A stretch of 64,000 nucleotides of DNA from Elsinoe ampelina (lineage: Eukaryota). Position numbers and translations under genes: made by a program. Below the pieces are notes generated by a model. The model saw only the letters and a list, made by a program, of their open reading frames with translations. It was not told the origin of the DNA and made no database searches. Below are positions 1 through 64,000 of this stretch, one piece after another. The number at the start of each line of letters is the position of its first letter. Positions within the stretch are counted from its first letter, which is position 1. The stretch covers positions 861,001-925,000 of the forward strand of contig ML992502.1 of assembly GCA_010093995.1 (NCBI GenBank), given 5' to 3'.

Positions 1-1979
1 AAGAGCAAAAGCAGGCTGGCACCGACGATGTGGCAGACGATCTAGGCATCTCCGAGCGGCTCAAGATCTTTCGAACACTTACCGAGGACGCTCGCGATAG
101 GCTAAAGAAGAAGTTGCCTGTCTACGCAATTCCAACTCTTTTTATCCCGATGATCCGATTACCATTGACACCGAACGGAAAAGTAGACAAGCGTGCATTG
201 CCTTTCCCAGGCAAGACGGAGCTGATGGCAGCTAATGCGGCACTACCACCACAGGATCTTTCCAAGAGGAGTGAGACCGAGTCACAACTTGCGGAAGTCT
301 GGGCCCACTACCTCAAGAGCTACACTCCAGACACCATTCCTTCCGACGTACCCTTCTTCGACCTTGGTGGAAACAGCATTGCGGCTGTACAGATACCTGG
401 ACAGATCCGGAAGAGATATCCAGATGTCACGATACCAATATCAGCCATCTCCAAGAACCCGACACTCAGCCAGCTTGCAGCTGATATCGATCGTTCTCTT
501 GATCCTGTTGGATTGAGATTCGATGGCGATGCTGCAGCTCTCGCAGATCAGGAGGAATTCTACTCCAACACTGTCCCAGAACTTCTCGAGAAGCTTCCAA
601 CCAGCTTCCCAGCTGCTGAAAAGAAGGATCCCAAGCAGCAGACGGTCTTTGTCACTGGTGCTACTGGCTTCCTCGGTGCATTCATTCTGCACGATTTATT
701 GTCCAACGGCAGCAAGGTTATCGCCCATGTACGAGCCAAGACGTCACAAGATGCTCTTGAGAGAGTGAAACAAACTTGCTTGGCCTACGGGATCTGGTCG
801 GATTCGTGGTCGCAAAGGCTGCTCTGTGTGACTGGCGATCTAGAGCAAGAGTCACTGGGACTGACGGGAGACGATCTCGAGAAGGTGGTCAATGAGGCCG
901 ACTCTATTATCCACAATGGAGCTATCGTGCACTGGATCAAGCCTTTTGCAAGCTTGAAGGCTGCCAATGTGCTCAGTACACTCTCGGCACTCCAATTGTG
1001 CGCAAAAGGGAAGCCAAAGAGGTTTGCGTTTGTCAGCTCGACCAGTGCGCTCGACAATGATCACTTCATACAAGTATCCGAGAAGAGCGTATCCACGGGT
1101 GGAACAGGAGTCAGCGAAGCCGATGATATGGAAGGTAGCAGACAGGGACTGACCACAGGATATGGTCAGAGCAAATGGGTTTCCGAGCAACTCGTTTTCG
1201 AGGCGAAGAGACGAGGCTTGACAGCGGGTGTGATCAGAGCGGGTTATGTGCTTGGTGATCCAAAGACTGGCAGTGAGTATTGGAGAACCGTCCAGGATTC
1301 GGCAAAGCTGACATTTCACAGCTACCAACACAGATGACTTTTTGCTGCGCATGCTCAAGGGTTGTATTCAGGTATCGTCGAGACCTGCCATCACCAACAC
1401 GATCAACATGGTACCTGTCGACCATGTTGCCCGACTTGTGGCCGCTACCGCCTTCAACCCACCAAACACCAAGCCGGGTGTAGTACATGTGACCAGTCAT
1501 CCACGCATTACCTTCAACGACTACTTGAGTTCTCTCCAACAATATGGATATGATGTGCCTGAAGTTCCATATAAGCAATGGAGAGATTCCGTTGAAGCAT
1601 TTGTGGAGAAGGGCGAGGAGGAACATGCACTGTGAGTATTCCAGCCAATCTCACAAAAACAAGGCATGCTAATTGTGACAGACTTGGCCTCTACCACATG
1701 GTCACCGGGGATCTCCCTGCAAACACCAAGGCTCCCGAGCTGGATGACCGCAATGCCGCAGCCGTGCTGAAGGCTGACGAGGCTCGGACTGGTCAAGACT
1801 TGTCCGGTGGTAGTGCAGTCACCGTGGAGAAGGTCGGCATCTACATGTCGTATCTTATAGCGAGAGGGTTCATGCCCAAGCCGAGCCGTGAAGGACACCT
1901 ATCGCTTCCGAAAGTCGCACTCAGCGCTGAGCAGGTCAAGGCGCTGGAGAAGGTCGGTGGTAGGGGAGGCAGCTCGTAG
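1..1979 (+). CDS. LYS2: L-2-aminoadipate reductase, 3' part (end of A domain, PCP, thioester reductase); 5' end lies outside the window
   Basis: PLTPNGKVDKRAL (A10 motif), FFDLGGNSI (PCP serine), VFVTGATGFLG and GYGQSKW (R domain). GT-AG introns 1273-1321 and 1632-1681 join the three ORFs in frame. Stop TAG 1977-1979. Confidence 0.95.
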
Positions 1980-2361
1980 ATTGTCCGTGTGCTGGAGAGG
2001 AAAGATGACATGGATTGAAGTGGTAGCTCGTCTAGCCAAGCGATGCTACAGCTGCACAATGCCGTCTTGAGACAGACCAAAATATATATGACAGCGTCAC
2101 GTGCAAAGCGTTCATCGGCGTGCCCCTGAATTCAACGTCGGCCAGCTCCGATCTGCGAAACTCAATGCCTTTGGCAGCCAATCACCAAGATACCGGCAAC
2201 TAGCATGCTGCATATCTATCGACGGGCACAGCTGCCATATTCAACGGCCATGTCTGCACCGACTATCCCAGCTTTATAGGTCCTACTTCCCTATTCATCC
2301 AGCCTCTCTGTATACCCAGACAGACCAATCGCCAATCCTCTCACCTCTCCCACCACCCACC

Positions 2362-3732
2362 ATGTCCCTCCAACCCACCATCTACGTCGGCCCCCTAATC
2401 CACCACAAATCCCTGACCGAACTCGAAATCCTCCCCACGGCCAGCATCTACGTCGACGCGCACGGCAAAATCGCACACATCTCCCCCACCCCGACCCCTC
2501 CACCCGCCGGCTTCTCCTCCGCCCGCACCATCCACGCCCCGGGCCCCTCCACCTTCTTCTTCCCAGGCTTCATCGACACCCACACGCACGCGCCCCAGTT
2601 CCCCAACGCCGGCCTCTTCGGCGCCACCACGCTCCTCTCCTGGCTAGAAACGTACACCTTCCCGACCGAATCACGCTTCTCCTCGCTCCCGTTCGCGAAA
2701 CAAGTCTACTCCCGCGTCGTCAAACGACTCCTCTCCCACGGCACCACCACGGCCGCGTACTACGCCACCGTGCACGTGCCCGCCACCAACCTTCTGGCGG
2801 AAATCTGCCACGCGGCGGGCCAGAGGGCGTTCGTCGGACGGGTGTGCATGGACCGCGACGGGTTCGTGCCGGGGTTTTACAGGGATGAGTCGGCCGCGCA
2901 GGGCGTGGTGGATTCGAGGGCGAGTATTGAGTTTTGCCGCGCGTTGGATCCCGAGGGGGATCTGGTGCAGGCGATTGTGACGCCGAGGTTTGCCCCGGCT
3001 TGTTCGGAGGAGGCGCTCAGGGGTTTGGGGGAGTTGGTCAGGGAGACTGGCGTGAGGGTCCAGACGCATGTGAGTGAGAATCGGGATGAGGTCAGGCTTG
3101 TAGGGAAGCTGTTCCCCGAGGATAGGGATTATGTGGGTGTTTATGATCGGTTTGGGTTGTTGGGGGAGAGGACCGTGTTGGCGCATGCGATTTGGTTGAG
3201 TGAGGAGGAGAAGCGGCTGGTTAAGGAGAGGAAGGCAAAGTTGAGTCATTGTCCTTGTAGTAACACTTGTTTGACGTCGGGGGCGATGAAGGTGAAGGAT
3301 TTGTTGGCCGAGGGGATAGATGTGGGACTGGGGACGGATGCGAGTGGGGGCTATAGTGCGAGTATGTTGGAGGAGGTGAGGCAGGCGATTTTGGTCAGTC
3401 GGCATGTGGCCATGGTGGATGGGGAGAAGGCAAAGTTGAGCTTTGAGGAAGCATTATGGCTGGCGACGAAAGGAGGAGCAAAGGTCTTGGGTCTGGAGGA
3501 CAAGGTCGGTTCATTTGAGGTGGGCATGGATTGGGATGCACAGATGATCAGTCTTGGACAAGTGGATGAGGATGGTACTATCGGCGTCACGGAGAATCTG
3601 GTAGATGTCTATGGCGAGGAGAAGTGGATCGATCGGGTTGCTAAATGGGTGTACGCGGGCGATGACAGAAATACTTCTGCCGTCTGGGTCAAGGGCCGGT
3701 TAGTGCACAAGAGAACAGATGTATCATTTTAG
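2362..3732 (+). CDS. GUD1: Guanine deaminase (amidohydrolase superfamily)
   Basis: PGFIDTHTHAPQF, HGTTTAAYYAT, TPRFAPAC, QTHVSEN, LGTDASGGYS motifs. First ATG at 2362. Intronless. Confidence 0.92.
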   Translation: MSLQPTIYVGPLIHHKSLTELEILPTASIYVDAHGKIAHISPTPTPPPAGFSSARTIHAPGPSTFFFPGFIDTHTHAPQFPNAGLFGATTLLSWLETYTFPTESRFSSLPFAKQVYSRVVKRLLSHGTTTAAYYATVHVPATNLLAEICHAAGQRAFVGRVCMDRDGFVPGFYRDESAAQGVVDSRASIEFCRALDPEGDLVQAIVTPRFAPACSEEALRGLGELVRETGVRVQTHVSENRDEVRLVGKLFPEDRDYVGVYDRFGLLGERTVLAHAIWLSEEEKRLVKERKAKLSHCPCSNTCLTSGAMKVKDLLAEGIDVGLGTDASGGYSASMLEEVRQAILVSRHVAMVDGEKAKLSFEEALWLATKGGAKVLGLEDKVGSFEVGMDWDAQMISLGQVDEDGTIGVTENLVDVYGEEKWIDRVAKWVYAGDDRNTSAVWVKGRLVHKRTDVSF

Positions 3733-3819
3733 AACTGGTGGGAAAGTGTAATTGGTGTGCATAGGTAGATTTCAAGTAGACTAGACTCCCCCAATACTGC
3801 CAGTGCAGTGTGGACCAAT

Positions 3820-4299
3820 CTAACGAAACTTCTTCGTAGGTGCATTACGCTCGGTGCTTGTGTATCCTTCCTCGTCCTCGTCATATATGACGGTCATTTT
3901 GGCGAACTTGACCCTTTTCCGAGGCTTCGTCTTGATCCTAGACTGCCCCGGAATGGTGGCAATGTAGTCTCGCCTCTGCTTCATTCTCTCAGCGTTCGTG
4001 CTTGTCACATACCGAGGAGCATCCATGTCCTTTACGATGATGCTGTTTATAGTTGAGATAGACGATCCAGAATCGGAGTCATCTACCACAAGCGGCGAGA
4101 CAGGCCTAGGTGGCAAGGCAGGTGCTGTAGCTACAAGTTCCTCCAAATACCGTCGTCGAGCTTTGAGCTTGTCGATTGCAATCTTCAGCTCTCTTGCTCG
4201 TCGTTCGTGCTCGTCAATCCAGGCTCGTGGTCGGGCTTTCATTTCGTGAAAGACTGTAGACATTAGCCAATGCCCGCGTTCAACCTTGGGCCCACTCAC
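3820..4299 (-). CDS. Hypothetical protein (coiled-coil, basic C-terminus)
   Basis: 159-aa ORF overlapping the end of the upstream ORF by 20 nt. No recognisable motif. Confidence 0.35.
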   Translation of the reverse strand: MSGPKVERGHWLMSTVFHEMKARPRAWIDEHERRARELKIAIDKLKARRRYLEELVATAPALPPRPVSPLVVDDSDSGSSISTINSIIVKDMDAPRYVTSTNAERMKQRRDYIATIPGQSRIKTKPRKRVKFAKMTVIYDEDEEGYTSTERNAPTKKFR

Positions 4300-5311
4300 T
4301 CATTTGCAGGAAACCGAGCTTGAGGGGATCGATGTTCGGTATCCTTCCTGCTTCTGGCACAGGGCCACGAACTCTCGCAATGGTGATACGAGCTCGCCGA
4401 GCTGCTCTACTCGGCTGCATAGGTTTCTTCAGCTCAGAATGCAGTACTCGTGATGGCAGCCAGAATTTTCGTCTAGGATGGACAAATGTATCAGGGAATA
4501 CAGGGCCTGGAAGATCGAACCCGACCGAAAGGCCCTTGGGTCCGAAGTAGGTCTTGTTCCAGCAAGCAGTCCAGCAAGGTAGGGAACCATGTTTGACGGC
4601 TTTGCGAAGGCTGCGAGCCTTGAAAACAAAGTAGAAAGGCGGTACTACAACGCCGAGGAAGGCCACAGCTTTGATAGGGAAGCCAGCAATGAGGAAAGAC
4701 TCGACCAAGCCACCAGCAAGGAGATTAAGAATGTATTGGCTGACTCTGATTTTGTTGGTGAAGATGAAGCGAGTGACAAAAGTGTTCCAATCTTCACGAG
4801 AGACGCCGTAATCTTGAAGCCATACAGGATACTGGTATCCGGAGGAAGCATGCCGGCGACGAGGGACTAGCTGAACGCTGGGTATCTTGCTCTTCGTAAG
4901 CTCCATGTCCGGAAAATATACTGGCATCTGTCGAATTGCTGCTGGAGTCGCCAATCTTCCCCTTCGCTCTTCGCCCTTCTTGCATCGCATGTGCACCATC
5001 ATCCAAAGCCGTGTAAGGCATCTTCTCCCATACTTTGCGATGAGTTGCGTCTTGAAAAACGCCAATGCTTGTTCTGTCTCGCTTTGCCTGCTGAGCAGGT
5101 AGTTTTGGATCCCTTCGAGTGTCTCCGGATCTTCTCTGACAGTAATGAACGGTCCGACTCTTGTCTGCCTCCACCTGTCGTAGATGCGACCAGGTACACT
5201 GCGTTTCGAGTAATGATGGCCGAGGTCGTGATCGTCGTTCGGCTTGTTTCGCTTGGATGATGAAGGTTTGATGTCGGGTCGAGATGGCGGCCACCAACGT
5301 ATCGCCGACAT
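4280..5311 (-). CDS. Hypothetical membrane protein with an Erf4/Golgin-A7-like fungal motif
   Basis: 343-aa ORF: PVWLQDYGVSREDWNTF, two hydrophobic segments, then WNKTYFGPKGL. This resembles the Erf4-like pattern from memory. Confidence 0.55.
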   Translation of the reverse strand: MSAIRWWPPSRPDIKPSSSKRNKPNDDHDLGHHYSKRSVPGRIYDRWRQTRVGPFITVREDPETLEGIQNYLLSRQSETEQALAFFKTQLIAKYGRRCLTRLWMMVHMRCKKGEERRGRLATPAAIRQMPVYFPDMELTKSKIPSVQLVPRRRHASSGYQYPVWLQDYGVSREDWNTFVTRFIFTNKIRVSQYILNLLAGGLVESFLIAGFPIKAVAFLGVVVPPFYFVFKARSLRKAVKHGSLPCWTACWNKTYFGPKGLSVGFDLPGPVFPDTFVHPRRKFWLPSRVLHSELKKPMQPSRAARRARITIARVRGPVPEAGRIPNIDPLKLGFLQMSEWAQG

Positions 5312-5459
5312 GCTTCATATGAGGGCTAGAAATGGTGGTGTCGACCGGAAGTCATTCTGTTCATCGACGAACATAACTATCACAGTTTGAGATCGAGCGT
5401 TTCGCGCCCGAATCTACCATCGCACCTGCCTTTCGAAGCTACCTAAGTGCTCGCTCCGC

Positions 5460-7382
5460 TCAAAGCTCCATTGTAGCAATGCGACCGCCAACTTCACCCT
5501 CTTGACTAAATGGACCACGAGCAATACTTCTCCTGAGCGTCTCCAAGATATCCTTGTATGCCTGTTCAGGCTCGTCTTCGGTAGCGGATTTCAGGCGACT
5601 ATACATTGCCTTCAAAGTCTCATGCTTTGCCACAGCGACTTTATATGCAACACTCTCGACATCACCGCGTCCGCCCACTAAGTTGGCGAATGACCTCGCC
5701 GGCTTCAAGATCCATGGTAGTGTGTGCTCAAGGGACGGAGGAGCAAGTATTGACTGCACACCTGACGCCGGAGTGGCCGGGGTCGGATTTGGAAGTTGCC
5801 GGACAAAGTCGGATTCTTTGATCATGCCTGGCAACGTAGCTTCTGAAAGTGGTGCCCATGTTGAAGTGATGATTGAGGATACTACATTGATGGCAGCGAG
5901 AGCAGTATCGGTGAGAGAAACGCTGTCCGCGTGTGCTACGAGGTCGGCAAACAAACGTGGATTGTACCTGGTGACATAGAGGAAGTAGAGCACTCGAGCG
6001 GCTTGAGCTTCGACGACACCACGTTCATCGATGGAACTTGTCATTGGAGACTCATCTGGGTACGTGAGCGATTCTACTTTGTTTGGACCTTGGAAGATAG
6101 TAGCCAGCGTGTTTAGAGCATCTGGGTTGGTCTGCTTTGAAGGAAGTAGCCTGATGACGCTGCCGACAGCTTGACTTGCAGAATCTGCTCCAGGGAGTAA
6201 AGCAACTCGAGGGAGACTGGCGAGCACATGGAGATCGTGCCTAGGTGACTCTTGATGAGCCCATCTACTCGGAGATAGGTCGATAGCCTGCTCTAATCTT
6301 CTCACGACCTTCGATCGTGCAGGACTTCCCAGGAAATGCTTCTGATAGACTGAAGCATAAGTGGCGACATACTTGGCTGCCGATGGGTAGAGAAATGGAA
6401 CTTCGAGTATGCCATGCCTCCGTTCGTCGGGATCTATGTAAAGACTGACGACCTTGTTGTGAATGCCATGCTGAATAAGATAGTCGAGGGAGAGCGATGT
6501 GTCTTGAGTGGAATCAAAACCAGCTTGATTGACGGTCTGGATGAGATCCACGAAGAATTCGAAAAGACATCTGTACATAATTACGTCGTCTTTCGTGTCA
6601 ACCATGTTTAGCACAGCGAAGCTCAACAGGGAGGCAGAGGAATCGGCAGTTGAGAAATACCTCTGCTCCACATCCTTGTTATGCGAGCGTGTGACCGTGT
6701 CCCAGTCCAGAGCTGCTATATTGGGGAGCACTTCCAGCAGTCTAGCTTGTGCAAGGGTCCGCTGTTTCCGTGAGAGCTCGTGACTGGATTTGCTGGTATC
6801 GGCCACGCACAGGGAAAAGAGAAGAGAGTAGACATCTTTGTCTTGGAAGACACGCTTCCATACAAGTCCAGGTGGACTTCCCGTTGTATCCCGAGACGAT
6901 TGGTGATCGATTTTGAGAAGGCCATGTAAGACTTCTCCGGCCTCCTGCGCGATGCCAGGTTCTGGACTCGAGAGCCAAAGTGTGATCAGCGAAGAAATGA
7001 TCTCAGGTCGTCCGGCAACTGTAGCTGCATCAGATGGATTCAGGGTAGCTTTCCTGAGGATTGCTAGGAGGAGCCTGTTGTACGGCACTGCTTGAACATT
7101 CAGACCAGACACAAAGTCGACATTTTCAGAGAGTGTCAGAATGTCCGAGAAGGAGTATGGCTTCAGCAGAGCTATCAGCAGCTTATTGAGAAGTGTGGGA
7201 TCAGCTTGTATGGTTGGTACCACTGCTGACAATTCCTTCACCAGGCTCACGGATTCGGGTTGTTGAAGGTAAAGTGGGAGAACTTGACAGCATGTCTCCA
7301 CCAGTCTCTCATTGACGGGTGTTGAGGCCTCATTCCGTAGGGTAGATAAATGGGCTTGCAGCTCTTCATAAGCCTGCGCCAT
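5460..7382 (-). CDS. Hsm3-like proteasome 19S assembly chaperone (ARM/HEAT-like)
   Basis: 640-aa intronless Leu-rich helical ORF. GLVWKRVFQDKDVY, TLAQARLLE and C-terminal GGRIATMEL resemble filamentous-fungal HSM3 homologues. Confidence 0.65.
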   Translation of the reverse strand: MAQAYEELQAHLSTLRNEASTPVNERLVETCCQVLPLYLQQPESVSLVKELSAVVPTIQADPTLLNKLLIALLKPYSFSDILTLSENVDFVSGLNVQAVPYNRLLLAILRKATLNPSDAATVAGRPEIISSLITLWLSSPEPGIAQEAGEVLHGLLKIDHQSSRDTTGSPPGLVWKRVFQDKDVYSLLFSLCVADTSKSSHELSRKQRTLAQARLLEVLPNIAALDWDTVTRSHNKDVEQRYFSTADSSASLLSFAVLNMVDTKDDVIMYRCLFEFFVDLIQTVNQAGFDSTQDTSLSLDYLIQHGIHNKVVSLYIDPDERRHGILEVPFLYPSAAKYVATYASVYQKHFLGSPARSKVVRRLEQAIDLSPSRWAHQESPRHDLHVLASLPRVALLPGADSASQAVGSVIRLLPSKQTNPDALNTLATIFQGPNKVESLTYPDESPMTSSIDERGVVEAQAARVLYFLYVTRYNPRLFADLVAHADSVSLTDTALAAINVVSSIITSTWAPLSEATLPGMIKESDFVRQLPNPTPATPASGVQSILAPPSLEHTLPWILKPARSFANLVGGRGDVESVAYKVAVAKHETLKAMYSRLKSATEDEPEQAYKDILETLRRSIARGPFSQEGEVGGRIATMEL

Positions 7383-7581
7383 GTTTGAATCGAGTGTGGT
7401 TTCGAACAGTGGGATATTAGATGATGAAGATGTGTGGCGTCAAAGGTGAAGAAGAAACCATAATCACGGAATTACAGAGCCCTTCGCACAACGCACATCA
7501 TTGTTTAGCATGTGACTCCAGACTGTAGATAGCTTTACATTATATTCCTTCATCAAGATCGTGAACTATTCTACATGGGTA

Positions 7582-9057
7582 TCATTGACTGCCCTCCAGC
7601 ACTAGTTGGGTCGAAACCTCCCACTTCAAACCTGCTCCATACTCGCCACCAAGACGTGTCCTGATCAGTCGAGTGAGCTTGTCCCTGACTTTAGCCATCT
7701 CATCTCCATAGCCATTGCCTCTGTACCGCAGCTTCAGGTTCGCCATTCCTAGCCCGTAATGAACCTGCCAGAACTTCGCCTCTTCCACTTCGCTGATCAT
7801 AGGATCCGACTCGATCTCTGCAATCACTTCCTTTACTCCCTCGACACCTCCAGGACCAGAGTATGACATGAGTAGCATGGACGCAAGAGCAGATCCGAGC
7901 TTTGCCCCGAATGCAATCATCATCACTGCAATCACTGCCGAAAGCGCCGTGTCGAACCAGGTGTACGTCTCGATGCTGAACAATGGCAAGAGCAGTAGAA
8001 GTGCTGAGCAGGACAATGTCATAAAGTGGCTCGGGTTGCCGAGAATCTTGCCCCAACCAGCAATTAGCTCAAAGCGCATAGCTTTGCCGATTCGAGCGTG
8101 GTTCTTGAGCACAACAGCCGATATCAGAGTCGAAATGATCGAAAGAAGAGCTGCAATGTCCACTGATCCTGGCGATACTCTTTCGTGATGGTGATGGTTC
8201 GTTGTGTGTGCTTCATGTCCTCCTTGATTCTCCAATGCATGCTCAATGCCATGCGATAGTACATCCAGTCCCATAAAGGCAATAAAGACTGCCATGCCGA
8301 AGCCGGCCAGCACATCTGCTCTTTCAAGACCGAAGGGGTGCCTCAAGCTCGATCGCTTCCAGACCTCGAAGTTACCCATCATGTCGACGAAGACGCAGAT
8401 TACAGCGCCACTGGCGTCGAAGAAAAGCAGTCGAGACAGAGCGGTCATGGCCATGGATCCGTGTGCACTCCATTGGACAAACGCCGCGACTAAGAAGTGA
8501 CCCAGGCACCACAGCAGACGTGACTTTTGCTCACCGGTCAAGCTGTGTTGTACCTCTTTCCGCGTAGGCATAGGTAGTGACGTAGGTAGTTGGAGAGGCG
8601 GGCGAGGTGTCGGGGCTTGGAAGATTTGGTGTGAAATGCTGCTGTGCTTGTACTTGTGCCCCTTGCGTCTCCCTAGGTCTGCTTTGCTCGCACTGACTCT
8701 GCCGGCTGTGTACTGCTGGGTCGTAAAGTTGAATGGATTGTTCGGTGTCACATTCTCTTTCTCTTCTCCAAAATCCATGGCGTGTGGTGTCATTGGAGAG
8801 TCAATGACCTGCCCACGCGCAGGACTCAAGGTGGGAGTGAACTCTGGGGACAGCATGTTTGTGTTGATGGAATGCCTCGTATCTACAGGCGATGGAGGCG
8901 ATAGGTTGGACGGGTCGAATGCAAAAGCCGAATTGTGCCCCTTTGCTTCGGCGAAGGCAACGTTGATTCCGAGTCCGACATCTGAGTTGCTATCGGTCTC
9001 TGATAGTGGTGAAGGTGTTCGTGGAGGTGCTGGTACTGGCATTGTGTTTGCAGCCAT
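7582..9057 (-). CDS. CDF (cation efflux) family zinc transporter, Zrg17-like
   Basis: RRKGHKYKHSS motif, HPFGLER, His-rich loop, about six TM segments, C-terminal CDF domain (FWQVHYG). Confidence 0.85.
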   Translation of the reverse strand: MAANTMPVPAPPRTPSPLSETDSNSDVGLGINVAFAEAKGHNSAFAFDPSNLSPPSPVDTRHSINTNMLSPEFTPTLSPARGQVIDSPMTPHAMDFGEEKENVTPNNPFNFTTQQYTAGRVSASKADLGRRKGHKYKHSSISHQIFQAPTPRPPLQLPTSLPMPTRKEVQHSLTGEQKSRLLWCLGHFLVAAFVQWSAHGSMAMTALSRLLFFDASGAVICVFVDMMGNFEVWKRSSLRHPFGLERADVLAGFGMAVFIAFMGLDVLSHGIEHALENQGGHEAHTTNHHHHERVSPGSVDIAALLSIISTLISAVVLKNHARIGKAMRFELIAGWGKILGNPSHFMTLSCSALLLLLPLFSIETYTWFDTALSAVIAVMMIAFGAKLGSALASMLLMSYSGPGGVEGVKEVIAEIESDPMISEVEEAKFWQVHYGLGMANLKLRYRGNGYGDEMAKVRDKLTRLIRTRLGGEYGAGLKWEVSTQLVLEGSQ

Positions 9058-9432
9058 TGTGTGTGATCTGCTCCAGGAAATCACCAGGAGCTGTCCAGTA
9101 TATCAAGTACAGAGCTGCAGCAGCATGAGACCAAACGAAACATGAACGACCTGTCAAAGATATATACTTCCTTGAGGCAACTGTCTCAAAGGGTCTCGAG
9201 AGAGCAGCGCGTCGTGCATTGACCAATCAGACGTCGTCATTTCTGACGGAAAGAGGTCAGTCCGCGACGGCCATTACAGCTGTTGTCTCTGTTTGACATC
9301 CTTCGCCTCTCTGCACACGTCTACCTCGCCAAGCTGTCAATTCTGGTGATCCTACGCCCGTTCTGGTCGCATACTATGCGCGAGTGCGACAAGTCTTGGT
9401 AGGGTCGCGAATGGGTTGCTGGCCTGCGGAAC

Positions 9433-10590
9433 ATGGAAAATGGCTCCGCCATCAACACAGATGGCGCTCGAGAAGACCGCCATGATGAGGTCAAATCAAG
9501 AGACTATTCAGAGGCCACATATGACCAAGTGGAAAGACCTTCCGTACACCGTCGGACACTGTCAAGCTCAATACTCGCTCGGTTGAACTTTCTGCGATCC
9601 TCGACAGAAGATGATAGACCTACACAACAGGAAATCCTGGACGCCGCCAGAGACCAGCAGCTGCGGTACGATGCACAATCACAAGAGCCGGCAATGGCAT
9701 GGGCACAGAAAGGCGTCAAGCCGAGGAGACGGACAGGCTCGTTGAGAAAGACTGCCATTCTGGGGACTGGTCGCATCAAGGCAGAAGGACGAGAGAGACG
9801 CAATACTCTGGTTCAGCGACGACCCTCTGCAGCGCAGCACGAAGAAGCAATTGATCTAGATGCGGTGATCCCCACAAGCAACGATGATGTACCACCAAGC
9901 GATGCGGTGCAAGCTTTGCAAAGACGCTTCAGTTACGACAGAGATGCCGAGGTGGCTACGAACTCTACTGGATGGTCTTCACCAGCACAATTGCTTTCCC
10001 TCCAGACAGATGCCGGCCGAGCAGGAATAGACTCCATCGACCATGCTTCTGGCGCACTCTCCTCACCTATTAAATCTCCGACCAGCCAAAGCAATGCTTC
10101 GACCACAGACGATGATGACTCGTTGTCCTTTTCTCGCCCTCTCAACAACGGTCACCACCTTACGCCCTCCCACAAGGCGACAGCGTCAAGTAGCTCCTCC
10201 TCCTACTTCCCTTCTCCCGACACAGTCTCACGACGACGATCGACCACCAAACCCCTCTCACCACTTGCCGCCTTACCAATGGACGCCTACGAAGAAGAAG
10301 AGCACTCATACAGCGAGACAGAATGGTGGGGCTGGGTCGTCCTGGTAGTGACCTGGATCGTCTTCGTCGTCGGCATGGGCAGCTGCCTCGAAGTCTGGTC
10401 CTGGGCCTGGGACGTAGGCCAAACCCCGTACGCCCCTCCAGAACTCGAAGACGACCCCACCCTCCCCATCGTAGGCTACTACCCAGCCCTCATCATCCTC
10501 ACAGCCGTCATGGCCTGGGTCTGGGTGATCGTAGCCTGGGTGGGCATGAAATACTTCAAACACGCAAAGGTGCACCCCGACGAATCCTAG
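9433..10590 (+). CDS. Protein with C-terminal PIG-Y/Eri1-like domain (GPI-GlcNAc transferase subunit)
   Basis: Long disordered N-terminus, then two TM helices WGWVVLVVTWIVFVVGMGS and YYPALIILTAVMAWVWVIVAWVGMKYFKH. Confidence 0.75.
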   Translation: MENGSAINTDGAREDRHDEVKSRDYSEATYDQVERPSVHRRTLSSSILARLNFLRSSTEDDRPTQQEILDAARDQQLRYDAQSQEPAMAWAQKGVKPRRRTGSLRKTAILGTGRIKAEGRERRNTLVQRRPSAAQHEEAIDLDAVIPTSNDDVPPSDAVQALQRRFSYDRDAEVATNSTGWSSPAQLLSLQTDAGRAGIDSIDHASGALSSPIKSPTSQSNASTTDDDDSLSFSRPLNNGHHLTPSHKATASSSSSSYFPSPDTVSRRRSTTKPLSPLAALPMDAYEEEEHSYSETEWWGWVVLVVTWIVFVVGMGSCLEVWSWAWDVGQTPYAPPELEDDPTLPIVGYYPALIILTAVMAWVWVIVAWVGMKYFKHAKVHPDES

Positions 10591-10664
10591 CCCTACATTT
10601 GCGAGCCTACATAGATACCCAATAATTCATAATCTCATGACCCCATCCCTACTCAACCGTCAAC

Positions 10665-11923
10665 TCAACTGAGTAGATACTCCCTCACCTTCCCACCCCA
10701 GACCACCTGCCTCTTATAGACCTCCATCTCAGGCACATTCCCCCTCCCCAACCCCAACACCGCCTCGGCCATCGCCTCGGCCATCCCCGGCTCACCCTTG
10801 ACCTCGTCCAAAGTATACATATACGTCTTGAAAGCAAACACCAACGCCCCCGTCTCCGGGAGCCGATGCAGCGTCTGCCTCTCCGCTCTAAGCCTACAAT
10901 CCTCGACCCTAACCTCTGCTTTCTGGCGCTCAATTTCGCTCTCCAGCCGGCCCTGTAGCCCCTCCCCTCCCGACCCCGGCGCATGAGTCCCCACGCCGTC
11001 GTCCCCCGTGAAGTGATTCCCCTTGAGGCAAAAGATCTCGTCTCCAGACGTCGTGACGGTCCAGTTTGCCCGTTTGACAATCTCCCCTTTGGCGATGCGG
11101 GCGAAGAACCGATCCATGCTTCGCTCGAGCTTGGCCGGGTAGCCGGGGACTGGGCCGTGGATCTGGGACAAGGGGAGGTTGAGTTTCTCCCGGGGTCGGA
11201 AGCCAGAGGGGAAGCAGTTGGCGAAGGAGAGGAGGTGGTATTTCGTTTCTGGCTCTGGTTGGGGTTGCTGGGAGGACGGGGTGGAGGGTGAGGTTGCGGG
11301 CGCTACTGGGCGAGGGGCGAGGAGGAGAAAGTCCGTGTCGATGTGTGAGGAGATGAGGCGGAGGCAGTCGATTGGGTCTGCCGGAGGGGGAAAGGGGATG
11401 GGTTCGGAGAGGAGGAGGTTGTATGGCTGAGGGAGGGGGGAGGGCGGGAGGGCTTTGGGGCTGACGGTGAAGATGGTGGGGAGGCGGAGGGGGAGGTACG
11501 TGGTGAAGAGCCAGGTGTAGAGTTCGTGGACCATGGGTGTGGTTCCAGGGAGGGAGGCGAGGGTTTCGTATGGATGAGAGGTGGTTATGGAGCGACGGAG
11601 AGCGATACGGGAGAGATAGGTCTTGTCGAAGGCGAGGAGGTCGGAGAGGGTGGTTTGCTCGATAGACATGGTGAGGTGATACTTGGGTTTGAAGGGGCGG
11701 AGCTTGATTGGAGGCTCATTATGGATGTCGAAGTCGACTAGAGGCGTGATTTGATTGTAGGGGTCATCTTGCTGGAGAGCCTTCTTCGAGTCTTGGGACT
11801 ATCTTGATTTAAAAAGCTGAGATGAATGTGGCATGCTCAACCTACCTTGAACACCGTCCATGCCAATGGAACCACAAGGATGAGGAAGCAGAAGAGAAAA
11901 GCTAGAACATAGACGGAAACCAT
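10665..11923 (-). CDS. DUF3445 / heme-dependent oxidative N-demethylase-like protein with N-terminal membrane anchor
   Basis: Exon 1 11923-11846 encodes MVSVYVLAFLFCFLILVVPLAWTVFK. Intron 11845-11799 (GTAGGT..TAG). Exon 2 has CFPSGF, IHGPVPGY, RANW and RAERQTLHRLPETGALVF. Confidence 0.85.
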
Positions 11924-12430
11924 CCTCGGACAAGGAAAGACACGATACAGACCATTTCATAGAGACGTTGGGTGATCAGACTTAAGTATCATGTTTATCA
12001 GTTGAATGGTTATCTGAGGGGTGACTCCAGATCGTGGAGGTCGTCGGCATTTTTAGCGTCGGAGTTGGGACACGGAGTGAGACACGGAATTGGTCAGGAT
12101 AGGCAAAAACACCCACTGTTGACAAGATTATTGGTGTCACGGTCAAATGGATAGGAGGCGGGTAGATTTTGTTGCAGTAATTGTCATTCAGGCTGCTCTG
12201 GTGGTGGTACATCAACGACAAAGCCTCTCTCGTTGTCTAGTACATTTTTGGAATCCATATCGCCGTCTCTAATTTTCCCGTCATCGCCATCATGATTGAC
12301 CTTTTCCCACTTCGCAATGCTGTTGTCACTCGAATGAACGAAACCACCAGGACCTTGATCCAACAAACTCCTCATACTCCTCGAAACAATCGACCACTCG
12401 CACTTTCTCTCTCCAATCAGCGCAAGTGCG

Positions 12431-13474
12431 CTATCGACCGAAGAAGGAAGACCCGTCGCAAGCAAAACCAGCTGCGCCAAAGTCGACCATCTGGGAAGTG
12501 GAGTTGGAAAGGCCGTGGTCGATTGAGGTCGTGGAAGTGTCAAAGTCGAAGAACGAATCAAAGTCGCCAGTAGTTTGTTCATTTGAGTTGGCGATTGGGT
12601 CCAAAAGGCCAAAAGTATTGTCTTGTAGGTTGTCATGACGCTCAAATGGGTTAAATAGAGGATAGTCCGAGTCCATACCCATGTTTGGGACGTTGACTGA
12701 ACCAAGAGACTGCTGGCCGCTGCGCTCAACCGACACTGCAGGTCGCACAACATTGCTGCAGAATGTTGTGTCGGGTTGAGCGCTGCGAAGAGAGACTCAT
12801 GGGTCAGGGACTCGTGACCGTTGTCTGATGGCATATTGTCTTCCATCTTGATGTAGGGGGTGTTTTCCGGTGATGTGGCTGGTGTACTGCACGAGAGGGA
12901 TGCTCGTGGATCGATGGTTGATGATGGTGAATGAGCTGATGAAGATGAGCCGGTACTAGAGACGAATTAGTGTCTGTGCCCGACAGCAGCGACGCGATGA
13001 AATGTACCTTTGGTTTGAATACCGGCGCTCAAAGAGTTCCTGATCTTCCTCGCTGATCGCCGGTAACGAACCACCAAGCTGCTCTTTACACTTTTCGAGC
13101 TGAGCGGACTGGATGTTGATCATGTGCTGCATCTCCTTCATCTTGGCCAAGAGCTTCTCGTTGGCCACGGCGAGTCCTTCAGCCTCTTGTCGCTTCCGCT
13201 CCCTGGAATTGTGGGCTGCTGCGCGATTGCGCTTGATTCTCTCGATACGACGCTGCTCCTTTTCATCTTCGGTCTTTGCCCTTTTCCGTGGTGGGAGATT
13301 TGTCTTTGGTTCCGGAAGTTCTTGACCCCACGATTTCCGCTTCTTGACTGGCTTTGTGACGCTAAGCGTATGTGTTGGTGGACAGAATAGATTATCCATG
13401 GCGAACATAGGATCCGGCGAAACTGATGAATGTGTCGAATAAGTCATGAGTGATTGTGGTGAAATGTGCTCCAT
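12431..13474 (-). CDS. HAC1: bZIP UPR transcription factor HacA, Ire1-spliced form; the unspliced form reads on to 12184
   Basis: KKRKSWGQELPEPKTNLPPRKRAKTEDEKEQRRIERIKRNRAAAHNSRERKR. Spliceosomal intron 13007-12956. Unspliced frame reads TQHSAAMLCDLQC. Confidence 0.95.
12739..12758 (-). other. HAC1: 20-nt unconventional (Ire1-cleaved) intron of HAC1
   Basis: CTG^CAGCAATGTTGTGCGACCTG^CAGTG. Both sites lie in 7-nt CNG'CAGN loops closed by stems CACAACATT/AATGTTGTG and CGAC/GTCG. Confidence 0.95.
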
Positions 13475-16114
13475 CTTGAATATTGGTTTTGACGATGCAA
13501 TATCGTCATGCAATTGATGACTGGTGATGACAGCTGGCCAGATTGAATAGGCAGCTTCTTTGTGTGGATGACTGAGACTGGACCTGGAACCGGGGGCGGA
13601 TGGGGCGTTAATAAATGCGACCCGTCGATTGACCCTATTCACGGAAGGTGCACGGCTAATCTCCCTTTCGGATTAGTGCCAAAGCCTAAATGTCGACCCC
13701 TTGAACGCATCAGCCTCGTGGGCGGCCGCCCCTTGGGATGGATTCAAGAGCCTTCGTGGAGCTTTGTTACCCCCGACTCGTGAGAGGCAGAGTTGCTCAG
13801 ACCATGTCCTTGTTCCAGAAAAATAGGGCTTCTCTCATACTTGGAATCAGATTTTGGTGAAGCTTTGTGGGAAAACGAAATACACGTAAATCTTGCTCGC
13901 TTAGCATTGTCACAGGCTACACCGGAGAGACCTGCTTAATACGGGCGGGGGAAGCTTTCAGATGCCAATTTCAATTTCACAACCGAGGACCCTCAGACCC
14001 TGCGGGCGACCTCTGCGTGACCATTTCTCTCGAGGATCGCTTGACCCTCGACTGTGTAGGATCATCAAGGTCGCGGTTTGACTGGTGGGCCATGGATTTG
14101 CAGGCTGATACAAATGACCGTGTCCTGACCCCGGGCCGCCGAATACATCTGAGGACCAATGAGCCGCGGGCCGTGCAGATGGGGTCGAGGTTGCGGCTGA
14201 TCTGCCTTCTGAACAAACAGTAGCCGCGTATAGCTGTAGGAATACAGGATGCTTGTTGCATTCAAGGTGTCAAATCCTCGTGCTTCCACGTACTCAACCA
14301 TGGGAGTCTTCAAAGTATCTCTATTTTCAGCACTGTCTCGGTCGACGTCAACCCTGAAATTGCTGTTCCGACAGCCCTGATACTACCTCCTTGAAATGTG
14401 TCTCAGTGCAGGAAATGAAGCCTCATTGGGGCCTATACATCAGTAACGCAAACCCCGGTGCATCTACTCATCCACTTACTCGCAGGCGGGTCGACGCACA
14501 AAGGGTGATCACAGATGCGGTACCTGTAGATCCATCTGGGTGCCGTATGAAGACCCGGCAGATCTTGTTGCTTCACGCCTTCTAACAGCTTCACCAACAC
14601 GGCTTGAGATCTGTTTCAGAATACACCTGCATACCGGCTGCGCGGTAGACCTGCATAGAACCTTGTCGGGGAGGCAAAGGGTCAATGCTGGGTGCCGAAA
14701 TCTGACCTTGACCAATCTGGTGCGAGGCTGGCATCTGTCCCTCTACCAAATCCGGCTATTACGCCTGAGGCTATTGCCGTGTATCCTACCTCTTTGGTCC
14801 AAGGTGGCGTGTCTACTCGAGGCTTGCTAAAGACGTATAATCGGACAGGTTTACCTGTTGGACCTTTCGCCTTGAAACTCACCACGGATCTGCCTTGCTG
14901 GTTTGTTTACACTTCCAAATGGACAGAAAACAATCCTTCTTCCTTGTAGTCCAGAGATAGATCAAAGGACAGAGAGTGTGTCGACTCTGGAGACTAGCGA
15001 GTGAGGCTCTCTCGTGGTTATTTGATGACCTGGTCTTTCGAAGAGGAGTAGGCCTGTGAGACGAATACAGGCTTCTTGGGAGACAGGGAAACTTCGAGCG
15101 TATCAGTGGCGAAGAAAGACAGCCCGTTTAACCGCCTCTGCTACGGTAGTGTCATTGGGTGAGGGCAACCAGTACTGTTAATCCATTTCCTTGGCGGGTC
15201 GGGAAGTATCCTTTCGAAGCATCTCGGATCATCTTGTCGAGCGAGGTGAAGTCCTTCGCGGCCGAGCCTCATAGTTCCGTAGTTGCTGAAATGGAGCCGG
15301 AGATATAGCTTCAGTAGTTAGCCCACAAAGCAGTGGCCATGATACATACCTTCAAGACCCACTGGAGGAGCCCTCGACTCTCACTGTCGAGACGCGATTC
15401 GTCATTGGCGTTGCGTCTTCACCATCCCGGTCCGAGCGGGTTGGCTATTTCTGTCGGCGATGACCCCGAGTAGGGCTGATATCGTGCTTCATAGTGAGAT
15501 GTAACTTTCCGCTGGCAGGAATTTGATGAGAATGAACTTTCCTGCCATCTCCCGGCTGAAAGCAATAATGCTTGTCCGAATTGAATGTCTGAATTCAGAA
15601 AGCTGATGGTACTGGGGTACTACAGAACATATATACCACCTTCGATCTCAAGAACCCTTCACACCAACTGTGCATCGAATGTTGGAGGACATGTGGGATG
15701 CAAGGATGTGATACACGTGACGATCTGAGGCGCGTACAAAGCCGTGAACAGTGGTGGGAGGACAGGCGACGTAGGAAGGATGCGAGAGGCCGGATTAGGT
15801 GGTTCCTCCAAATCTTGCAATCGGTAAGACGCGACAGACACAGCTGGCGAGTATTGTGTTTCGTGTTCTTGACCGTGGGAGGGTATTCTGTCATTAATAG
15901 TCCTGTCCATGTAGTACCAAGGATATTGACAGAAAAAACATGTGTGAAAAATGAGGTCGACGGTATTGATATGCTCAATAATGAGGGAAGCGGGGTATCG
16001 ACAGTGGGGCGCATTGCATCGGGGCGCTTCTGATGAACCCTGAGCACCAACCAATTTTCACTTCATTCCTTCGCTACATCAGAGGGAACAGGAAGAAGGA
16101 AGCACCGAGAAGTC

Positions 16115-17023
16115 ATGAGTTCGCCAAAAGTAATCATCGTTACTGGTGCCTCACGAGGTTGGCGGATCATGTTTTGATCGATAGATCGCCGATTTAACTC
16201 TGTGCATAGGTATCGGTCTCGCTGCGGCACACTTTCTTTTGAAGCAGAAGCACAATTTGGTCGTAGTCGCAAGAAGCAGAGGACCTCTGGACGAACTCAA
16301 GCAGCAGTATGGAGATCAAGTACAAGTCTTGGCTGGCGACTTGTCCGACTTCAGTCTCGGTCCAAAAGCACTTGATCTTGCCACCAGCACTTGGAACCGT
16401 CTGGATGGCCTCATTCTGAACCACGGTGTTCTTGACCCTGTCAAACGCGTTGCTCAAGCTGATCCTGAGGAATGGCGCAAGTGCTTTGATATTAATTTCT
16501 TCTCCTACGTTGCATCCGTGAGTTTCCCCTACCAGTCTTACAAACAGGAAGCCTTAATCGGAATAGGTCAAAGCATGCCTACCTGCTCTTCGAGAGACTA
16601 AAGGAAAGATTGTCCTCTGTTCATCTGGTGCTTCACAGTCACCGTACAGTACATGGGGTGCATATGGCGCCACGAAAGCAGCCATCAATCATCTAGCAGC
16701 AACGCTCTCGGTGGAGGAACCAGATGTCACTACGATCTCATTGAGACCAGGTGTAGTCGATACCGAGATGCAGCGGGCAATTCGTGAACAGCACTCGGAG
16801 TCCATGGACAAGAAGGCCGCGGATCACTTTGCCAATCTTCATGGAACGGGGAAGTTGTTGAAGCCGGAGCAGCCAGGACATGTCATGGCCCAACTTGCGA
16901 CTGACGGACCCAAAGATCTAAGCGGAGCATTTCTCACGTAAGCATGGTTATCGTTGGATGAAGTCGGACTAACATGATGTCAGCTGGAACGACGAAAAAT
17001 TGGCAGCTTTCCAAAACAAATAG
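16115..17023 (+). CDS. Short-chain dehydrogenase/reductase
   Basis: TGASRGIG is rebuilt across intron 16158-16209. Catalytic YGATK; LRPGVVDTEMQ. Further introns near 16518-16567 and 16938-16983. Confidence 0.92.
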
Positions 17024-17036
17024 TTTTTGGTAAAGA

Positions 17037-17122
17037 TCAGATGAAAGATGAAAAGCAATACGTTTTTGACATCAAAAGACTTTGGGTCTTCAGGTTTAGC
17101 ATGGAATGTAGTTGTACATCAT
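17037..17122 (-). ncRNA. Box C/D snoRNA, snR53-like (18S rRNA Am796 in yeast numbering)
   Basis: C ATGATGT, D' CTGA, C' TTGATGT, D CTGA. The D' guide ATTCCATGCTAA is complementary over 12 nt to conserved 18S UUAGCAUGGAAU, and the +5 rule hits the A of UUAGC. Confidence 0.85.
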
Positions 17123-17311
17123 GGTAGAGATATAGAAATAGAACCGAGTTGTACATACCTTGGTCCTTGTGACATGTGTTTCGTGGCAGAAGGTTTGTTG
17201 TCTTCAAAACGGCAGGTCGTGGGCAGTTGCGTCTCTGTAATGATGCTGTAGCTAATCAGTCTCATGACTAGGTAAGAAGGTTTGCGAAAAAGGTGAATGA
17301 GGTGCAAGAAA

Positions 17312-17387
17312 TCAGATACGTCCGTTTGGCATAGGACTGGACAATCACCACGATAGGTATGATAGGGGCGACACAGATGATCATCAG
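17312..17387 (-). ncRNA. Box C/D snoRNA, candidate guide for LSU Gm908 (snR60/U80-type site)
   Basis: C CTGATGA, degenerate D' CATA, C' GTGGTGA, D CTGA. TCGCCCCTAT is complementary over 10 nt to LSU AUAGGGGCGA. Confidence 0.65.
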
Positions 17388-17633
17388 AGAGAACAGAAGG
17401 GGTTTGCGAGTAATTAGAAACGTACCTAATGGAAAGACCAATTGGAGCACTCCCACAAAAGAGGGCGTTTTGAGAGTGCTCGATATTTCAGAAGCAGAGA
17501 TCTCAGCTTGCAAAAAAATCCATAGAGATCCGCCGCTCCGGCTTTTCGGTGCGGCTGCCGTCCTGCTTAGATTCCAGCATTGCTCGCCGTCCCCTTCTAC
17601 TCGTCTTTCTCCTTCATTGAAACATTGCACAAC

Positions 17634-18228
17634 ATGTCTGACAAGGAGTTCGGAGGCAAGTTGACTGCAAGGCTTGACTACACTTTCACTGACGCGAACC
17701 TCAGGCAATGATGATCTCTCGCTGCCCAAAGGTACGACCCACAAAACAACAGGACTATCATGACGCGCAGGACGAGACTGACTTGGCTCAGCGACGGTTC
17801 AGAAGATCATCAATGAGGTGCTAGCGAGCGAAGGGGGCATGTCATTCGCCAAAGAATCCCGCGACCTCCTCATCGAATGCTGCGTCGAGTTCATTACCAT
17901 GATTTCCTCGGAAGCAAACGAGATTGCGGAAAAGGACGCGAAGAAGACGATCGCTTGCGAGCACATCACAAAAGCTCTGGAGGATCTAGGCTTTGCTGAA
18001 TACGTGCCGGATTTGTTGGAGGTCGCACAACAGTTCAAGACACAACAAGTGGTAAGCGGGGCCTCGGTATGCACTGGAAGGGAAGCATCTGCTGATAGCC
18101 GATAGACAAGAGAAAAGAAACAGAGCAAGATCGAGCAGAGCGGACTTTCTGAGGAGGAATTGCTAAGACAGCAAGAGGAGCTGTTCCGATCCGCAACACA
18201 GAAGTTCAACGCAGCCCCTGGAGAGTGA
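17634..18228 (+). CDS. NCB2: Negative cofactor 2 beta subunit (Dr1, histone fold)
   Basis: MSDKEFGG-NDDLSLPKATVQKII..CCVEFITMISSEANEI..KKTIACEH. Introns 17656-17704 (GC-AG), 17732-17791 and 18052-18105. Confidence 0.95.
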
Positions 18229-18626
18229 GCATTTACGGGAAGAGAAAGAGAACACTCGCGATTCTATGTTCGCAGCAGCATCTGCTCGGGGAGCTTGGTA
18301 TTGCAGGGCTGACGGAGTGATGAGCGAGACAGCGATCAGCAAGAGCATGGAGTTTAGGCGTTCGTACGGCAATGCGGAACAGTGAAAAGGATGATACCCG
18401 GCGAGCAAGCCATTGATATTCTTACCATCACACTTCGATTCTTATCCTATCCACGTGCTAGAATCAGGTATTCCATTTCCTCAAAATCGCTGCCTTGAGT
18501 CGCATGTGAATGCCAAGCCCCCACCAGCGGTGACGTCCAACGACCGCAGCGGCCCAAGCCATCCCACTTCCACCTCTCGCTCACTTCTACCATTTGCAAC
18601 ACTATTACATGCCCTTGTAAACCACC

Positions 18627-19271
18627 ATGTCAGGCCTCGAAAAGGCCTTGTTCAACCTCAAATTCACTGCGAAGCAACTCAATCGACAAGCTGCCAAAGC
18701 AGGCAAAGACGAACTCGCGGAGAAGGCCAAGCTCAAGAAAGCGATCCAGCAGAACCATAGCGATATCGCAAAGATCTATGCACAGAATGCGATCCGGAAG
18801 CAGAATGAGAAGGTGAACTTGTTGCGATTGGCAAGTCGCATCGATGCCGTGAGCTCGCGGGTGCAAACAGCTGTGACGATGAGGCAGGTGACGGGGAGTA
18901 TGGCGAATGTGGTCAAAGGAATGGACGGAGCTATGAAGGCTATGGATCTAGAGAAGGTGGGACATTCTAAAAGGGGTGCAAATATCACATGCTGACGGTG
19001 GCAGATCTCGGCAGTCATGGATCGATTCGAGACACAGTTCGAGGACCTGGATGTAGCGACAGGATACTACGAGAATGCGACTAGCCAGGCAACGGCTGTC
19101 GGGACACCGCAGGAGGATGTAGACCGCCTTATGTCTCAGGTCGCGGATGAAGCCGGTGTTGAGCTCAATCAAGAGATGGCTTCGGCAACGCCTGCTCAGA
19201 ACATCAAGACTGGTCCGACGGAAGTGGAGGAGGATGGGCTTGGTGAGAGGTTACGAGCATTGAGGAATTGA
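18627..19271 (+). CDS. DID2: ESCRT-III-associated Snf7-family protein (CHMP1/Vps46)
   Basis: [35 protein letters not shown]. Intron 18957-19004. C-terminal [13 protein letters not shown]. Confidence 0.95.
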
Positions 19272-19389
19272 GGACAAGGAGAGGCGGGAATGCTTTGATT
19301 GATGTGCTAGGCGTTCAGGAGGATGGTCATTATGAAGTACAGGACTAGCGACGAATCGATTCAGCTATGTACACATCACTGCTCAAATA

Positions 19390-20319
19390 TCACTTTCCCA
19401 GTGTCGATTCCAGCCATGATGCCAGACTGGTAACAGCGACACCCTTGGTTTCATTGTAGGAGGTCGCTTTGTCCCATTTGACACCTTTCCCAGACGCAAA
19501 CGCCACCCGATACTTCCGTATCGTATCATCCGGCTCGACATTAAGGTCCTCCATCAGATGCCGCCTGTCCCACAGCTCCTTATGAACCGTCTTACCCGTC
19601 ACCCTTCCCACAATACCCGCCAGCTCTTCATACGTGAAGCTCTCCCCCGCAGTATAGATGACCTGCTGCTTCACAGACCCATCAAACAGCGCCATCGCCG
19701 TCAACCTCCCAATGTCCTCCACAGCAGTAACAGTAAGCCCGTTCTCCCACGACCCCAACCCCCTCACGTACACCGCTTCGGCCTTGGGATCCTTCGCACC
19801 CAACACCACTCCAAAGCTCTCCTCAAACACAAAACTCATAAACACGCCCGTCGAAATAATCACCCAATCCACCTCGCTCTGCTCTCTCAAAAGCTTCCTC
19901 ACCTGCAGCTGCTCATCAAACAACGTCTGCCCCGACCCCTTGCCAATCGCATCGTAATCTACCCCAAACTGCCACGGGAAGAACCGCTTCACCCCGGCCG
20001 CCAGCGCCGCCTGAGTGATCTTGAGCTGCGTGCCAGGACCGGCGGCGAATCCGAGACACGAGATGACGGCGTCGTAGGGTTGGAGAATGCGGGCGAGGCT
20101 GTCCGGGTCGAGGCTGGAGATGTCGTGGCGGATGATGGTGATGCCCCGTGATTGGATCTGGGAGGCGTCTTTGGAGGAGGAGGAAGATTCGGGGCGGAGG
20201 AGGACGGTGAGTTTGCTTTGTTGTTCGGCGATGGGGGGCTGGGAGAGGAGGCCTTGGAGGACGGAGAGGCCGAGTTCGCCTGCGCCGAGGACGAGGATCG
20301 AGGATAGGGGGAGGGTCAT
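19390..20319 (-). CDS. NmrA-like / isoflavone-reductase-family NAD(P)-binding protein
   Basis: ILVLGAGELG, RFFPWQFGVDYD, TGVFMSF. Intronless. Confidence 0.88.
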   Translation of the reverse strand: MTLPLSSILVLGAGELGLSVLQGLLSQPPIAEQQSKLTVLLRPESSSSSKDASQIQSRGITIIRHDISSLDPDSLARILQPYDAVISCLGFAAGPGTQLKITQAALAAGVKRFFPWQFGVDYDAIGKGSGQTLFDEQLQVRKLLREQSEVDWVIISTGVFMSFVFEESFGVVLGAKDPKAEAVYVRGLGSWENGLTVTAVEDIGRLTAMALFDGSVKQQVIYTAGESFTYEELAGIVGRVTGKTVHKELWDRRHLMEDLNVEPDDTIRKYRVAFASGKGVKWDKATSYNETKGVAVTSLASWLESTLGK

Positions 20320-20829
20320 GCTGGTGGTGGTCTTGGGGAATGGGTGGTGTACGTCGCAGGCTTGTTCAGTGGGCGAGGCCGAGTGGAGACCGAATCGATT
20401 TGAAACCGCGCAAGAAGCAAAATAGCGCTGTACAGGCAATTGAAAGAAGATTGATATAAACCTCTGTGGCTGACTTGCTGATCTGACTAATGTCGAGGAC
20501 TTACTGTATCTCCGCCACTTAAATTCGAGATGTCTTGTGGATCTGGCCGATTTCATTCACGCTACACAAACCACGTGCATGAGATGGTACCTTCTGCTGG
20601 TATTGGGAACTTCGAATTCGAGTTGTGAATGCTCGGCTCACAGGTAAGTGGCAAAGATGATGGTGCTGAATGATCGACGTTGGACCTGACGATGAGCTTC
20701 AAAGGACCCACCTCGAAGTGGATGACGGTGTTACAGGATTAATGAAGGGATTCGATCTACTTTCCTGTCGTCTCGACAAAAGCGTCTGATTTAGCCGTTG
20801 ACAAAGCCTGACTGATTCACCAAATCACT

Positions 20830-22925
20830 ATGGTCGAAATGAGGCAGGACGAATACCCCCGGCCAGATTTTGTGCGCGAGGACCTCATATGGGAGTCTCT
20901 GAATGGACCGTGGGATTTCCTATTCGACGATGAAGATGTTGGACTATCTCAGCAATGGCACTCGAAGGGTGTTCCGAGCAGTGTCACCGTCGCAGCCCCT
21001 GATGCTGCTGGAGACCATTCCGAAGCAGAGACCATCACCCAGAAAATCGCTGGAGGCACACAAGAGTTTCTAAAGAGCAATATCTTTCAACGAGATGCCG
21101 CGAAGAAGACCAACGAGAAATGCAAGATCACCGTACCTTTCGTATACCAGACGGTGGCTTCTGGCATTAATGAGCAAGGAGCCCACGAAGTGCTCTGGTA
21201 CGAAAGAACCATTTCAGATATCAGAGATTCCCAGAAGGACCCACAACGCCTTCTACTTCGCTTCGGTGCTGTCGACTACGAGGCTACTGTCTGGGTCAAT
21301 GGCCACTACGTTGGTGAACATCAGGGCGGCCATGTACCGTTCGACCTTGATATTACTGACGCTGTGGAGGTCAATCCCAGCCATGCTCGGCTGACCGTTC
21401 GAGTAAGAGACTCGACCTACGATCTCACACAGCCACGAGGTAAGCAGTACTGGGGAGCTAAGCCGGAGAGCATCTTCTACACACCATCAAGTGGCATCTG
21501 GCAGAACGTGTGGTTGGAAGCGGTGCCACCTGCTCGTATCGCAGATTCCAGTCACGGTCTTGTCCTCCGCGCCAACAACATTGGGACCGGCGAGCTTGAG
21601 GCCGAGATCGCCATCCTGGGTCGACGATCTGGCGAAAAGCTGTCAGTAGAGTTGTCAGCATCCTTCGCGGGTGTGCACATCTCCTCCCAAACCAAACCTC
21701 TACCACGCGAGGTAGACACCGTCAACTTCTCGCTCCCACTACACATATCCTCCAAGGGCCAAGAAAAACTACCAGCGTCCGCAAAATCCTCCCTCTCCGA
21801 CCCTGTCTCCTTCACTTCCTCCCTCTTCCTCTGGTCTCCCACTCACCCCAATCTCTACGATCTCACCATCCGCCTCCTCTCCCCCCTCTCCCCCTCTCCC
21901 CCACTCCCCTCGACACCATCACCACCACGACCGGCATCCGCTCCCTCACCTGGCTCTCCACCCCCAGCACCTTCCTCCTCAACTCCCGCCCCCTCTTCCA
22001 ACGCCTCTGCCTCGACCAAGGCTACTGGTCTTCCACCGGCATGACACCCCCGTCCCAGTCCGCGTTGAAAACCGACATCCTCCTCGCGCAAGCAATGGGC
22101 TTCAACGGCTGCCGCAAACACGCCAAACTCGAAGACCCTGCCTTCCTGCACTGGGCGGACCGTCTCGGCTTCCTCGTCTGGAGCGAAATGGCAAACGCCT
22201 ACAAGTTCTCGACGACGTACATGCAGCGCTTCGACGACGAGTGGACGGCCGCCGTGCGGAGGGACAGGAACCATCCGTCTATCGTGGCGTGGACGCCGGT
22301 GAATGAGAGCTGGGGGTACACTGATCTCGCGGGCAACGTGGAGCAGAGAGCGCATATCAGGTCGTTGATTGCGTTGACGAGAGCGCTGGATCCCACCAGG
22401 CCGGTGAATGATAATTGCGGGTGGGAGCATGTCGGGGATGAGATGACGACTTTTCATGATTATGCGGATGCCGAGGCGTTGGGGAAGACGTGTGGTAGTT
22501 TGGAGGGGGTGTTGGGGGAGAAGGCGGGGAGGCAGGTGTTTTGCATGGAGATCACGGATGGGCAGGGGAGGGTGGTGGATGAGGGAGCGAGGCATAGGGA
22601 GGGGGCGCCGGTGTTGTGTACTGAGATGGGTGGTGTGAATGTGGCGAAGAAGGAGGGGGGAGGGGAGGCGAGGGATTGGGGGTATACGACGGCCAAGGAT
22701 GCGGGGGATTTGTTGAGGCGGGTGGAGAGGTTGGTTATGGCTGCTGTGGGAGGGGGGGTGTTGTGTGGGTTTGTGTGGACGCAGTTGACGGATATTGAGC
22801 AGGAGACGAACGGGGTGTATGATATTGACAGGACGGAGAAGTTGGAAGCGGGCAAGGTGAAGGAGATCATGGAGAGAGCAGAGAAGTTGTATTTCGAGCT
22901 GCTTGATAAGCGGCTAGCGAGCTAG
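20830..22925 (+). CDS. Glycoside hydrolase family 2 with one apparent frameshift near 21876-21910
   Basis: YPRPDF, LNGPWDF, FGAVDY, RGKQYW, GIWQNVWLE; then in a second frame DQGYW, RNHPSIVAWTPVNESWG, TEMGG and WTQLTDIEQETNG. Confidence 0.88.
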
Positions 22926-22980
22926 ATGGAGTGGAGAAGTGCTGGTCAAGTGCGTACATGGCTGCTGGTCTGGAGAGGGA

Positions 22981-24363
22981 CTACGGCCGTCTGAACAGTG
23001 CGGCGACATCTACACTATCGTCATGACACCAGCGGGCAATGTCGAGTATAACAGCTTCATCCACATTTCCAAGAGTCTCGCATTCTAGCGGAGTCGAAGG
23101 GCTCATGCCAGAGATGAAGAGATGGTTCAAGTCTTCGTATGAGATACACTTGAGCAGGGGATTGTCCTTCGCCAAGTCGATGAAAGTGTCAACGTCCTCC
23201 CTAGTGACCTGATAATCTCGACCTCCTTGCAAGCAGAAGACTGGCTTTCGACAAGACGTTATGTCCTGCAAGGGATTGTAGTTTCGACAATCTAGCCAGT
23301 AAGCAGGACCAAGACCGAAAGGCAGGTCTTTCGGAGATGTTGTGCCGGTCAAGTGAGGTGAATCTGCCAGCTCTGCTTGCTTACGCAATTCTTCTATTTG
23401 CGGTTGAACCTGTTGTCCTGATGGGTCGTCCATGGCGGCAAAGTACTCGAACTGCTTGATGGCGGAATGGTAGATCGGTCTGATGGGGCATGCTAAGAGG
23501 ACGCATTTGCGGATGCTGTCGTCCATGCTGGCCAGCTTCGCCGTGATGTAGGCGCCTAGGCTGTGGCCTACAAGGACGATCGTCTCGTCATTCACGTGCG
23601 GGTGCCGTCCAGCGTGGCGGACAGCGGCGAGTGCGTGTGGAACGTATTCTTCGGTAAGGGTAAAGCCTTTCCTGTTACGGATACTTATGCCATGGGCGAA
23701 GGTGACCTTCTCGAACCTTATACTTGCTACATTGCATTTGGCCAGGCCAACCGACAGATCTTTCAGTGGCTTATTGGGGCCTACGGTGGAGTCGACATCA
23801 CATGGGCCTGAGCCAGATAGAATGATGGTACATGGATACTGCTGCGTCGTCGTGGGAGTAGTCATGACAGCCTTGACTTTGTAGCCCCCAGCATCCAATG
23901 CGAGATGTTCTTCCTTATACAGTGTCGGGCTATCATACAGCGGTGCTTGCCATTTGGGCCCCAGACCCAGAGTGTGCTCTGGGTGGACTCGGAAACCGAT
24001 GAGACCACCTCCAGACGGTAGCATAGTTATCCTTGCTGCTAACCGGGCGCGTTTGAATTGCATAGGCAAAATGACAGTAGTCGTCCACCATCCTTGCGTG
24101 ATGACTGGGTCTTCAACGTCGACCAAAGGTCCTGCAGTGAGTCTGATGAAGTCGAATCCTTTCGCAAAAAGACTATCCAGTAGTAGCCGTCTCAGTGGAG
24201 CTACAAAACGTTGCCGTATGAATGGCCAATCTTCGATGCGTAGTGCATGCGCAATGCTTGTTGCCTGTCGCCGGTCGAGGCCATTGTCCACCTCACGAGA
24301 TGCGCTGGCAGTGGTATTTCCTGCATAGAATCCCGCAAATAGATCTAGAAACCACTCCCACAT
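22981..24363 (-). CDS. Alpha/beta-hydrolase (serine aminopeptidase S33-like) with N-terminal extra domain
   Basis: GSGPCD, nucleophile GHSLG, QGGRDYQV (Asp), LNHLF (His). Intronless, 460 aa. Confidence 0.85.
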   Translation of the reverse strand: MWEWFLDLFAGFYAGNTTASASREVDNGLDRRQATSIAHALRIEDWPFIRQRFVAPLRRLLLDSLFAKGFDFIRLTAGPLVDVEDPVITQGWWTTTVILPMQFKRARLAARITMLPSGGGLIGFRVHPEHTLGLGPKWQAPLYDSPTLYKEEHLALDAGGYKVKAVMTTPTTTQQYPCTIILSGSGPCDVDSTVGPNKPLKDLSVGLAKCNVASIRFEKVTFAHGISIRNRKGFTLTEEYVPHALAAVRHAGRHPHVNDETIVLVGHSLGAYITAKLASMDDSIRKCVLLACPIRPIYHSAIKQFEYFAAMDDPSGQQVQPQIEELRKQAELADSPHLTGTTSPKDLPFGLGPAYWLDCRNYNPLQDITSCRKPVFCLQGGRDYQVTREDVDTFIDLAKDNPLLKCISYEDLNHLFISGMSPSTPLECETLGNVDEAVILDIARWCHDDSVDVAALFRRP

Positions 24364-25548
24364 CGTCTTCGAACGGTACGAGCACTGAACTTACTATTGC
24401 AAACAAACCTGCTCGTACCCCAGGACCAATTCTCACACGAGTGCTAGGAGCTGCGCTGCTGACGGACCCGCTTAGCAGGTCGCAAAAGATGAGAACCAAA
24501 GTGGGTACAGCGTAGAAGGGTCAGAATTGCTTGCCTAAACTTCTGCTTCTGGAAGGTGTTCTGTGCCGTCTATAGGCTCCGCCACGACGACGTAAAAACT
24601 TGGGCAGCGTGAGTTCCATTCGAATATCATGGCTCTAATTTGCTGGAACGTAAGAGCACACTGATTTGTCTCAAAGTACATGGCGTGATCTATCCCACCG
24701 TTGCGACCTGCTGTAAGAATCACAGATCCATCATGCGGGGATCCTTGGACCCAGCAGAACGGGAACCGGGGGAGCTATTTTGTCATCCGAAGGAGCCGCG
24801 AGGCGGCGAGGGTTCGGCGAATGTTGAGACAGCTTGACACTTTGGAAAATGCAAGAAGAGAGGGGCGGGAACGCGTGCTCGCATCGGACAGTCACAAACG
24901 GCACGTGTGGCGGTGACGCTGCGCGTGGCTGTGCATTCCATCTTTTCCCGCCCTTCGTCGTTGACGGCTCACTGTGAGACCACATTGCGGAATAGCATAC
25001 AACGCATCTGGATGATACTGTTGAAGGGTGATGATGGTGAAGGATCGGATGATGCTTGCAAAGATGCTTGGAAGTGAGGAATCCTTATCGAATGCTTCCA
25101 TGAACGACAAGAATCATGGCGAACACACGTCTTCCTAATCGGGATTGGCGCCTGCAGCACTTCCCGTGTGAGAATGCTTGGAAACGCAAGGATATATCCT
25201 GGTGAAATGACAATTGATTCTGTTCTTTCGCACAAGTCAAAGGGAGAGACTTCTCTTTCATTCAACAACACATCCCACAATTCACATCTACCAATTTCAC
25301 CATCAAAATACAAGTCCAATTCCACAGAAAGATCAGATAAACCTGCCAACACTCGCCACGGCCGGTTAAGACGTCCGGTGTGGCTTGGCAGCGTACGACG
25401 ATTACGCTTATCCAATCGGCCTTTAGTCCCGCCTCGACGCGACCCGCTCTCTGGCATCTGCCAACATCAACCTCAAGATCCCTCGCTCTCATTCACTTTC
25501 TTCTTCCAACAACTCTTTCACACATCCGTTGTGATACCCCTTACGCCG

Positions 25549-27987
25549 ATGGGAGAAGCCTCTGACGATCCTGATATATCGAACCGTGTACGTTCCTGGG
25601 TAAAGAAAGCCATCCCTGGGAATACGGATGCGGCACTCCCGACACATGATCGCAACCAGCCCGCCCTAAACACCTCGGAAAAGGCAAAGAATCACAATGG
25701 TGACCATACTGGACCTACAACCTATGGTCCAGGTCAGGAGAAGCATGATGGAGGACACACTGGGGCACCGATCGGTGCTCAGGGTATCGAAACCCATCGC
25801 AGACCTGTTGACGACATCGACAATGGCCTCCCTCCTCCCGCTCCACCTCCGACGGAGTCGAAGGACGAGGGAACGTCAGATTCCTCCGTAAAGTCTAACG
25901 ACAAGAAAGGTCCCCTCAAACAACGCATGATAGCTGGCAGTATTAGATTCGCCAAACACACCAAAAAGGCCTTGACTCACAGTTGGATCAATGTACTACT
26001 CATCATGGTACCCGTTGGTATCGCTATGGATGTCACTGGTCAGAGTCCAACAGTCATCTTCGCGATCAATGCAGTAGCTATCATTCCTCTGGCTGGACTT
26101 TTGGTCTACGCCACTGAGAGCGTCGCGAGACGTGTCGGTGATACACTTGGAGCTCTTCTCAACGTCTCCTTCGGTAACGCGGTCGAACTTATCATCTACA
26201 TTATTGCCCTCACAAAGGGAGAAGTCCGAATCGTTCAGGCATCTCTGCTGGGCTCTCTGTTGTCCAACTTGCTGCTGATTATGGGCATGGCTTTCCTTCT
26301 TGGTGGCCTTCGCTTCCAGGAACAGGTCTACAACAACACGGTGACACAGATGAGTGCCTGTCTGCTCAGTTTGAGTGTTGGCAGTCTCCTACTCCCGACT
26401 GCTTTCCACGCATCATTCTCGGACAAGCTTGATGCCGACGACAAGACACTCAAGATCAGCCGTGCCACCAGTATCGTCCTCCTCATCGTTTACGTCCTGT
26501 ACCTGCTGTTCCAGCTCAAGTCGCACTCCTATTTGTACGAAAGCACACCTCAGCATGTCATCGACGAGGAGTCTCATCCAGGCATCTTGAACGACATCTT
26601 CGACACATCAAGCTCTTCCGACTCGTCTAGCAGTTCGTCCTCTAGCGACAGTGACACCTCTGGTTCTCACACCACAACGAAGCGCATCAAGCGAGCTTTC
26701 CGCCACCGTCGTCGTCGTAAGTCTAGCGCCAGCTCGACCAACACGACATCGGTCCCGTCGATCATCAGCTCGCCGTCATTCGAGAGGACTCCCAGTGTCG
26801 CCGATCCATCGCCCATGACATTTCATCCTCCCTCTCGTCGCCCATCTGCTCTCGCAAACCTTGGTAGTGGCGACGAGGCCGACAATGAGCGTGGTGGACG
26901 CGGCGGGCAACCTCGTATCCGCGACTTTGTCGAAAGTCTCCAGGAAGATGTCAAGAAAGACAAGTCTCGCAAAAAGATGAGAAAGCACCACAGGAAGCAT
27001 CGCAAGAATCTCCTTGACGAGAAAGTACCCGAAGAAACCACTCCACCTCACAAGCAGGGCAAGAGGCCTTCCGACGAGAAATTGGCTCTCGGTGCCCCTC
27101 GTGTCAACATCTCAGACGACATCCAGATGGTCGAGCTCGATAATAGCACGACCCCTAGAAGGGGCATCGCTTGGAGCGGGCAATCTCTACGTCCCGCACT
27201 TCCCAAGATGCTTACCCAGAACGTCTTCATGACTGCACCACCTACCAACATCGGAAAGTCACCAAGCCCTAGTCCAGCTCCCAATCGTGTCGGTGGAGGC
27301 GTCCTTCGCCGTACCAGCTCGCTGCCCGACCGTCTCAACCGCCGTGCTGTCTCTCCCATGCCACGACAGGATGCCATCTACCCTCACTCTCACCCCGCCG
27401 TTCAGGCATCAAAGAAGGAAGACGACGACGAAGAGGAAGAGGTCATGTCGCTTACTGCTTCCGGTATGCTGCTACTGATCACCACTGGACTTGTCGCTGT
27501 CTGTGCCGAATTCCTGGTCGGCGCCATCCCCGGTATGATCGCAGCGTCCGATGTCAGCCAGGAGTTTATCGGTCTCATCATCCTGCCGGTTGTCTCCAAT
27601 GCTGCAGAGCACTTCACCGCCGTCACAGTCGCCACAAAAAACAAAATGGATTTGTCTATTGGTGTCTCTCTTGGCAGCAGTATTCAGATTGCACTGTTCG
27701 TGACGCCCTTCATCGTACTCCTCGGCTGGATCATCGGTCAACCCATGACCTTGTTCTTCAACCTCTTCGAGACCTTGGCCATCTTCGTCACTGTCTTTGT
27801 CGTCAACTTCTTGGTTCTTGACGGACGCAGCAACTACCTCGAAGGCAGCTTGCTCTGCGCTGCATACACCATCATTGCGTAAGTTCCGCTTGGCTTGAGC
27901 ACAATGCATAAGCTAATACATCACAGTGTCGCGTCATTCTACTACCCCGATGAAGAAGGTCAAAGCACCATCGTCGGTGGCAGCTAA
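25549..27987 (+). CDS. Ca2+/H+ exchanger (CAX/Vcx1 family) with long cytosolic loop
   Basis: Alpha repeats GNAVE and SNAAEH, GSSIQIAL, DGRSNYLEG. One intron 27879-27926. Start chosen at ATG 25549. Confidence 0.92.
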
Positions 27988-28422
27988 GCTGCCCCACCTC
28001 TCCTTCTATAACCTCACCAGACTGTCAACCTTGCTTTCCGCACTTGTAACGCCGGCTATGAAAAAGGTACGAAATACAGACTAGCTCACACGAGCGATTC
28101 AGAAAAACGGCCAGATCGACCTGCATGTCACACGCAGCCCCCCAGCATGATTGAATTGCTTCCGCGCCCTCTCTGATTCCACGATCGAGAGACACGCTTC
28201 TCGCTTTCTTGTAACTAAAGATACCAACTTTTCGACTGCGAGACCTAGCTTTGACTAAGTCACCCCCTGCAGTAGTACCCATCAGCCTGCATCAGAGATG
28301 TAGGGCTCAAAGGCGGAATACATTCACTCTTTGCAAATTGCCAGTTCCTCGTGACATGATGTACAAGTCCTCGATTCAGTTTTTCCTACAAATGCTCTAA
28401 TCATCCCCCGTCCTGTCTATCC

Positions 28423-30255
28423 CTACAACTCATCCCTCACCTGTCCCCCTACCCCCTCTGCACTGCCCGCCTCACTCCACCCACACACGGCCGGCGTCCC
28501 CACCTCCATGCGGTAAACACACTTCTCCTCCTCCGTGACCTTCCAAATCTCCTCCTTCTCCGCGCAAGCCATCACCACCATCGTCGACCGGTTGGGTCCA
28601 TTCCAGCAGTGCTGCCCGTTCTCGAACTTCATGGCCAACCTCCTGCCGGAACCTAGACCTTTGCCGTCGGCTTTGATCTCGTCGTCCACATCCACGACTT
28701 GGAACGAAGCGAAATTCCCCATGCCTGTATTGCCGCCGCCCTTTTTGGGTTTCTGCGTGGTGGATCCCATGTAGCACATTTCGTACGTGTACTCGCCGCT
28801 GTCTTGGGAGATGCAGGACTTGGCGAGCGAGCGGAAGACGTCGTTTTGGCCGTAGTCTTTGGTGAGGTCGGAGCGGTGGTTGTCGAGGTTGGATTTGAGG
28901 TCGCGGAGGGAGTTCTCGGCGGTGGTGACGGCGGTGCGGGCGTCGGTGACGGCTTTGCTTTCCGAGGTCGAGGGGGTGTCGAGGGGCGAGGCGAGGATGC
29001 CATTGTCGATGAGGGTCTGGCGGAGGGTGCGGAGTTGGGTGTCGACCCAGTCGCGGAGGGAGGATGGGAGGTAGGCTTCGAAGGAGTAGACTGGGGGGGT
29101 TTAGATGGATTGGGAGAGGGAGGGGTAAAAGACTTACGGAGATCGAGCTCGGGGTTCTCGGGCTCGGTCGCAGTCAGGAATGAGTCCCAGTCGAAGCCAG
29201 AGTCTTCATCGGATTTGGTGATCTCGTCGAGGTCGCGGTCATGGGCGGCGTCGGAGATGGAGGTCTTGTCTCTTGCTGCATAGTCTTCCCAAGCTCTGAC
29301 GGCACGCTTCACACCTTCGTCGTTGAAGTTGGGATTGTACTCATCCTTGAAGGTTGTAAGGAGCTGTTCGAGCTCTTCTAGACGAGTCTTGGCCACATCA
29401 CGCTCTTCCCGTACGCGAACCAGGTTGTCTCTGAGCTCCTGTGATCGCTGCTTTGCCTGGTTGACCAGGAGGGCTACTTCGCCAGCCTTTCCCCCTGACT
29501 TGGCCATTCTACCCCTTTCACGCTTCTCCGTCTCCTTGAGGGTATCCTGAGCTTGCTTCACGCTGACTTCTGCAGCAGTGATCTGTGTTTCGAGATTCTT
29601 GATCTCATCCTCGGCCTCCTTCCTCAACTTCGCAGCCTCTGTTACCAGCTCCTTTCTCCTCGCACGAGCTGCGCTTAACGTCTTTTGCCTCGTCTCGGCT
29701 TGCCTTCTGAACTCCTTGCCTATCGAAGCACACTTGTCTGCGCATTTGACCAATCCCTCGTACTCGTCGCTACCATCGCAGCAGAGATCATAATCGCACT
29801 TGCCATCGTTGACAGCGGTGAAAGGTAGATATGATGGTTGATGACCCTTGTTTTTGCAGTAGAAGCCAGGCAATGCTATCGTAGCATTGATTGTGTCCGC
29901 AATGCTTGAATCTGCTGGAGATGAAGGAGACAGGGGCGATAAGGAAGCACAAGCCGCTGTGCCTGGCTCGTCTGATCCATCTGGACAATCGCAAAAGTCG
30001 TCATTGACGCGGTCAAATGGCAGCTTGATCGAGGGGTTGGAGATGCAAGTGAATGTCTCCGTATCTTTGTAGAACTTTGCAACTGTAAATTCGTCGGTCA
30101 GCAATGCTCCAGCGTTCTAGAGGACAGGCAAGGGTAAGATGGAAATGCTCAGGGAAAGCCGTACAGTCTGGCCCTACACCTCGTGGGCGGGATGAATCTG
30201 AAGCTGCATATACAATTGAGGCTGCCAGACACAATAAAGGACCGGTTTGCCTCAT
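28423..30255 (-). CDS. GTB1: Glucosidase II beta subunit
   Basis: Signal peptide, RPRGVGP, VNDDFCDCPDGSDEPGT, MRH domain NGQHCWNGPNRS, C-terminal RDEL. Introns 30164-30083 and 29137-29091. Confidence 0.95.
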
Positions 30256-30667
30256 CTTGAAGCTGTGTATGATAGAGAGAGAAAGAAATATGATTCAAGG
30301 CTGTTGATCAAGCTCCGAACAACTGGCCGCGGGGGCCCAAAATGGAAACGCTTCACCTCCATCTGGCCCCTGAACTTCTTCTTTACCACCACTCTGATTG
30401 TTCGTCATGTTCACCGACACCATATCTTTGAAGGAACCTGTGGACGCTCCGTCCCGTGGCAATTGACACAGATCTCGCGGAGCAAAGTGGTGCAGCACCC
30501 CAGTATCGCCATGTTCGATATAGGCAGGAGCGAACCTAAGGTAGTTCATCCTCTGGCCATTCGACGATTGAGCCGCTCGAGACCCTCGGCACAATCCAGA
30601 GACCAGCTCACTGGCACCAAGGAAGTATGCTAATTTTCCTTTATCACTCAACTATCAATATCTCATA

Positions 30668-32444
30668 ATGTCTGCCCGGCCGATCCGCACATTCACACCT
30701 CCCCTAAACCAAGGCCGGGCTGGATCTTCTGATAGCTCGTCTTTGAAGTCTTTCCTCGACAAAGGCCCTGGAATTCCGATACCTCAAAGGCAGAACCTGA
30801 CCAGTAAGACTGCTCAGGTACAGAACTTTCATGTAGTAACCAAAGCCAGGTCCTGAACTCAAGTCTGCACTGTCAAAAAGTGCACCTACCACACCTGGAC
30901 CATCCAAGAAACATGCTCATTTCGACGATGTGAAGATAGAGCATCGTTACAGTCTTCATCGCACAATCACTGCTCCTTCGTCATTTGAAAGCACACCTAG
31001 TCTTCTAATTCCGGACATGCATGATTCTGCTCCGCAACATCTCGACCCGGTCAGTATGGAAGATTCACCACCACGATCCCCTGATGAGAGCTCCGACGCA
31101 GAAGAATCAGATGGCTCTACTAGTGGTTATATGGACGCTACCCATTCTCGGTCTCTTCTGAGACGGTCTAACACTGGCGATTCAATTCCGACTTCTACGA
31201 AGCATGTCATGACAAGGTGGTCGTCGGATCCCGAACAACGTACTATCAAGGTTCTATCTCAGCAAAATCACCATGATGTTGCGTCCCTGCTTCATCGCGA
31301 AGAGAGTGACTCGTCTCACTCAAGCAGATCCGTAACATCCTCGATCATCGGGGGCACTTTGCAACTCCCAGCGAGCATGATCAAACGGCCTGCAGAGTGT
31401 GCTACTACCCACGTGAGCATTCTGGCCAGAGCGCACTCGACGTCGGATACAGCGGACCCCGACTCTGTCGCTTTACTGGACACGAGACTCAGTCCACCCC
31501 CTCCACAATCTGTATATTCTCCAAGTGGCAGTTTTAAAGCTGCATAGGATGACGACATCACCACAGCGAGTGATACTTCACGTAGTGCCTCAGAGAAGGC
31601 ACTACGTAGAACGCCAACGAGGAGACAAGAGACTCATAGCCGTCACGACCTTGCTGCCGAGAAGGTCGATTCGAAGCTGACTGAATGGTCCAAGGAGGCC
31701 CGTGGCGGCGGATTTGAGCGTCGGTCTCCGGCCTTGAGGGCGCAAAAGCGAGATTCACGGCATCCGAGTGGCGACGAAGGTGTGCCAGGTCCACCCAACA
31801 CAGGTCGGTCGAGTTTGACGCCATCCCGTCCGGAATCTGCGTCGAGGAGTCTTGCAACAACACCTGGCTCGGATCCGCCTACGCCTACCTGGGTATTGAA
31901 GAGTGCGGAGACGAGATCAAGCTCGCCGGTACAGAGTCTTGACTATGGCACAATTAGCAACCTCACCAAGGGATTTCAGGCTATGTCTGACCGCGACAAG
32001 TTCCAGCTCCTTCCACGTGACTCTTTGGACGTGCACCGCAAGCATATCGAAGAACATCGCTCGGATCCTGCCAACCATCACTTGATCAACGCCAAAGACT
32101 CATTTCTGATCAACAAGAACAGATTCGAAAAGTATCCCAAATCAGGACGACTTCTACAGCCTACATTTTCCCGTCTGACTATTGGCGGCTTGTCACCGAT
32201 TCAGGACGCTTCTCCACCTGACCCTAGACAATACTTGACGAAGAGTCAGCGCGAGCCGAAACGACCTAGTCGGAATGGCACAACCATTGTGCCGGAAAGC
32301 AAGCCAATCATAGATGGACATCGGAAGGCTTAGAAGGCGGTCGCTACATCTGCAGAGATTCGCGGTCATCCTGATTCTGACCACGAATGTCCGATATGCT
32401 CGATCGAAAGGCCCAGGACAACAGCGCAGCGTCAAGTGACTTGA
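30668..32444 (+). CDS. Hypothetical Ser-rich protein with two in-frame TAG codons (31545-31547, 32331-32333)
   Basis: Exon 30668-30803, intron 30804-30849 (GTAAGA..CAG), then a single frame to TGA 32442-32444 broken only by two TAGs. C-terminal DHECPICSIERPR. Confidence 0.7.
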
Positions 32445-32624
32445 AGGGGTTTATCATTTTTAGCTCAATCATACATGTCCCAACCCTAGGAGTCCTGCAT
32501 GATGCAATTCCATATCCTCCACCTAGATAGATCCGAACGCCATCGCTTCCTACCTTCATGTCCGTTCGAAATGCGAACCCATTTTTCTGTTGACCCTTTT
32601 CCTGTCGCTCATGCGCATGCCCGT

Positions 32625-33002
32625 TCAGTCTACATCCACCCCCTTCTGCCTCAATTCCGACTTTGCTTGCTCAATCTCGCCCATCAACTCCTTATACGCA
32701 TTCGGAACGTCGTTGAAGGTGAAGACTCCGTAGCCAAGCTTGAACAGGAGGTATGCGCCGAATGAGACAATGGCCCAGACAGGCAGCTGAGCAGATTAGT
32801 GGTGACATGGAGTGAGCTTCGCATTTGTGACTCACTACTGGGATGATCTCCTGCTCGATCACGGCTGGCAGTGGCACGTAGCCGAGGAAGAGTGCTGCAT
32901 ATATCTATTGGCAGTTAGTGGATGGTCGAGTCAGGAGAAGCTGCGATGTCGTACCGAGGAGAGGAGGACGAAAAGGGATATCGATTGTGTGGCTTTCGTC
33001 AT
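32625..33002 (-). CDS. DPM3: Dolichol-phosphate mannosyltransferase subunit 3
   Basis: Introns 32954-32905 and 32835-32787. Spliced product MTKATQ..LPVWAIVSFGAYLLFKLGYGVFTFNDVPNAYKELMGEIEQAKSELRQKGVDVD. Not seen as one ORF in the track. Confidence 0.93.
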
Positions 33003-33243
33003 GATGGTGGTTGAGCTTGCGGATTGTATAGACAGGTTGTCAGAATTCAATGGCTCGATGTCGTGGCAGAATACTATGATCGGGAGCTGCCAGATGCACA
33101 GCTTCACGTTGCTCCTGCGGCTCTCGCGGCTAACGCGTCTAAGCATACCACATCTCACAAGCAGGAGCCGTCCCAACAACAGTCAGCTTTACTTCCGACA
33201 TAGATATCATGTTCATTTTATGACCGAGAAAAGTGTCTAACTC

Positions 33244-35356
33244 ATGGCAAATTCCTCCAATCCCTCTACCATCGACTTGAAGCAAATCCATACTGCTTTG
33301 CAACAAGAAGTCTCCGGCTCTGGCGGAGAGGCCTACCATGGGGCCATCGATCGACTTCTTGAGTACACTCGAATCGACAAGGCGGCAAGGCAAGCGAATG
33401 CGGATGATGAACCAGTAATTATTCGAGATCTACTGGATCTGCTGTTGAGGATAGCTCCTACCGGTGTTGCATCGCCAGAGAGTGAGACCAAGCTGCTGAA
33501 ATGCTGCGGCAACCTAGTCGCCGACAATGGTAAGTGAGTGAATCATGCGATCGGGCTTTCGCTGATCTCGGAAGATCGAAATCGTGAAGCATTCATCGGT
33601 GCAGGAGAGTCCTTGCAATTCTTGAGAGATGCGATTATTTTCGAAACCATTGGTGATCAGGAGCAGCAATATCAACGAGCTGCACTGGCCCTCAAGGTCG
33701 CATTCAACCTTTGCAATGATTATGGTAGGTTTTGTTCTTCTGGTCGTCTTCGACAGAGTGCTCACACTGTCAGAATCGGGCCAACGAGCAGCCCTAGCAG
33801 CAGACCTCGACCGTTCAGTGCTCCAGCACATTCACACATGTCTATTCATATCAAAAGACGACACTACAGACCTTGGGACGGAACTGTTGGCCGACTTGTC
33901 ACAACATCTCAAGGACACGAAAACTGTAAAAGCATACGAAAAGGACTTTGTCAACCAAGTCCTTCGACTGCCCTGTGTGGAGGATGTGGATCAAGACACA
34001 TTCCTTGAGATGGCGACAGCGATTGGACCTTACCTTGCATTACCTCGCTTTCAAGAGGCCGTACTGGCATTCTCGCAAATTCATCTCGCATTCGAGCTTC
34101 TTGAGAAGACCATTTTCATGCTGTCCAATTCTCCGAAGGCAGACGAAGGTGGGTCAGCATCGTTTCTACATGTCGCAAACTTCTGATTGTAGTGAGCAGG
34201 CCGTACATTCGAGGCGGTCTTATTGAGAAGTATCACTGATATCTCCACGCTGCCGGACTTTCCGCTCACATTCGCTACCTCTTCTGATTTTGTCCGCACA
34301 TTGACCGACCGCTGCGTGTTGACTGAGAACGACGCCGATAGCGCCAATCTCGCTGTCTGCTCGTGCATATTGCTGGGAAATTACGCCACAGATCCGGCAG
34401 CTGCAGCGGCTATCGTGTCCCAAATCAAGATGGATGGTCTGCACGACTTCATAACTCTCAAAGCATATCGGAGAAGCCGTACCTCAACGGTGACAGGCAT
34501 TCAAGACCATGCGGACTACCTCCACGCCGCTGCTGGTATGCTGCGGCATCTTGCTCTTCCACCGGGGATACGACAGAAATACTTCCGGGATCAGGCCAGC
34601 AAGCAGACTGCCATGGCTCTGGCTCAATATCCCCATGTGGAGGTGCAGATCGCAGGCTTGCGACTGCTCCGACAGCTTATCGTGGACGACTTTGCTGGGC
34701 TTGATCATATCATCCACAGCTCGTATCACACTGCTTTGTTGCGATTGTACTCTGAGCCTACTACAGACGGGCGTGTGAAGCTCGAAATATCGAGGACAAT
34801 CACAGCCTTGCTTCGAGAGGCAGCCAAGCCGCTGGGGATGTCGACGGCAGCGTCTTACGGATCGGATAATACTGACACACCTCAATCTCCTATCGCGGAT
34901 GCCACGATACCTACTATGCTCGCTGCTCCGAATCTTCTCGAACCTCTCGCATATGCCATCACGGACTCGAAATTGCCTCTGGCGCAAGCAGAAGGATATC
35001 TGGGTTTGTGCCTGATCCTTCGATGCTCCTCGACAAAAGGACCACAACTTGTCTCGTCCTTGATCGCTTCTCATCCTTCGCTGCTATTCACCATGAAATC
35101 GACGATCGTAGGATCCAAAGATACTACCAATGTTGGGGAGGAAAGTGCCCCACAGGGAGAACAAACCACTGAAGGAGAAGTCTTACCACTGCAAGGACAA
35201 AAAACTGATGCGGCAGCGACTGGTGTGGCATTGAAAGCCAGGGACAATGCGGTGGTATTATTAAGCGAGCTGTTGAAAAGTGAAAACATTGATGACGCTG
35301 TGAGAGACAGCTTGGACAGCATAGCAAATGAGGCCGGCATTACCTTGAGATTATGA
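33244..35356 (+). CDS. Armadillo-repeat protein, Bem4/SmgGDS (RAP1GDS1)-like
   Basis: CCGNLVADNDRNR, AFNLCNDY, CILLGNYA, AAGMLRHLALP. Introns 33530-33574 (AAG acceptor), about 33725-33773 and about 34149-34200. Confidence 0.75.
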
Positions 35357-35733
35357 TGCTCAGGATGGGCAGAGACGACTTGTGATGGAGAGATTGGGTA
35401 CTAGAGAAAGCACCCGGCGAATGGCTTTCTCAAGCATGATGTCAAGAATCTTTCTTCTTTCCGATACAGCAATTAGCGCCCATGGTTCAGATCTGTGGCT
35501 TGAAGATAAGCATTTGATGCTCGACATCTTTTGTCGATCATCCACTGCATGCGGAAAAGCGCCGATGACGTCGTGAGGCATGCATGAGCTCGACAGCTGC
35601 CGAACCAAAGAGCTCTGAACATTTACATCTTCCAAGAAACATCCGCTTCTTGCCCAAGTCACCATCTCCCATTCCTCCAATCTCATAGACCACATTCCTC
35701 TCATCTCTCCCATCACAAACACGAAATACCACC

Positions 35734-36342
35734 ATGCCATTCGCAACTCGAACCCTTCGCCTCTCCCGGCCCCTGACCTCATCCCTCCGCAACACTACCC
35801 CCTTCACCCAACGCCTACCTGCCTCCATCCGCCTCGCCTCCTCCGACTACGGCTCTCCCACCGGCGGCCCCATCTCAGAGAACCCAAAAGACCAAGGCCC
35901 CAACCCCTCGGCCGACAAAGAGCACCCAGGCCCCCCAGCCCCCAAAGTCGGCCAAAACACCGGCACCTCAGGCACCAAAGCCACTTCCTCCGGGCACAAC
36001 ACGCCCAACTCCCAATCCGACGTGCGCCCCAGCGTAGGCAACGAACCCACACAGGGAAAATCAGAGGGCGGGAAGAAGTCCTTCAGCACCTCTGCCCGCC
36101 GCCGACTGGCAGAAGCGCAGGAGAGCACGCAGACGAAGAACGGTGCCAGACCGAAGATTCTGAGCGAGAGTCCGCCCAAGGATAGTGAGGCGAGTGAAGA
36201 TGTGAGGAGGCATAATGAGGAGATGGATAGAAGGGCGGAGAGGGCGGCGGAGGGGGTGAAGAGTGAGCAGGCGGAGGGGGATAAGGTGCCAAAGGGGTTT
36301 TGGAAGGGGGATGTGGGGGAGAAGAAGGATGGGAGCGTGTAA
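35734..36342 (+). CDS. Hypothetical protein with mitochondrial-presequence-like N-terminus
   Basis: 202-aa ORF. The first ~35 aa are Arg/Ser/Thr-rich with no acidic residues. Confidence 0.75.
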   Translation: MPFATRTLRLSRPLTSSLRNTTPFTQRLPASIRLASSDYGSPTGGPISENPKDQGPNPSADKEHPGPPAPKVGQNTGTSGTKATSSGHNTPNSQSDVRPSVGNEPTQGKSEGGKKSFSTSARRRLAEAQESTQTKNGARPKILSESPPKDSEASEDVRRHNEEMDRRAERAAEGVKSEQAEGDKVPKGFWKGDVGEKKDGSV

Positions 36343-36617
36343 TGCACTCAATTTATGGACGAACGAGGGCCGGTAGGATCGCTTGAGTCCCATAGGCGTG
36401 GAGTCCACGGAGGTGAAGGTCTTGACAGGAGCAGGTAGGACCTCATCCTGGCTGGTAAGGAAAGCAATATCAAATCGACAGACGGACGGCACCAAGTTTC
36501 TTTTGTACAACATGTAAGCATTGATAGCAAATGGGTATCGCATTGCAATTCATCACTCATCACGTCGTCGCTGGTAGTAGTATACAGATGAATACCCAAC
36601 TCCTCGCTGCCAATTCC

Positions 36618-39137
36618 TCAAACAACCTCATCCCCCGCGATCCCGTCCCCCGTCTCCCAAACCGCCTGTGAATCCATCCTTACATCTTCTTCCCAAATAC
36701 CACCGTCTCTCGAAACCCGCACTTCCGCCGCCGACTCCACCGGGCTATTTTTCCAAGACCAGAGTCGACCTATCCCAAGCCCTTCTTTCTTCTCCTCCCG
36801 TACTTCTTGTACAACCCTATCTTCCTCCATAGTCTCATACACACTCCCTACATCACGAATAGCATCAGCCCGCCGATCAACCCACTCCTCGACCCCCAGC
36901 TTCGTCTTCCGCCTCGCCTCAAACACAGGATCCGACGCCTCCCACATACCCGACCGCCGCGACCGGTACAGCCCCGACTTGAGCCCCTGCGCCGGTCCAG
37001 CTCCCCGCACCACCGGCTCATCCTCGAACAGGATACCCAAATACGCCACCAGGCCGGTCCAGATCTGCCCGGTGACCCAGACGAGCGTGCTGGTGAGGGG
37101 ACACCACAGCCAGCGCACCGGGCGGAAGAGCATAGTTGGTAGCGCGAAGGGGTAGCGTGGGGCGTTCGGGTCGACGCCGAAGCCGGTCATGTCGTGGGCG
37201 TATCGGGGTTGGCACCAGATGGTGCAGGCGGTGGTTTCGAGGAGGTACCATGTGAGGCAGGCGGCGGTGAGGATGCCGACGGTGGTGAGGCCCCATGGTC
37301 GGGGATTTGCGAGGGGGGTTTCGGTGGCGGGGTCGAAGAAGAGGGTTGTGGTTTCTTTGAGCAGGTGGGACCAGAGGCTGCCTTGCTGCTCGCGGATGAT
37401 GAGCTCTTTGCCTGGTACAATGTGGTCGGTGGGCAGACCGGAACTCATCTCTACGCGCTTCTCCATGCCCCGTAGACCTCGCTTGACTTCCCTTACGCCT
37501 CGTCTGGCACTCCTGAGGCGACCTGCCATGTCTTCGATGACGAGAAGCTCTTCCCTCCGCTCTTCGTCTGATTTGCTCAAGGGTCTTCCTGTGGAGTGGA
37601 GCCTGTCTAGCTCGGCTTTCACTTCGTCCAGGTTCAGGGTGGCGGAGACGTCGGTTTGAGGTTGGGTCTGTGTCAAGGTCGGATCCAGGAGGTCTTCGAG
37701 AGAGGCGATCGTGTCGTCACCTAAGTTCTGCGTTTGCGTTCTAGGCTGAGACAGGAGATTGGACAAAGCTGAAGGTGGCAGTGAAGGGGCGGATGTAGAC
37801 CGTTGAGGAGGTAATGGAGGTGGCTGCGAAAGCTTCGGAGAAGGTGGCGGGAGTTCGGCTGGAGGCACATCCTTGACTGGTGATGAAGGTTGTGCAGAAT
37901 CGTGTCGGACGGTGAAAGGTGTATCCACCCAAGCGCCCATGACTTTCGGGGTCTTTGCTGGTAAGACTGGAGCTGCAGGTCGTGGAGTTTCGTGGATAGC
38001 AGGCGGAGCGACTTCAGGGGCTTGAGCTGAGGACTGCCGTTGAGTATTTGGAAGGTGTTGAGGTCGACTGATGGGTTGTGGGGCGGTATTAGGAGACGGG
38101 CTGGGAGACTGGCTTGTGACTCGCGCAAGTCGCTTGAGGAGCTGAATAGATTCTTGTCGGGTTGTGCTTGGCCGAGTGCTGTTCGCTTGATTGGCGTGAC
38201 CCATGTCGTTCGAAACAGACTCCCGCTTGACGCCTGAGCTGATGCCATTGATGGGAACATTCTCCTTGTTGCTCCCTACAAGCCTTGCAGCTATTCCCGG
38301 CTTGTCGTCTGGGGAAGACCGTCGATGTCTAGTCACCGGCTGTCCTGCGATACGGGACATTCGTGACTCGAGTTGACCCCGTACTGACTCTGGAGATGTC
38401 CTCTCCGATATCCTGCTCAGCTGATCTCTTGCAACGCCACGACTTTGTATGCCCTCCAGCTCTCTCTTCCTACTCGTGACCATGGGAGTCGATTGTAGGA
38501 ATGAGCCTGCTGTGAAGTCCTGCTCTGTTTCCCACTGCCGAATGCGCTCAATCGAATTGTTATGCTCTACTCGCACAGGTGACGAAGCCAGCCGTCGGCT
38601 TTTAGACGATACCGGTGTCGTCCGCTCTACTGACTGTACTGGTCGATCCGCAGCAGTCGCCCAGTCTACCGCACGCGATATGCTCTCTCTCTGCTCTCGG
38701 CGAGACGTTGCCGGATCAGCGCTAGCAGGTCTCCCAATCTCAGCGTCTATGTCGCCCAGCCTCCGTAGCCAGCCATTGCTCTGCCTCGCCTTTCGCCCCC
38801 AATCGCGTGGTATATTAAGAGGTGGATCTGAACCAGCTGTCCAAGTCTGCTCCGCGACTCCAGGATCGCTCCCTCCAGACGAGATAGACCTCGTCCCCAG
38901 TTGATTTGTGCCATTCAGGTGCTCCAGAGTAGCGCCGATTCCAATATGTGGTCGCGCTTTGCGAAATGCTTGTCCGGGTCCATTAAGCGCCCTGTTCAAG
39001 CGTTGTTCGTCCTTTGCATGCTGTAGGAGCATGCGACCAAATTCGTCCGTGTCGTCCTCAGCAGAAGATAGACCTGAAATGACCGAGCCAGAGTCGAAAG
39101 TCTTGCCATCACGCGCCCAGGCCATGTCGACTGCCAT
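36618..39137 (-). CDS. Hypothetical protein: long disordered region, coiled coil, C-terminal TM segments
   Basis: 839-aa intronless ORF. PPLNIPRDWGRK and GAWVDTP motifs. Hydrophobic region near WYLLETTACTIWC. Confidence 0.8.
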   Translation of the reverse strand: MAVDMAWARDGKTFDSGSVISGLSSAEDDTDEFGRMLLQHAKDEQRLNRALNGPGQAFRKARPHIGIGATLEHLNGTNQLGTRSISSGGSDPGVAEQTWTAGSDPPLNIPRDWGRKARQSNGWLRRLGDIDAEIGRPASADPATSRREQRESISRAVDWATAADRPVQSVERTTPVSSKSRRLASSPVRVEHNNSIERIRQWETEQDFTAGSFLQSTPMVTSRKRELEGIQSRGVARDQLSRISERTSPESVRGQLESRMSRIAGQPVTRHRRSSPDDKPGIAARLVGSNKENVPINGISSGVKRESVSNDMGHANQANSTRPSTTRQESIQLLKRLARVTSQSPSPSPNTAPQPISRPQHLPNTQRQSSAQAPEVAPPAIHETPRPAAPVLPAKTPKVMGAWVDTPFTVRHDSAQPSSPVKDVPPAELPPPSPKLSQPPPLPPQRSTSAPSLPPSALSNLLSQPRTQTQNLGDDTIASLEDLLDPTLTQTQPQTDVSATLNLDEVKAELDRLHSTGRPLSKSDEERREELLVIEDMAGRLRSARRGVREVKRGLRGMEKRVEMSSGLPTDHIVPGKELIIREQQGSLWSHLLKETTTLFFDPATETPLANPRPWGLTTVGILTAACLTWYLLETTACTIWCQPRYAHDMTGFGVDPNAPRYPFALPTMLFRPVRWLWCPLTSTLVWVTGQIWTGLVAYLGILFEDEPVVRGAGPAQGLKSGLYRSRRSGMWEASDPVFEARRKTKLGVEEWVDRRADAIRDVGSVYETMEEDRVVQEVREEKKEGLGIGRLWSWKNSPVESAAEVRVSRDGGIWEEDVRMDSQAVWETGDGIAGDEVV

Positions 39138-39499
39138 GGCAGCGACTTATTCGCGTAGCCCTCGACACTATGAAGAGATGGTGCGCCGGAGATTAGAGTG
39201 GAGCCGGTAATGTATGCATTGCGATTATTCCTACAAAGAGCCAATCCCAAATGGAAGCGACCAATACAATTGCGTATTCGTGGGAGCAATATCAAACATG
39301 TATGTCGAGACTTGAGAAGTAAACATAGCGCATCGCGTGTACCAATCGCGAAGCTCGACAATTAAAGGTGGTCCGAGCACGGCTGCGAGCCCCACTACAC
39401 TCCGCAGCGCCGATGAGGCAGCATCATTCTTTTGGATGTCTCTACGTCTTCATCCTCCTCTTCTGATATAAGACGTCTCGCCGGATCGATTCACGAAGA

Positions 39500-40167
39500 A
39501 TGGCAAACATCAATTGGCGGACCATCGACATCGATGCCCTGGATCCGGAGTCATCGTCCAACTTCGATCTTACCACCTTCACACCGAATGTTCAACCAGT
39601 TTCCACAGCAGATGTACAGACACTAGCGGGTCAGGTCAAGCAATTGCTAAGAGGAGGTGATCAAGAAGGTGCACTGGTCGGAGCATTAGAAAATGTGCCG
39701 TACGGGGCAGATGCACAAGGCAAGGTCAGTGGCAGCTCAACAGGCAGTAGCGGACCTGGCACTGATGAATCGCCTGCAGGAGATCCATGTTGCGACTGTG
39801 ACAGAGATCCTACAATCGATACGACAGGCAGAGATGACGCCGATACTTTCAAAGATATATCAATCGCCAGCAGGAACCGAGCTTTGTGACACACTCATGA
39901 AATACCTCTACAAGGGAATGGCAGCACCACCTCCAGGAAGCTCGGGACGAAATGTTACACCTCAGCAGACTGGTTTCTCGCAGGCGGGAGGCAGAGTTGG
40001 GGCTGGTGAAGGCCAAGGCCATGCCATGAGTGTGCTGCTCAGCTGGCATGAAAAGGTATGTGCGAAATCGCGGCCTAAGCCTGGGTCGAGACTGATCAGA
40101 ACAGCTTGTGGAGATTGCTGGACCTGGTAGTATAGTGAGGGTCATGTCGGACAGGCGGACTGTATGA
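39500..40167 (+). CDS. ARC15: Arp2/3 complex subunit 5 (p16-Arc)
   Basis: NWRTIDIDALDPE, DTLMKYLYKGM, SVLLSWHEK, GPGSIVRVMSDRRTV. Two introns. Confidence 0.95.
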
Positions 40168-40936
40168 AAAGGCTACAGACCCATGCCCTTGAGTGATGAG
40201 TGCACCACGACGTACGGCTGGCTGTTCATAGGCACGAACCACCAATGGTGATGACAGCGGCCGACGTGTAGAACGTCAAAGACCATGCTCGAGCATGTCA
40301 GGCGCACAGCCGGACCTACCACAGTGCGAACAAGAGGAGACCAAAAGCGGAAGGCATAGTCAAGTATGCTTGATGGTTAGACAAAACTAGTTATGAGGAA
40401 TGATAATACCGTCCATAGAGGAGAACTTTCTACTGAGACGCGACATTCATATATTGCTAATAACGCGGAGAATCGACTGGCTACAGCAGATAGGGTTCCA
40501 AGGCCCTGCATAACCTGAATAAAAGATAGGTATCCGTTTACGGCCTAGCTTGGTTTTCAGCTCTCGGATAGGTATCCGACCTCTTTGACCTCAACATACG
40601 CTAGCAGCAGCTTTCACTTGCGACAAGGTCGGAGACATGTGAAAATATGGCTTTTTTGCGGTCAGATCACTGGTTGCCATGTGAGACGAAATGGCGCATG
40701 ATTTGTCGATGAAATCGTGATTATGAGCACAGAGGGGAAAAGCGCGTTACGTCATTGTGAGCAGCCATGTCGCGTAGTCAAACGTGAGGATGAGAAGAGC
40801 TGTCAAAGCAAGAATTCCCATCTTCCTGCAAGCCTGACTGCAGCTTTACCTTTCTACCTTCATCTCACTCCATTGAAGACTTTATCAACACTGATCCTCA
40901 TATCAAAGCTTGCAATACCTGAGAAGCCATTCAATC

Positions 40937-42295
40937 ATGAGGTTCACTTTGTTTACCGCAGCTCTCCTCGCTGCTGAGGGCGCTGTCGCTAGTAGCTGGT
41001 TCAGCAAGGCTGGTGAGTCTTCTCACCTGATGCTTTCAAAGACATTGACTGATCAATCCGCAGCTTACAACAAGTGGCACGAGACTGAGCTTGAGCGATG
41101 GCTCTCGGATCACAATATCCCATACCCCACCCCAGCAGACCGCAAGGATCTGATTGACACTGTCAACAAGAACTGGGAGGAGAATGTAGCCCGTCCCTAC
41201 AACTCCTGGGATACCGCTCAGCTCCAGGGTTACCTGACCGCTCAAGGCAAAAAGGCTGAGAAAGGCGCCGAGAAGAACAAGGACAGCCTTCTTAAGCAGG
41301 TCAAAAGCTCGTGGTCTGAGACTCAAGATCAGGCTTCCGACTCTTACAGCAGCGTTCAAAACTGGATCTTCAACAGGTGAGGTTTCTCCGAGCATTGGTT
41401 TCCGATCTCCCACTAACCTTTTCACAGCTGGACCGACTCCAACCTCAAGTCTTTCCTCGACTACCACAAGATACCCAACCCTACCCCCCGCAACCGTGAC
41501 TCTCTCCTCCAGGCCGCTCGTGGAAACTATGCCACTATCGCCGACAAGCTCAAGCAGACTACCGCCTACCCCGGTGACTGGCTCTATGAATCATGGTCTG
41601 ACTCTGACTTGAAGGCCTGGTTGGACGAGCGTGGCATCCCAGTCCCTCAGCCCAACAACCGTGACAAGCTCATCGCATCCATTCGCCGCAACTCTCGCAC
41701 CGCATCCAAATCTGCTTCCTCCGCTGCCAGCTCTCTGTCATCTTCCGCCGCTGCCGCTCAGGCCACTCTCACCGACCAGCTCATCAACTCTTGGGACGAC
41801 ACCAGGCTCAAGCAGTGGCTCGACGAGCAGGGCATCAAGATTCCTCAGGGCAGCCGTCAGAACGAGCTTCGTGCTCTCGTCCGCAAGCAGCGTGCTCGTC
41901 TCGTTGGTGGTAATGTCTCTGCTTCTGCTGCCTCTGCTTACGGTGCCGCTACCACCAGCGCTGGTAACGCCTTTGCTCGTGCCACCGACGACATCTACTC
42001 GCAGGGCAAGCAATGGTACGACTGGGCCGCCGTCCAGATCGGCATCGGTTCCGAGGAAGCCAAGTCGTCCATCTCTTCCATCTCCTCCGCCGCTTCCTCC
42101 TACGCTTCCTCCGTCAGTAGTGTTGCCGAGAAGTCTGCATCGTCTGCTTCTAAGCAAGCAGCCAAGACTTCTGGTGATGCCGCTGCTGCCGCCAACTCTG
42201 CTCGCGGTGAGGTCACCCGATCTGCTGCCAGCGCTTCTCGCGCCGCTGCTGCCTCTGCCAAGTCCGCCACCGCCCGCGTCAGGAACGAGTTGTAA
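40937..42295 (+). CDS. Ish1/Msc1-like stress-response ER/nuclear-envelope protein
   Basis: Signal peptide, repeated W..S.LK.WL...GIP.P Ish1-type units, C-terminal RNEL. Introns near 41013-41063 and 41377-41428. Confidence 0.88.
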
Positions 42296-42650
42296 GCACG
42301 TCAATCCCTACATCGGACCTGGAACGATATCAAAAGCAAGGATGATACCACGAAGATGATTCCCACCACGGCAAGCTCTGATTATTTTCACCAAGGAAAC
42401 TGGAGTTTTGAGAAACAAGTTTGAGTCGAAGAACGAATCCTGTATTTTTAGATAGCTTACCAGTAGCGATCTGGAGTTCAGAATGAAAAATGGGTCTTGA
42501 AGTTGCACAGTCTATCATTGTCTAATTCAATTGCAACCGAATCTTGGAAGCATCCAAGCCAAATATCGTTGACCATTATGTCCTTGTCCACCACGCCTGG
42601 ACTTTATGTGTCGACCGCCAGTAGCTTACTACAGCCTCACTAGCACGCTG

Positions 42651-44459
42651 CTACTCTTCTTCGTCCCGGTCCTTCTCTTTCTCATTCGTATTACAGTCCT
42701 CATTCCCGAAGAAGCTTCTCTCGTCCTCGTCATGGGCTTCAAGATCTGGATTGAGCGGCACATCCACCAACCCATGCTCTCTCCACCTGCTCTCCCTAGG
42801 ATCTTTCCCTGCCAGACCCTCAGGTGTCACTCTCCTATCAGCACCTCCGAGCACACCAATCTCCGGCTGGCCCTCCTGTAGCCCTCTCGTATTCCGCTCA
42901 CCTACCAGCGATCCCACCTCCCCGTTCGTCCTCTGTGTTCCTTCCCGCCCTTCCTTTCCTGCACCGCACGTGAACATCCCTTCCTCCACCGTCCTCCCAT
43001 CCGCCGTCCCCCTGACCTTCTTCCTGATGCTCCATCCCCCCTTCCACCCAACCCACCCCTCCTCCCACGGTCCCCTCACCACCCCCACCCCCAACGCCAC
43101 AACAATAGCCCCGATAGAGTACCCCCCACTCCCCTCCCACCCAAACCTCTCGTACAACACGCTCCCCACCGCCGTCCCCGTCATCTGCCCGGCAAACACA
43201 AACGTCATCAACGCGGTATTGACCCTGTTCCTCGCCCTGGGGTCTACGGCGTAAACAGCACTTCTCCAAGCCGTCTGGGCCATCTGATTCCCGAAATCGC
43301 CCAGGGCGGCTTGGACGATGAGACCCGCGATGGTGCGCTGACCGGACAAGGTGCCGGTGAGGATGGCGACGAGGCAGGTGGCTTGGGAGAGGAGGACGGA
43401 GAAGAGCGGGACGTGGGGGTCTATGACTTTGCGGCCGAAGAGGGGGGAGAGCAGGACGGGGAGGAGGATGGCGAGGGCGAAGAGCCCGACTGTGGTGTTG
43501 GGGTGGGCGTAGCGGGGTCCGGTGAGGAGGAGGGTGAGGGTTGTCCAGAAGAGGGAGAAGGTGGAGGCGGTGAAGAAGGAGGCGGTGCAGGCTTGGGCGA
43601 GCACGGGTTTGGTGGTCAGGAGGCGGAGCATGGAGAGGAGGTTCTGTGGGTAGGAGAGGCCCGAGGGGTTGGTGGCGGGGTAGTCTGGCATGTGGAGGTA
43701 GAGGAGGGTGAGGGAGGATAGTTGTAGCGCGAAGCCGAGCCAGAAGACGGCGCGGAAGGTGGTGGTGGCGCTGATGAGACCGGCGGTGAGGCGTGCGAGG
43801 AGTTGGCCGAGCATGAGGCCGGAGGTGACGATGGAGAGGGCGGCGGCGCGGCGGGTCGGGGGCGCGAGGTCGCCTACGAGAGGGAACATGAGTTGGGGTG
43901 TCACGGTGAGGAAGGCGCAGACGAAGCTCACGCCGGTGAAGACGCGGAGGGAGGTGGTGGTGCAGAGGATGATCCAGAGGATGTTTGCGGTGAGGCAGAG
44001 GCGGAGGACAAGGGGTCGCCGTTTGAAGACGTCGCCGAGGGGGCAGAGGGTGAAGAGTCCGATAGCATAGCCCGCTTGAATGACGGTGGGGACTTGTGCG
44101 ATGGCGTCCTCGCCGACGCGGAATTCCCCTGCAAGAATGTCGAGCATGGGATGGGTGTAGTAGAGGTTGGCGGCGCTGACCGCGGTAGCCCAGGCGAAGA
44201 CTAGGTTGAGGTAAAGTGTGAACTTGGGTGGTTCGTTGGGGTCCCAGCGACAAGTTGGAGGAGTCCAAGCGAGCTTGTCGTGGATTTTGGAGCTGGCATC
44301 TTTGAACTTCTGCCATAAGTTACCGACTCGGCTTGACGGCGGTCCTTGATCCAGGGGCTTGACAATGGTCGAAGAGCAGACTGAGCAGACGCTCCCGTTC
44401 TGTCGATGAGGATCGTATTCGCTCTCCTCGAGAGGAGACCTCATGGTAGGTGTTATCAT
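42651..44459 (-). CDS. Major facilitator superfamily transporter
   Basis: About 12 TM segments. ANLYYTHP, PLGDVFKRRPL, ARNRVNT. Confidence 0.92.
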   Translation of the reverse strand: MITPTMRSPLEESEYDPHRQNGSVCSVCSSTIVKPLDQGPPSSRVGNLWQKFKDASSKIHDKLAWTPPTCRWDPNEPPKFTLYLNLVFAWATAVSAANLYYTHPMLDILAGEFRVGEDAIAQVPTVIQAGYAIGLFTLCPLGDVFKRRPLVLRLCLTANILWIILCTTTSLRVFTGVSFVCAFLTVTPQLMFPLVGDLAPPTRRAAALSIVTSGLMLGQLLARLTAGLISATTTFRAVFWLGFALQLSSLTLLYLHMPDYPATNPSGLSYPQNLLSMLRLLTTKPVLAQACTASFFTASTFSLFWTTLTLLLTGPRYAHPNTTVGLFALAILLPVLLSPLFGRKVIDPHVPLFSVLLSQATCLVAILTGTLSGQRTIAGLIVQAALGDFGNQMAQTAWRSAVYAVDPRARNRVNTALMTFVFAGQMTGTAVGSVLYERFGWEGSGGYSIGAIVVALGVGVVRGPWEEGWVGWKGGWSIRKKVRGTADGRTVEEGMFTCGAGKEGREGTQRTNGEVGSLVGERNTRGLQEGQPEIGVLGGADRRVTPEGLAGKDPRESRWREHGLVDVPLNPDLEAHDEDERSFFGNEDCNTNEKEKDRDEEE

Positions 44460-45603
44460 GGCAAGAGGAGATTGAGATTGGCTGAGAATTTGTATGTAGT
44501 CAAATATTAACGTAGAGAGATATCGAGCATTTGGGAACTCAATGAAAAAGACGAGTACGCTTGATATATATGTCTTGACCTACTGATGGAGACGATTATG
44601 CTGCGCTTCATTGTTATTAACAGGCTCGTGGTAGCTAAGGTGGGTCCCGAACAGTTATAACAGCGAGGATGTCGCAAGCCTCAGCATATTCTTTGCTGGA
44701 CGGGGTGTGTTCGAGAAACTTGGCTATGGAGTACCATCTCCTGTGGTTGAGATACAGGACATTGCAGGCAACGGCGTCATAGGGCTTCAGGCGGATTTCG
44801 GGCCTCACAGGCAGGCTGATGAGGCGATGTGCGCAGTCGTGCAGTTGTTTCTTCCAACACATGTCCTTGGCAACAGGCAACGTGATGTGAAATAGAATAT
44901 GATTGGAAGCTGTTGATGGAATTGTGGAAAGTCTGACGCAGTGCACAAGTTGAGATTGGCGGTGATGGAACAAGGTGCTTGGCGGCAAGGGGCGTATGAT
45001 AAGCAGCATCCGGGCAGATCATGCTATCCAAAACCCTGCATGATGCGAAGCCACTCGCAAATTGTCAGTAGTGGTCGCTGCTAAAATTGGGCCGGATGTT
45101 GTGGCAGATGTTCTGGTTTGCAGAGGCTGTGCGGTTCGTCAACCAGTCCCCTGCCCAGACCTACGAGAAAGCCTGTTGCTATATCAGCAGCACTAAGAGT
45201 CTGCTCGTCATTTCATTGCACCTTGTCCTTCTGTCGGAAGACACGTTTGGAGATGAACCTGTCAGCCTAAGCCCCCATGCAGGCGCATCTGCATACAAAG
45301 GGACCACATGCGACAGGTAGAACACTTTTGGAGAATAACATGTGACATTGAAGAGCCTCGAACGGCAAAGCTGGTGCAACGCTAGAAATGATTCGTAGGC
45401 GAGCGGGAAGAGCCTGTTTCTCATCCTTTGCTCTATCAGGGAGACGCTCAACGCATGCATGAATCCCAATGCCTGTCATGAATCCAACCCGAATGCAAAC
45501 AAAAGAAACAAGTATATGTGAAGTCCAGCTATAACACAATGTGGAATCGGAGGGAAGTGCTGCGAGTGTTTGGTCTGTCCGTCGTCACCGTGAATCTCGA
45601 GGA

Positions 45604-46460
45604 TCATGGATTGACAAAGTGGTTCATGTGGCCCGGAACTTTGTTGCGGCATTTCTCGCAGTCTGCTCGGTAACCAAATTGAATCTTCTTGGCTACTTCG
45701 GGAGGAGAGATGAAAGCTCCGCTGCGTTGGCGCTGCCTCCTCATGAACGATCCGTTGTCTGAGCCTTGTCGAACAGGTGTGACTGAACCAGAGTCGACAT
45801 CCATGTCGTTAACAGATAGAAGTGACAGCTGGCTTCCAGCGGCGGTCGTGGGCGTGTGAGGCTCATTGTCGTCAACGGGAGAAGGCAAGCGGTCGGTAGT
45901 GATGCTCATGCTGCTACCGGCCATATAATCGTATCCGTGTCGGCGATAAGTCATATCAGAGCGAAGGCTTTGAGATTGTAGAGGATAGATCTTTGGCCGT
46001 GTGGGACGCACGACCATGCCTTCCGACTTGCGAGGCGTGTTCTGCATGGAGATATCGTCAGATATGGAGCCACGACTGGACCAGGAGGGTAGAGTGGTAG
46101 GTGTCAACGGTGCGGCTGGATCTGGAGACCACAGGCGAGCCTTGTCTTCAAGGTCAAGATCCATGCTGTCGTCGGTCATACTACCAGCCTCGGACGCATT
46201 CGAGTTGATGGAATCATCCTCGCTGGTATACGCTGACCTGTGAGTCTGCAATGGGCTTTGCAAGAAATGCCACTGTGTCTTGTTCAACGAGATGGAGAGC
46301 GGAGAATCCGTTGCTGTCGAAGCTCTGGATTTCTGTGTAGCCTCATTAGTGCAACTCAAAATAGGAGTAAGAAGCATCATACCTTGCCCAGAGGCTGAGA
46401 TGTAAGATCAAAGTCATCCTCGACGTCGCGAGAGCGCTTTCTAGGTGATGAGAGAATCAT
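45604..46460 (-). CDS. Hypothetical fungal protein with C-terminal GYRADCEKCRNKVPGHMNH Cys/His motif
   Basis: Exon 1 46460-46383, intron 46382-46333 (GTATGA..CAG), exon 2 open to 45604. Confidence 0.75.
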
Positions 46461-46998
46461 TACTGCGTCGTGAATGTGAGACCAGCTCGAAATCAGGACC
46501 GGCCTGGTAGATGATGAAGAGGAGGACTGCTGGCTGTCACATCTGGATTGCTTGATGAGATGTGATGCAGAAATCAGCGATCAACGATCAACGATCAATG
46601 ACGACTGGGACGTTTGCTGCAGGTGGCTGCCGTCAACGACGTGAGCAGCCTTGTTGTGACGTTTGAAGTTCACTCCGCTTCAGATTCATCCCAAGACCAA
46701 GACTCTCCGGTTTCCCTCCCCTAATTCTCAAACATGTGATGCCCGCCAAGGGACATTTCACCCAACCAATTGGAAACTACCCTTTTGCAGACGCGGGGTC
46801 ATTCTTGCAGCACCCGAGCTCGGAGACCCTTGGTCCGTCATTCAGACTTATTTTTGCTCGACTCACTTTCAACTTTATTCACATTTGCTGCCCCCACCAC
46901 GACCGAGTCTCACACAGAAAGAACAATTGTCGGCTTGTTTGGTCAAGTCCTCTTATTGTCATACCACACAAACATTCTCTCCACAGCACAATCACACA

Positions 46999-48229
<1,231 letters not shown>

Positions 48230-49126
48230 AGTGATGATCACAGTACGGCGTTGGAAGGGGAAATGACACGAATATGGAAAAGTGATTTAGCATTGCATGA
48301 GGCGTAGAGGGGCAGGATCTCCAAGTGTGAGCTGCGTGGGCAAAAAATTATATACCATCATAACAGGAATCGAGGATACCTCCATGACTATTGATGGTAG
48401 AGCAAATCGTCTGCACCCCGACGCCCACTCGAGCAGGAGTCAGTGTACCGTGCCTCCTTCCCACGCGCGCTTTGAGGGTGGTTGTGATTAGGCTTCGAGA
48501 GCTGTAGAGTTTGTAGGACTCGAGCCTTCTTCGACCTTTCAGTGCTCTTTGTGCCTTTGTTCAAAGTGATGAGTTCAGATTTGCGATCGCCGCGAAGTTG
48601 CTTGGACCCGTGACGATACAATTGGTCTGCGAGGTGTCGAAGTAGGAACTCCGTCCATTGTTGGAGGATCTACAAAGCTGTCTTTTGCAGCCTGTATGCT
48701 GACGTACACATTTTTGACCATCATCAATCCTGCCATCGCTCAACGCTTTGGCGGTATGAGGCCACGGCCACTTCATTTTGACAAACTCTGACACTGCAGT
48801 GTCATGGACTGATCACCTCGCAGATCACTTCAAGTCAAACCGAGTGCTCGCACGGCGGCGACCTGTACAGGCATTCCTGTCAATTGCCATGCGACGGTCC
48901 GCTGGCGCCGGCGGCATCGCAACGCTTCCCCCGTCCCATAATACTGGCGTCCGGTTTGGCATTCCCCTCGTCGTCTGCCCCGAGTCCACATTGATCGAGT
49001 CGGTCTTGTTCTAGCCAGTTCCTGTGTGCCGCTCAGCAACCGTGAAGCAGCCGTTGCTTGATCGCGCAACGGGCAGGATACACGCAAGACCATTTCGCAT
49101 AGTTCCAGGCACGATCTCGCACTTGC

Positions 49127-49696
49127 TCAGACAGGTAGCTCCCGATTCTTCGTCCCCTCCCCTGCCTTCTCCCCTGCTGTCTGCAGCGCCTTTGCCAAAT
49201 ATGGCCCAACGACTGGTATATTGTACGCGAAACCCGCTATCGTCTTGAAGAACTCTCCAAAAAGGATGAACACGCCGTACGCCTCTGCTATGAAGCCGAA
49301 GAAGGTCCAGCGGAGGAGGATGAGGGTGATGCCCAGCATGAGAGCAAGGGATCCTTTCCACTTTTGACGTCGGGCGAAGAAGAGGAAGGTGCGCTGGGGA
49401 CCGAGGAGGAGGGTGATGCCGGCGAGGAAGAGGATGTTGCCCATTGCGAGCATGGCGCGGTCGAAGAAGAGGATGACGCCGCCGATGAGGAAGAAGCCCC
49501 CTGAAGGAGATGGTCAGCTATTTCATCTGGGTTTAGAGAGCACGGAGCTGGTGGAATTGCTCGTGAAGATGTTCTTGGTTGATGCGTACCTCCTGAGCAG
49601 AACGCGACTCCTATCTCTGTCGATTATTAGCTAGGCTCCTATGATCCATGGTTCGTAGGACTTACTCTGCGAATCTGACAACCACATTGTCGGCAT
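49127..49696 (-). CDS. GOT1: Golgi transport protein Got1
   Basis: [34 protein letters not shown] across two introns. Confidence 0.93.
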
Positions 49697-50305
49697 GATG
49701 GGCGAGGTGAGATCGAAACGACAAATCTGAGGCTGGGGAACTCGCGCGATCAAGGTATTGAAAGGCAATGGCAGTAGTAGACGGGGATGCGATGTGAAGA
49801 GGAGATCAAACGGACTAGGGATTAATTTATTTGATGCTAGAGTAAACGTACATGTGGTCGGACTTCCGGGCCGGGATGGCCGACATGGTCGCCCTGCGAG
49901 AAGAAGATGTAAGTCACTGCAAGTGATGTACAAAATGTATAGGTTGATATTCAATTTTGGAACGCATAACTCAGCGACATAGTGTCCCGTCCCGTTGCTA
50001 CATTTGAGTCGTCTTATGACTTCACGACGAGGCCGTCGAGGAATAGCAGCTCTCAGGCTTATATATAAGGCTCCCTTCTTGCAGGTGGTCAATGCTCAAC
50101 TGGCCAGCGCCGCCGATCATGATACAGTAGAGGCTCCGGGAGAGACTGAGCTTCTGACACTTGCATCTTGCTACACTATCGCAGACGATTTGACCACACG
50201 ATCAATTGAACATCACAATCAACCCAGACGATATTGCGCAACCAATTGCTCTGGATGAACGTTTTCGGAGCTCCTCACTGAAGGCGCGCAAGAAGATCGC
50301 CCGTC

Positions 50306-53094
50306 ATGGCGTCCCCTCCTCCGCCTCCAGTTGAGGATCAAGCGCGCCTTCTCGAGGATGCTCTGGTTGTGGTACGGCAGCAGACGGTCCACATGCGAAG
50401 ATGTCTTGAGACTCCAGGAAAGCTCATGGATGCTCTCAAGTGCAGGTAGGAAGACCTTTGCGACCGAAACCTAAGTGGATGCCTGCTGACTTCTGGACAG
50501 CTCAACACTAGTATCAGAACTCCGAACCTCGACACTTGGACCCAAACAGTACTACGAGCTTTATATGGCAGTATTCGATGCTTTACGGCATCTCTCGGTC
50601 TATCTTCGAGATTCGCATCCACAAAATCACCTGGCCGACCTGTACGAATTAGTGCAATATGCTGGAAACATTGTTCCCCGACTCTACCTCATGATCACGG
50701 TTGGCACAGTGTACATGGGTATTGAAGATGCGCCGGTCAAGGAGATCATGAAAGATATGATGGAGATGTCTCGAGGTGTGCAGCATCCGGTGCGAGGCCT
50801 GTTTTTGCGATACTACTTGGTGGGACAAGCTAGGGACTACCTACCTTCTGGATCCGGACAAGGACCCGAGGGGAACCTCCAAGACTCGATCAGCTTCGTC
50901 CTCACCAATTTTGTCGAGATGAACAAGCTTTGGGTCAGATTACAACATCAAGGTCACTCGCGTGATCGGGAACAGCGGACGAAAGAGCGTCAAGAATTAC
51001 AACTGCTCGTCGGCAGCAATCTCGTTCGTCTCAGTCAGTTGGTGGATCTCGAAACTTACAAGGGTATGATCCTTCAGCCACTCTTGGAGCAAGTCGTTCA
51101 GTGCAGGGACGTGCTAGCGCAGGAGTATTTGCTCGAAGTGGTAACTCAGGTCTTCCCCGACGAGTATCACTTGCACACGCTTGACCAATTCCTGTCCGCT
51201 ACGGCTAGACTCAATCCACAAGTCAACATCAAGGCCATCGTGATTGGCATGATGGATCGACTGTCTTCATACGCTGCGCGAGAAGCCGAGGAGGAAGAGC
51301 CAGAGAAGAAGAAGGAGAATGAAGAAGAGGCCACCAGGAAACTTCTGGAGAAGCTGAAGCTCGCAAAAGAGACCAAGCCGGCAGCCGAAGAGGCTGCACC
51401 GCAAGAAAACGGCAAGCCGACGAATGGAGGGCAAACACCGAGTGATGCAGATGCACAAACACAAGAGCAGAGTGCGGAGACTTCTGCGCCGCACACGAAT
51501 GGCAACGCGCCAAAGGTCAAGGGCGTGCCAGATAACATCAAACTCTTTGAGGTCTTCTACGAGCAAGTCATGAATCTTGTCAGCATGCAGAGATTGCCGA
51601 TACAAGACATTACCGCTCTTCTCAATTCACTAATCAATCTTGCACTGTAAGTGAGAGAGGGCGCGCACGTGACGCACTTCTAACGAGCATAGCAACATCT
51701 ATCCCGATCATCTCGAGTACGTCGACCAAGTACTGGAGTATGCCACCAAGGAGGTGGGACGCTTCGCCAACAGTGCCGACTTTCACTCTCAAGATTGCCA
51801 AAAGCATGTTCTTTCACTTCTTCACGCACCTGTCAAAGCCTATCTTTCTCTCTTCACAGCGCTTGCATTGCCACACTACATTCAGCTCTTGCAATTACAA
51901 CCATATCCAACACGACGGGCGGTCGCTGGCGAGGTAGCTCGATCTATCCTACGCAACGAGACGCCAATCCGCACGTCCGAAAACCTCTCATCAGTACTGG
52001 AGATTATAAAGGTCCTGATCAAAGAAGGCACTGCTGCACCTGCAGGCTACCCCACTGGTCCAGCGAGAAGGACAGCACTCGAGACTGACGAGACCATCGA
52101 GGAGCAAGGCTGGTTAGCACGGATAGTTCACCTCATACACGCTTCAGAGGCCAACACACAATTCACGCTCCTACAATCGTGTCGCGACGCCTTCTCGGCT
52201 GGCAATGAACGTATCAAGTACACAACTCCGGCACTACTCACAGCTGCGTTGAAACTTGCTCGACGCTACAAAGCTCGCCAACATCTGCAGGACGACTGGC
52301 AAACTCAATCCAGCGCAGTGTACAAATTCATTCACACTCTCATCTCCACTCTCTACACCCGAGTATCTTCGCCATCGATTGCAGACTTGGCCCTTCGCCT
52401 TTTCCTCTCCGCCGGGTTAGTGAGCAATCAATGCGGCTTCGAGGAGGCGTCATACGAATTCTTCGCCCAAGCATTCACTGTCTACGAAGATAGTATCAGC
52501 GACTCCCGAGCTCAATTCCAAGCAGTGTGCTGCGTAGCACAAGCTCTATCACGCACGCGCAACTTCAGTCGCGAGAACTACGACACCCTCATCACAAAAT
52601 GTGCTCTGCACGGATCAAAGCTGCTCAAGAAGCCTGATCAGTGCAGAAGCGTCTACCTCGCCAGTCACCTCTGGTGGGCAACCGAAGTAAGCAAGGAAGT
52701 CGAAGAAGGACAGAAAGATGGTGAGAAGAAGAAGGAGCTATACCGGGATGGTAAGAGGGTATTGGAGTGCTTGCAACGTGCGTTACGAGTGGCGGACGCT
52801 TGTATGGACACGGCTGTGAGCGTGGAACTGTTTGTTGAGATTCTGAATCGCTACGTGTACTACTTTGACCAGGAGAATGAGGCTGTAAGTGCTTTAAGAG
52901 GATGCACTAGGAGTTCGCTGACAGTCACTCAGGTCACAACAAAGTACCTCAATGGTTTGATTGAGTTGATCCACTCCAATCTTAACACGAATGAAAACCC
53001 ATCCGGTCTGGAAAGTCCGAGAAAGCACTTCCAGCGGACGCTCGAGTATATCGCCTCGAGAGAGTACGAAGGGGTGGAAACAAGAGCGAAGTGA
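50306..53094 (+). CDS. VPS35: Retromer subunit Vps35
   Basis: [39 protein letters not shown]. Three introns near 50446, 51647 and 52885. Confidence 0.97.
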
Positions 53095-53698
53095 CAGCAT
53101 CGAATCAGTGTGTTGAGTCGAGCAAGATGAAAGCCTTCTTCGGACACAGAGTCAGACGACCGCTTCCTGTCAGAGGTGTAATCGAGCGAGCAGGAGTCGG
53201 ACGAGGGAAGTAGATATCACGGCCACCCAGTCTTACTTTCTCCCAAGTAGAACTGAACATTGAAGACATATGTACAGCCCTCAGCGTCCACCGTCTGCCA
53301 CATTCTCTTCAACTGGTCTCAAAGATCTATACGTAGTAGTCTGCGTCTGTCTCACCAGTCAGTTCAATGTTGCGAGACCTGTTGCATTTCCATTTCTCTT
53401 TCCCACTAATCCTATCATGCTTGTCCCTACTATGACTCTTAGGATACATGCAGGGTGACTGAAGCATACACTCCGCTCCTCCTATCCACTCGCCTTCTCA
53501 GCACTGTTCCTACACGCCCACCTCATCCCCCCCCCCCCCCCCCTCGCCCACCTCGCCCTCTTCCTGACCCTACCCTTCTCATTACCCATGCCTCTGCCCT
53601 TCCCGACCCCATCCTCCCCGCATCACCGACCACTGCCTACACCCTCACCCGGCTCCCTCCCTCCCTACCCCTCACCCCTAAGCCCCCTATCGAATGCC

Positions 53699-54514
53699 CT
53701 ACACACCCACCCTAACCAACAACCTCCACCCCCGTCCCGAATTCCACTCCGCATCCTCCACCACCCTCTCGACACCATCCCTCCACTGGCCCGCCTGCAC
53801 ATAAGGGCTCGAGGGCTTATGCCATCGCCACTGCAGAGTCGAATCCGGATCTGACAGGAGAGGGTGGGGGAAAGAGGAAAACGCCGTCAGGACGTAGAGG
53901 GAAGTCTCCAGTGAGTCGTCAACCGAGGGGAGTCGGGGTGGTTGCTCTGTCGCGCCGGGAGGGTCTGGTTCTGGTGATGCTCCCGGGGCGACCGGGGGGT
54001 TGGGGGGGCTCGATGGTAGGATTGTGCTGAGCTTTGTGGTGAAGTCTGGGTCGATGGAGGAGGTGATTGATGAGAGGGTTTCTTTGAGGTAGGTGGAGAG
54101 GAGGGGAGGGGTGGTGGGGAGGTGGAATGTGCCGAGGGGGTTGAAGTGGGCTGTAGGTTTGAGGTTGGAGGGGGAGAGGGAGGTGGTGATGGTTAGGGTG
54201 GCGTCGGGGCAGAAGTAGTGGATTTGCAGAGAGGTTTTGGGGGTGCATGTGAGGAGGAGGTAGTGAGGGTAGAGGTAGGAGGAGAGGTCTGACATGATGA
54301 TATGGGTGAATGGGGTGGATGGAGGAGTTATCTGAGGAGAGGCTGGGTCCAGTATGGTCATTGGAGGCCTGATGTTGATTGTCAGTCTTTGAACTTGGGC
54401 TGGTGTGAAGTTATGAATGATTTCCATTGACATGGCATCTTTTTGATTCACTGCACAGATCCTGGCAGATACTGCTATAAGAGATATGTATGCACTTTGC
54501 AACCCGACCGACAT
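53699..54514 (-). CDS. Hypothetical protein (start and 3' end uncertain)
   Basis: 271-aa ORF with LETSLY and WRWHKP. It may splice onward at GTGGGT near 53710. Confidence 0.45.
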   Translation of the reverse strand: MSVGLQSAYISLIAVSARICAVNQKDAMSMEIIHNFTPAQVQRLTINIRPPMTILDPASPQITPPSTPFTHIIMSDLSSYLYPHYLLLTCTPKTSLQIHYFCPDATLTITTSLSPSNLKPTAHFNPLGTFHLPTTPPLLSTYLKETLSSITSSIDPDFTTKLSTILPSSPPNPPVAPGASPEPDPPGATEQPPRLPSVDDSLETSLYVLTAFSSFPHPLLSDPDSTLQWRWHKPSSPYVQAGQWRDGVERVVEDAEWNSGRGWRLLVRVGV

Positions 54515-54869
54515 GAGACGATGTGACTAAGTCCTGACGGCACCAAACAAATGACAGTATCTGCTGTGTCGGTGGAACAACCACTGTCAGACTCTGCTTA
54601 AACCTCGCATGTCCTCGCTCGTGCGATCATGGCTCATTGTCGGGACGCCATCTGCCCTCTCGTCCATCGCTGTACCTGTCTTTGTCGTGCTCGTCCGAGG
54701 TCAGCATGAGGTTCTGCTCGAGTGGCCTCCTTCCATATGGTCTGAGATTCGCTGCCAGGAACTGGATGGATTGCTCGGGTAATACACCTTCCCGTGACCG
54801 AGTAGTCTCCCGAGCTTGAGGCGATAATGATCAAAAATGCTCGAGGCGAAGTGACAGAGCCGAGTGAGC

Positions 54870-55948
54870 TCATGTCTTCGCATATTTTGGTGTTGAGAAG
54901 TCGTAGTCGATCCAGTCTCCAAGGACTTCCCGTACCTTCTCGAACAGTAGCTCGTCCTTCTCCTGCAAGTCCTTGTCAACCCTTGGAACTTCACCAGCCT
55001 TGTAGGCCGCAGTCACCGCATCGCCCATGATCCCATCTCCAAGCACCTGCCTAGCAGCAGCCGCGTTCTCCTCCAGGTCCTCCAACGACCCTATCCCTGT
55101 AATCGTCGCCACCACCAACCCCCCCTTCGTATTCTCCACCGCCTTCCGAATCGCAAACCTCAACGCCACCCCCGGCAAACTCTCCCCTTCCTCCCTCACC
55201 ACCCTCGCCGCCTCCCTACTCCTCTCCCTCAACCCCTCAGGCGCAGGATGCCAGTCCCCCAACGCCCCGACCGGCACACCCCCATCCCTCAACAACCCAC
55301 ACGCCAACGGACTACTCGCACAGACAGCCCACACCCCTGCCTCCCTCAACTCCCCCAACCCCTCGGTTTCCAACCTCGTATTCTGCAGCGTCAATTGCGC
55401 CCAACTCTGCACCACATCGACGCCCCTCCCGTACCGCCTCATCACCTCCTTCGCTACAGCTTTGATCTTGGGGAGATCATACCCACTGATCCCCGCTGCC
55501 CTGATCACACCCTGATCCTTGAGCTTCAATAACGTCCCGACAGCCCCCACCCCTTCCTCGAGGGAGACGTACTCCACGTCATGACAGAAGACCACATCCA
55601 AGTACCCTGTGCCGAACCTGTTCAACGACCGCTCCACCGACGTCCGGATCCAGGACGGGGAGTAATCGAACTCCTCAGCGGAGATACGTCCGGCTTTAGT
55701 CATGAGGACATAGTCCTCCCTACGGTACCGCGAAGTGATGGCTGCATCCTGGAGTGCCGCCCCGAGGATCTCTTCCGAGGGGTGGTAGTAAGGGGATGTG
55801 TCGATCGTGCGGAGGCCGAGGGCGAAGGCGCGGAGGAGGATGGGGATGGCGGGAGGGAGTGCGGGGTGGGGGTGAGTTGGGAGGAGAAGCCTGCGCCGCC
55901 GAGGATGAGGGGGGAGAGGGTCGGGGGGCCGGGAGGGGTGAGGGGCAT
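54870..55948 (-). CDS. Aldo-keto reductase (Ara2 / L-galactose dehydrogenase-like), apparent 1-nt frameshift near 55851
   Basis: PLILGGAGFS in one frame. IDTSPYY, MTKAGR, YLDVVFCHDVE and GISGY in the next. Confidence 0.85.
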
Positions 55949-56303
55949 GATGCTTTGCGGGAGGGATGGTGGACCAGAGGGGACGGGTCCGAAAAGCACG
56001 GCGAAGGGCACCTTAGCTCGGGCCGTTCAATTTGCAAAGATCCAGTACTGTTATCCCAAGGACACGCATTGACAAGGTTGGATCTTGGTGTAGCACTTGA
56101 GGAAAGGAGAGTTGGGGGATTCCCAAGAACGAAAAATTGCCCGTAAAGTGCCCCGCTCCGCCCCTCACATGCCCACCCCACCGGCTTCAGGGGCAAGATT
56201 CATTCACATGCACAACCAGAAAGGCATACGTTGAGCACTGCATTGTCTGCTGATCTAGAATCTATCCCGTATATACATCAAATCAAATACCCTCGCAGCT
56301 TTT

Positions 56304-57645
56304 CTACCGACCAGGCAAATCCACCTGTCTCTGGATCATCGCCTCCCTACCAGGCCCAGTCCCGATCCACTTGACCGGCACCCCAGTATACTCCTCCACA
56401 AACTCGACATACTTGCGCGCATTCTCGGGGAGATTCGAGTAGCTGTTCACGCCCGTCGTGGTCGACTTCCACCCGGGAAAGGACCTGTAAACCACCTCGA
56501 CCTTCTTCAACGCCGCGATCGTGGCGGGAAAGACGGACGTCTCCTGCCCGTCAACCTTGTACGCCACACCGACTTTGATCTCGTCAAAGTCATCCAGGAT
56601 ATCCAGTTTCGTGAGGTTCCAGCACGTGTAGTGATTGATCAACGCCGAGTACCGCAACAAGACCAAATCCAACCATCCACACCTCCTCTTCCTCCCCGTC
56701 GTGACGCCAACCTCCTTGCCAATCGACTGGAGTTTCTCCCCCGTCGCGTCCTCCAGCTCCGTGGGGAACGGACCCCCTCCGACCCGAGTCTGATAAGCCT
56801 TGACCACGCCAATCACCTCTTTGAGCTTGAACGGACTGATGCCCAGTCCCGTGAACACCCCTCCGATACCAGTGTTACTGCTCGTCACCATAGGGTACGT
56901 CCCCCAATCGATATCCAACATCAACGCATTGGCCCCCTCGACGAGAATGCCCCTCCCGCTCTCCTCCGCGCTCGCGATCAGCGGGACCTGATCCACCACA
57001 AACTCGGCCAATTTGGGTCTCCACTCGTCGAATCGCGCAATCTCCTTCTCGACGTCGTACTGCAGCAAGTCGCCGTAGCGCTTCTTGTACGCCCCCGCCA
57101 TGGCGCGCAGTCGTGCGTCCATCCCGGCTTTGTCGAATACCTCACCGACCCTGACCCCGCTCCGTCCATGCTTGGTCTGGTAGCTTGGCCCGATGCCTTT
57201 CCTTGTGGTCCCGACTTTCGCATCCCCGAGCTCCACCTCCTCTAGTCCATCAACCAGCTGGTGCAGCTCGAACAACACCTGCGCGCGGTCGGAGATGAAG
57301 ATGCGCTCTTTCGTGTCCAGGCCATGTTTGTTCAATTGCTCGAGCTCGTAGAAGAACTGCGGGAGGGAGACGACGCAGGCGGACCCGATGAGGTTGATGC
57401 TGGTGGGGTTGATGAGGCCTGAGGGCAGGATGTGGAAGTCGTAGGTGGTCTTGTTGACGACGATGGTGTGGCCTGCGTTGTGGCCGCCGGCGGAGCGGCA
57501 GATGAGGGGGAAGCGGTGGGAGAGGATGTCGACGAGTTTGCCTTTGCCTACGGGAGAAGAGGGGTTAGTAAGAAGGAGGGGAGAGGGGAGAGGTGTTGGG
57601 GGTACCTTCGTCGCCGAACTGCGAACCGAGGACGACGGTCGTCAT
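56304..57645 (-). CDS. ADE12: Adenylosuccinate synthetase
   Basis: [11 protein letters not shown] across intron 57605-57548. [31 protein letters not shown]. Confidence 0.97.
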
Positions 57646-58305
57646 GGTGGGGGTTTAGGAGGGGTGACTTGTTGGCAGAAGGTTCAATTGGTGTTTGTGA
57701 CCATCAATTGATGGCTAGGTCAAGGAGAGAGTGTGGTAGGAATCGTTTGCGACGCGCCAAAAGCGACGTAGGAACCAACACACGAAAGCACGAGGTTGAA
57801 AATTTATCGAGGTTGTGACTGGTTCGCGGCGGGGAAATTCAAAGTCTTGTGAGGGGAATGCGGAAACGTTTGCTTCTGAGAGAGATTCTCGGGTAAAATA
57901 GATACATCGAGGATAAGAGGCAAGGAAATAGAATACGCGGTACTACTATCATATGAAGCGTTCTAGTCAGTACTAGTGCATAGCCCTCACTTCCTCTGTA
58001 AAGTAAACTAAAGAAGATTACGCTATTTGGGAAATCTGCTGCGATTTATTATAGAATTGCTCTTCTACTACCTACTACAAAGGTTTCTGCTATCTAAATG
58101 TACATTGTAACTTACATGAACCGTTACAGTCAGAGATGCAATGTATATCAAGACATAGTTGTATGATGATTGCTATAGAAGACTGTCCTGAGGTTGGATA
58201 GCCCCACGTCACATCAGTCCTGCATTTGCCGGGCCTCCACTCAAGTCGTCTTGTAACGTTCCAGGGTAACAATATGTAAGTTATCGCCTTCCTCAATTAA
58301 GAGTT

Positions 58306-58522
58306 ACCGCCGTGGCACGTAAGTGAATCGTTGTGAAGTTTCTCCTCGATTTAAGGTTGACTCTTTTGTAGAATTGGCTAGCGCGTGAGACTTTTATGAA
58401 CCAACCAAATGTCTTTAAAACACTTGTATTGGAAGGAAATCTCAAGGGTATGATTATCCTCTTCTTCTCCTTCACATAACTGATTGTTTAAAAAGATGAG
58501 GGTTCGAGCCCCTCCGGTGGTG
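58306..58522 (+). tRNA. tRNA-Lys(UUU) in four exons (58306-58318, 58372-58396, 58439-58447, 58496-58522)
   Basis: The joined exons give a 74-nt cloverleaf: acceptor ACCGCCG/CGGTGGT, D stem GCAC/GCGC with loop AATTGGCTA, anticodon stem TGAGA/TCTCA with loop CT-TTT-AA, variable AGGAT, T stem GAGGG/CCCTC with loop TTCGAGC. Confidence 0.85.
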
Positions 58523-58533
58523 TTATCGATTTC

Positions 58534-58544
58534 TTTTGTTTTTT
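58534..58544 (+). terminator. Pol III oligo-T terminator
   Basis: TTTTGTTTTTT begins 12 nt downstream of the tRNA discriminator base. Confidence 0.7.
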
Positions 58545-59919
58545 GGTGAAATGATTCAAGTTTTGACGTCCTCGTTACCTCCAGGCGATAGATTCGTTAA
58601 GGAGTCTTCAACGCATCGAAGATCTTGATCTGAATATCCTGGATGGAGCACTTGCGGTCTCTGAGCTCCCCCCTACTGCCTTGAAGCAATCGCTTTTTAA
58701 ACGAGTGCTGCTGAATTACACGGTCGGATACTGGTCTCTGCCGAATCTAGCGCCTTAACTTCGAACTCAAGCTTGTTGATTGTCGTCTCCATGGAAGGTT
58801 AATAGCAGCATGTCGATTGAGATTCGACAGATTCCGAAATCACCAATTCTCAGAACAACTTCTGTGCGTGTAATGAAGATCTGCAGTCATCCATCGAGAC
58901 TTTGAGCACCCTCAGCTCAGTGGGACGGCAAGGACATCTTCAGCGGCCTTGGCGGTAATTGGCGAGGTATGATTGCTACACCATCACGTGGTACAACCAT
59001 CTTCCTGCCTTCTTGATTGGGTTCGAAGCAGTCTCTATTCAAGCCTTTCCTGTGCCTTAGTACGACCGAATATCAGATCGGGATAGAGCGTTCGGCGAGC
59101 GTTTCCAGCCTTGTCGTCACTCGGGGGATCCACGACAGTCTATGGAATCGCAACGTCGTCTGGCTCGCCATTCGGAGTGTCCTCTCACCTCTTCAATGCC
59201 AATCGTAGCCGAAGATGGACTTTCCAGAACCACCCATTTCCCCGAGAAGTGCGGTGGTTGAATTTTCGCCATCAAAGAACGTGCCGAAGTTGAACTCCCT
59301 ACTTCCAAGACGCAAGACGAGGCGGGTAACTCATCGCGGTGGTACTGGCGGCGTACCAAGACGAAGATTATGAGCATCTTCTGCTCAGCTTTGGAGCACT
59401 GCCGGACCGTCACCTCTACAAAATCCCTCGCAGCTTCTAGAGCCTGAAATACGTCAGTAAGCCGACTCAGATTGCAAGAGATACATTTTGCTGACCTGGA
59501 CCAAGCCTTTCGCGAAATTCATGATCTTCCCCAAATCCTCTCTCTGCAGAGTGATCTAGTGCCAGTCTCTGTACACAGACTCGATCCAATGTGTGAACGT
59601 GTAACCTGCACTCCTGACTTACACAAAGACTGGAGCCTGGAAAGCATGAGTGCCGGCTTCTGACGACTCTACTCGAGCTGGAAGGACCAATTGGTCTGCC
59701 AGGTCGACCCGGTTCCAACAAGTCAGTGAGCTCCAAATGTCACGTCCTATGAGAGAATAATGCTGTACATTGTGACGATTCGCCATCTGCGCCTATTCTA
59801 CCCGGTTTCCCAAATCCCATGTTCGCTGTTGGAAATGCATGCTCCAATGTGTGCACTAGCAAATGAGCTACTAGATCTCTGCGATTACTAGATAAATCGT
59901 CCATCACGTCAGGTCTTGC

Positions 59920-62540
59920 TCATTGAGCTACGCTCTTTCCACCGTCCTGCGTTGGGAGAACGTGGACATCTTTGATCGCCTTGTCGTCTTCCTTGATTGC
60001 ACCGTTATGGTTACTGGGCTCGAGGTCGTCGAATACTGGCCCACTGCTGGAGCTCCCTCCACTGTCGCCCCTCTCGCGAGTTTCGACGTTACCATGGACT
60101 TTTGCATCGTCGGGCTTGAGGTGTGTATCGTTCGTGGAAGGCGTCGTTGTTGAGACCGCATTCTCATTGTGCTCGGCTTGGTGCTCAGCCTTCTCTTCCT
60201 CGCCGATCATAGCTGCGAGACTGCGAAAGTTGAACATCGATTCGGTAGCCGTACCTCCAGATGTAGGCGGTGTTCCCGACTTTGCATCGCTGGTCCCTGG
60301 CATGTCCAATCCGCTAGCGGCTGGGGAAACGCCTAGTGCCGACTCATTTCTGTAGCTACCAGGAGCTGAGTCGAGGACTGAAGAAGCCACAGAAGACGCT
60401 CCGGAGAACTGACGATGATGACCTCTCAATCCACCTTCCTTGGGCACCGGCAATGATATGGGTTGGGAGGGCTGGGACAGGTTCGCGCGGCTTTCTTCTA
60501 GATGTCGCTGGGCGCTTTCCGCTGTCCTCACGTCGGTCTTGCTACTCTCCCTATTGAGCGTTGATGTAGGCTCATCGAGTGGGTTAAAACCCATGATCCC
60601 GGTCGCAGGTGCTTTGCCCTTGCCTGGAGGAAGCGGACTTGCTGTTCCAGAAGTATATCCAAGATTACTTGTCGATCGTGTCATAGACGCTGTCGCCCAA
60701 GTCGATGTGCTCTGGTTGGCACTTGTAGCGTACAGACTTCCTGCCTTTTCTGCCTTCTTCGCTGCCTTATCAGCCTTTTTCTGTGCTTTGGCTTCTTCTT
60801 TTGCACGCTTTTTGGCATCTTTGGCTGCCTCCTTTTCTTCCTTGCGCTTACGTTCTTCTTCCGCCGCTAGTGACAATCGGATGGCCTCCATCATCATGAG
60901 ATCTTCCAGGTCGTCAACTCTGTTCCGACGACCAAGAGGTCTCTGTGGTCCTTCGCTGTCACTCTGATTTGCGCCTCCATCGGGCCTGCCCAGGAATGCG
61001 CTTAGACTGACCCCCTCAGGAATGCCAGGTTGAGGGCCGCCCGACGAGCCTTCGCCAAAGAGTCTGCGCCTGCGACCGAATGCTCTCAAATCGATATTCT
61101 GAGTGTTGCCCAACACGTATGCAGCATTATGTAAAGCTGTGGCCGCTGCAGATCTTCGCAAGGCATGTGCACGAGCGTCTGCTAGCTTTTTGGCCCAATC
61201 TGGTCGTACCCTGTCTGTTGTAACCACTGTCTTATCGGTGGCTGATAGAGAAGTTGTTCTTCGTCTTGAACCCATTGATCCGAGCGACGTGGAGGACGAC
61301 ATGGCTGAAGCGGCGGATGCCAACGGATGCGATCCACCAGCATAAGCCAGTCCTCGCCTGAAAGGAGGAGGTTCGTACGTGACGCCAAATTCAGGAGTGG
61401 CGCAATAAGGACAAGCCGAAGGTTCCGACACCAGCAGTCCTTCCTCTTCCGGCTTTGGTTCTGGATTTGGGTTGCTGGGATCTTCATGATGCTCGGGTGG
61501 ATGTGGATCTGGTCGCTTGATCTGAACAAAGCACTCGGAACAGATTGGCTGATCGCAACATCGTGTTCTGTTCAAGTATGGCGGATAGTAGAGAAAGCAG
61601 ATAGGACATTCCTGAGCGTCCTTGTACAGATATGCTTCCAGCGGCTGACCATTGACATTTGGATCTCGTGGTAATTGAATTTCCTGTGGTGTCATTTGGA
61701 CATTCGAGTTTGAGCGAGAAGCTGACGTGAGAGATGCGAGAGTCTTTGCTCTTCCCCGAAACAGATTCATTCCACCAGAAGGAGGCGATGTGGGTGATGC
61801 AGGACTGGACGTGGAAAAGGCTGGATGTGATGCAGAAAGGTTGGTAGAAATGTCAGACTGGTTAGAGATGGATCTGGAGGTGATTGGTATGGTCAATTTG
61901 TTGACTTCGGCTTCGGTAGGTCCGGTCTCTGCATTTGTCGTCTCTGAAGGTGTACGTTGTAGCTCTGGGGGTATTTCATCTGCGGCGGGGATTGGGAGGC
62001 CTCTCGCCGCAGCGATGAGCTGATATTCTGTCCATGAGTCTTTGTGATCGTTTAATCCTCTCCAGAAAGGAGCCAGTCGTCGTTCAACCTATACTTTATG
62101 AGACACAATCCTGCCTGATAAATGAGCCTACTCACTTGGAGTTGTCTGACTATCGCTTTACTGAAATCTTCCGTGCCAGTATATGTACCCAACGTCACGA
62201 GATATCCGCCATCGACATGCTCCTCCTTCAGACTCCGCTCCCTGTCCTTTTCCCTAGCTATGCGCTCTTTCTCCAACCTCCTAGCTTCCCTCTCTTGTTT
62301 TGTCTCTCGAGGCCGATCTTCCCTGGTGATGTCCCGCTCACTCAGACCCAGCGAGTTGAGAAAGTGAAGGTCGGGCCTACTGTTACTCCTGCCGACTCTT
62401 GACGGTGTACTGCCAGAGGTATATCGAAATACGGCCGAAGGTGTTATTGTATCGATTGGCTCTGACGTGCTCACATTTCGAAGGCTACCCGGCCTGGACC
62501 GCTGCTGGCCTCTTGACTCTTTGGTGGAGCTGTTGCCCAT
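59920..62540 (-). CDS. SIP5: Snf1-interacting protein Sip5 (RING-like)
   Basis: MGNSSTK myristoylation-type start, [53 protein letters not shown]. Intron 62135-62089. Confidence 0.93.
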
Positions 62541-63665
62541 GATGTGTTGGTGCGGCGCACTTAACGAAAGATGGCGGGGGTCTTGTCGAACATGCTTGGA
62601 CGGAACAGGGCGGAAGTGAAGGTGGTAGTAAGTTTCGTCGTACAAGAGTGATTGACTGATTGGTGCCTGAGTTGAATAGCTTGTGTGTCGCGTGGGCGTG
62701 GAAAGCTTGAGCTTAGTATATAGCAGGTCAAAGTGACGCAGGCATGGTTCAAATCAGCCCCAACACAACGCCGGCTGTGGGATGTACTCTTGTACTGCGC
62801 TGAGAATAGATGGCTGACACGTGAGAATCAATGGACGTAGAGAGCTGGACCTGAGACGGCAGGGACTGTGTGAGAAAGGCGAACCGGATCACGACCGTTG
62901 ACGAACCAAAGTATGGCGAGCTGGACGATAGTAGGTGGTGTATTCAAGGTTGCTCCACGTTCATTATTGAGAGCGATTGTCGGCTGCCCTGCTTTCCTGC
63001 TTCAGGTTGCTGCCACTCTGTGGCTTCGCGGCGGGTCCCACTAAATGTGGAGGCTTCCAATGCCGTTGCGCAAACCTCCGGGCCTGTCTAAGGCATTGAC
63101 GGATTTGGGTATTGCAGATTCACAGTCACACTGATCTCAGAATGTGTAGATGAATGGTCACCGCTCGCTGTCGACGATTTCTATCTTTTGCTTGAGAAAC
63201 GCTATACAGACCGCATCCGTCAGTCACATCAGGCGTGCATGTACAATCACATTTATCCGTGAGGCTCAAGCTATGGGCAATTAGGGCCAACGCCCCGGGG
63301 CAATACAATCCGTTGCAGGATGCTGCTGCCGCCAGAATCTTCATTCAGTCCCAATACCAATACCGGCATTCCCATCTATCCAATTCGATACAAAGCATGC
63401 ACAAGAAGTGACGAGCTTTTCTGATGGAATAAATCCTCCAGGTAACAAGCGCATTGATTGCGACAATGTCCAATATAACCAAGAAGAGTCTACCAAGTAC
63501 GGACAAGCGAGATGACATGCCGAGTGCCTGTCCAGGCGATAGTGATAGCGGTTGATAGGTATATGTGTTTTGTGGGTATATGATCCGCTTGGAAACAATG
63601 ATGATGATGACCATGTGTCGAGTCTCGTAGCCATGCCGTCGTGATACAGATGATTTTCATGAAGG

Positions 63666-64000
63666 TCACCGGACGGGAATATCGCTGTTCGGTGCTGCAA
63701 GATCCTCCGGCGGTGGACTGGCTGCAGGGGTGAGCAGTGCTGAGTCTGCGACCACGTCGACCTCGGGCCTTGTCGCCTTGACCTTCCTGTTCACGTAGCC
63801 AGGATCCGGGCTCGGCCATGCATAGTCGAGGTACTCAGCAAGGTGCTCCTGAATACCATCTGCCATGATTTGAATGGCATGCTTGCGGTTCAGACTCCAT
63901 TCGTGATCACGCTCCCATCTGCCGGCAAGCCGGGCAATCTCCTTACCGTTCTCGAGACCATCGAGAATTGACCTCCACACCTGTAGTGTCTTCTCCAGCT
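63666..64000 (-). CDS. 3' end of a hypothetical gene entering from the window edge
   Basis: Frame is open from 64000 to TGA at 63666 with protein-like composition. Confidence 0.55.
   Translation of the reverse strand, partial: LEKTLQVWRSILDGLENGKEIARLAGRWERDHEWSLNRKHAIQIMADGIQEHLAEYLDYAWPSPDPGYVNRKVKATRPEVDVVADSALLTPAASPPPEDLAAPNSDIPVR

What the first reader, a model, noticed from the sequence alone, without database searches (positions are those of the whole stretch)
30668..32444. Gene with two in-frame TAG codons: candidate A-to-I editing-restored premature-stop gene
Seen: track ORFs 30930-31547 and 31734-32333 are in the same frame. From 30852 to TGA 32442 that frame (about 530 codons) is broken only by TAG at 31545 (FKAA*DDD) and TAG at 32331 (HRKA*KAV). 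There are no frameshifts, TAA or TGA, and a CxxC motif (DHECPICSIERPR) lies after the second TAG. Established: in Fusarium graminearum (e.g. PUK1), Neurospora, Sordaria and Pyronema, sexual-stage A-to-I mRNA editing favours UAG and converts it to Trp. Inference: this may be an editing-gated gene, notable if the host is outside Sordariomycetes. Alternatives are a young pseudogene, or weak in-frame introns 31512-31547 (36 nt) and 32289-32333 (45 nt), which have no clear branch site.
Basis: partly seen in the sequence, partly recalled or inferred. Interest (0 to 1): 0.8.

Follow-up and report, generated by a model that had tools for sequence, protein, structure and literature searches.

The report
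Conserved TAG-for-tryptophan stops, Elsinoe gene
A gene of the grapevine anthracnose fungus has two stop codons exactly where relatives have tryptophan, and the first has been kept across related fungi, which suggests RNA editing or similar recoding in a fungal class where none is known.

Summary
The window is Elsinoe ampelina (Dothideomycetes). The gene runs 30668-32444 (+) with one 46-nt intron. Its long exon is broken only by TAG 31545-31547 and TAG 32331-32333.

A spliced transcript contig keeps both TAGs, unspliced and unedited in its consensus. That rules out the proposed in-frame introns for the assembled transcript.

- **TAG1** sits at a nearly invariant Trp of a Dothideomycete-wide family (motif F/Y-x-x-x-W-[ED]-[ED]). 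Five other database proteins end at that column. A metagenome orthologue (L002) has TAG there, with the frame open beyond it.
- **Tree.** Stop and Trp states interleave, with at least 3 changes.
- **TAG2** is Trp in E. fawcettii.
- **Downstream sequence** is more conserved than upstream. It shows no excess change on the E. ampelina branch and holds the family's best motifs.
- **L002's TAG** lies in a 7-bp stem with a 7-nt loop that resembles a tRNA anticodon arm.

My best reading (about 0.5) is a premature-stop-correction gene read as UAG to UGG by conditional A-to-I editing. That has not been reported in this class. No A>G change was seen, and no sexual-stage RNA exists to test it. The rivals are translational readthrough, truncation with a decaying tail, and conditional splicing.

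The parts
30668..30803 (+). Exon 1 with start codon ATG 30668 (MSARPIRTF...)
   Evidence: The X3 transcript contig covers 30647-30803 and joins to 30850. The N-terminus equals annotated P0007 (E. ampelina BDZ85DRAFT_50603).
30804..30849 (+). Intron 1, 46 nt, GTAAGA...CAG
   Evidence: table 5: joint 30803->30850, skips 46, GT..AG, in the X3 contig (157 letters on the shorter side).
30850..31544 (+). Exon 2, first part. It codes the N-terminal module up to ..QSVYSPSGSFKAA and holds the conserved SKSAPTTPGxSKKHAHFD and RTITAPSSFE motifs.
   Evidence: invariant columns in A3.
31545..31547 (+). TAG1: in-frame stop at the family's nearly invariant Trp column. It is the annotated end of the 277-aa product.
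31548..32330 (+). In-frame continuation, 261 codons, with no ATG until ..FQAMSDRD. It holds the conserved KLxxWS, PSGDEGVPxPPNTG, KYPKS and GGLSPIQDASPPDPR motifs.
   Evidence: 85.4% identity to E. batatas against 78.4% upstream.
32331..32333 (+). TAG2: second in-frame stop. It is Trp in E. fawcettii (PAWRAV) and Phe in P0008. The column is variable in distant relatives.
   Evidence: Kept unspliced in the X3 and X5 contigs.
32334..32444 (+). C-terminal 36 codons with the family-wide motif E[IV]xGHPxxDxxCPIC, then the final TGA at 32442-32444
31581..31606 (+). Perfect 10-bp hairpin (6-nt loop), 34 nt downstream of TAG1. Role unknown.
   Evidence: 121-nt fold, z = -2.55, 1 of 200 shuffles folds as well.

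Best explanation
This is a live gene of Elsinoe ampelina, not a pseudogene. It belongs to a Dothideomycete-wide family of serine/proline-rich proteins that match no Pfam family. Read literally, the mRNA gives a 277-residue protein that ends at TAG1. The conserved 297 codons behind TAG1 can only be made if UAG is recoded, because they are in frame, lack a start codon, and hold the family's strongest motifs. Both TAGs stand where relatives have Trp (TGG). The most likely mechanism is therefore conditional A-to-I editing of the mRNA (UAG to UIG, read as UGG, Trp), as in the premature-stop-correction genes of Fusarium and Neurospora. That would yield a 576-residue protein only in the stage where editing is active. 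Shown here: the anatomy, the retention of both TAGs in mature mRNA, the Trp equivalence, the conservation of the stop and of the downstream frame, and the anticodon-arm-like hairpin in one orthologue. Inferred: that recoding happens at all, that it is RNA editing, and at which stage.
For: (1) The X3 contig has intron 1 removed and runs 30850-32448 with 0 differences and 0 gaps. X5 covers 32217-32374, and X4 covers 31282-31463 across a candidate GTGAGC donor. No joint removes either TAG. (2) TAG1 column: 48 rows have the left flank aligned, two of them the window's own. Of these, 28 other proteins carry W in the ungapped motif QSV.S..G.F...W[ED][ED]. Four more (P0015, P0017, P0036, P0075) carry W[ED][ED] displaced by the aligner. 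Five other proteins (P0006, P0009 from Sphaceloma murrayae, P0010, P0062, P0080) end exactly at that column. (3) DNA of orthologue L002 has TAG there (..GGHFQAL TAG EEASEVASDSSS..), the frame stays open for 28 codons to the contig end, and the stretch aligns to P0011 ..FRALWEEASASDSSS... (4) The E. batatas and E. fawcettii gene models drop 59 residues ending exactly at this codon, as if its AG served as an acceptor. (5) On the tree, stop-bearers fall in three subclades interleaved with the W-bearers P0011, P0012 and P0028. The fewest changes is 3, and holding the 7 stop rows together costs 41.1 lnL (p-AU 0.0001). (6) TAG2 is W in E. fawcettii. (7) Downstream is more conserved than upstream: ampelina-batatas 85.4% against 78.4%, ampelina-fawcettii 71.6% against 50.9%. 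Ampelina-specific changes downstream number 9, against 16 for batatas. (8) All 4 in-frame stops seen in DNA (ampelina x2, L002, L003/L004) are TAG. (9) L002's TAG lies in a 7-bp stem with the 7-nt loop GUAGGAA, with the A at loop position 3. In the window, 0 of 1068 TAG triplets reach 7 bp in that geometry and 1 of 1068 reaches 6. Fungal editing prefers U at -1 and hairpin loops and is carried out by the tRNA deaminase Tad2-Tad3 (PMC11156358 and PMC11087585, abstracts and passages read).
Against: No A>G was seen. The X3 contig (word depth 17.4) reads A at 31546 and 32332, though contigs hide minority variants and the sample's stage is unknown. A-to-I mRNA editing has been reported only in Sordariomycetes and Pyronema. 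The Ame1-Tad3 interaction it depends on is argued to have arisen in Sordariomycetes, and editing was not found in Leotiomycetes (PMC11087585, PMC10041177, PMC7306014, passages). E. ampelina's own TAGs lack a convincing hairpin: 1 and 2 bp in the anticodon-arm geometry, with 61-nt folds no more stable than shuffles. TGG to TAG is also the commonest route to a nonsense mutation. TAG2's column is not a conserved Trp family-wide. The codon identity of the stop in S. murrayae, P0006, P0010, P0062 and P0080 is unknown because only proteins were available. The group tested was named after the tree had been seen.
Confidence: 0.5

Rival explanations
1. Translational readthrough. The ribosome occasionally reads UAG with a near-cognate tRNA, so a small share of full-length protein is made constitutively. 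That share is enough to keep the downstream frame under selection.
For: The same conserved stop plus the conserved in-frame downstream ORF without a start codon. Unedited A in the transcript contig. A perfect 10-bp hairpin lies 34 nt after TAG1. No new enzyme activity is needed in this fungal class.
Against: From recalled knowledge, UAG readthrough inserts mainly Gln, Tyr or Lys, not Trp, whereas site 1 is a nearly invariant Trp. The contexts after the stops (GAU, AAG, GAA) are not the recalled readthrough-promoting ones (CAR-YYA, or CUAG after UGA). If Trp were wanted through readthrough, UGA would serve better, yet 4 of 4 stops are TAG. In L002 the stop lies inside the hairpin loop, a position where the stem would already be unwound by the ribosome. 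The ampelina hairpin is too far downstream to touch a ribosome paused at the stop (inference).
Confidence: 0.2
2. Truncation. The 277-residue N-terminal protein is the only product in the stop-bearing lineages, and the downstream frame in E. ampelina is a decaying remnant. TAG2 would be its first further lesion.
For: The JGI model P0007 and the models of S. murrayae, P0006, P0010, P0062 and P0080 all end at site 1. TAG2 is lineage-specific and lies in a variable linker. TGG to TAG is an easy mutation.
Against: Downstream is more conserved than upstream across three Elsinoe species. There are no frameshifts and no excess of ampelina-specific change (9 against 16). The family-wide C-terminal motif is intact after TAG2. 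The stop is old enough to be shared by lineages only about 30% identical, yet the frame behind it is still open in ampelina (297 codons) and in L002 (28 codons, to the contig end).
Confidence: 0.12
3. Conditional splicing. An in-frame intron within the exon (an exitron), whose acceptor is the AG of the TAG, is removed in some stage or condition. This gives a long isoform that lacks the stop.
For: TAG is a typical acceptor triplet. The E. batatas and E. fawcettii models use exactly this AG. In ampelina a GTGAGC at 31413 would give an in-frame 135-nt intron. In F. graminearum, FgBUD14 uses both editing and alternative splicing of the intron that contains its stop (PMC11156358, passage).
Against: No contig shows such a joint. 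X3 spans both sites and X4 spans 31413 unspliced. The supposed intron codes conserved protein (ECATTHVxxLA, LDTRL, QSVxSxxGxF), and splicing would delete the conserved Trp position as well. The three annotated models (E. batatas and E. fawcettii, and Myriangium) bypass the stop in different ways, which looks like gene-predictor behaviour.
Confidence: 0.08
4. Genome-wide suppression. These fungi carry a UAG-reading tRNA (for example a Trp suppressor), or otherwise read TAG partly as sense everywhere.
For: All four in-frame stops are TAG.
Against: No tRNA gene lies in the window, and no genome was available to search. TAG ends 13 of 33 long open stretches in the window, so it is not avoided, though this is a crude count that includes intron boundaries and antisense frames. 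Standard-code annotation of these genomes yields normal proteins.
Confidence: 0.03

Closest known systems
PUK1 of Fusarium graminearum (premature-stop-correction editing, two UAG codons)
   Same: Two in-frame UAG codons sit in an otherwise intact, conserved ORF. They stand for Trp. The literal product is truncated. The gene looks like a pseudogene to annotators.
   Different: PUK1's UAGs are tandem and its editing is shown by RNA-seq (PMC4817773, start of abstract seen in the search listing). Here the TAGs are 786 nt apart, the host is a Dothideomycete, no A>G was observed, and the protein has no known domain.
The other roughly 70 PSC-editing genes of F. graminearum (AMD1, FgRID, FgAMA1, FgBUD14)
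   Same: UAG at a sense position is needed for a full-length protein, with U at -1. One orthologue here (L002) has the preferred hairpin-loop context.
   Different: Those are in Sordariomycetes, with a defined machinery (Tad2-Tad3-Ame1) and sexual-stage RNA evidence (PMC11156358 and PMC11087585, passages). Here the stop has persisted and toggled with TGG across an order-level clade, which I did not see described in what I read.
Stop-loss editing of DBF2 in Sordariomycetes
   Same: A conserved TAG embedded in a hairpin loop is read through after A-to-I editing to add a C-terminal part (PMC13123824, passages).
   Different: There the TAG is the canonical stop and the extension is a disordered destabilising tail. 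Here the part behind the TAG is the better-conserved half of the protein.
Programmed stop-codon readthrough in fungi (peroxisomal isoforms; recalled, not looked up)
   Same: One mRNA gives a short and a long protein.
   Different: Those extensions are short targeting signals, mostly after UGA in a specific context. Here the extension is 297 codons after UAG at a Trp position.

Membership tests
Fungal premature-stop-correction (PSC) A-to-I editing genes | In-frame UAG present in the mature, spliced mRNA | tested here: met
   the X3 contig has intron 1 removed and spans both TAGs with 0 differences. X5 spans TAG2.
Fungal premature-stop-correction (PSC) A-to-I editing genes | The UAG stands where orthologues have Trp (TGG) | tested here: met
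   TAG1: 28 (plus 4 displaced) of 46 other rows have W at the column. TAG2: W in E. fawcettii only, in a variable column.
Fungal premature-stop-correction (PSC) A-to-I editing genes | A>G at the site in RNA but not in DNA, in the editing stage | tested here: inconclusive
   the contigs read A. Contigs drop minority variants, the stage is unknown, and no sexual-stage RNA was available.
Fungal premature-stop-correction (PSC) A-to-I editing genes | U at -1 and a hairpin-loop context | tested here: inconclusive
   U at -1 is trivially met. L002 has a 7-bp stem and 7-nt loop (0 of 1068 background TAGs reach that). L003 has a 6-bp stem and 8-nt loop. Ampelina TAG1 sits in an interior loop, and TAG2 in a weak 4-nt loop.
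Fungal premature-stop-correction (PSC) A-to-I editing genes | The host has an mRNA-editing form of Tad2-Tad3 with an interacting Ame1 | not testable with these tools
   No genome is held for the window. The literature places the interaction in Sordariomycetes (PMC11087585).
Fungal premature-stop-correction (PSC) A-to-I editing genes | Sequence behind the stop is under purifying selection | tested here: met
   at the protein level only. No orthologue DNA was available for dN/dS.
Programmed translational readthrough genes | A stop context or nearby 3' structure known to promote readthrough | tested here: inconclusive
   The contexts UAG-GAU, UAG-AAG and UAG-GAA do not fit the recalled consensus. 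A 10-bp hairpin lies 34 nt downstream of TAG1.
Unitary pseudogene | Frameshifts, mixed stop types and relaxed constraint after the first lesion | tested here: not met
   no frameshift, only TAG, downstream more conserved than upstream, and no excess lineage-specific change.
In-frame spliceosomal intron containing the stop | A GT..AG junction that removes the stop in transcripts | tested here: not met
   the only skip joints are 30803->30850 and 30624->30850 (a third listed joint, 31475->31745 on opposite strands, is a chimeric contig), and the contigs run through both TAGs. Other stages were not sampled.

The most novel reading that the evidence does not exclude
Conditional A-to-I mRNA editing of UAG to UGG exists in Dothideomycetes (the Myriangiales and their kin). 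It has maintained an obligatorily edited Trp codon in this gene family through order-level divergence. At least three TGG/TAG switches occurred at the same codon, and one lineage evolved a near-perfect tRNA anticodon-arm mimic around the site. That would mean either a third independent origin of ADAT-type mRNA editing in fungi, or a much older common origin than is currently argued.
Probability: 0.45. Interest if true: 0.85.

Novelty: new variant of a known kind. Interest (0 to 1): 0.72.

Why it matters
Fungal A-to-I mRNA editing is currently placed in Sordariomycetes, with a probably separate origin in Pyronema. Reviews say explicitly that fungi forming pseudothecia had not been examined (PMC7306014), and the machinery paper calls for looking in other lineages (PMC11087585). 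This locus turns that question into a concrete test: two named adenosines (31546 and 32332) in a culturable grapevine pathogen, plus a Trp/TAG toggling codon that can be read in every sequenced Myriangiales genome.

If editing is confirmed, it widens the known range and the likely age, or number of origins, of the system. It also supplies a natural anticodon-arm-like substrate, the L002-type hairpin. If readthrough is the answer instead, a 297-codon extension holding the better-conserved half of a protein would be an unusual case in itself. Either way, the annotated models of this gene in E. ampelina, S. murrayae, E. batatas and E. fawcettii, and probably Myriangium duriaei, are likely incomplete or artificially spliced.

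Tried and rejected
- **Own genome.** None is held. I could not search for Tad2, Tad3, Ame1, suppressor tRNAs, or other TAG-at-Trp genes.
- **Run search.** No RNA holder was listed on record. X3, X4 and X5 are only guessed to be RNA. X3's contig lacks the 46-nt intron, which is why I treat it as a transcript.
- **Coverage gaps.** X4 and X5 do not cover TAG1, and X6 covers neither TAG. This says nothing either way. X6 (organism B) is 99% alike and unspliced over intron 1, so it gave no orthologue information.
- **Orthologue DNA.** I could not fetch DNA for E. batatas, E. fawcettii, S. murrayae or Myriangium. Codon identity there and dN/dS remain open.
- **Metagenome scan.** The search for related loci with A2 failed for lack of a conserved stretch. 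It worked with A3. L001 ends before the stop.
- **L003/L004's TAG.** It lies in a variable insertion, not at a Trp column, so I do not count it as support for Trp equivalence.
- **Function.**
  - Pfam found nothing in P0001 or in 12 homologues.
  - For homologue P0029 the atlas gave only a weak lead to TCO89, score 0.87, below its own trust level.
- **Other scans.** Rfam found nothing in 30300-32800, and the window has no tRNA genes.
- **Earlier scan notes.** Nothing on this genome or sequence. One unrelated dinoflagellate plastid case turned up.
- **RIP as the source of the TAGs.** I rejected this by inference only. The gene's G+C matches its surroundings and there is no excess of lineage-specific change.
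- **Literature.**
  - 'A-to-I' + 'RNA editing' + 'Dothideomycetes' returned 4 papers, and I read passages of 2.
  - 'RNA editing' + 'pseudothecia' returned 1 paper.
  - None of the passages I read reports editing in this class.
  - Supplements were not opened.

Full report
**What is there.** Reading the window directly, the frame of 30840-32444 on the + strand is open for 534 codons. The only breaks are TAG at 31545-31547 (..SPSGSFKAA*DDDITT..) and TAG at 32331-32333 (..GHRKA*KAVATS..). The frame ends at TGA 32442-32444, and the CPIC motif follows the second TAG.

The start is ATG 30668. A 46-nt GT..AG intron (30804-30849) joins exon 1 to the frame at 30850. The 'shorter' homologue search returned a 277-residue protein that is 100% identical: hypothetical protein BDZ85DRAFT_50603 of Elsinoe ampelina (P0007). 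The window is therefore from E. ampelina, the grapevine anthracnose fungus, a Dothideomycete of the Myriangiales. Its public gene model simply stops at TAG1.

**RNA evidence.** The run search listed no holder on record as RNA. Laying four runs was nevertheless informative.
- One 1757-nt contig of X3 covers 30647-30803 and then 30850-32448. Intron 1 is removed, and there are 0 other letters and 0 gaps. I read it as a spliced transcript, and it carries both TAGs.
- A contig of X5, from another study, covers 32217-32374 unchanged.
- A contig of X4 crosses 31413, the best in-frame donor candidate I could find (GTGAGC), without a joint.
- The only skip joints are 30803->30850 and an alternative 30624->30850; a third listed joint (31475->31745, opposite strands) is a chimeric contig.

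Both adenosines read A. Contigs suppress minority variants, and I do not know the tissue or stage. This excludes majority editing in those samples and nothing more.

**Comparative evidence at TAG1.** The searches found 5 near-length hits, 4 shorter hits and 80 profile hits. Named members come from across the Dothideomycetes: Aureobasidium, Zalaria, Hortaea, Salinomyces, Oleoguttula, Coniosporium, Myriangium and Elsinoe. No member I scanned matches any Pfam family.

Around TAG1 the alignment is ungapped: QSV.S..G.F...[W or stop][ED][ED]. Of 48 rows with the left flank aligned, two are the window's own. Among the other 46:
- 28 have Trp at the column.
- 4 more (P0015, P0017, P0036, P0075) carry the same W[ED][ED] motif, displaced by the aligner, and P0032 has AWEGG.
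- 5 end exactly there: Sphaceloma (Elsinoe) murrayae CAC42_4273, P0006, P0010, P0062 and P0080.
- 3 are gene models that jump over the site (E. batatas, E. fawcettii, Myriangium).
- 5 are unclear.

The E. batatas and E. fawcettii models delete 59 residues ending exactly at this codon. A gene predictor would do that if it used the AG of a TAG as an acceptor to escape a stop. This is an inference, because I could not read their DNA.

The metagenome scan gave one orthologue with DNA across the site, L002. It reads ..GGHFQAL TAG EEASEVASDSSS.., and the frame stays open for the 28 codons left on the contig. The stretch aligns through the stop to P0011, which reads ..FRALWEEASASDSSS...

**How often the state changed.** In a maximum-likelihood tree of 29 rows, with the two TAG positions masked, all stop-bearers lie in one clade of 18 rows (SH-aLRT 94). 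Within it they form three subclades: Elsinoe; L002, P0006 and P0010; and P0062 and P0080. These are interleaved with the Trp-bearers P0012, P0028 and P0011. The fewest state changes is 3. Forcing the seven stop rows into one clade costs 41.1 log-likelihood units (p-AU 0.0001).

Three caveats apply. It is a quick tree. Several rows are partial or on long branches. I named the group after seeing the tree. Taken at face value, TGG and a stop have replaced each other repeatedly at one codon of a gene that otherwise stays intact.

**TAG2.** The nearest relative with an uninterrupted codon, E. fawcettii, has Trp (..TPAWRAVATS..). P0008 has Phe, and more distant relatives vary. The E. batatas model skips about a dozen residues around it, so E. 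batatas may share the stop (inference). TAG2 looks like a young TGG-to-TAG change in a lineage that already carried TAG1.

**Is the part behind the stops still coding?** At the protein level, yes.
- Identity between E. ampelina and E. batatas is 78.4% (138 of 176) upstream of TAG1 and 85.4% (246 of 288) downstream.
- Against E. fawcettii it is 50.9% upstream and 71.6% downstream.
- With E. fawcettii as outgroup, downstream changes unique to E. ampelina number 9, against 16 for E. batatas.
- There is no frameshift.
- There is no ATG between TAG1 and ..FQAMSDRD. The conserved PSGDEGVPxPPNTG motif therefore cannot be reached by internal initiation at an AUG.
- The family's most conserved motif, E[IV]xGHPxxDxxCPIC, is intact after TAG2.

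A young pseudogene, or a remnant decaying since the origin of TAG1, does not fit these results.

**Mechanism.** Something must carry ribosomes through UAG, and the residue wanted at site 1 is Trp. A-to-I editing of UAG gives UIG, which is read as UGG. This is the established premature-stop-correction mechanism of Fusarium and Neurospora. It prefers U at -1 and hairpin loops, and it is performed by the tRNA wobble deaminase Tad2-Tad3 together with Ame1 (PMC11156358 and PMC11087585, abstracts and passages read; PMC4817773, start of abstract only).

All four in-frame stops I could see in DNA are TAG. In L002 the TAG lies in the loop GUAGGAA, closed by a 7-bp stem, with U and A at loop positions 2 and 3. 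That is the geometry of U33-A34 in a tRNA anticodon arm. In the same geometry, 0 of 1068 TAG triplets in the window reach 7 bp and 1 of 1068 reaches 6.

Against this, E. ampelina's own sites reach only 1 and 2 bp, and their local folds are no better than shuffles. No A>G was seen. The literature I read places the editing-competent Ame1-Tad3 interaction in Sordariomycetes, treats Pyronema as a separate origin, and reports no editing in Leotiomycetes or Botrytis (PMC11087585, PMC10041177, PMC7306014, passages). Fungi forming pseudothecia had not been examined as of that 2020 review. My two searches aimed at Dothideomycetes returned no report of editing in the class, within the passages I read.

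I put conditional A-to-I editing at about 0.5, translational readthrough at 0.2, truncation with a decaying tail at 0.12, conditional splicing at 0.08 and genome-wide suppression at 0.03.

**Function.** It is unknown. The protein is serine/proline-rich and has short conserved motifs. The atlas gave only a sub-threshold lead to TCO89 for homologue P0029. From memory only, the invariant KKHAHF motif resembles a PP1-docking RVxF motif. If the recoding reading is right, the cell makes a 277-residue N-terminal form by default. The 576-residue form, or a 539-residue form if only TAG1 is recoded, would appear only when recoding is active. According to a review abstract seen in the search listing, the sexual stage of E. 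ampelina is poorly understood (PMC8295512). That is why the decisive RNA is lacking.

**Verdict.** The finding is a premature-stop-correction-type locus in a fungal class where no such recoding is known, with an unusually deep and toggling history. I rate it a new variant of a known kind, with interest 0.72.

Noticed in passing
window 30434-30624 joined to 30850: An X4 contig shows an alternative 5' exon spliced to the same acceptor (skips 225 nt, GT..AG, only 29 letters on the short side). It bypasses ATG 30668. Read from the upstream ATG it would enter exon 2 out of frame and stop after about 27 codons, so it is a possible regulatory or non-coding isoform.
   Followed up: partly
window 31581-31606: A perfect 10-bp inverted repeat with a 6-nt loop lies inside the coding sequence, 34 nt after TAG1. 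The 121-nt fold has z = -2.55. The peptide it encodes (SRSASEKALRR) is conserved in E. batatas. Role unknown.
   Followed up: partly
L003 / L004 5199-5201: The NU457-like orthologue, whose whole gene lies in one frame (4980-6503), has its own in-frame TAG at a different, variable position. It sits in an 8-nt hairpin loop on a 6-bp stem. The annotated NU457 protein (P0004) starts only behind that point, and P0059 ends at it.
   Followed up: partly
window 30900-30925 (protein motif SKKHAHFD): The invariant N-terminal motif [KR][KR]x[AI][HR]F (KKHAHF here, RKIHF in Aureobasidium) resembles, from memory only, the RVxF docking motif of protein phosphatase 1 regulators. If so, the short and long products might be two forms of a PP1 regulator. 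This was not tested.
   Followed up: no
window 31033: C>T appears in contigs of X4 and X6 but not X3. It is the second position of a CCG codon (Pro to Leu) in the variable N-terminal part, presumably a strain polymorphism.
   Followed up: no
window 32437-32800, minus strand: A convergent neighbour gene ends within a few bases of this gene's TGA. Contigs of the two transcripts overlap at 32437-32448. It encodes a small hydrophobic protein.
   Followed up: no
window 55530 (+, TAA) and 17799 (-, TGA): Two more pairs of same-frame open stretches of at least 150 codons are separated by a single stop. They were not examined. A third pair, at 37153 (TAG), is merely antisense to an 842-aa ORF.
   Followed up: partly

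Follow-up and report, generated by a model that had tools for sequence, protein, structure and literature searches.

Can a single tRNA gene depend on both the spliceosome and the tRNA splicing machinery for the maturation of its product? Textbooks and recent papers regard spliceosomal introns and tRNA introns as two distinct systems, each with RNAs of its own, and a 2025 paper, in its available portion, presents the three nuclear intron types as unrelated (PMC12530127). The question is raised by a tRNA-Lys(UUU) locus at 58306–58522 on the plus strand of the 64-kb stretch of DNA analyzed here (hereafter, the window), which a preliminary description, made from the nucleotide letters, had read as a gene interrupted by a canonical tRNA intron and by two further introns of the spliceosomal type.

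Results

Anatomy of the locus and the restored cloverleaf

The locus is composed of four pieces of 13, 25, 9, and 27 nt, between which lie inserts of 53, 42, and 48 nt, and all the coordinates given for them in the preliminary description proved to be exact. Exon 1 (58306–58318, plus strand, as are all the other parts of the gene) provides tRNA positions 1–13, that is, the acceptor 5′ strand, U8, G9, and the D-stem 5′ strand GCAC. Exon 2 (58372–58396) provides positions 14–37, comprising the D loop with G18G19, the D-stem 3′ strand, the anticodon stem 5′ strand, and the sequence C32 U33 UUU A37, and is followed by exon 3 (58439–58447; positions 38–46: A38, the anticodon stem 3′ strand, and A44 G45 G46) and exon 4 (58496–58522; positions 47–73: A47 U48, the T arm, the acceptor 3′ strand, and the discriminator G). 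The position numbering and the list of conserved positions applied here are those that we take to be standard. When the exons are joined by a script according to these coordinates, the resulting 74-nt sequence is called by ARAGORN as tRNA-Lys(ttt) with all four arms, in line with the regular tRNA-Lys(UUU) that had been expected after the cutting, and the cloverleaf emerges only once all three inserts have been removed in silico. Neither the 217-nt genomic form nor the whole window elicits any tRNA call by ARAGORN, and the Rfam tRNA family gives no match at the gathering score in the window and none at E ≤ 10 in the segment 58000–58800; the gene is thus missed by standard scanners, as had been anticipated, and is recognized by ARAGORN in the spliced form.

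The spliced form contains the conserved bases U8, A14, G18G19, A21, U33, A37, T54-T55-C56, A58, and C61, together with the tertiary pairs A15–U48, G26–A44, and C13–G22 with G46, so that 73 of the 74 exon positions fit a canonical tRNA, the sole flaw being an A12·C23 mismatch in the D stem. The mismatched A12 (58317) is at the same time position −2 of the 5′ splice site of insert 1, where A is the consensus base and pairs with U1 snRNA. The mismatch could therefore represent a trade-off, in which the D stem is weakened in favor of splicing, instead of a mark of decay. The interrupted structure is not an artefact of the assembly, because it is identical in a 4,689-nt contig of run X3, derived from another sample in another study, which spans the locus and matches 58174–59300 colinearly with zero differences, all three inserts included.

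Two sets of control constructs were made by removing every intron-like candidate, singly and in neighboring pairs, and submitting the products to ARAGORN. The 433 candidates of the window gave 654 constructs and three tRNA calls, all at the tRNA-Lys locus, and the 2,803 candidates found in 80 unrelated metagenome loci (472,084 bases) gave 4,140 constructs, among which no tRNA was called. These numbers bear on the simplest alternative, namely that the resemblance has arisen by chance and that nothing at the locus derives from a tRNA, for which the failure of the scanners on the genomic DNA is the only point that can be cited. With the T arm, acceptor pairing, D loop, and anticodon arm all in order, and with tRNA calls confined to this one place, we consider such a coincidence extremely improbable.

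Inserts 1 and 3 compared with the introns of the window

The introns of the window were collected heuristically as GT–AG segments bridging long open frames and are thus candidates drawn from the sequence rather than introns verified with RNA. The short candidates are 45–59 nt long, start with GTAAGT, GTGAGT, GTATGA, or GTACG, and have the branch motif CTGAC, CTAAC, CTGAT, CTAAT, or TTGAC located 9–16 nt before the end. A further intron, in the adenylosuccinate synthetase gene (57548–57605, minus strand, 58 nt), reads GTACCC...TACTAAC...GTAG and joins ...FGDE to GKGKLVD, a junction that we take to be the conserved P-loop of the enzyme.

Insert 1 (58319–58371, 53 nt), placed between tRNA positions 13 and 14, starts with GTAAGT and ends with TAG, and its branch motif TTGAC has the predicted branch A at 58360, 11 nt from the end. 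Insert 3 (58448–58495, 48 nt), placed between positions 46 and 47 in the variable loop, starts with GTATGA and ends with AAG, with the predicted branch A of its motif CTGAT at 58483, 12 nt from the end. Both inserts thus combine an extended 5′ splice-site consensus including GT with a YTRAY branch motif shortly before the terminal AG, and their lengths of 53 and 48 nt compare well with those of the local short candidates and of the adenylosuccinate synthetase intron. The boundary of insert 1 is unique, no shift being possible, whereas that of insert 3 can be shifted by one base, with GT–AG ends appearing in only one of the two registers. The starting hexamers GTAAGT and GTATGA also open ORF-bridging candidates at 33530, 51647, and 48754 (GTATGA in the case of 48754), and TTGAC recurs in the candidate introns at 25220–25278 and 2706–2760. 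The AAG end of insert 3 has its counterpart in the intron starting at 33530 (plus strand), whose flanking frames are identical in frame with an in-frame TGA between them; the choice of acceptors is confined to 33574 and 33589, each of them AAG, and an AAG acceptor is therefore in use in this genome. The preliminary description had pointed to this intron as an example of AAG use, and the acceptor is indeed forced, at either 33574 or 33589. BLAST of the three inserts revealed no copies of them within the 64-kb window, where no match to inserts 1 and 3 exceeds 12 nt. As this search covers 64 kb, it says little about whether the inserts might be introner-like elements, mobile introns recurring in a genome as many near-identical copies.

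The rarity of such segments was estimated by a loose intron rule consisting of a GT[AG]NGN start, YTRAY at 5–30 nt from the end, and a terminal AG. Of the 255,798 segments with a length of 48 or 53 nt that the two strands of the window offer, 28 passed the rule (1.1e-4), a number that includes both inserts 1 and 3 and surely also some real introns, and insert 2 fails the same rule. The likeness of inserts 1 and 3 to the introns of the window, noted at the outset, is upheld for the 5′ splice site and the branch motif as well as for the AG end and the length, and by origin the two inserts are very probably spliceosomal introns.

Two minor features were seen in the intron starting at 33530. Its two acceptors are five codons apart, which would make alternative in-frame splicing possible, and there is a resemblance between its opening 15 nt (GTAAGTGA, then GTGAATC) and the opening 11 nt of insert 1. 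Elsewhere in the window, the Rfam model of the Hac1/Xbp1 (bZIP) non-canonical intron matches 12718–12787 on the minus strand with 58.3 bits against a gathering score of 41, and the window therefore also contains an intron of the third nuclear type, for which Ire1 does the cutting and tRNA ligase the joining.

Insert 2 and the bulge-helix-bulge test

Insert 2 (58397–58438, 42 nt) lies at the site of the canonical tRNA intron between positions 37 and 38, where the preliminary description had correctly placed it. The pairing with the anticodon loop that had been ascribed to an upstream TAAAA is, however, formed by AAGG (58433–58436), which pairs with C32–U35 (C32–G58436, U33·G, U34–A, and U35–A). 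A 3-nt bulge, AA^A, beside the anticodon stem contains the 3′ splice site, and the anticodon stem itself serves as the outer helix.

All three inserts were examined for the standard bulge-helix-bulge (BHB) geometry, in which positions −6 to −3 of the exon pair with positions −6 to −3 of the intron in a central helix of 4 bp, the splice sites lie in two flanking 3-nt bulges, and the exons pair with each other in an outer helix. Insert 2 scores 4/4 for both the central and the exon–exon helix. The corresponding values are 1/4 and 0/4 for insert 1 and 1/4 and 1/4 for insert 3, and they reach only 2/4 and 2/4 for insert 3 in its shifted register. Insert 2 alone has the features of a canonical eukaryotic tRNA intron, a substrate of SEN and Trl1, inserts 1 and 3 being located at 13/14 and 46/47, and a BHB-type intron of the archaeal or Cyanidioschyzon merolae kind is rejected for inserts 1 and 3 on account of the failed helix pairing.

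It might nevertheless be supposed that the tRNA splicing endonuclease removes all three inserts and that the GT–AG ends of two of them are incidental. A precedent exists in the tRNA genes of nucleomorphs and of C. merolae, which carry two or three non-canonical introns whose removal is ascribed to the tRNA endonuclease, according to the available part of a review (PMC4090602). In the present gene, the lack of a BHB in inserts 1 and 3 (central helix 1/4, or 2/4 when shifted; exon–exon helix 0–2/4) speaks against this supposition, and so does the occurrence on both inserts of GT–AG ends, 5′ consensus, and branch motif, the chance of which is near 1e-8; we regard removal by the endonuclease alone as very unlikely. 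The gene accordingly has one genuine tRNA-type intron and two inserts that could plausibly be removed only by the spliceosome.

Promoter elements and transcripts

A B-box-like element, GGTTCGAGCCC, is located at 58501–58511 (plus strand) and is the only full match in the 64-kb window to GGTTCGANNCC, which we take to be the B-box consensus. The A-box region (58313–58377, plus strand; positions 8–19), compared with what is presumably the A-box consensus, TRGCNNAGTGG, is split by insert 1 into TGGCAC and AATTGG. The two halves are 53 bp apart and the first half is 188 bp away from the B box, so that the use of the gene by Pol III may be poor. A pseudogene had been left possible from the beginning because of A1–U72 and the A12·C23 mismatch; this caveat stands, and the division of the A-box promoter by insert 1 adds a further point to it. 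Downstream, a run of T4 followed by T6 (58534–58544, plus strand; T6 at 58539–58544) is found 12–22 nt past the discriminator and resembles a Pol III terminator, and no T run longer than four occurs within the gene. The lack of T5 in the inserts was considered as a sign of selection by Pol III and discarded, since by a rough estimate about half of random AT-rich sequences of equal length would be alike in this respect.

Contigs of four runs (X3, X4, X5, and X6) were searched over 57700–59300, and none contains an exon–exon joint, a result to be read with the fact that such contigs cannot reveal small or rare RNAs, that none of the runs is recorded as RNA, and that those of X5 and X6 leave inserts 1 and 2 uncovered, X5 having no cover over 57750–58505. 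The X3 contig described above may be DNA or minus-strand RNA. In run X4, which comes from organism B, a low-depth contig over 58440–58656 (minus strand) has nine non-templated T residues before 58440; these are taken to be the poly(A) tail of an RNA transcribed from the minus strand, which implies that an antisense Pol II transcript terminates within the tRNA locus. The X4 contig differs from the window at one position, 58496 (A to T), corresponding to position 47 in the variable loop, a change that would be harmless for a tRNA and is too little to measure selection.

These data are relevant to the possibility that the locus is a dead copy, that is, a former tRNA-Lys(UUU) gene with two captured intron-derived inserts, neither properly transcribed nor spliced, which we hold to be quite possible, if somewhat short of probable. 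The copies of introns would have been captured at DNA breaks or inserted by reverse splicing, and the intact look of the locus would then reflect a recent event. The split A box and the A12·C23 mismatch, the absence of the junctions from every contig, and the colinear read-through in X3 argue for a dead copy and against function, as does the minus-strand poly(A) end within the locus; the antisense end and the read-through are unlike what would be expected of a strongly occupied Pol III gene, although this argument is a weak one. On the other hand, contigs of the poly(A) type could not reveal a tRNA in any case, 73 of the 74 exon positions are canonical, and the splice signals, the helix between anticodon and intron, the B box, and the terminator are all intact. 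Moreover, two separate intron-like insertions into a dead target of 74 nt would seem unlikely.

Another possibility is that the locus gives rise to a plus-strand non-coding transcript made by Pol II, from which the introns are spliced to give, in place of a decoding tRNA, a tRNA-like RNA or a by-product. Splicing by the spliceosome is, as a rule, coupled to transcription by Pol II, and two observations could be accommodated by such a transcript: the adenylosuccinate synthetase gene is divergent and starts (ATG at 57645) about 660 nt upstream of the tRNA locus, and low-depth RNA-like contigs lie over 58440–59300. The sole evidence on the strand is, however, the minus-strand poly(A) tail, and the retention of the tRNA tertiary positions and of the 37/38 intron helix would be left unexplained. 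The absence of X5 contigs over 57750–58505 also counts against it, as a gap in cover and not as a proof, and on the whole we think a Pol II product of this kind unlikely.

The low-depth contigs of X4, X5, and X6 (58440–59300, minus strand) lie over a 2.3-kb stretch without a Pfam-recognizable ORF, situated between the adenylosuccinate synthetase gene and an ORF at 59920–62088. The seven ORFs of 58093–59739 match no Pfam family, and a hidden gene therefore does not explain the region; the minus-strand transcript over 58440–59300 may represent an extended 3′ UTR or else a non-coding antisense RNA that stops in the tRNA locus. Its poly(A) end at 58440, as seen in X4, falls 1–2 nt away from the 3′ boundary of the tRNA-type intron.

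Neighborhood and relatives

An exact 24-mer of the 3′ exon had no match in the metagenome contigs searched. The genomic setting was followed through the neighboring genes by a search with the 200 residues that directly follow the intron of adenylosuccinate synthetase, from which 80 loci were kept. The best 15 of these (L001–L015) were scanned with ARAGORN and for exon matches, and seven loci were searched by tblastn with the protein of the upstream ORF. L001 shows 77% identity over the 200-residue N-terminal query of adenylosuccinate synthetase and the upstream minus-strand ORF too has a relative there, with 59% identity over 327 residues and with order and orientation preserved; because both neighbors have their relatives in L001, the gene pair is syntenic. 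L001 is the only one of the seven loci that matches the upstream-gene protein, and the relation, though syntenic, is distant.

At the syntenic place, no tRNA was called by ARAGORN in any of L001–L015, the exons went unmatched in these 15 loci whether ≤2 or ≤5 mismatches were allowed, and a B box was absent from L001 and L002, the two loci scanned for it. From the lack of a tRNA call, an exon match, and a B box in L001, the tRNA gene appears not to be an old resident of this interval. Its absence from the syntenic place in L001, the sole syntenic relative found, weighs against function and is in keeping with a dead copy.

Two side observations were made in this part of the analysis. The ORF at 59920–62088 (minus strand) encodes 722 residues with a cysteine-rich stretch, presumably Sip5-like, and its Pfam matches remain below the cut-off, with only a weak Alginate_lyase hit of 16.3 bits. 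The sole ARAGORN call among the 15 loci, a tRNA-Asn(gtt) in L005 (379–1505, minus strand) with an "intron" of 1,037 nt, almost certainly results from two unrelated halves having been joined falsely.

Discussion

The features described above lead us to propose, tentatively and with a confidence that stops a little short of an even chance, that a nuclear tRNA-Lys(UUU) gene, apparently of a filamentous ascomycete, continues to produce a tRNA by the use of both the spliceosome and the tRNA splicing machinery. The more specific claim, that maturation of this tRNA would need first the spliceosome and then the endonuclease and ligase, and that the pre-tRNA would thus constitute a new class of spliceosome substrate, is made with more reserve still, although we see in it a substantial possibility. 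In the predicted course of events, an ancestral tRNA-type intron at 37/38 would have been retained, and introns of the spliceosomal type would have been gained later at 13/14 and 46/47. Transcription would be due either to Pol III, relying on the intact B box, or to Pol II, starting in the promoter region that the locus shares with adenylosuccinate synthetase. Inserts 1 and 3 would then be taken out by the spliceosome, without which neither the D arm nor the tertiary core could form, and the restored tRNA body would be passed on to RNase P, RNase Z, and the SEN endonuclease with the Trl1 ligase, insert 2 being removed at this last stage.

What speaks for function is that the exons, the splice signals, the 37/38 helix, the B box, and the terminator have all been kept together, and that two gains within 74 nt may be easier to explain if the first of them left the gene usable. 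Against function, tRNA-Lys(UUU) genes are usually multi-copy, and one copy can therefore die unnoticed. Insertions in the D or T arm of eukaryotic tRNA genes, moreover, are usually deemed to mark pseudogenes in the available text of a review on tRNA introns, in which the word stem "spliceosom" does not occur (PMC4090602), and this convention would also place the present locus among the dead copies.

The closest precedent is provided by the fungal snRNA genes. Introns of the mRNA type in U6 were reportedly first found in Schizosaccharomyces pombe. As far as the accessible part of a review on U6 goes, spliceosomal introns are known in the fungal genes for U6 (up to four per gene), U1, U2, and U5 snRNA and for rRNA, have perhaps arisen by reverse splicing, and, in the case of the intron-bearing U6 genes, await experimental validation of expression and splicing (PMC5855946). 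The tRNA-Lys locus resembles these genes in having short GT–AG introns with normal splice and branch sites inside a small, structured non-coding RNA gene, and in the possibility of several introns per gene; U6 is, in addition, transcribed by Pol III, so that the same source offers a precedent for function in a Pol III-made fungal RNA with spliced introns of the mRNA type (PMC5855946). It differs from them in that the host, a tRNA, is no component of the spliceosome, that a second and unrelated intron type is present in the same gene, and that the splicing is a prediction.

A likeness of another kind is seen with the tRNA genes of cryptophyte and chlorarachniophyte nucleomorphs and of C. merolae, which, in the portion of the review at hand, have two or three interruptions, one of them canonical and the others in the D arm, the T arm, or elsewhere, and which are also missed by standard scanners (PMC4090602). 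The inserts in those genes, however, measure 3–24 nt or have a BHB, whereas those at 13/14 and 46/47 in the present gene are 48–53 nt long, have GT–AG ends and branch motifs, and fail the BHB test. The archaeal tRNAs of Thermoproteales, according to the parts of two sources available, likewise have up to three introns at positions such as 45/46, and one intron must sometimes leave before the next is recognized (10.1101/614032, PMC4090602), an order of events comparable with that proposed here. They belong to another domain of life, all their introns are removed by one mechanism, and they have no GT–AG or branch signals. Finally, the canonical fungal intron at 37/38, processed by SEN and Trl1, is matched in position, anticodon pairing, and 3-nt bulge by insert 2, and by insert 2 only.

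Within the full-text literature, from which most subscription papers are outside the scope, we met with no tRNA reported to carry a spliceosomal intron and, in agreement with the preliminary description, with none reported to need the spliceosome; the combination of spliceosomal and tRNA-type introns in one tRNA gene appears not to have been described. If the proposal of a spliceosome-dependent tRNA is true, the spliceosome can serve tRNA production, and the locus would offer a dated, small, and easily assayed case of introns being gained by a structured Pol III gene, bearing on the models of reverse splicing and break capture. Working fungal tRNA genes could then also be hidden from tRNAscan-SE, ARAGORN, and Rfam, because these tools model a single 37/38 intron in eukaryotes, and the tRNA gene counts of fungi may be systematically too low. 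For tRNAscan-SE 2.0, the limitation of eukaryotic tRNA genes to one intron is given in the available part of its description (bioRxiv 10.1101/614032). Even if the gene is dead, two complete intron-like inserts within 74 nt would make the locus an unusual record of intron spread.

Follow-up and report, generated by a model that had tools for sequence, protein, structure and literature searches.

In the textbook picture, introns of eukaryotic tRNAs lie at position 37/38, where a protein endonuclease excises them. The locus described here raises the question of how a tRNA gene could be transcribed and matured when it also carries insertions that look like mRNA introns, one of which splits its internal A box. 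Does the intron itself rebuild the box, as an earlier note made from the sequence had proposed, or must the start of transcription be set elsewhere, and by which polymerase? The window, by which we mean the whole stretch of 64,000 nucleotides that was analysed, contains at 58306-58522 on the plus strand a 217-nt tRNA-Lys(UUU) gene with four exon pieces and three interruptions, arranged as follows.

58306-58318, plus strand: exon 1, with the 7-nt 5′ acceptor strand, U8, G9 and the 5′ D-stem strand; its last 6 nt, TGGCAC (58313-58318), are the 5′ half of the A box

58319-58371, plus strand: insertion 1, 53 nt at tRNA position 13/14, GT..AG, spliceosomal-type

58366-58377, plus strand: the earlier note's 'surrogate A box', made of the last 6 nt of insertion 1 and the first 6 nt of exon 2

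58372-58396, plus strand: exon 2, 25 nt, with the D loop, the 3′ D-stem strand, the 5′ anticodon-stem strand and the loop with anticodon TTT; the 3′ half of the A box, AATTGG, lies at 58372-58377

58397-58438, plus strand: canonical tRNA intron, 42 nt at position 37/38, with ends that are not GT..AG

58439-58447, plus strand: exon 3, 9 nt, with A38, the 3′ anticodon-stem strand and the first three bases of the variable loop

58448-58495, plus strand: insertion 2, third of the interruptions, spliceosomal-type and GT..AG, 48 nt at position 46/47

58496-58522, plus strand: exon 4, which completes the variable loop and continues with the T arm, where the B box is intact, then with the 3′ acceptor strand and discriminator G

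58501-58511, plus strand: the B box GGTTCGAGCCC, intact, in exon 4

58534-58537 and 58539-58544, plus strand: runs of four and six T, 11 and 16 nt past the mature 3′ end, resembling a terminator for RNA polymerase III (Pol III)

Standard tools pass over this gene. ARAGORN reports no tRNA gene on the whole window, and a search with Rfam yields no tRNA anywhere in the window at the gathering threshold, nor any at E ≤ 10 within 58000-58800. When a script removed 58319-58371, 58397-58438 and 58448-58495, the four exons joined into 74 nt that ARAGORN calls tRNA-Lys(ttt). The acceptor stem of the joined 74-mer pairs at 7 of 7 positions (the exon 1 strand with 58515-58521), the anticodon and T stems each at 5 of 5, and the D stem at 3 of 4. 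The D-stem mismatch, A12:C23, also occurs in all 59 ordinary relatives described below; we considered it as a defect of the gene and rejected that idea because it is the family norm. The mature sequence is identical to that of its nearest ordinary relative at 65 of 74 positions, and the 9 differences fall mostly in the acceptor stem, which is nonetheless fully paired. On these grounds 58306-58522 is a real nuclear tRNA-Lys(UUU) gene, of an ascomycete-like fungus, and probably a functional one.

Its 37/38 intron should be removed by the tRNA splicing endonuclease and ligase. The two insertions, of 53 and 48 nt, have the size and layout of short fungal mRNA introns. Insertion 1 begins with GTAAGT, carries TTGAC with its branch A 11 nt from the 3′ end and closes with TAG, and its boundaries can be placed in only one way. 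Insertion 2, with GTATGA, CTGAT (branch A 12 nt from the 3′ end) and AAG, is the weaker of the two, both in its donor and in an acceptor that is AAG rather than YAG; it admits two equivalent placements, one of them GT..AG.

Metagenome contigs were scanned for relatives with the 25-mer of exon 2, with Y or R allowed at three positions. All 77 of the loci retrieved are tRNA-Lys(UUU)-type genes. When introns are allowed, ARAGORN recovers 59 as ordinary tRNA genes that either lack an intron or have a single canonical one (54 called Lys, 3 'Stop', 1 undetermined and 1 Lys minus its short intron), and these ordinary relatives carry between 0 and 51 nt at position 37/38. The remaining 18 escape ARAGORN, and every one of the 18 bears GT..AG insertions at non-canonical positions, making nine further sites, distributed as follows.

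Position 7/8: L002, L071 and L040

Position 66/67: L040 only

Position 12/13: L007, L022, L056 and L074

Position 53/54: L014, L019, L028 and L042

Position 54/55: L051 and L076

Position 55/56: L045, and also L065, where the insertion lies between T55 and C56 (the script's table numbered it 53/54 owing to the short variable loop)

Position 57/58: L055

Position 58/59: L054 and L062

Together with the window's two, these amount to 14 distinct insertion sequences and 11 insertion events, and the A or B box is cut at 9 of the 11 insertion sites. None of the 77 loci has an insertion at either of the window gene's sites, 13/14 and 46/47. One relative, L065, appears degenerate, with C at position 8, G at position 58 and a variable loop of 3 nt. 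The junctions used here were set explicitly. Brute-force removal of all GT..AG segments followed by ARAGORN had yielded Lys(ttt) for 12 of 19 sequences, with spurious alternatives behind some of these calls, and it had missed the L007 family, L051/L076 and L065. Full-text literature searches, whose coverage takes in few subscription journals, returned no description of spliceosomal introns in tRNA genes, and genes of this kind apparently form an undescribed class, that of tRNA genes with mRNA-type introns.

The splice signals of the window extend to the whole set. All 14 distinct non-canonical insertions are GT..AG and measure 47-61 nt, and in each of them the A of a branch-like pentamer stands 9-12 nt before the 3′ end. 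As a control, GT..AG could be read in none of the 36 distinct canonical 37/38 introns of the same loci, with equivalent boundary placements permitted. Judged by these signals, the two insertions in the window would be U2-type GT..AG introns, removable only by the spliceosome. An origin of the insertions as introner-like repeats was rejected, since each matches only itself and its orthologs when compared with the window and all loci.

Three pairs of diverged orthologs among the relatives, for which we give matching positions, bear on whether such genes are maintained.

L014/L042: mature sequence 74/74, intron 43/52, upstream flank 171/196, downstream flank 165/195

L007/L074: mature sequence 74/74, intron 45/49, flanks 148/177 and 143/184

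L002/L040: mature sequence 74/74, intron 50/54, canonical intron 18/21

Given how far the flanks of L014/L042 have diverged (about 14%), the probability that 74 exon positions stay unchanged by chance is about 1e-5. In the ortholog pairs, donor, branch and acceptor motifs persist through the changes within the introns. Moreover, the 58-nt GT..AG intron at 66/67, in the 3′ acceptor strand, is present in L040 (576-633) and precisely missing from L002 and L071, which have the same mature sequence. By this comparison the intron-bearing tRNA-Lys genes of the relatives are under purifying selection. The 77 metagenome loci include no ortholog of the window gene itself, and as its insertion sites have no counterpart there, selection on it is argued by analogy with these relatives.

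How, then, could such a gene be started? The A box is split just as the earlier note described, its halves parted by 53 nt that run from GTAAGT to TAG. The break falls after position 13. In all 59 ordinary relatives the box is contiguous and its 12-mer reads TGGCACAATTGG, which is identical to the spliced A-box 12-mer of the window; the two half-boxes are therefore exactly the A box of the family. The earlier note had also pointed out that 58366-58377 reads TTGTAGAATTGG and differs from TRGYNNARNNGG at position 2 only, and this too is an accurate account of the letters. What we could not sustain is its conclusion that the end of the intron rebuilds the box, because the match is at chance level and the equivalent stretch in the other family with a D-arm intron has two mismatches. 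Six of the 12 letters come from exon 2, and the Y-N-N of the pattern is supplied automatically by any acceptor of the YAG type. The stretch does retain T8, G10, Y11, A14, R15, G18 and G19. With at most one mismatch, however, TRGYNN fits 1089 of the 3452 NNNYAG hexamers in the window (32%) and 1254 of the 8719 NNNNAG hexamers (14%). Among intron-like segments it fits 4 of 34 (12%), and at the same tolerance the full 12-mer pattern has 390 matches in the window when both strands are counted. In L007, L022, L056 and L074, the only other D-arm-intron family found, the two mismatches fall on the conserved G10 and Y11.

As a selected element, then, the surrogate box offers a match that is not better than chance and that the L007 family does not share. 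It looks like an accidental by-product of a T-rich tract and a YAG acceptor standing before the true 3′ half of the A box. If used, it would be harmful. The earlier note had reasoned that a start directed by it would lie inside intron 1, and indeed a start measured from 58366-58377 falls within the insertion and loses exon 1. Hence, if the gene is functional, something other than a contiguous A box must position its start. To that extent the note's view of start selection holds, and both the split box and the relatives agree with it; its further step, that upstream elements or Pol II must take over, is a matter of likelihood that we weigh below.

Several other features bear on the choice of polymerase. 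The B box GGTTCGAGCCC and the T6 run are intact, and the longest T run across the 217 nt of the gene is 4, all as the earlier note had stated. The pattern GGTTCRANYCC has one match in the window, at 58501-58511, a uniqueness that means little when 0.61 matches are expected per window and 46 of 100 shuffles contain at least one. Among the relatives, L002, L071 and L040 have an intact A box 54 nt downstream of a 7-nt first exon, and the B box is cut in six families (six T-loop sites). Every one of the 13 distinct intron-bearing genes has a run of at least four T no more than 31 nt downstream of its 3′ end. Such a run lies within 35 nt in 43 of 44 distinct ordinary genes (duplicates and loci with less than 60 nt of downstream flank excluded), as against 9.6% of random positions in the loci. 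These T runs are retained in diverged orthologs.

Some of the genes with a cut B box also have B-box-like sequence at the junction or in the intron. In L014/L042 the acceptor AG automatically restores the B box AGTTCGAGCCC, the AGTTCGAG type of most ordinary relatives. Among 3000 shuffles, 7 equal the perfect B box that lies just within the L045 intron. The L065 intron holds a B box with one mismatch, a weaker case that 122 of 3000 shuffles equal. The remnants in L051 (3 mismatches), L054 (2) and L055 (2) fit poorly with a route driven by TFIIIC. A 15-nt B-box-like sequence, TCACGGTTCAATCGT, is identical in L065 (571-585, in the T-loop intron) and in L055 (452-466, about 35-50 nt upstream of the gene; BLAST E = 0.004). 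Each of these two loci has its own B box cut by an intron, and TCACGGTTCAATCGT could be a relocated TFIIIC site in both.

Upstream of the loci, a TATA-like motif occurs at -60 to -15 in 25 of 45 distinct ordinary genes, as against 10% of 426 control windows, and in 8 of 15 distinct intron-bearing sequences. This enrichment suggests TATA-assisted Pol III initiation in the group, a mode of initiation that is cited for S. pombe and plants in the portion of PMC3978253 available to us. The window gene has no TATA-like motif at -60 to -15, which counts against an upstream-set start. Depletion of T runs in the insertions was considered as a signature of Pol III and rejected: their 740 nt contain no run of at least five T, but the same is true of 347 of 2000 shuffles; the flank rate predicts 0.8, and such a run occurs in 1 of 11 intron-like control segments. 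Taken together, the terminators, the conservation of the T runs, the intronic B boxes and the precedent of the U6 small nuclear RNA lean towards Pol III with a start set upstream.

We also looked at RNA from the neighbourhood. Contigs of four sequencing runs (X3, X4, X5 and X6) were placed on 56200-60400. These are RNA-derived in practice, and all four runs join across the intron of the adenylosuccinate synthetase gene (about 57547-57604, CT..AC ends). The features that matter here are the following.

56304-57641, minus strand: adenylosuccinate synthetase, assigned to its Pfam family through a protein atlas

58174-59442, minus strand: antisense stretch covered by one X3 contig, gapless over the whole tRNA locus and resuming at 59495

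59920-62088, minus strand: long open reading frame, the other flanking gene, whose product may resemble SIP5-type proteins

The X3 contig is joined over 59443-59494 with CT..AC ends and thus reflects a spliced minus-strand transcript antisense to the tRNA gene. An X5 contig starts at 58440 and is preceded by nine non-templated T, the poly(A) tail of a minus-strand RNA. The best open reading frame of the spliced antisense RNA (58174-59740, minus strand) has only 117 amino acids, and the transcript might code for no protein at all or might be a long extension of a 3′ end. The contigs contain no joint at 58318/58372 or 58447/58496; those of X4, X5 and X6 cover the locus in part, and such contigs lose rare or small RNAs.

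Three smaller observations belong with this survey. At 58496, the first base of exon 4 in the variable loop, a single X5 contig (depth 2.4) has T where the window has A, and T is the base of most relatives at that position. A segment of 56 nt at 59653-59708 is matched with 6 differences by far more abundant X3 contigs (depth 587) and by an X4 contig, all of which diverge on both sides of it; the segment is common to another, highly expressed transcript. Elsewhere in the window, 12718-12787 on the minus strand matches Rfam family RF04247, the non-canonical HAC1/XBP1-type bZIP intron; the score of 58.3 bits exceeds the gathering threshold of 41, and the match marks a HAC1-like gene and a genome that is eukaryotic and fungus-like.

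On balance, and by our reading of the sequence, we incline to the view that this is a real tRNA gene with two spliceosomal introns and a surrogate box that is there by chance, transcribed by Pol III from an upstream-set start and then processed by both splicing systems. TFIIIC would occupy the intact B box, and upstream sequence together with the remaining half-box, rather than the surrogate, would place TFIIIB and the start upstream of exon 1. Pol III would terminate at T4/T6, and the resulting transcript of about 240 nt would be spliced twice by the spliceosome, like that of fungal U6. Only after this splicing would the cloverleaf form that RNase P, RNase Z and the tRNA endonuclease act on. 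Could the surrogate box serve this route after all, as a selected, working TFIIIC site with the start still set upstream? It keeps all seven of the letters listed above, and introns do supply a B box in L045 and L065, while in L014/L042 the acceptor AG restores one. Even so, with chance matches at 12-32%, mismatches at both G10 and Y11 in the L007 family and an A box 60 nt into the gene that would direct starts lacking exon 1, we regard a selected surrogate as quite improbable. A serious rival, though one that we hold to be somewhat unlikely, is that Pol II makes a short non-coding host RNA on the plus strand, which is spliced co-transcriptionally and from which RNase P and RNase Z release the tRNA, the boxes then being irrelevant as a promoter. 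Spliceosome recruitment is normally coupled to Pol II; Pol II transcription crosses the region, on the minus strand at least; the boxes are cut or displaced at 7/8, 12/13, 13/14 and the six T-loop sites; and three T-loop families are left with only a B box of 2-3 mismatches. Yet a Pol II gene would have no need of the T runs conserved within 31 nt in all 13 distinct intron-bearing genes, the B-box-like sequence within the introns of L045 and L065 exceeds chance, and the spacing between the TATA-like motifs and exon 1 is that of ordinary tRNA genes.

A different doubt concerns whether the window copy works at all, since it might be a dead or dying gene in a genome where other Lys(UUU) genes do the work. 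The absence of an ortholog among the 77 metagenome loci, the identity of only 65/74 to the nearest ordinary relative, the weak signals of insertion 2, the apparent degeneration of the relative L065 and the end of the X5 antisense transcript within the gene would all agree with decay. We nevertheless judge decay unlikely, because the 9 differences lie mainly in an acceptor stem that keeps its 7/7 pairing, the splice signals, B box and terminator are all intact, and the gene has no structural defect apart from the family-wide A12:C23 and shares its A-box 12-mer with 59 of 59 ordinary relatives. The extra insertions might, finally, be bulge-helix-bulge introns cut by the tRNA endonuclease, and the portion of PMC3978253 available to us does describe non-canonical tRNA introns of that kind in some eukaryotes. 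We give this almost no credence. GT..AG ends with a branch motif 9-12 nt from the end mark 14 of 14 insertions and none of the 36 canonical introns, and lengths of 47-61 nt are those of fungal mRNA introns. As a weak test, the minimum-energy fold of unspliced 58306-58522 places neither extra insertion in a bulge-helix-bulge, which would have both junctions in 3-nt bulges flanking a 4-bp helix, and its stability does not exceed that of shuffles (z = -1.14).

Returning to the Pol III reading with two splicing systems, we think it reasonably probable that its broader consequence also holds: that nuclear tRNA genes of a fungal, probably ascomycete, group carry spliceosomal introns, even within the A and B boxes; that a Pol III transcript needs both the spliceosome and the tRNA endonuclease; that the internal promoter is partly dispensable or has been relocated into introns or upstream DNA; and that gene finders miss about a quarter of the family. 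If so, two splicing systems would be linked on one product of 74 nt. These genes would be a natural experiment on the extent to which Pol III needs its internal promoter, and a natural test, besides U6, of the spliceosome on uncapped Pol III transcripts. With 18 of 77 loci and the window gene invisible to ARAGORN, counts of fungal tRNA genes and analyses of codon adaptation would be biased. The ortholog pairs, and the presence or absence of an intron in L040 versus L002, would provide material for dating the gain and loss of introns in a non-coding gene.

Comparison with known systems helps to place the window gene. With the ordinary tRNA-Lys(UUU) genes (59 of the 77 loci) it shares the mature family, the anticodon, the position of the 37/38 intron, the B box and the T-run terminator, but it differs from them in its two extra mRNA-type introns, its split A box and its escape from both ARAGORN and Rfam. 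According to the sections of the tRNAscan-SE 2.0 paper that we could draw on, that program seeks non-canonical introns only in archaea, as bulge-helix-bulge motifs, and those sections contain no word beginning with 'spliceosom' (PMC8450103). The disrupted tRNA genes of Cyanidioschyzon merolae, nucleomorphs and archaea, with multiple introns or permuted order, resemble the window gene in that their A and B boxes are interrupted or misplaced. Their interruptions are substrates of the endonuclease that recognizes bulge-helix-bulge motifs, whereas those of the window have GT..AG ends and a branch motif. For permuted algal tRNA genes, the accessible part of PMC3978253 describes upstream TATA-like control where the boxes are unusable. 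Ascomycete rDNA carries spliceosomal introns (Bhattacharya et al. 2000, as cited in the part of PMC5855946 that we could draw on) and is alike in having introns of spliceosomal type in a gene that Pol II does not transcribe, but it is a Pol I gene and lacks the problem of an internal promoter.

The fungal U6 genes offer a further parallel. The excerpts of PMC5855946 available to us describe mRNA-type introns in these genes, up to four per gene, with canonical 5′ splice, branch and 3′ splice sites. The introns are otherwise unconserved and often lineage-specific, and the spliceosome removes that of S. pombe U6. The title of a 1990 paper cited there reports a match to the B box inside Schizosaccharomyces U6 introns. 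Among non-coding genes with spliceosomal introns, the same excerpts list U6, U1, U2, U5 and rRNA, a list in which tRNA does not appear. Both U6 and the window gene are thus small Pol III RNA genes with mRNA-type introns, although for the window gene Pol III is only the favoured polymerase. The tRNA differs from U6 in not being a component of the spliceosome, and an origin of its introns by reverse splicing at the active site, as for U6, is not obviously applicable. It differs as well in its 37/38 intron, for which a second and unrelated splicing system is needed.
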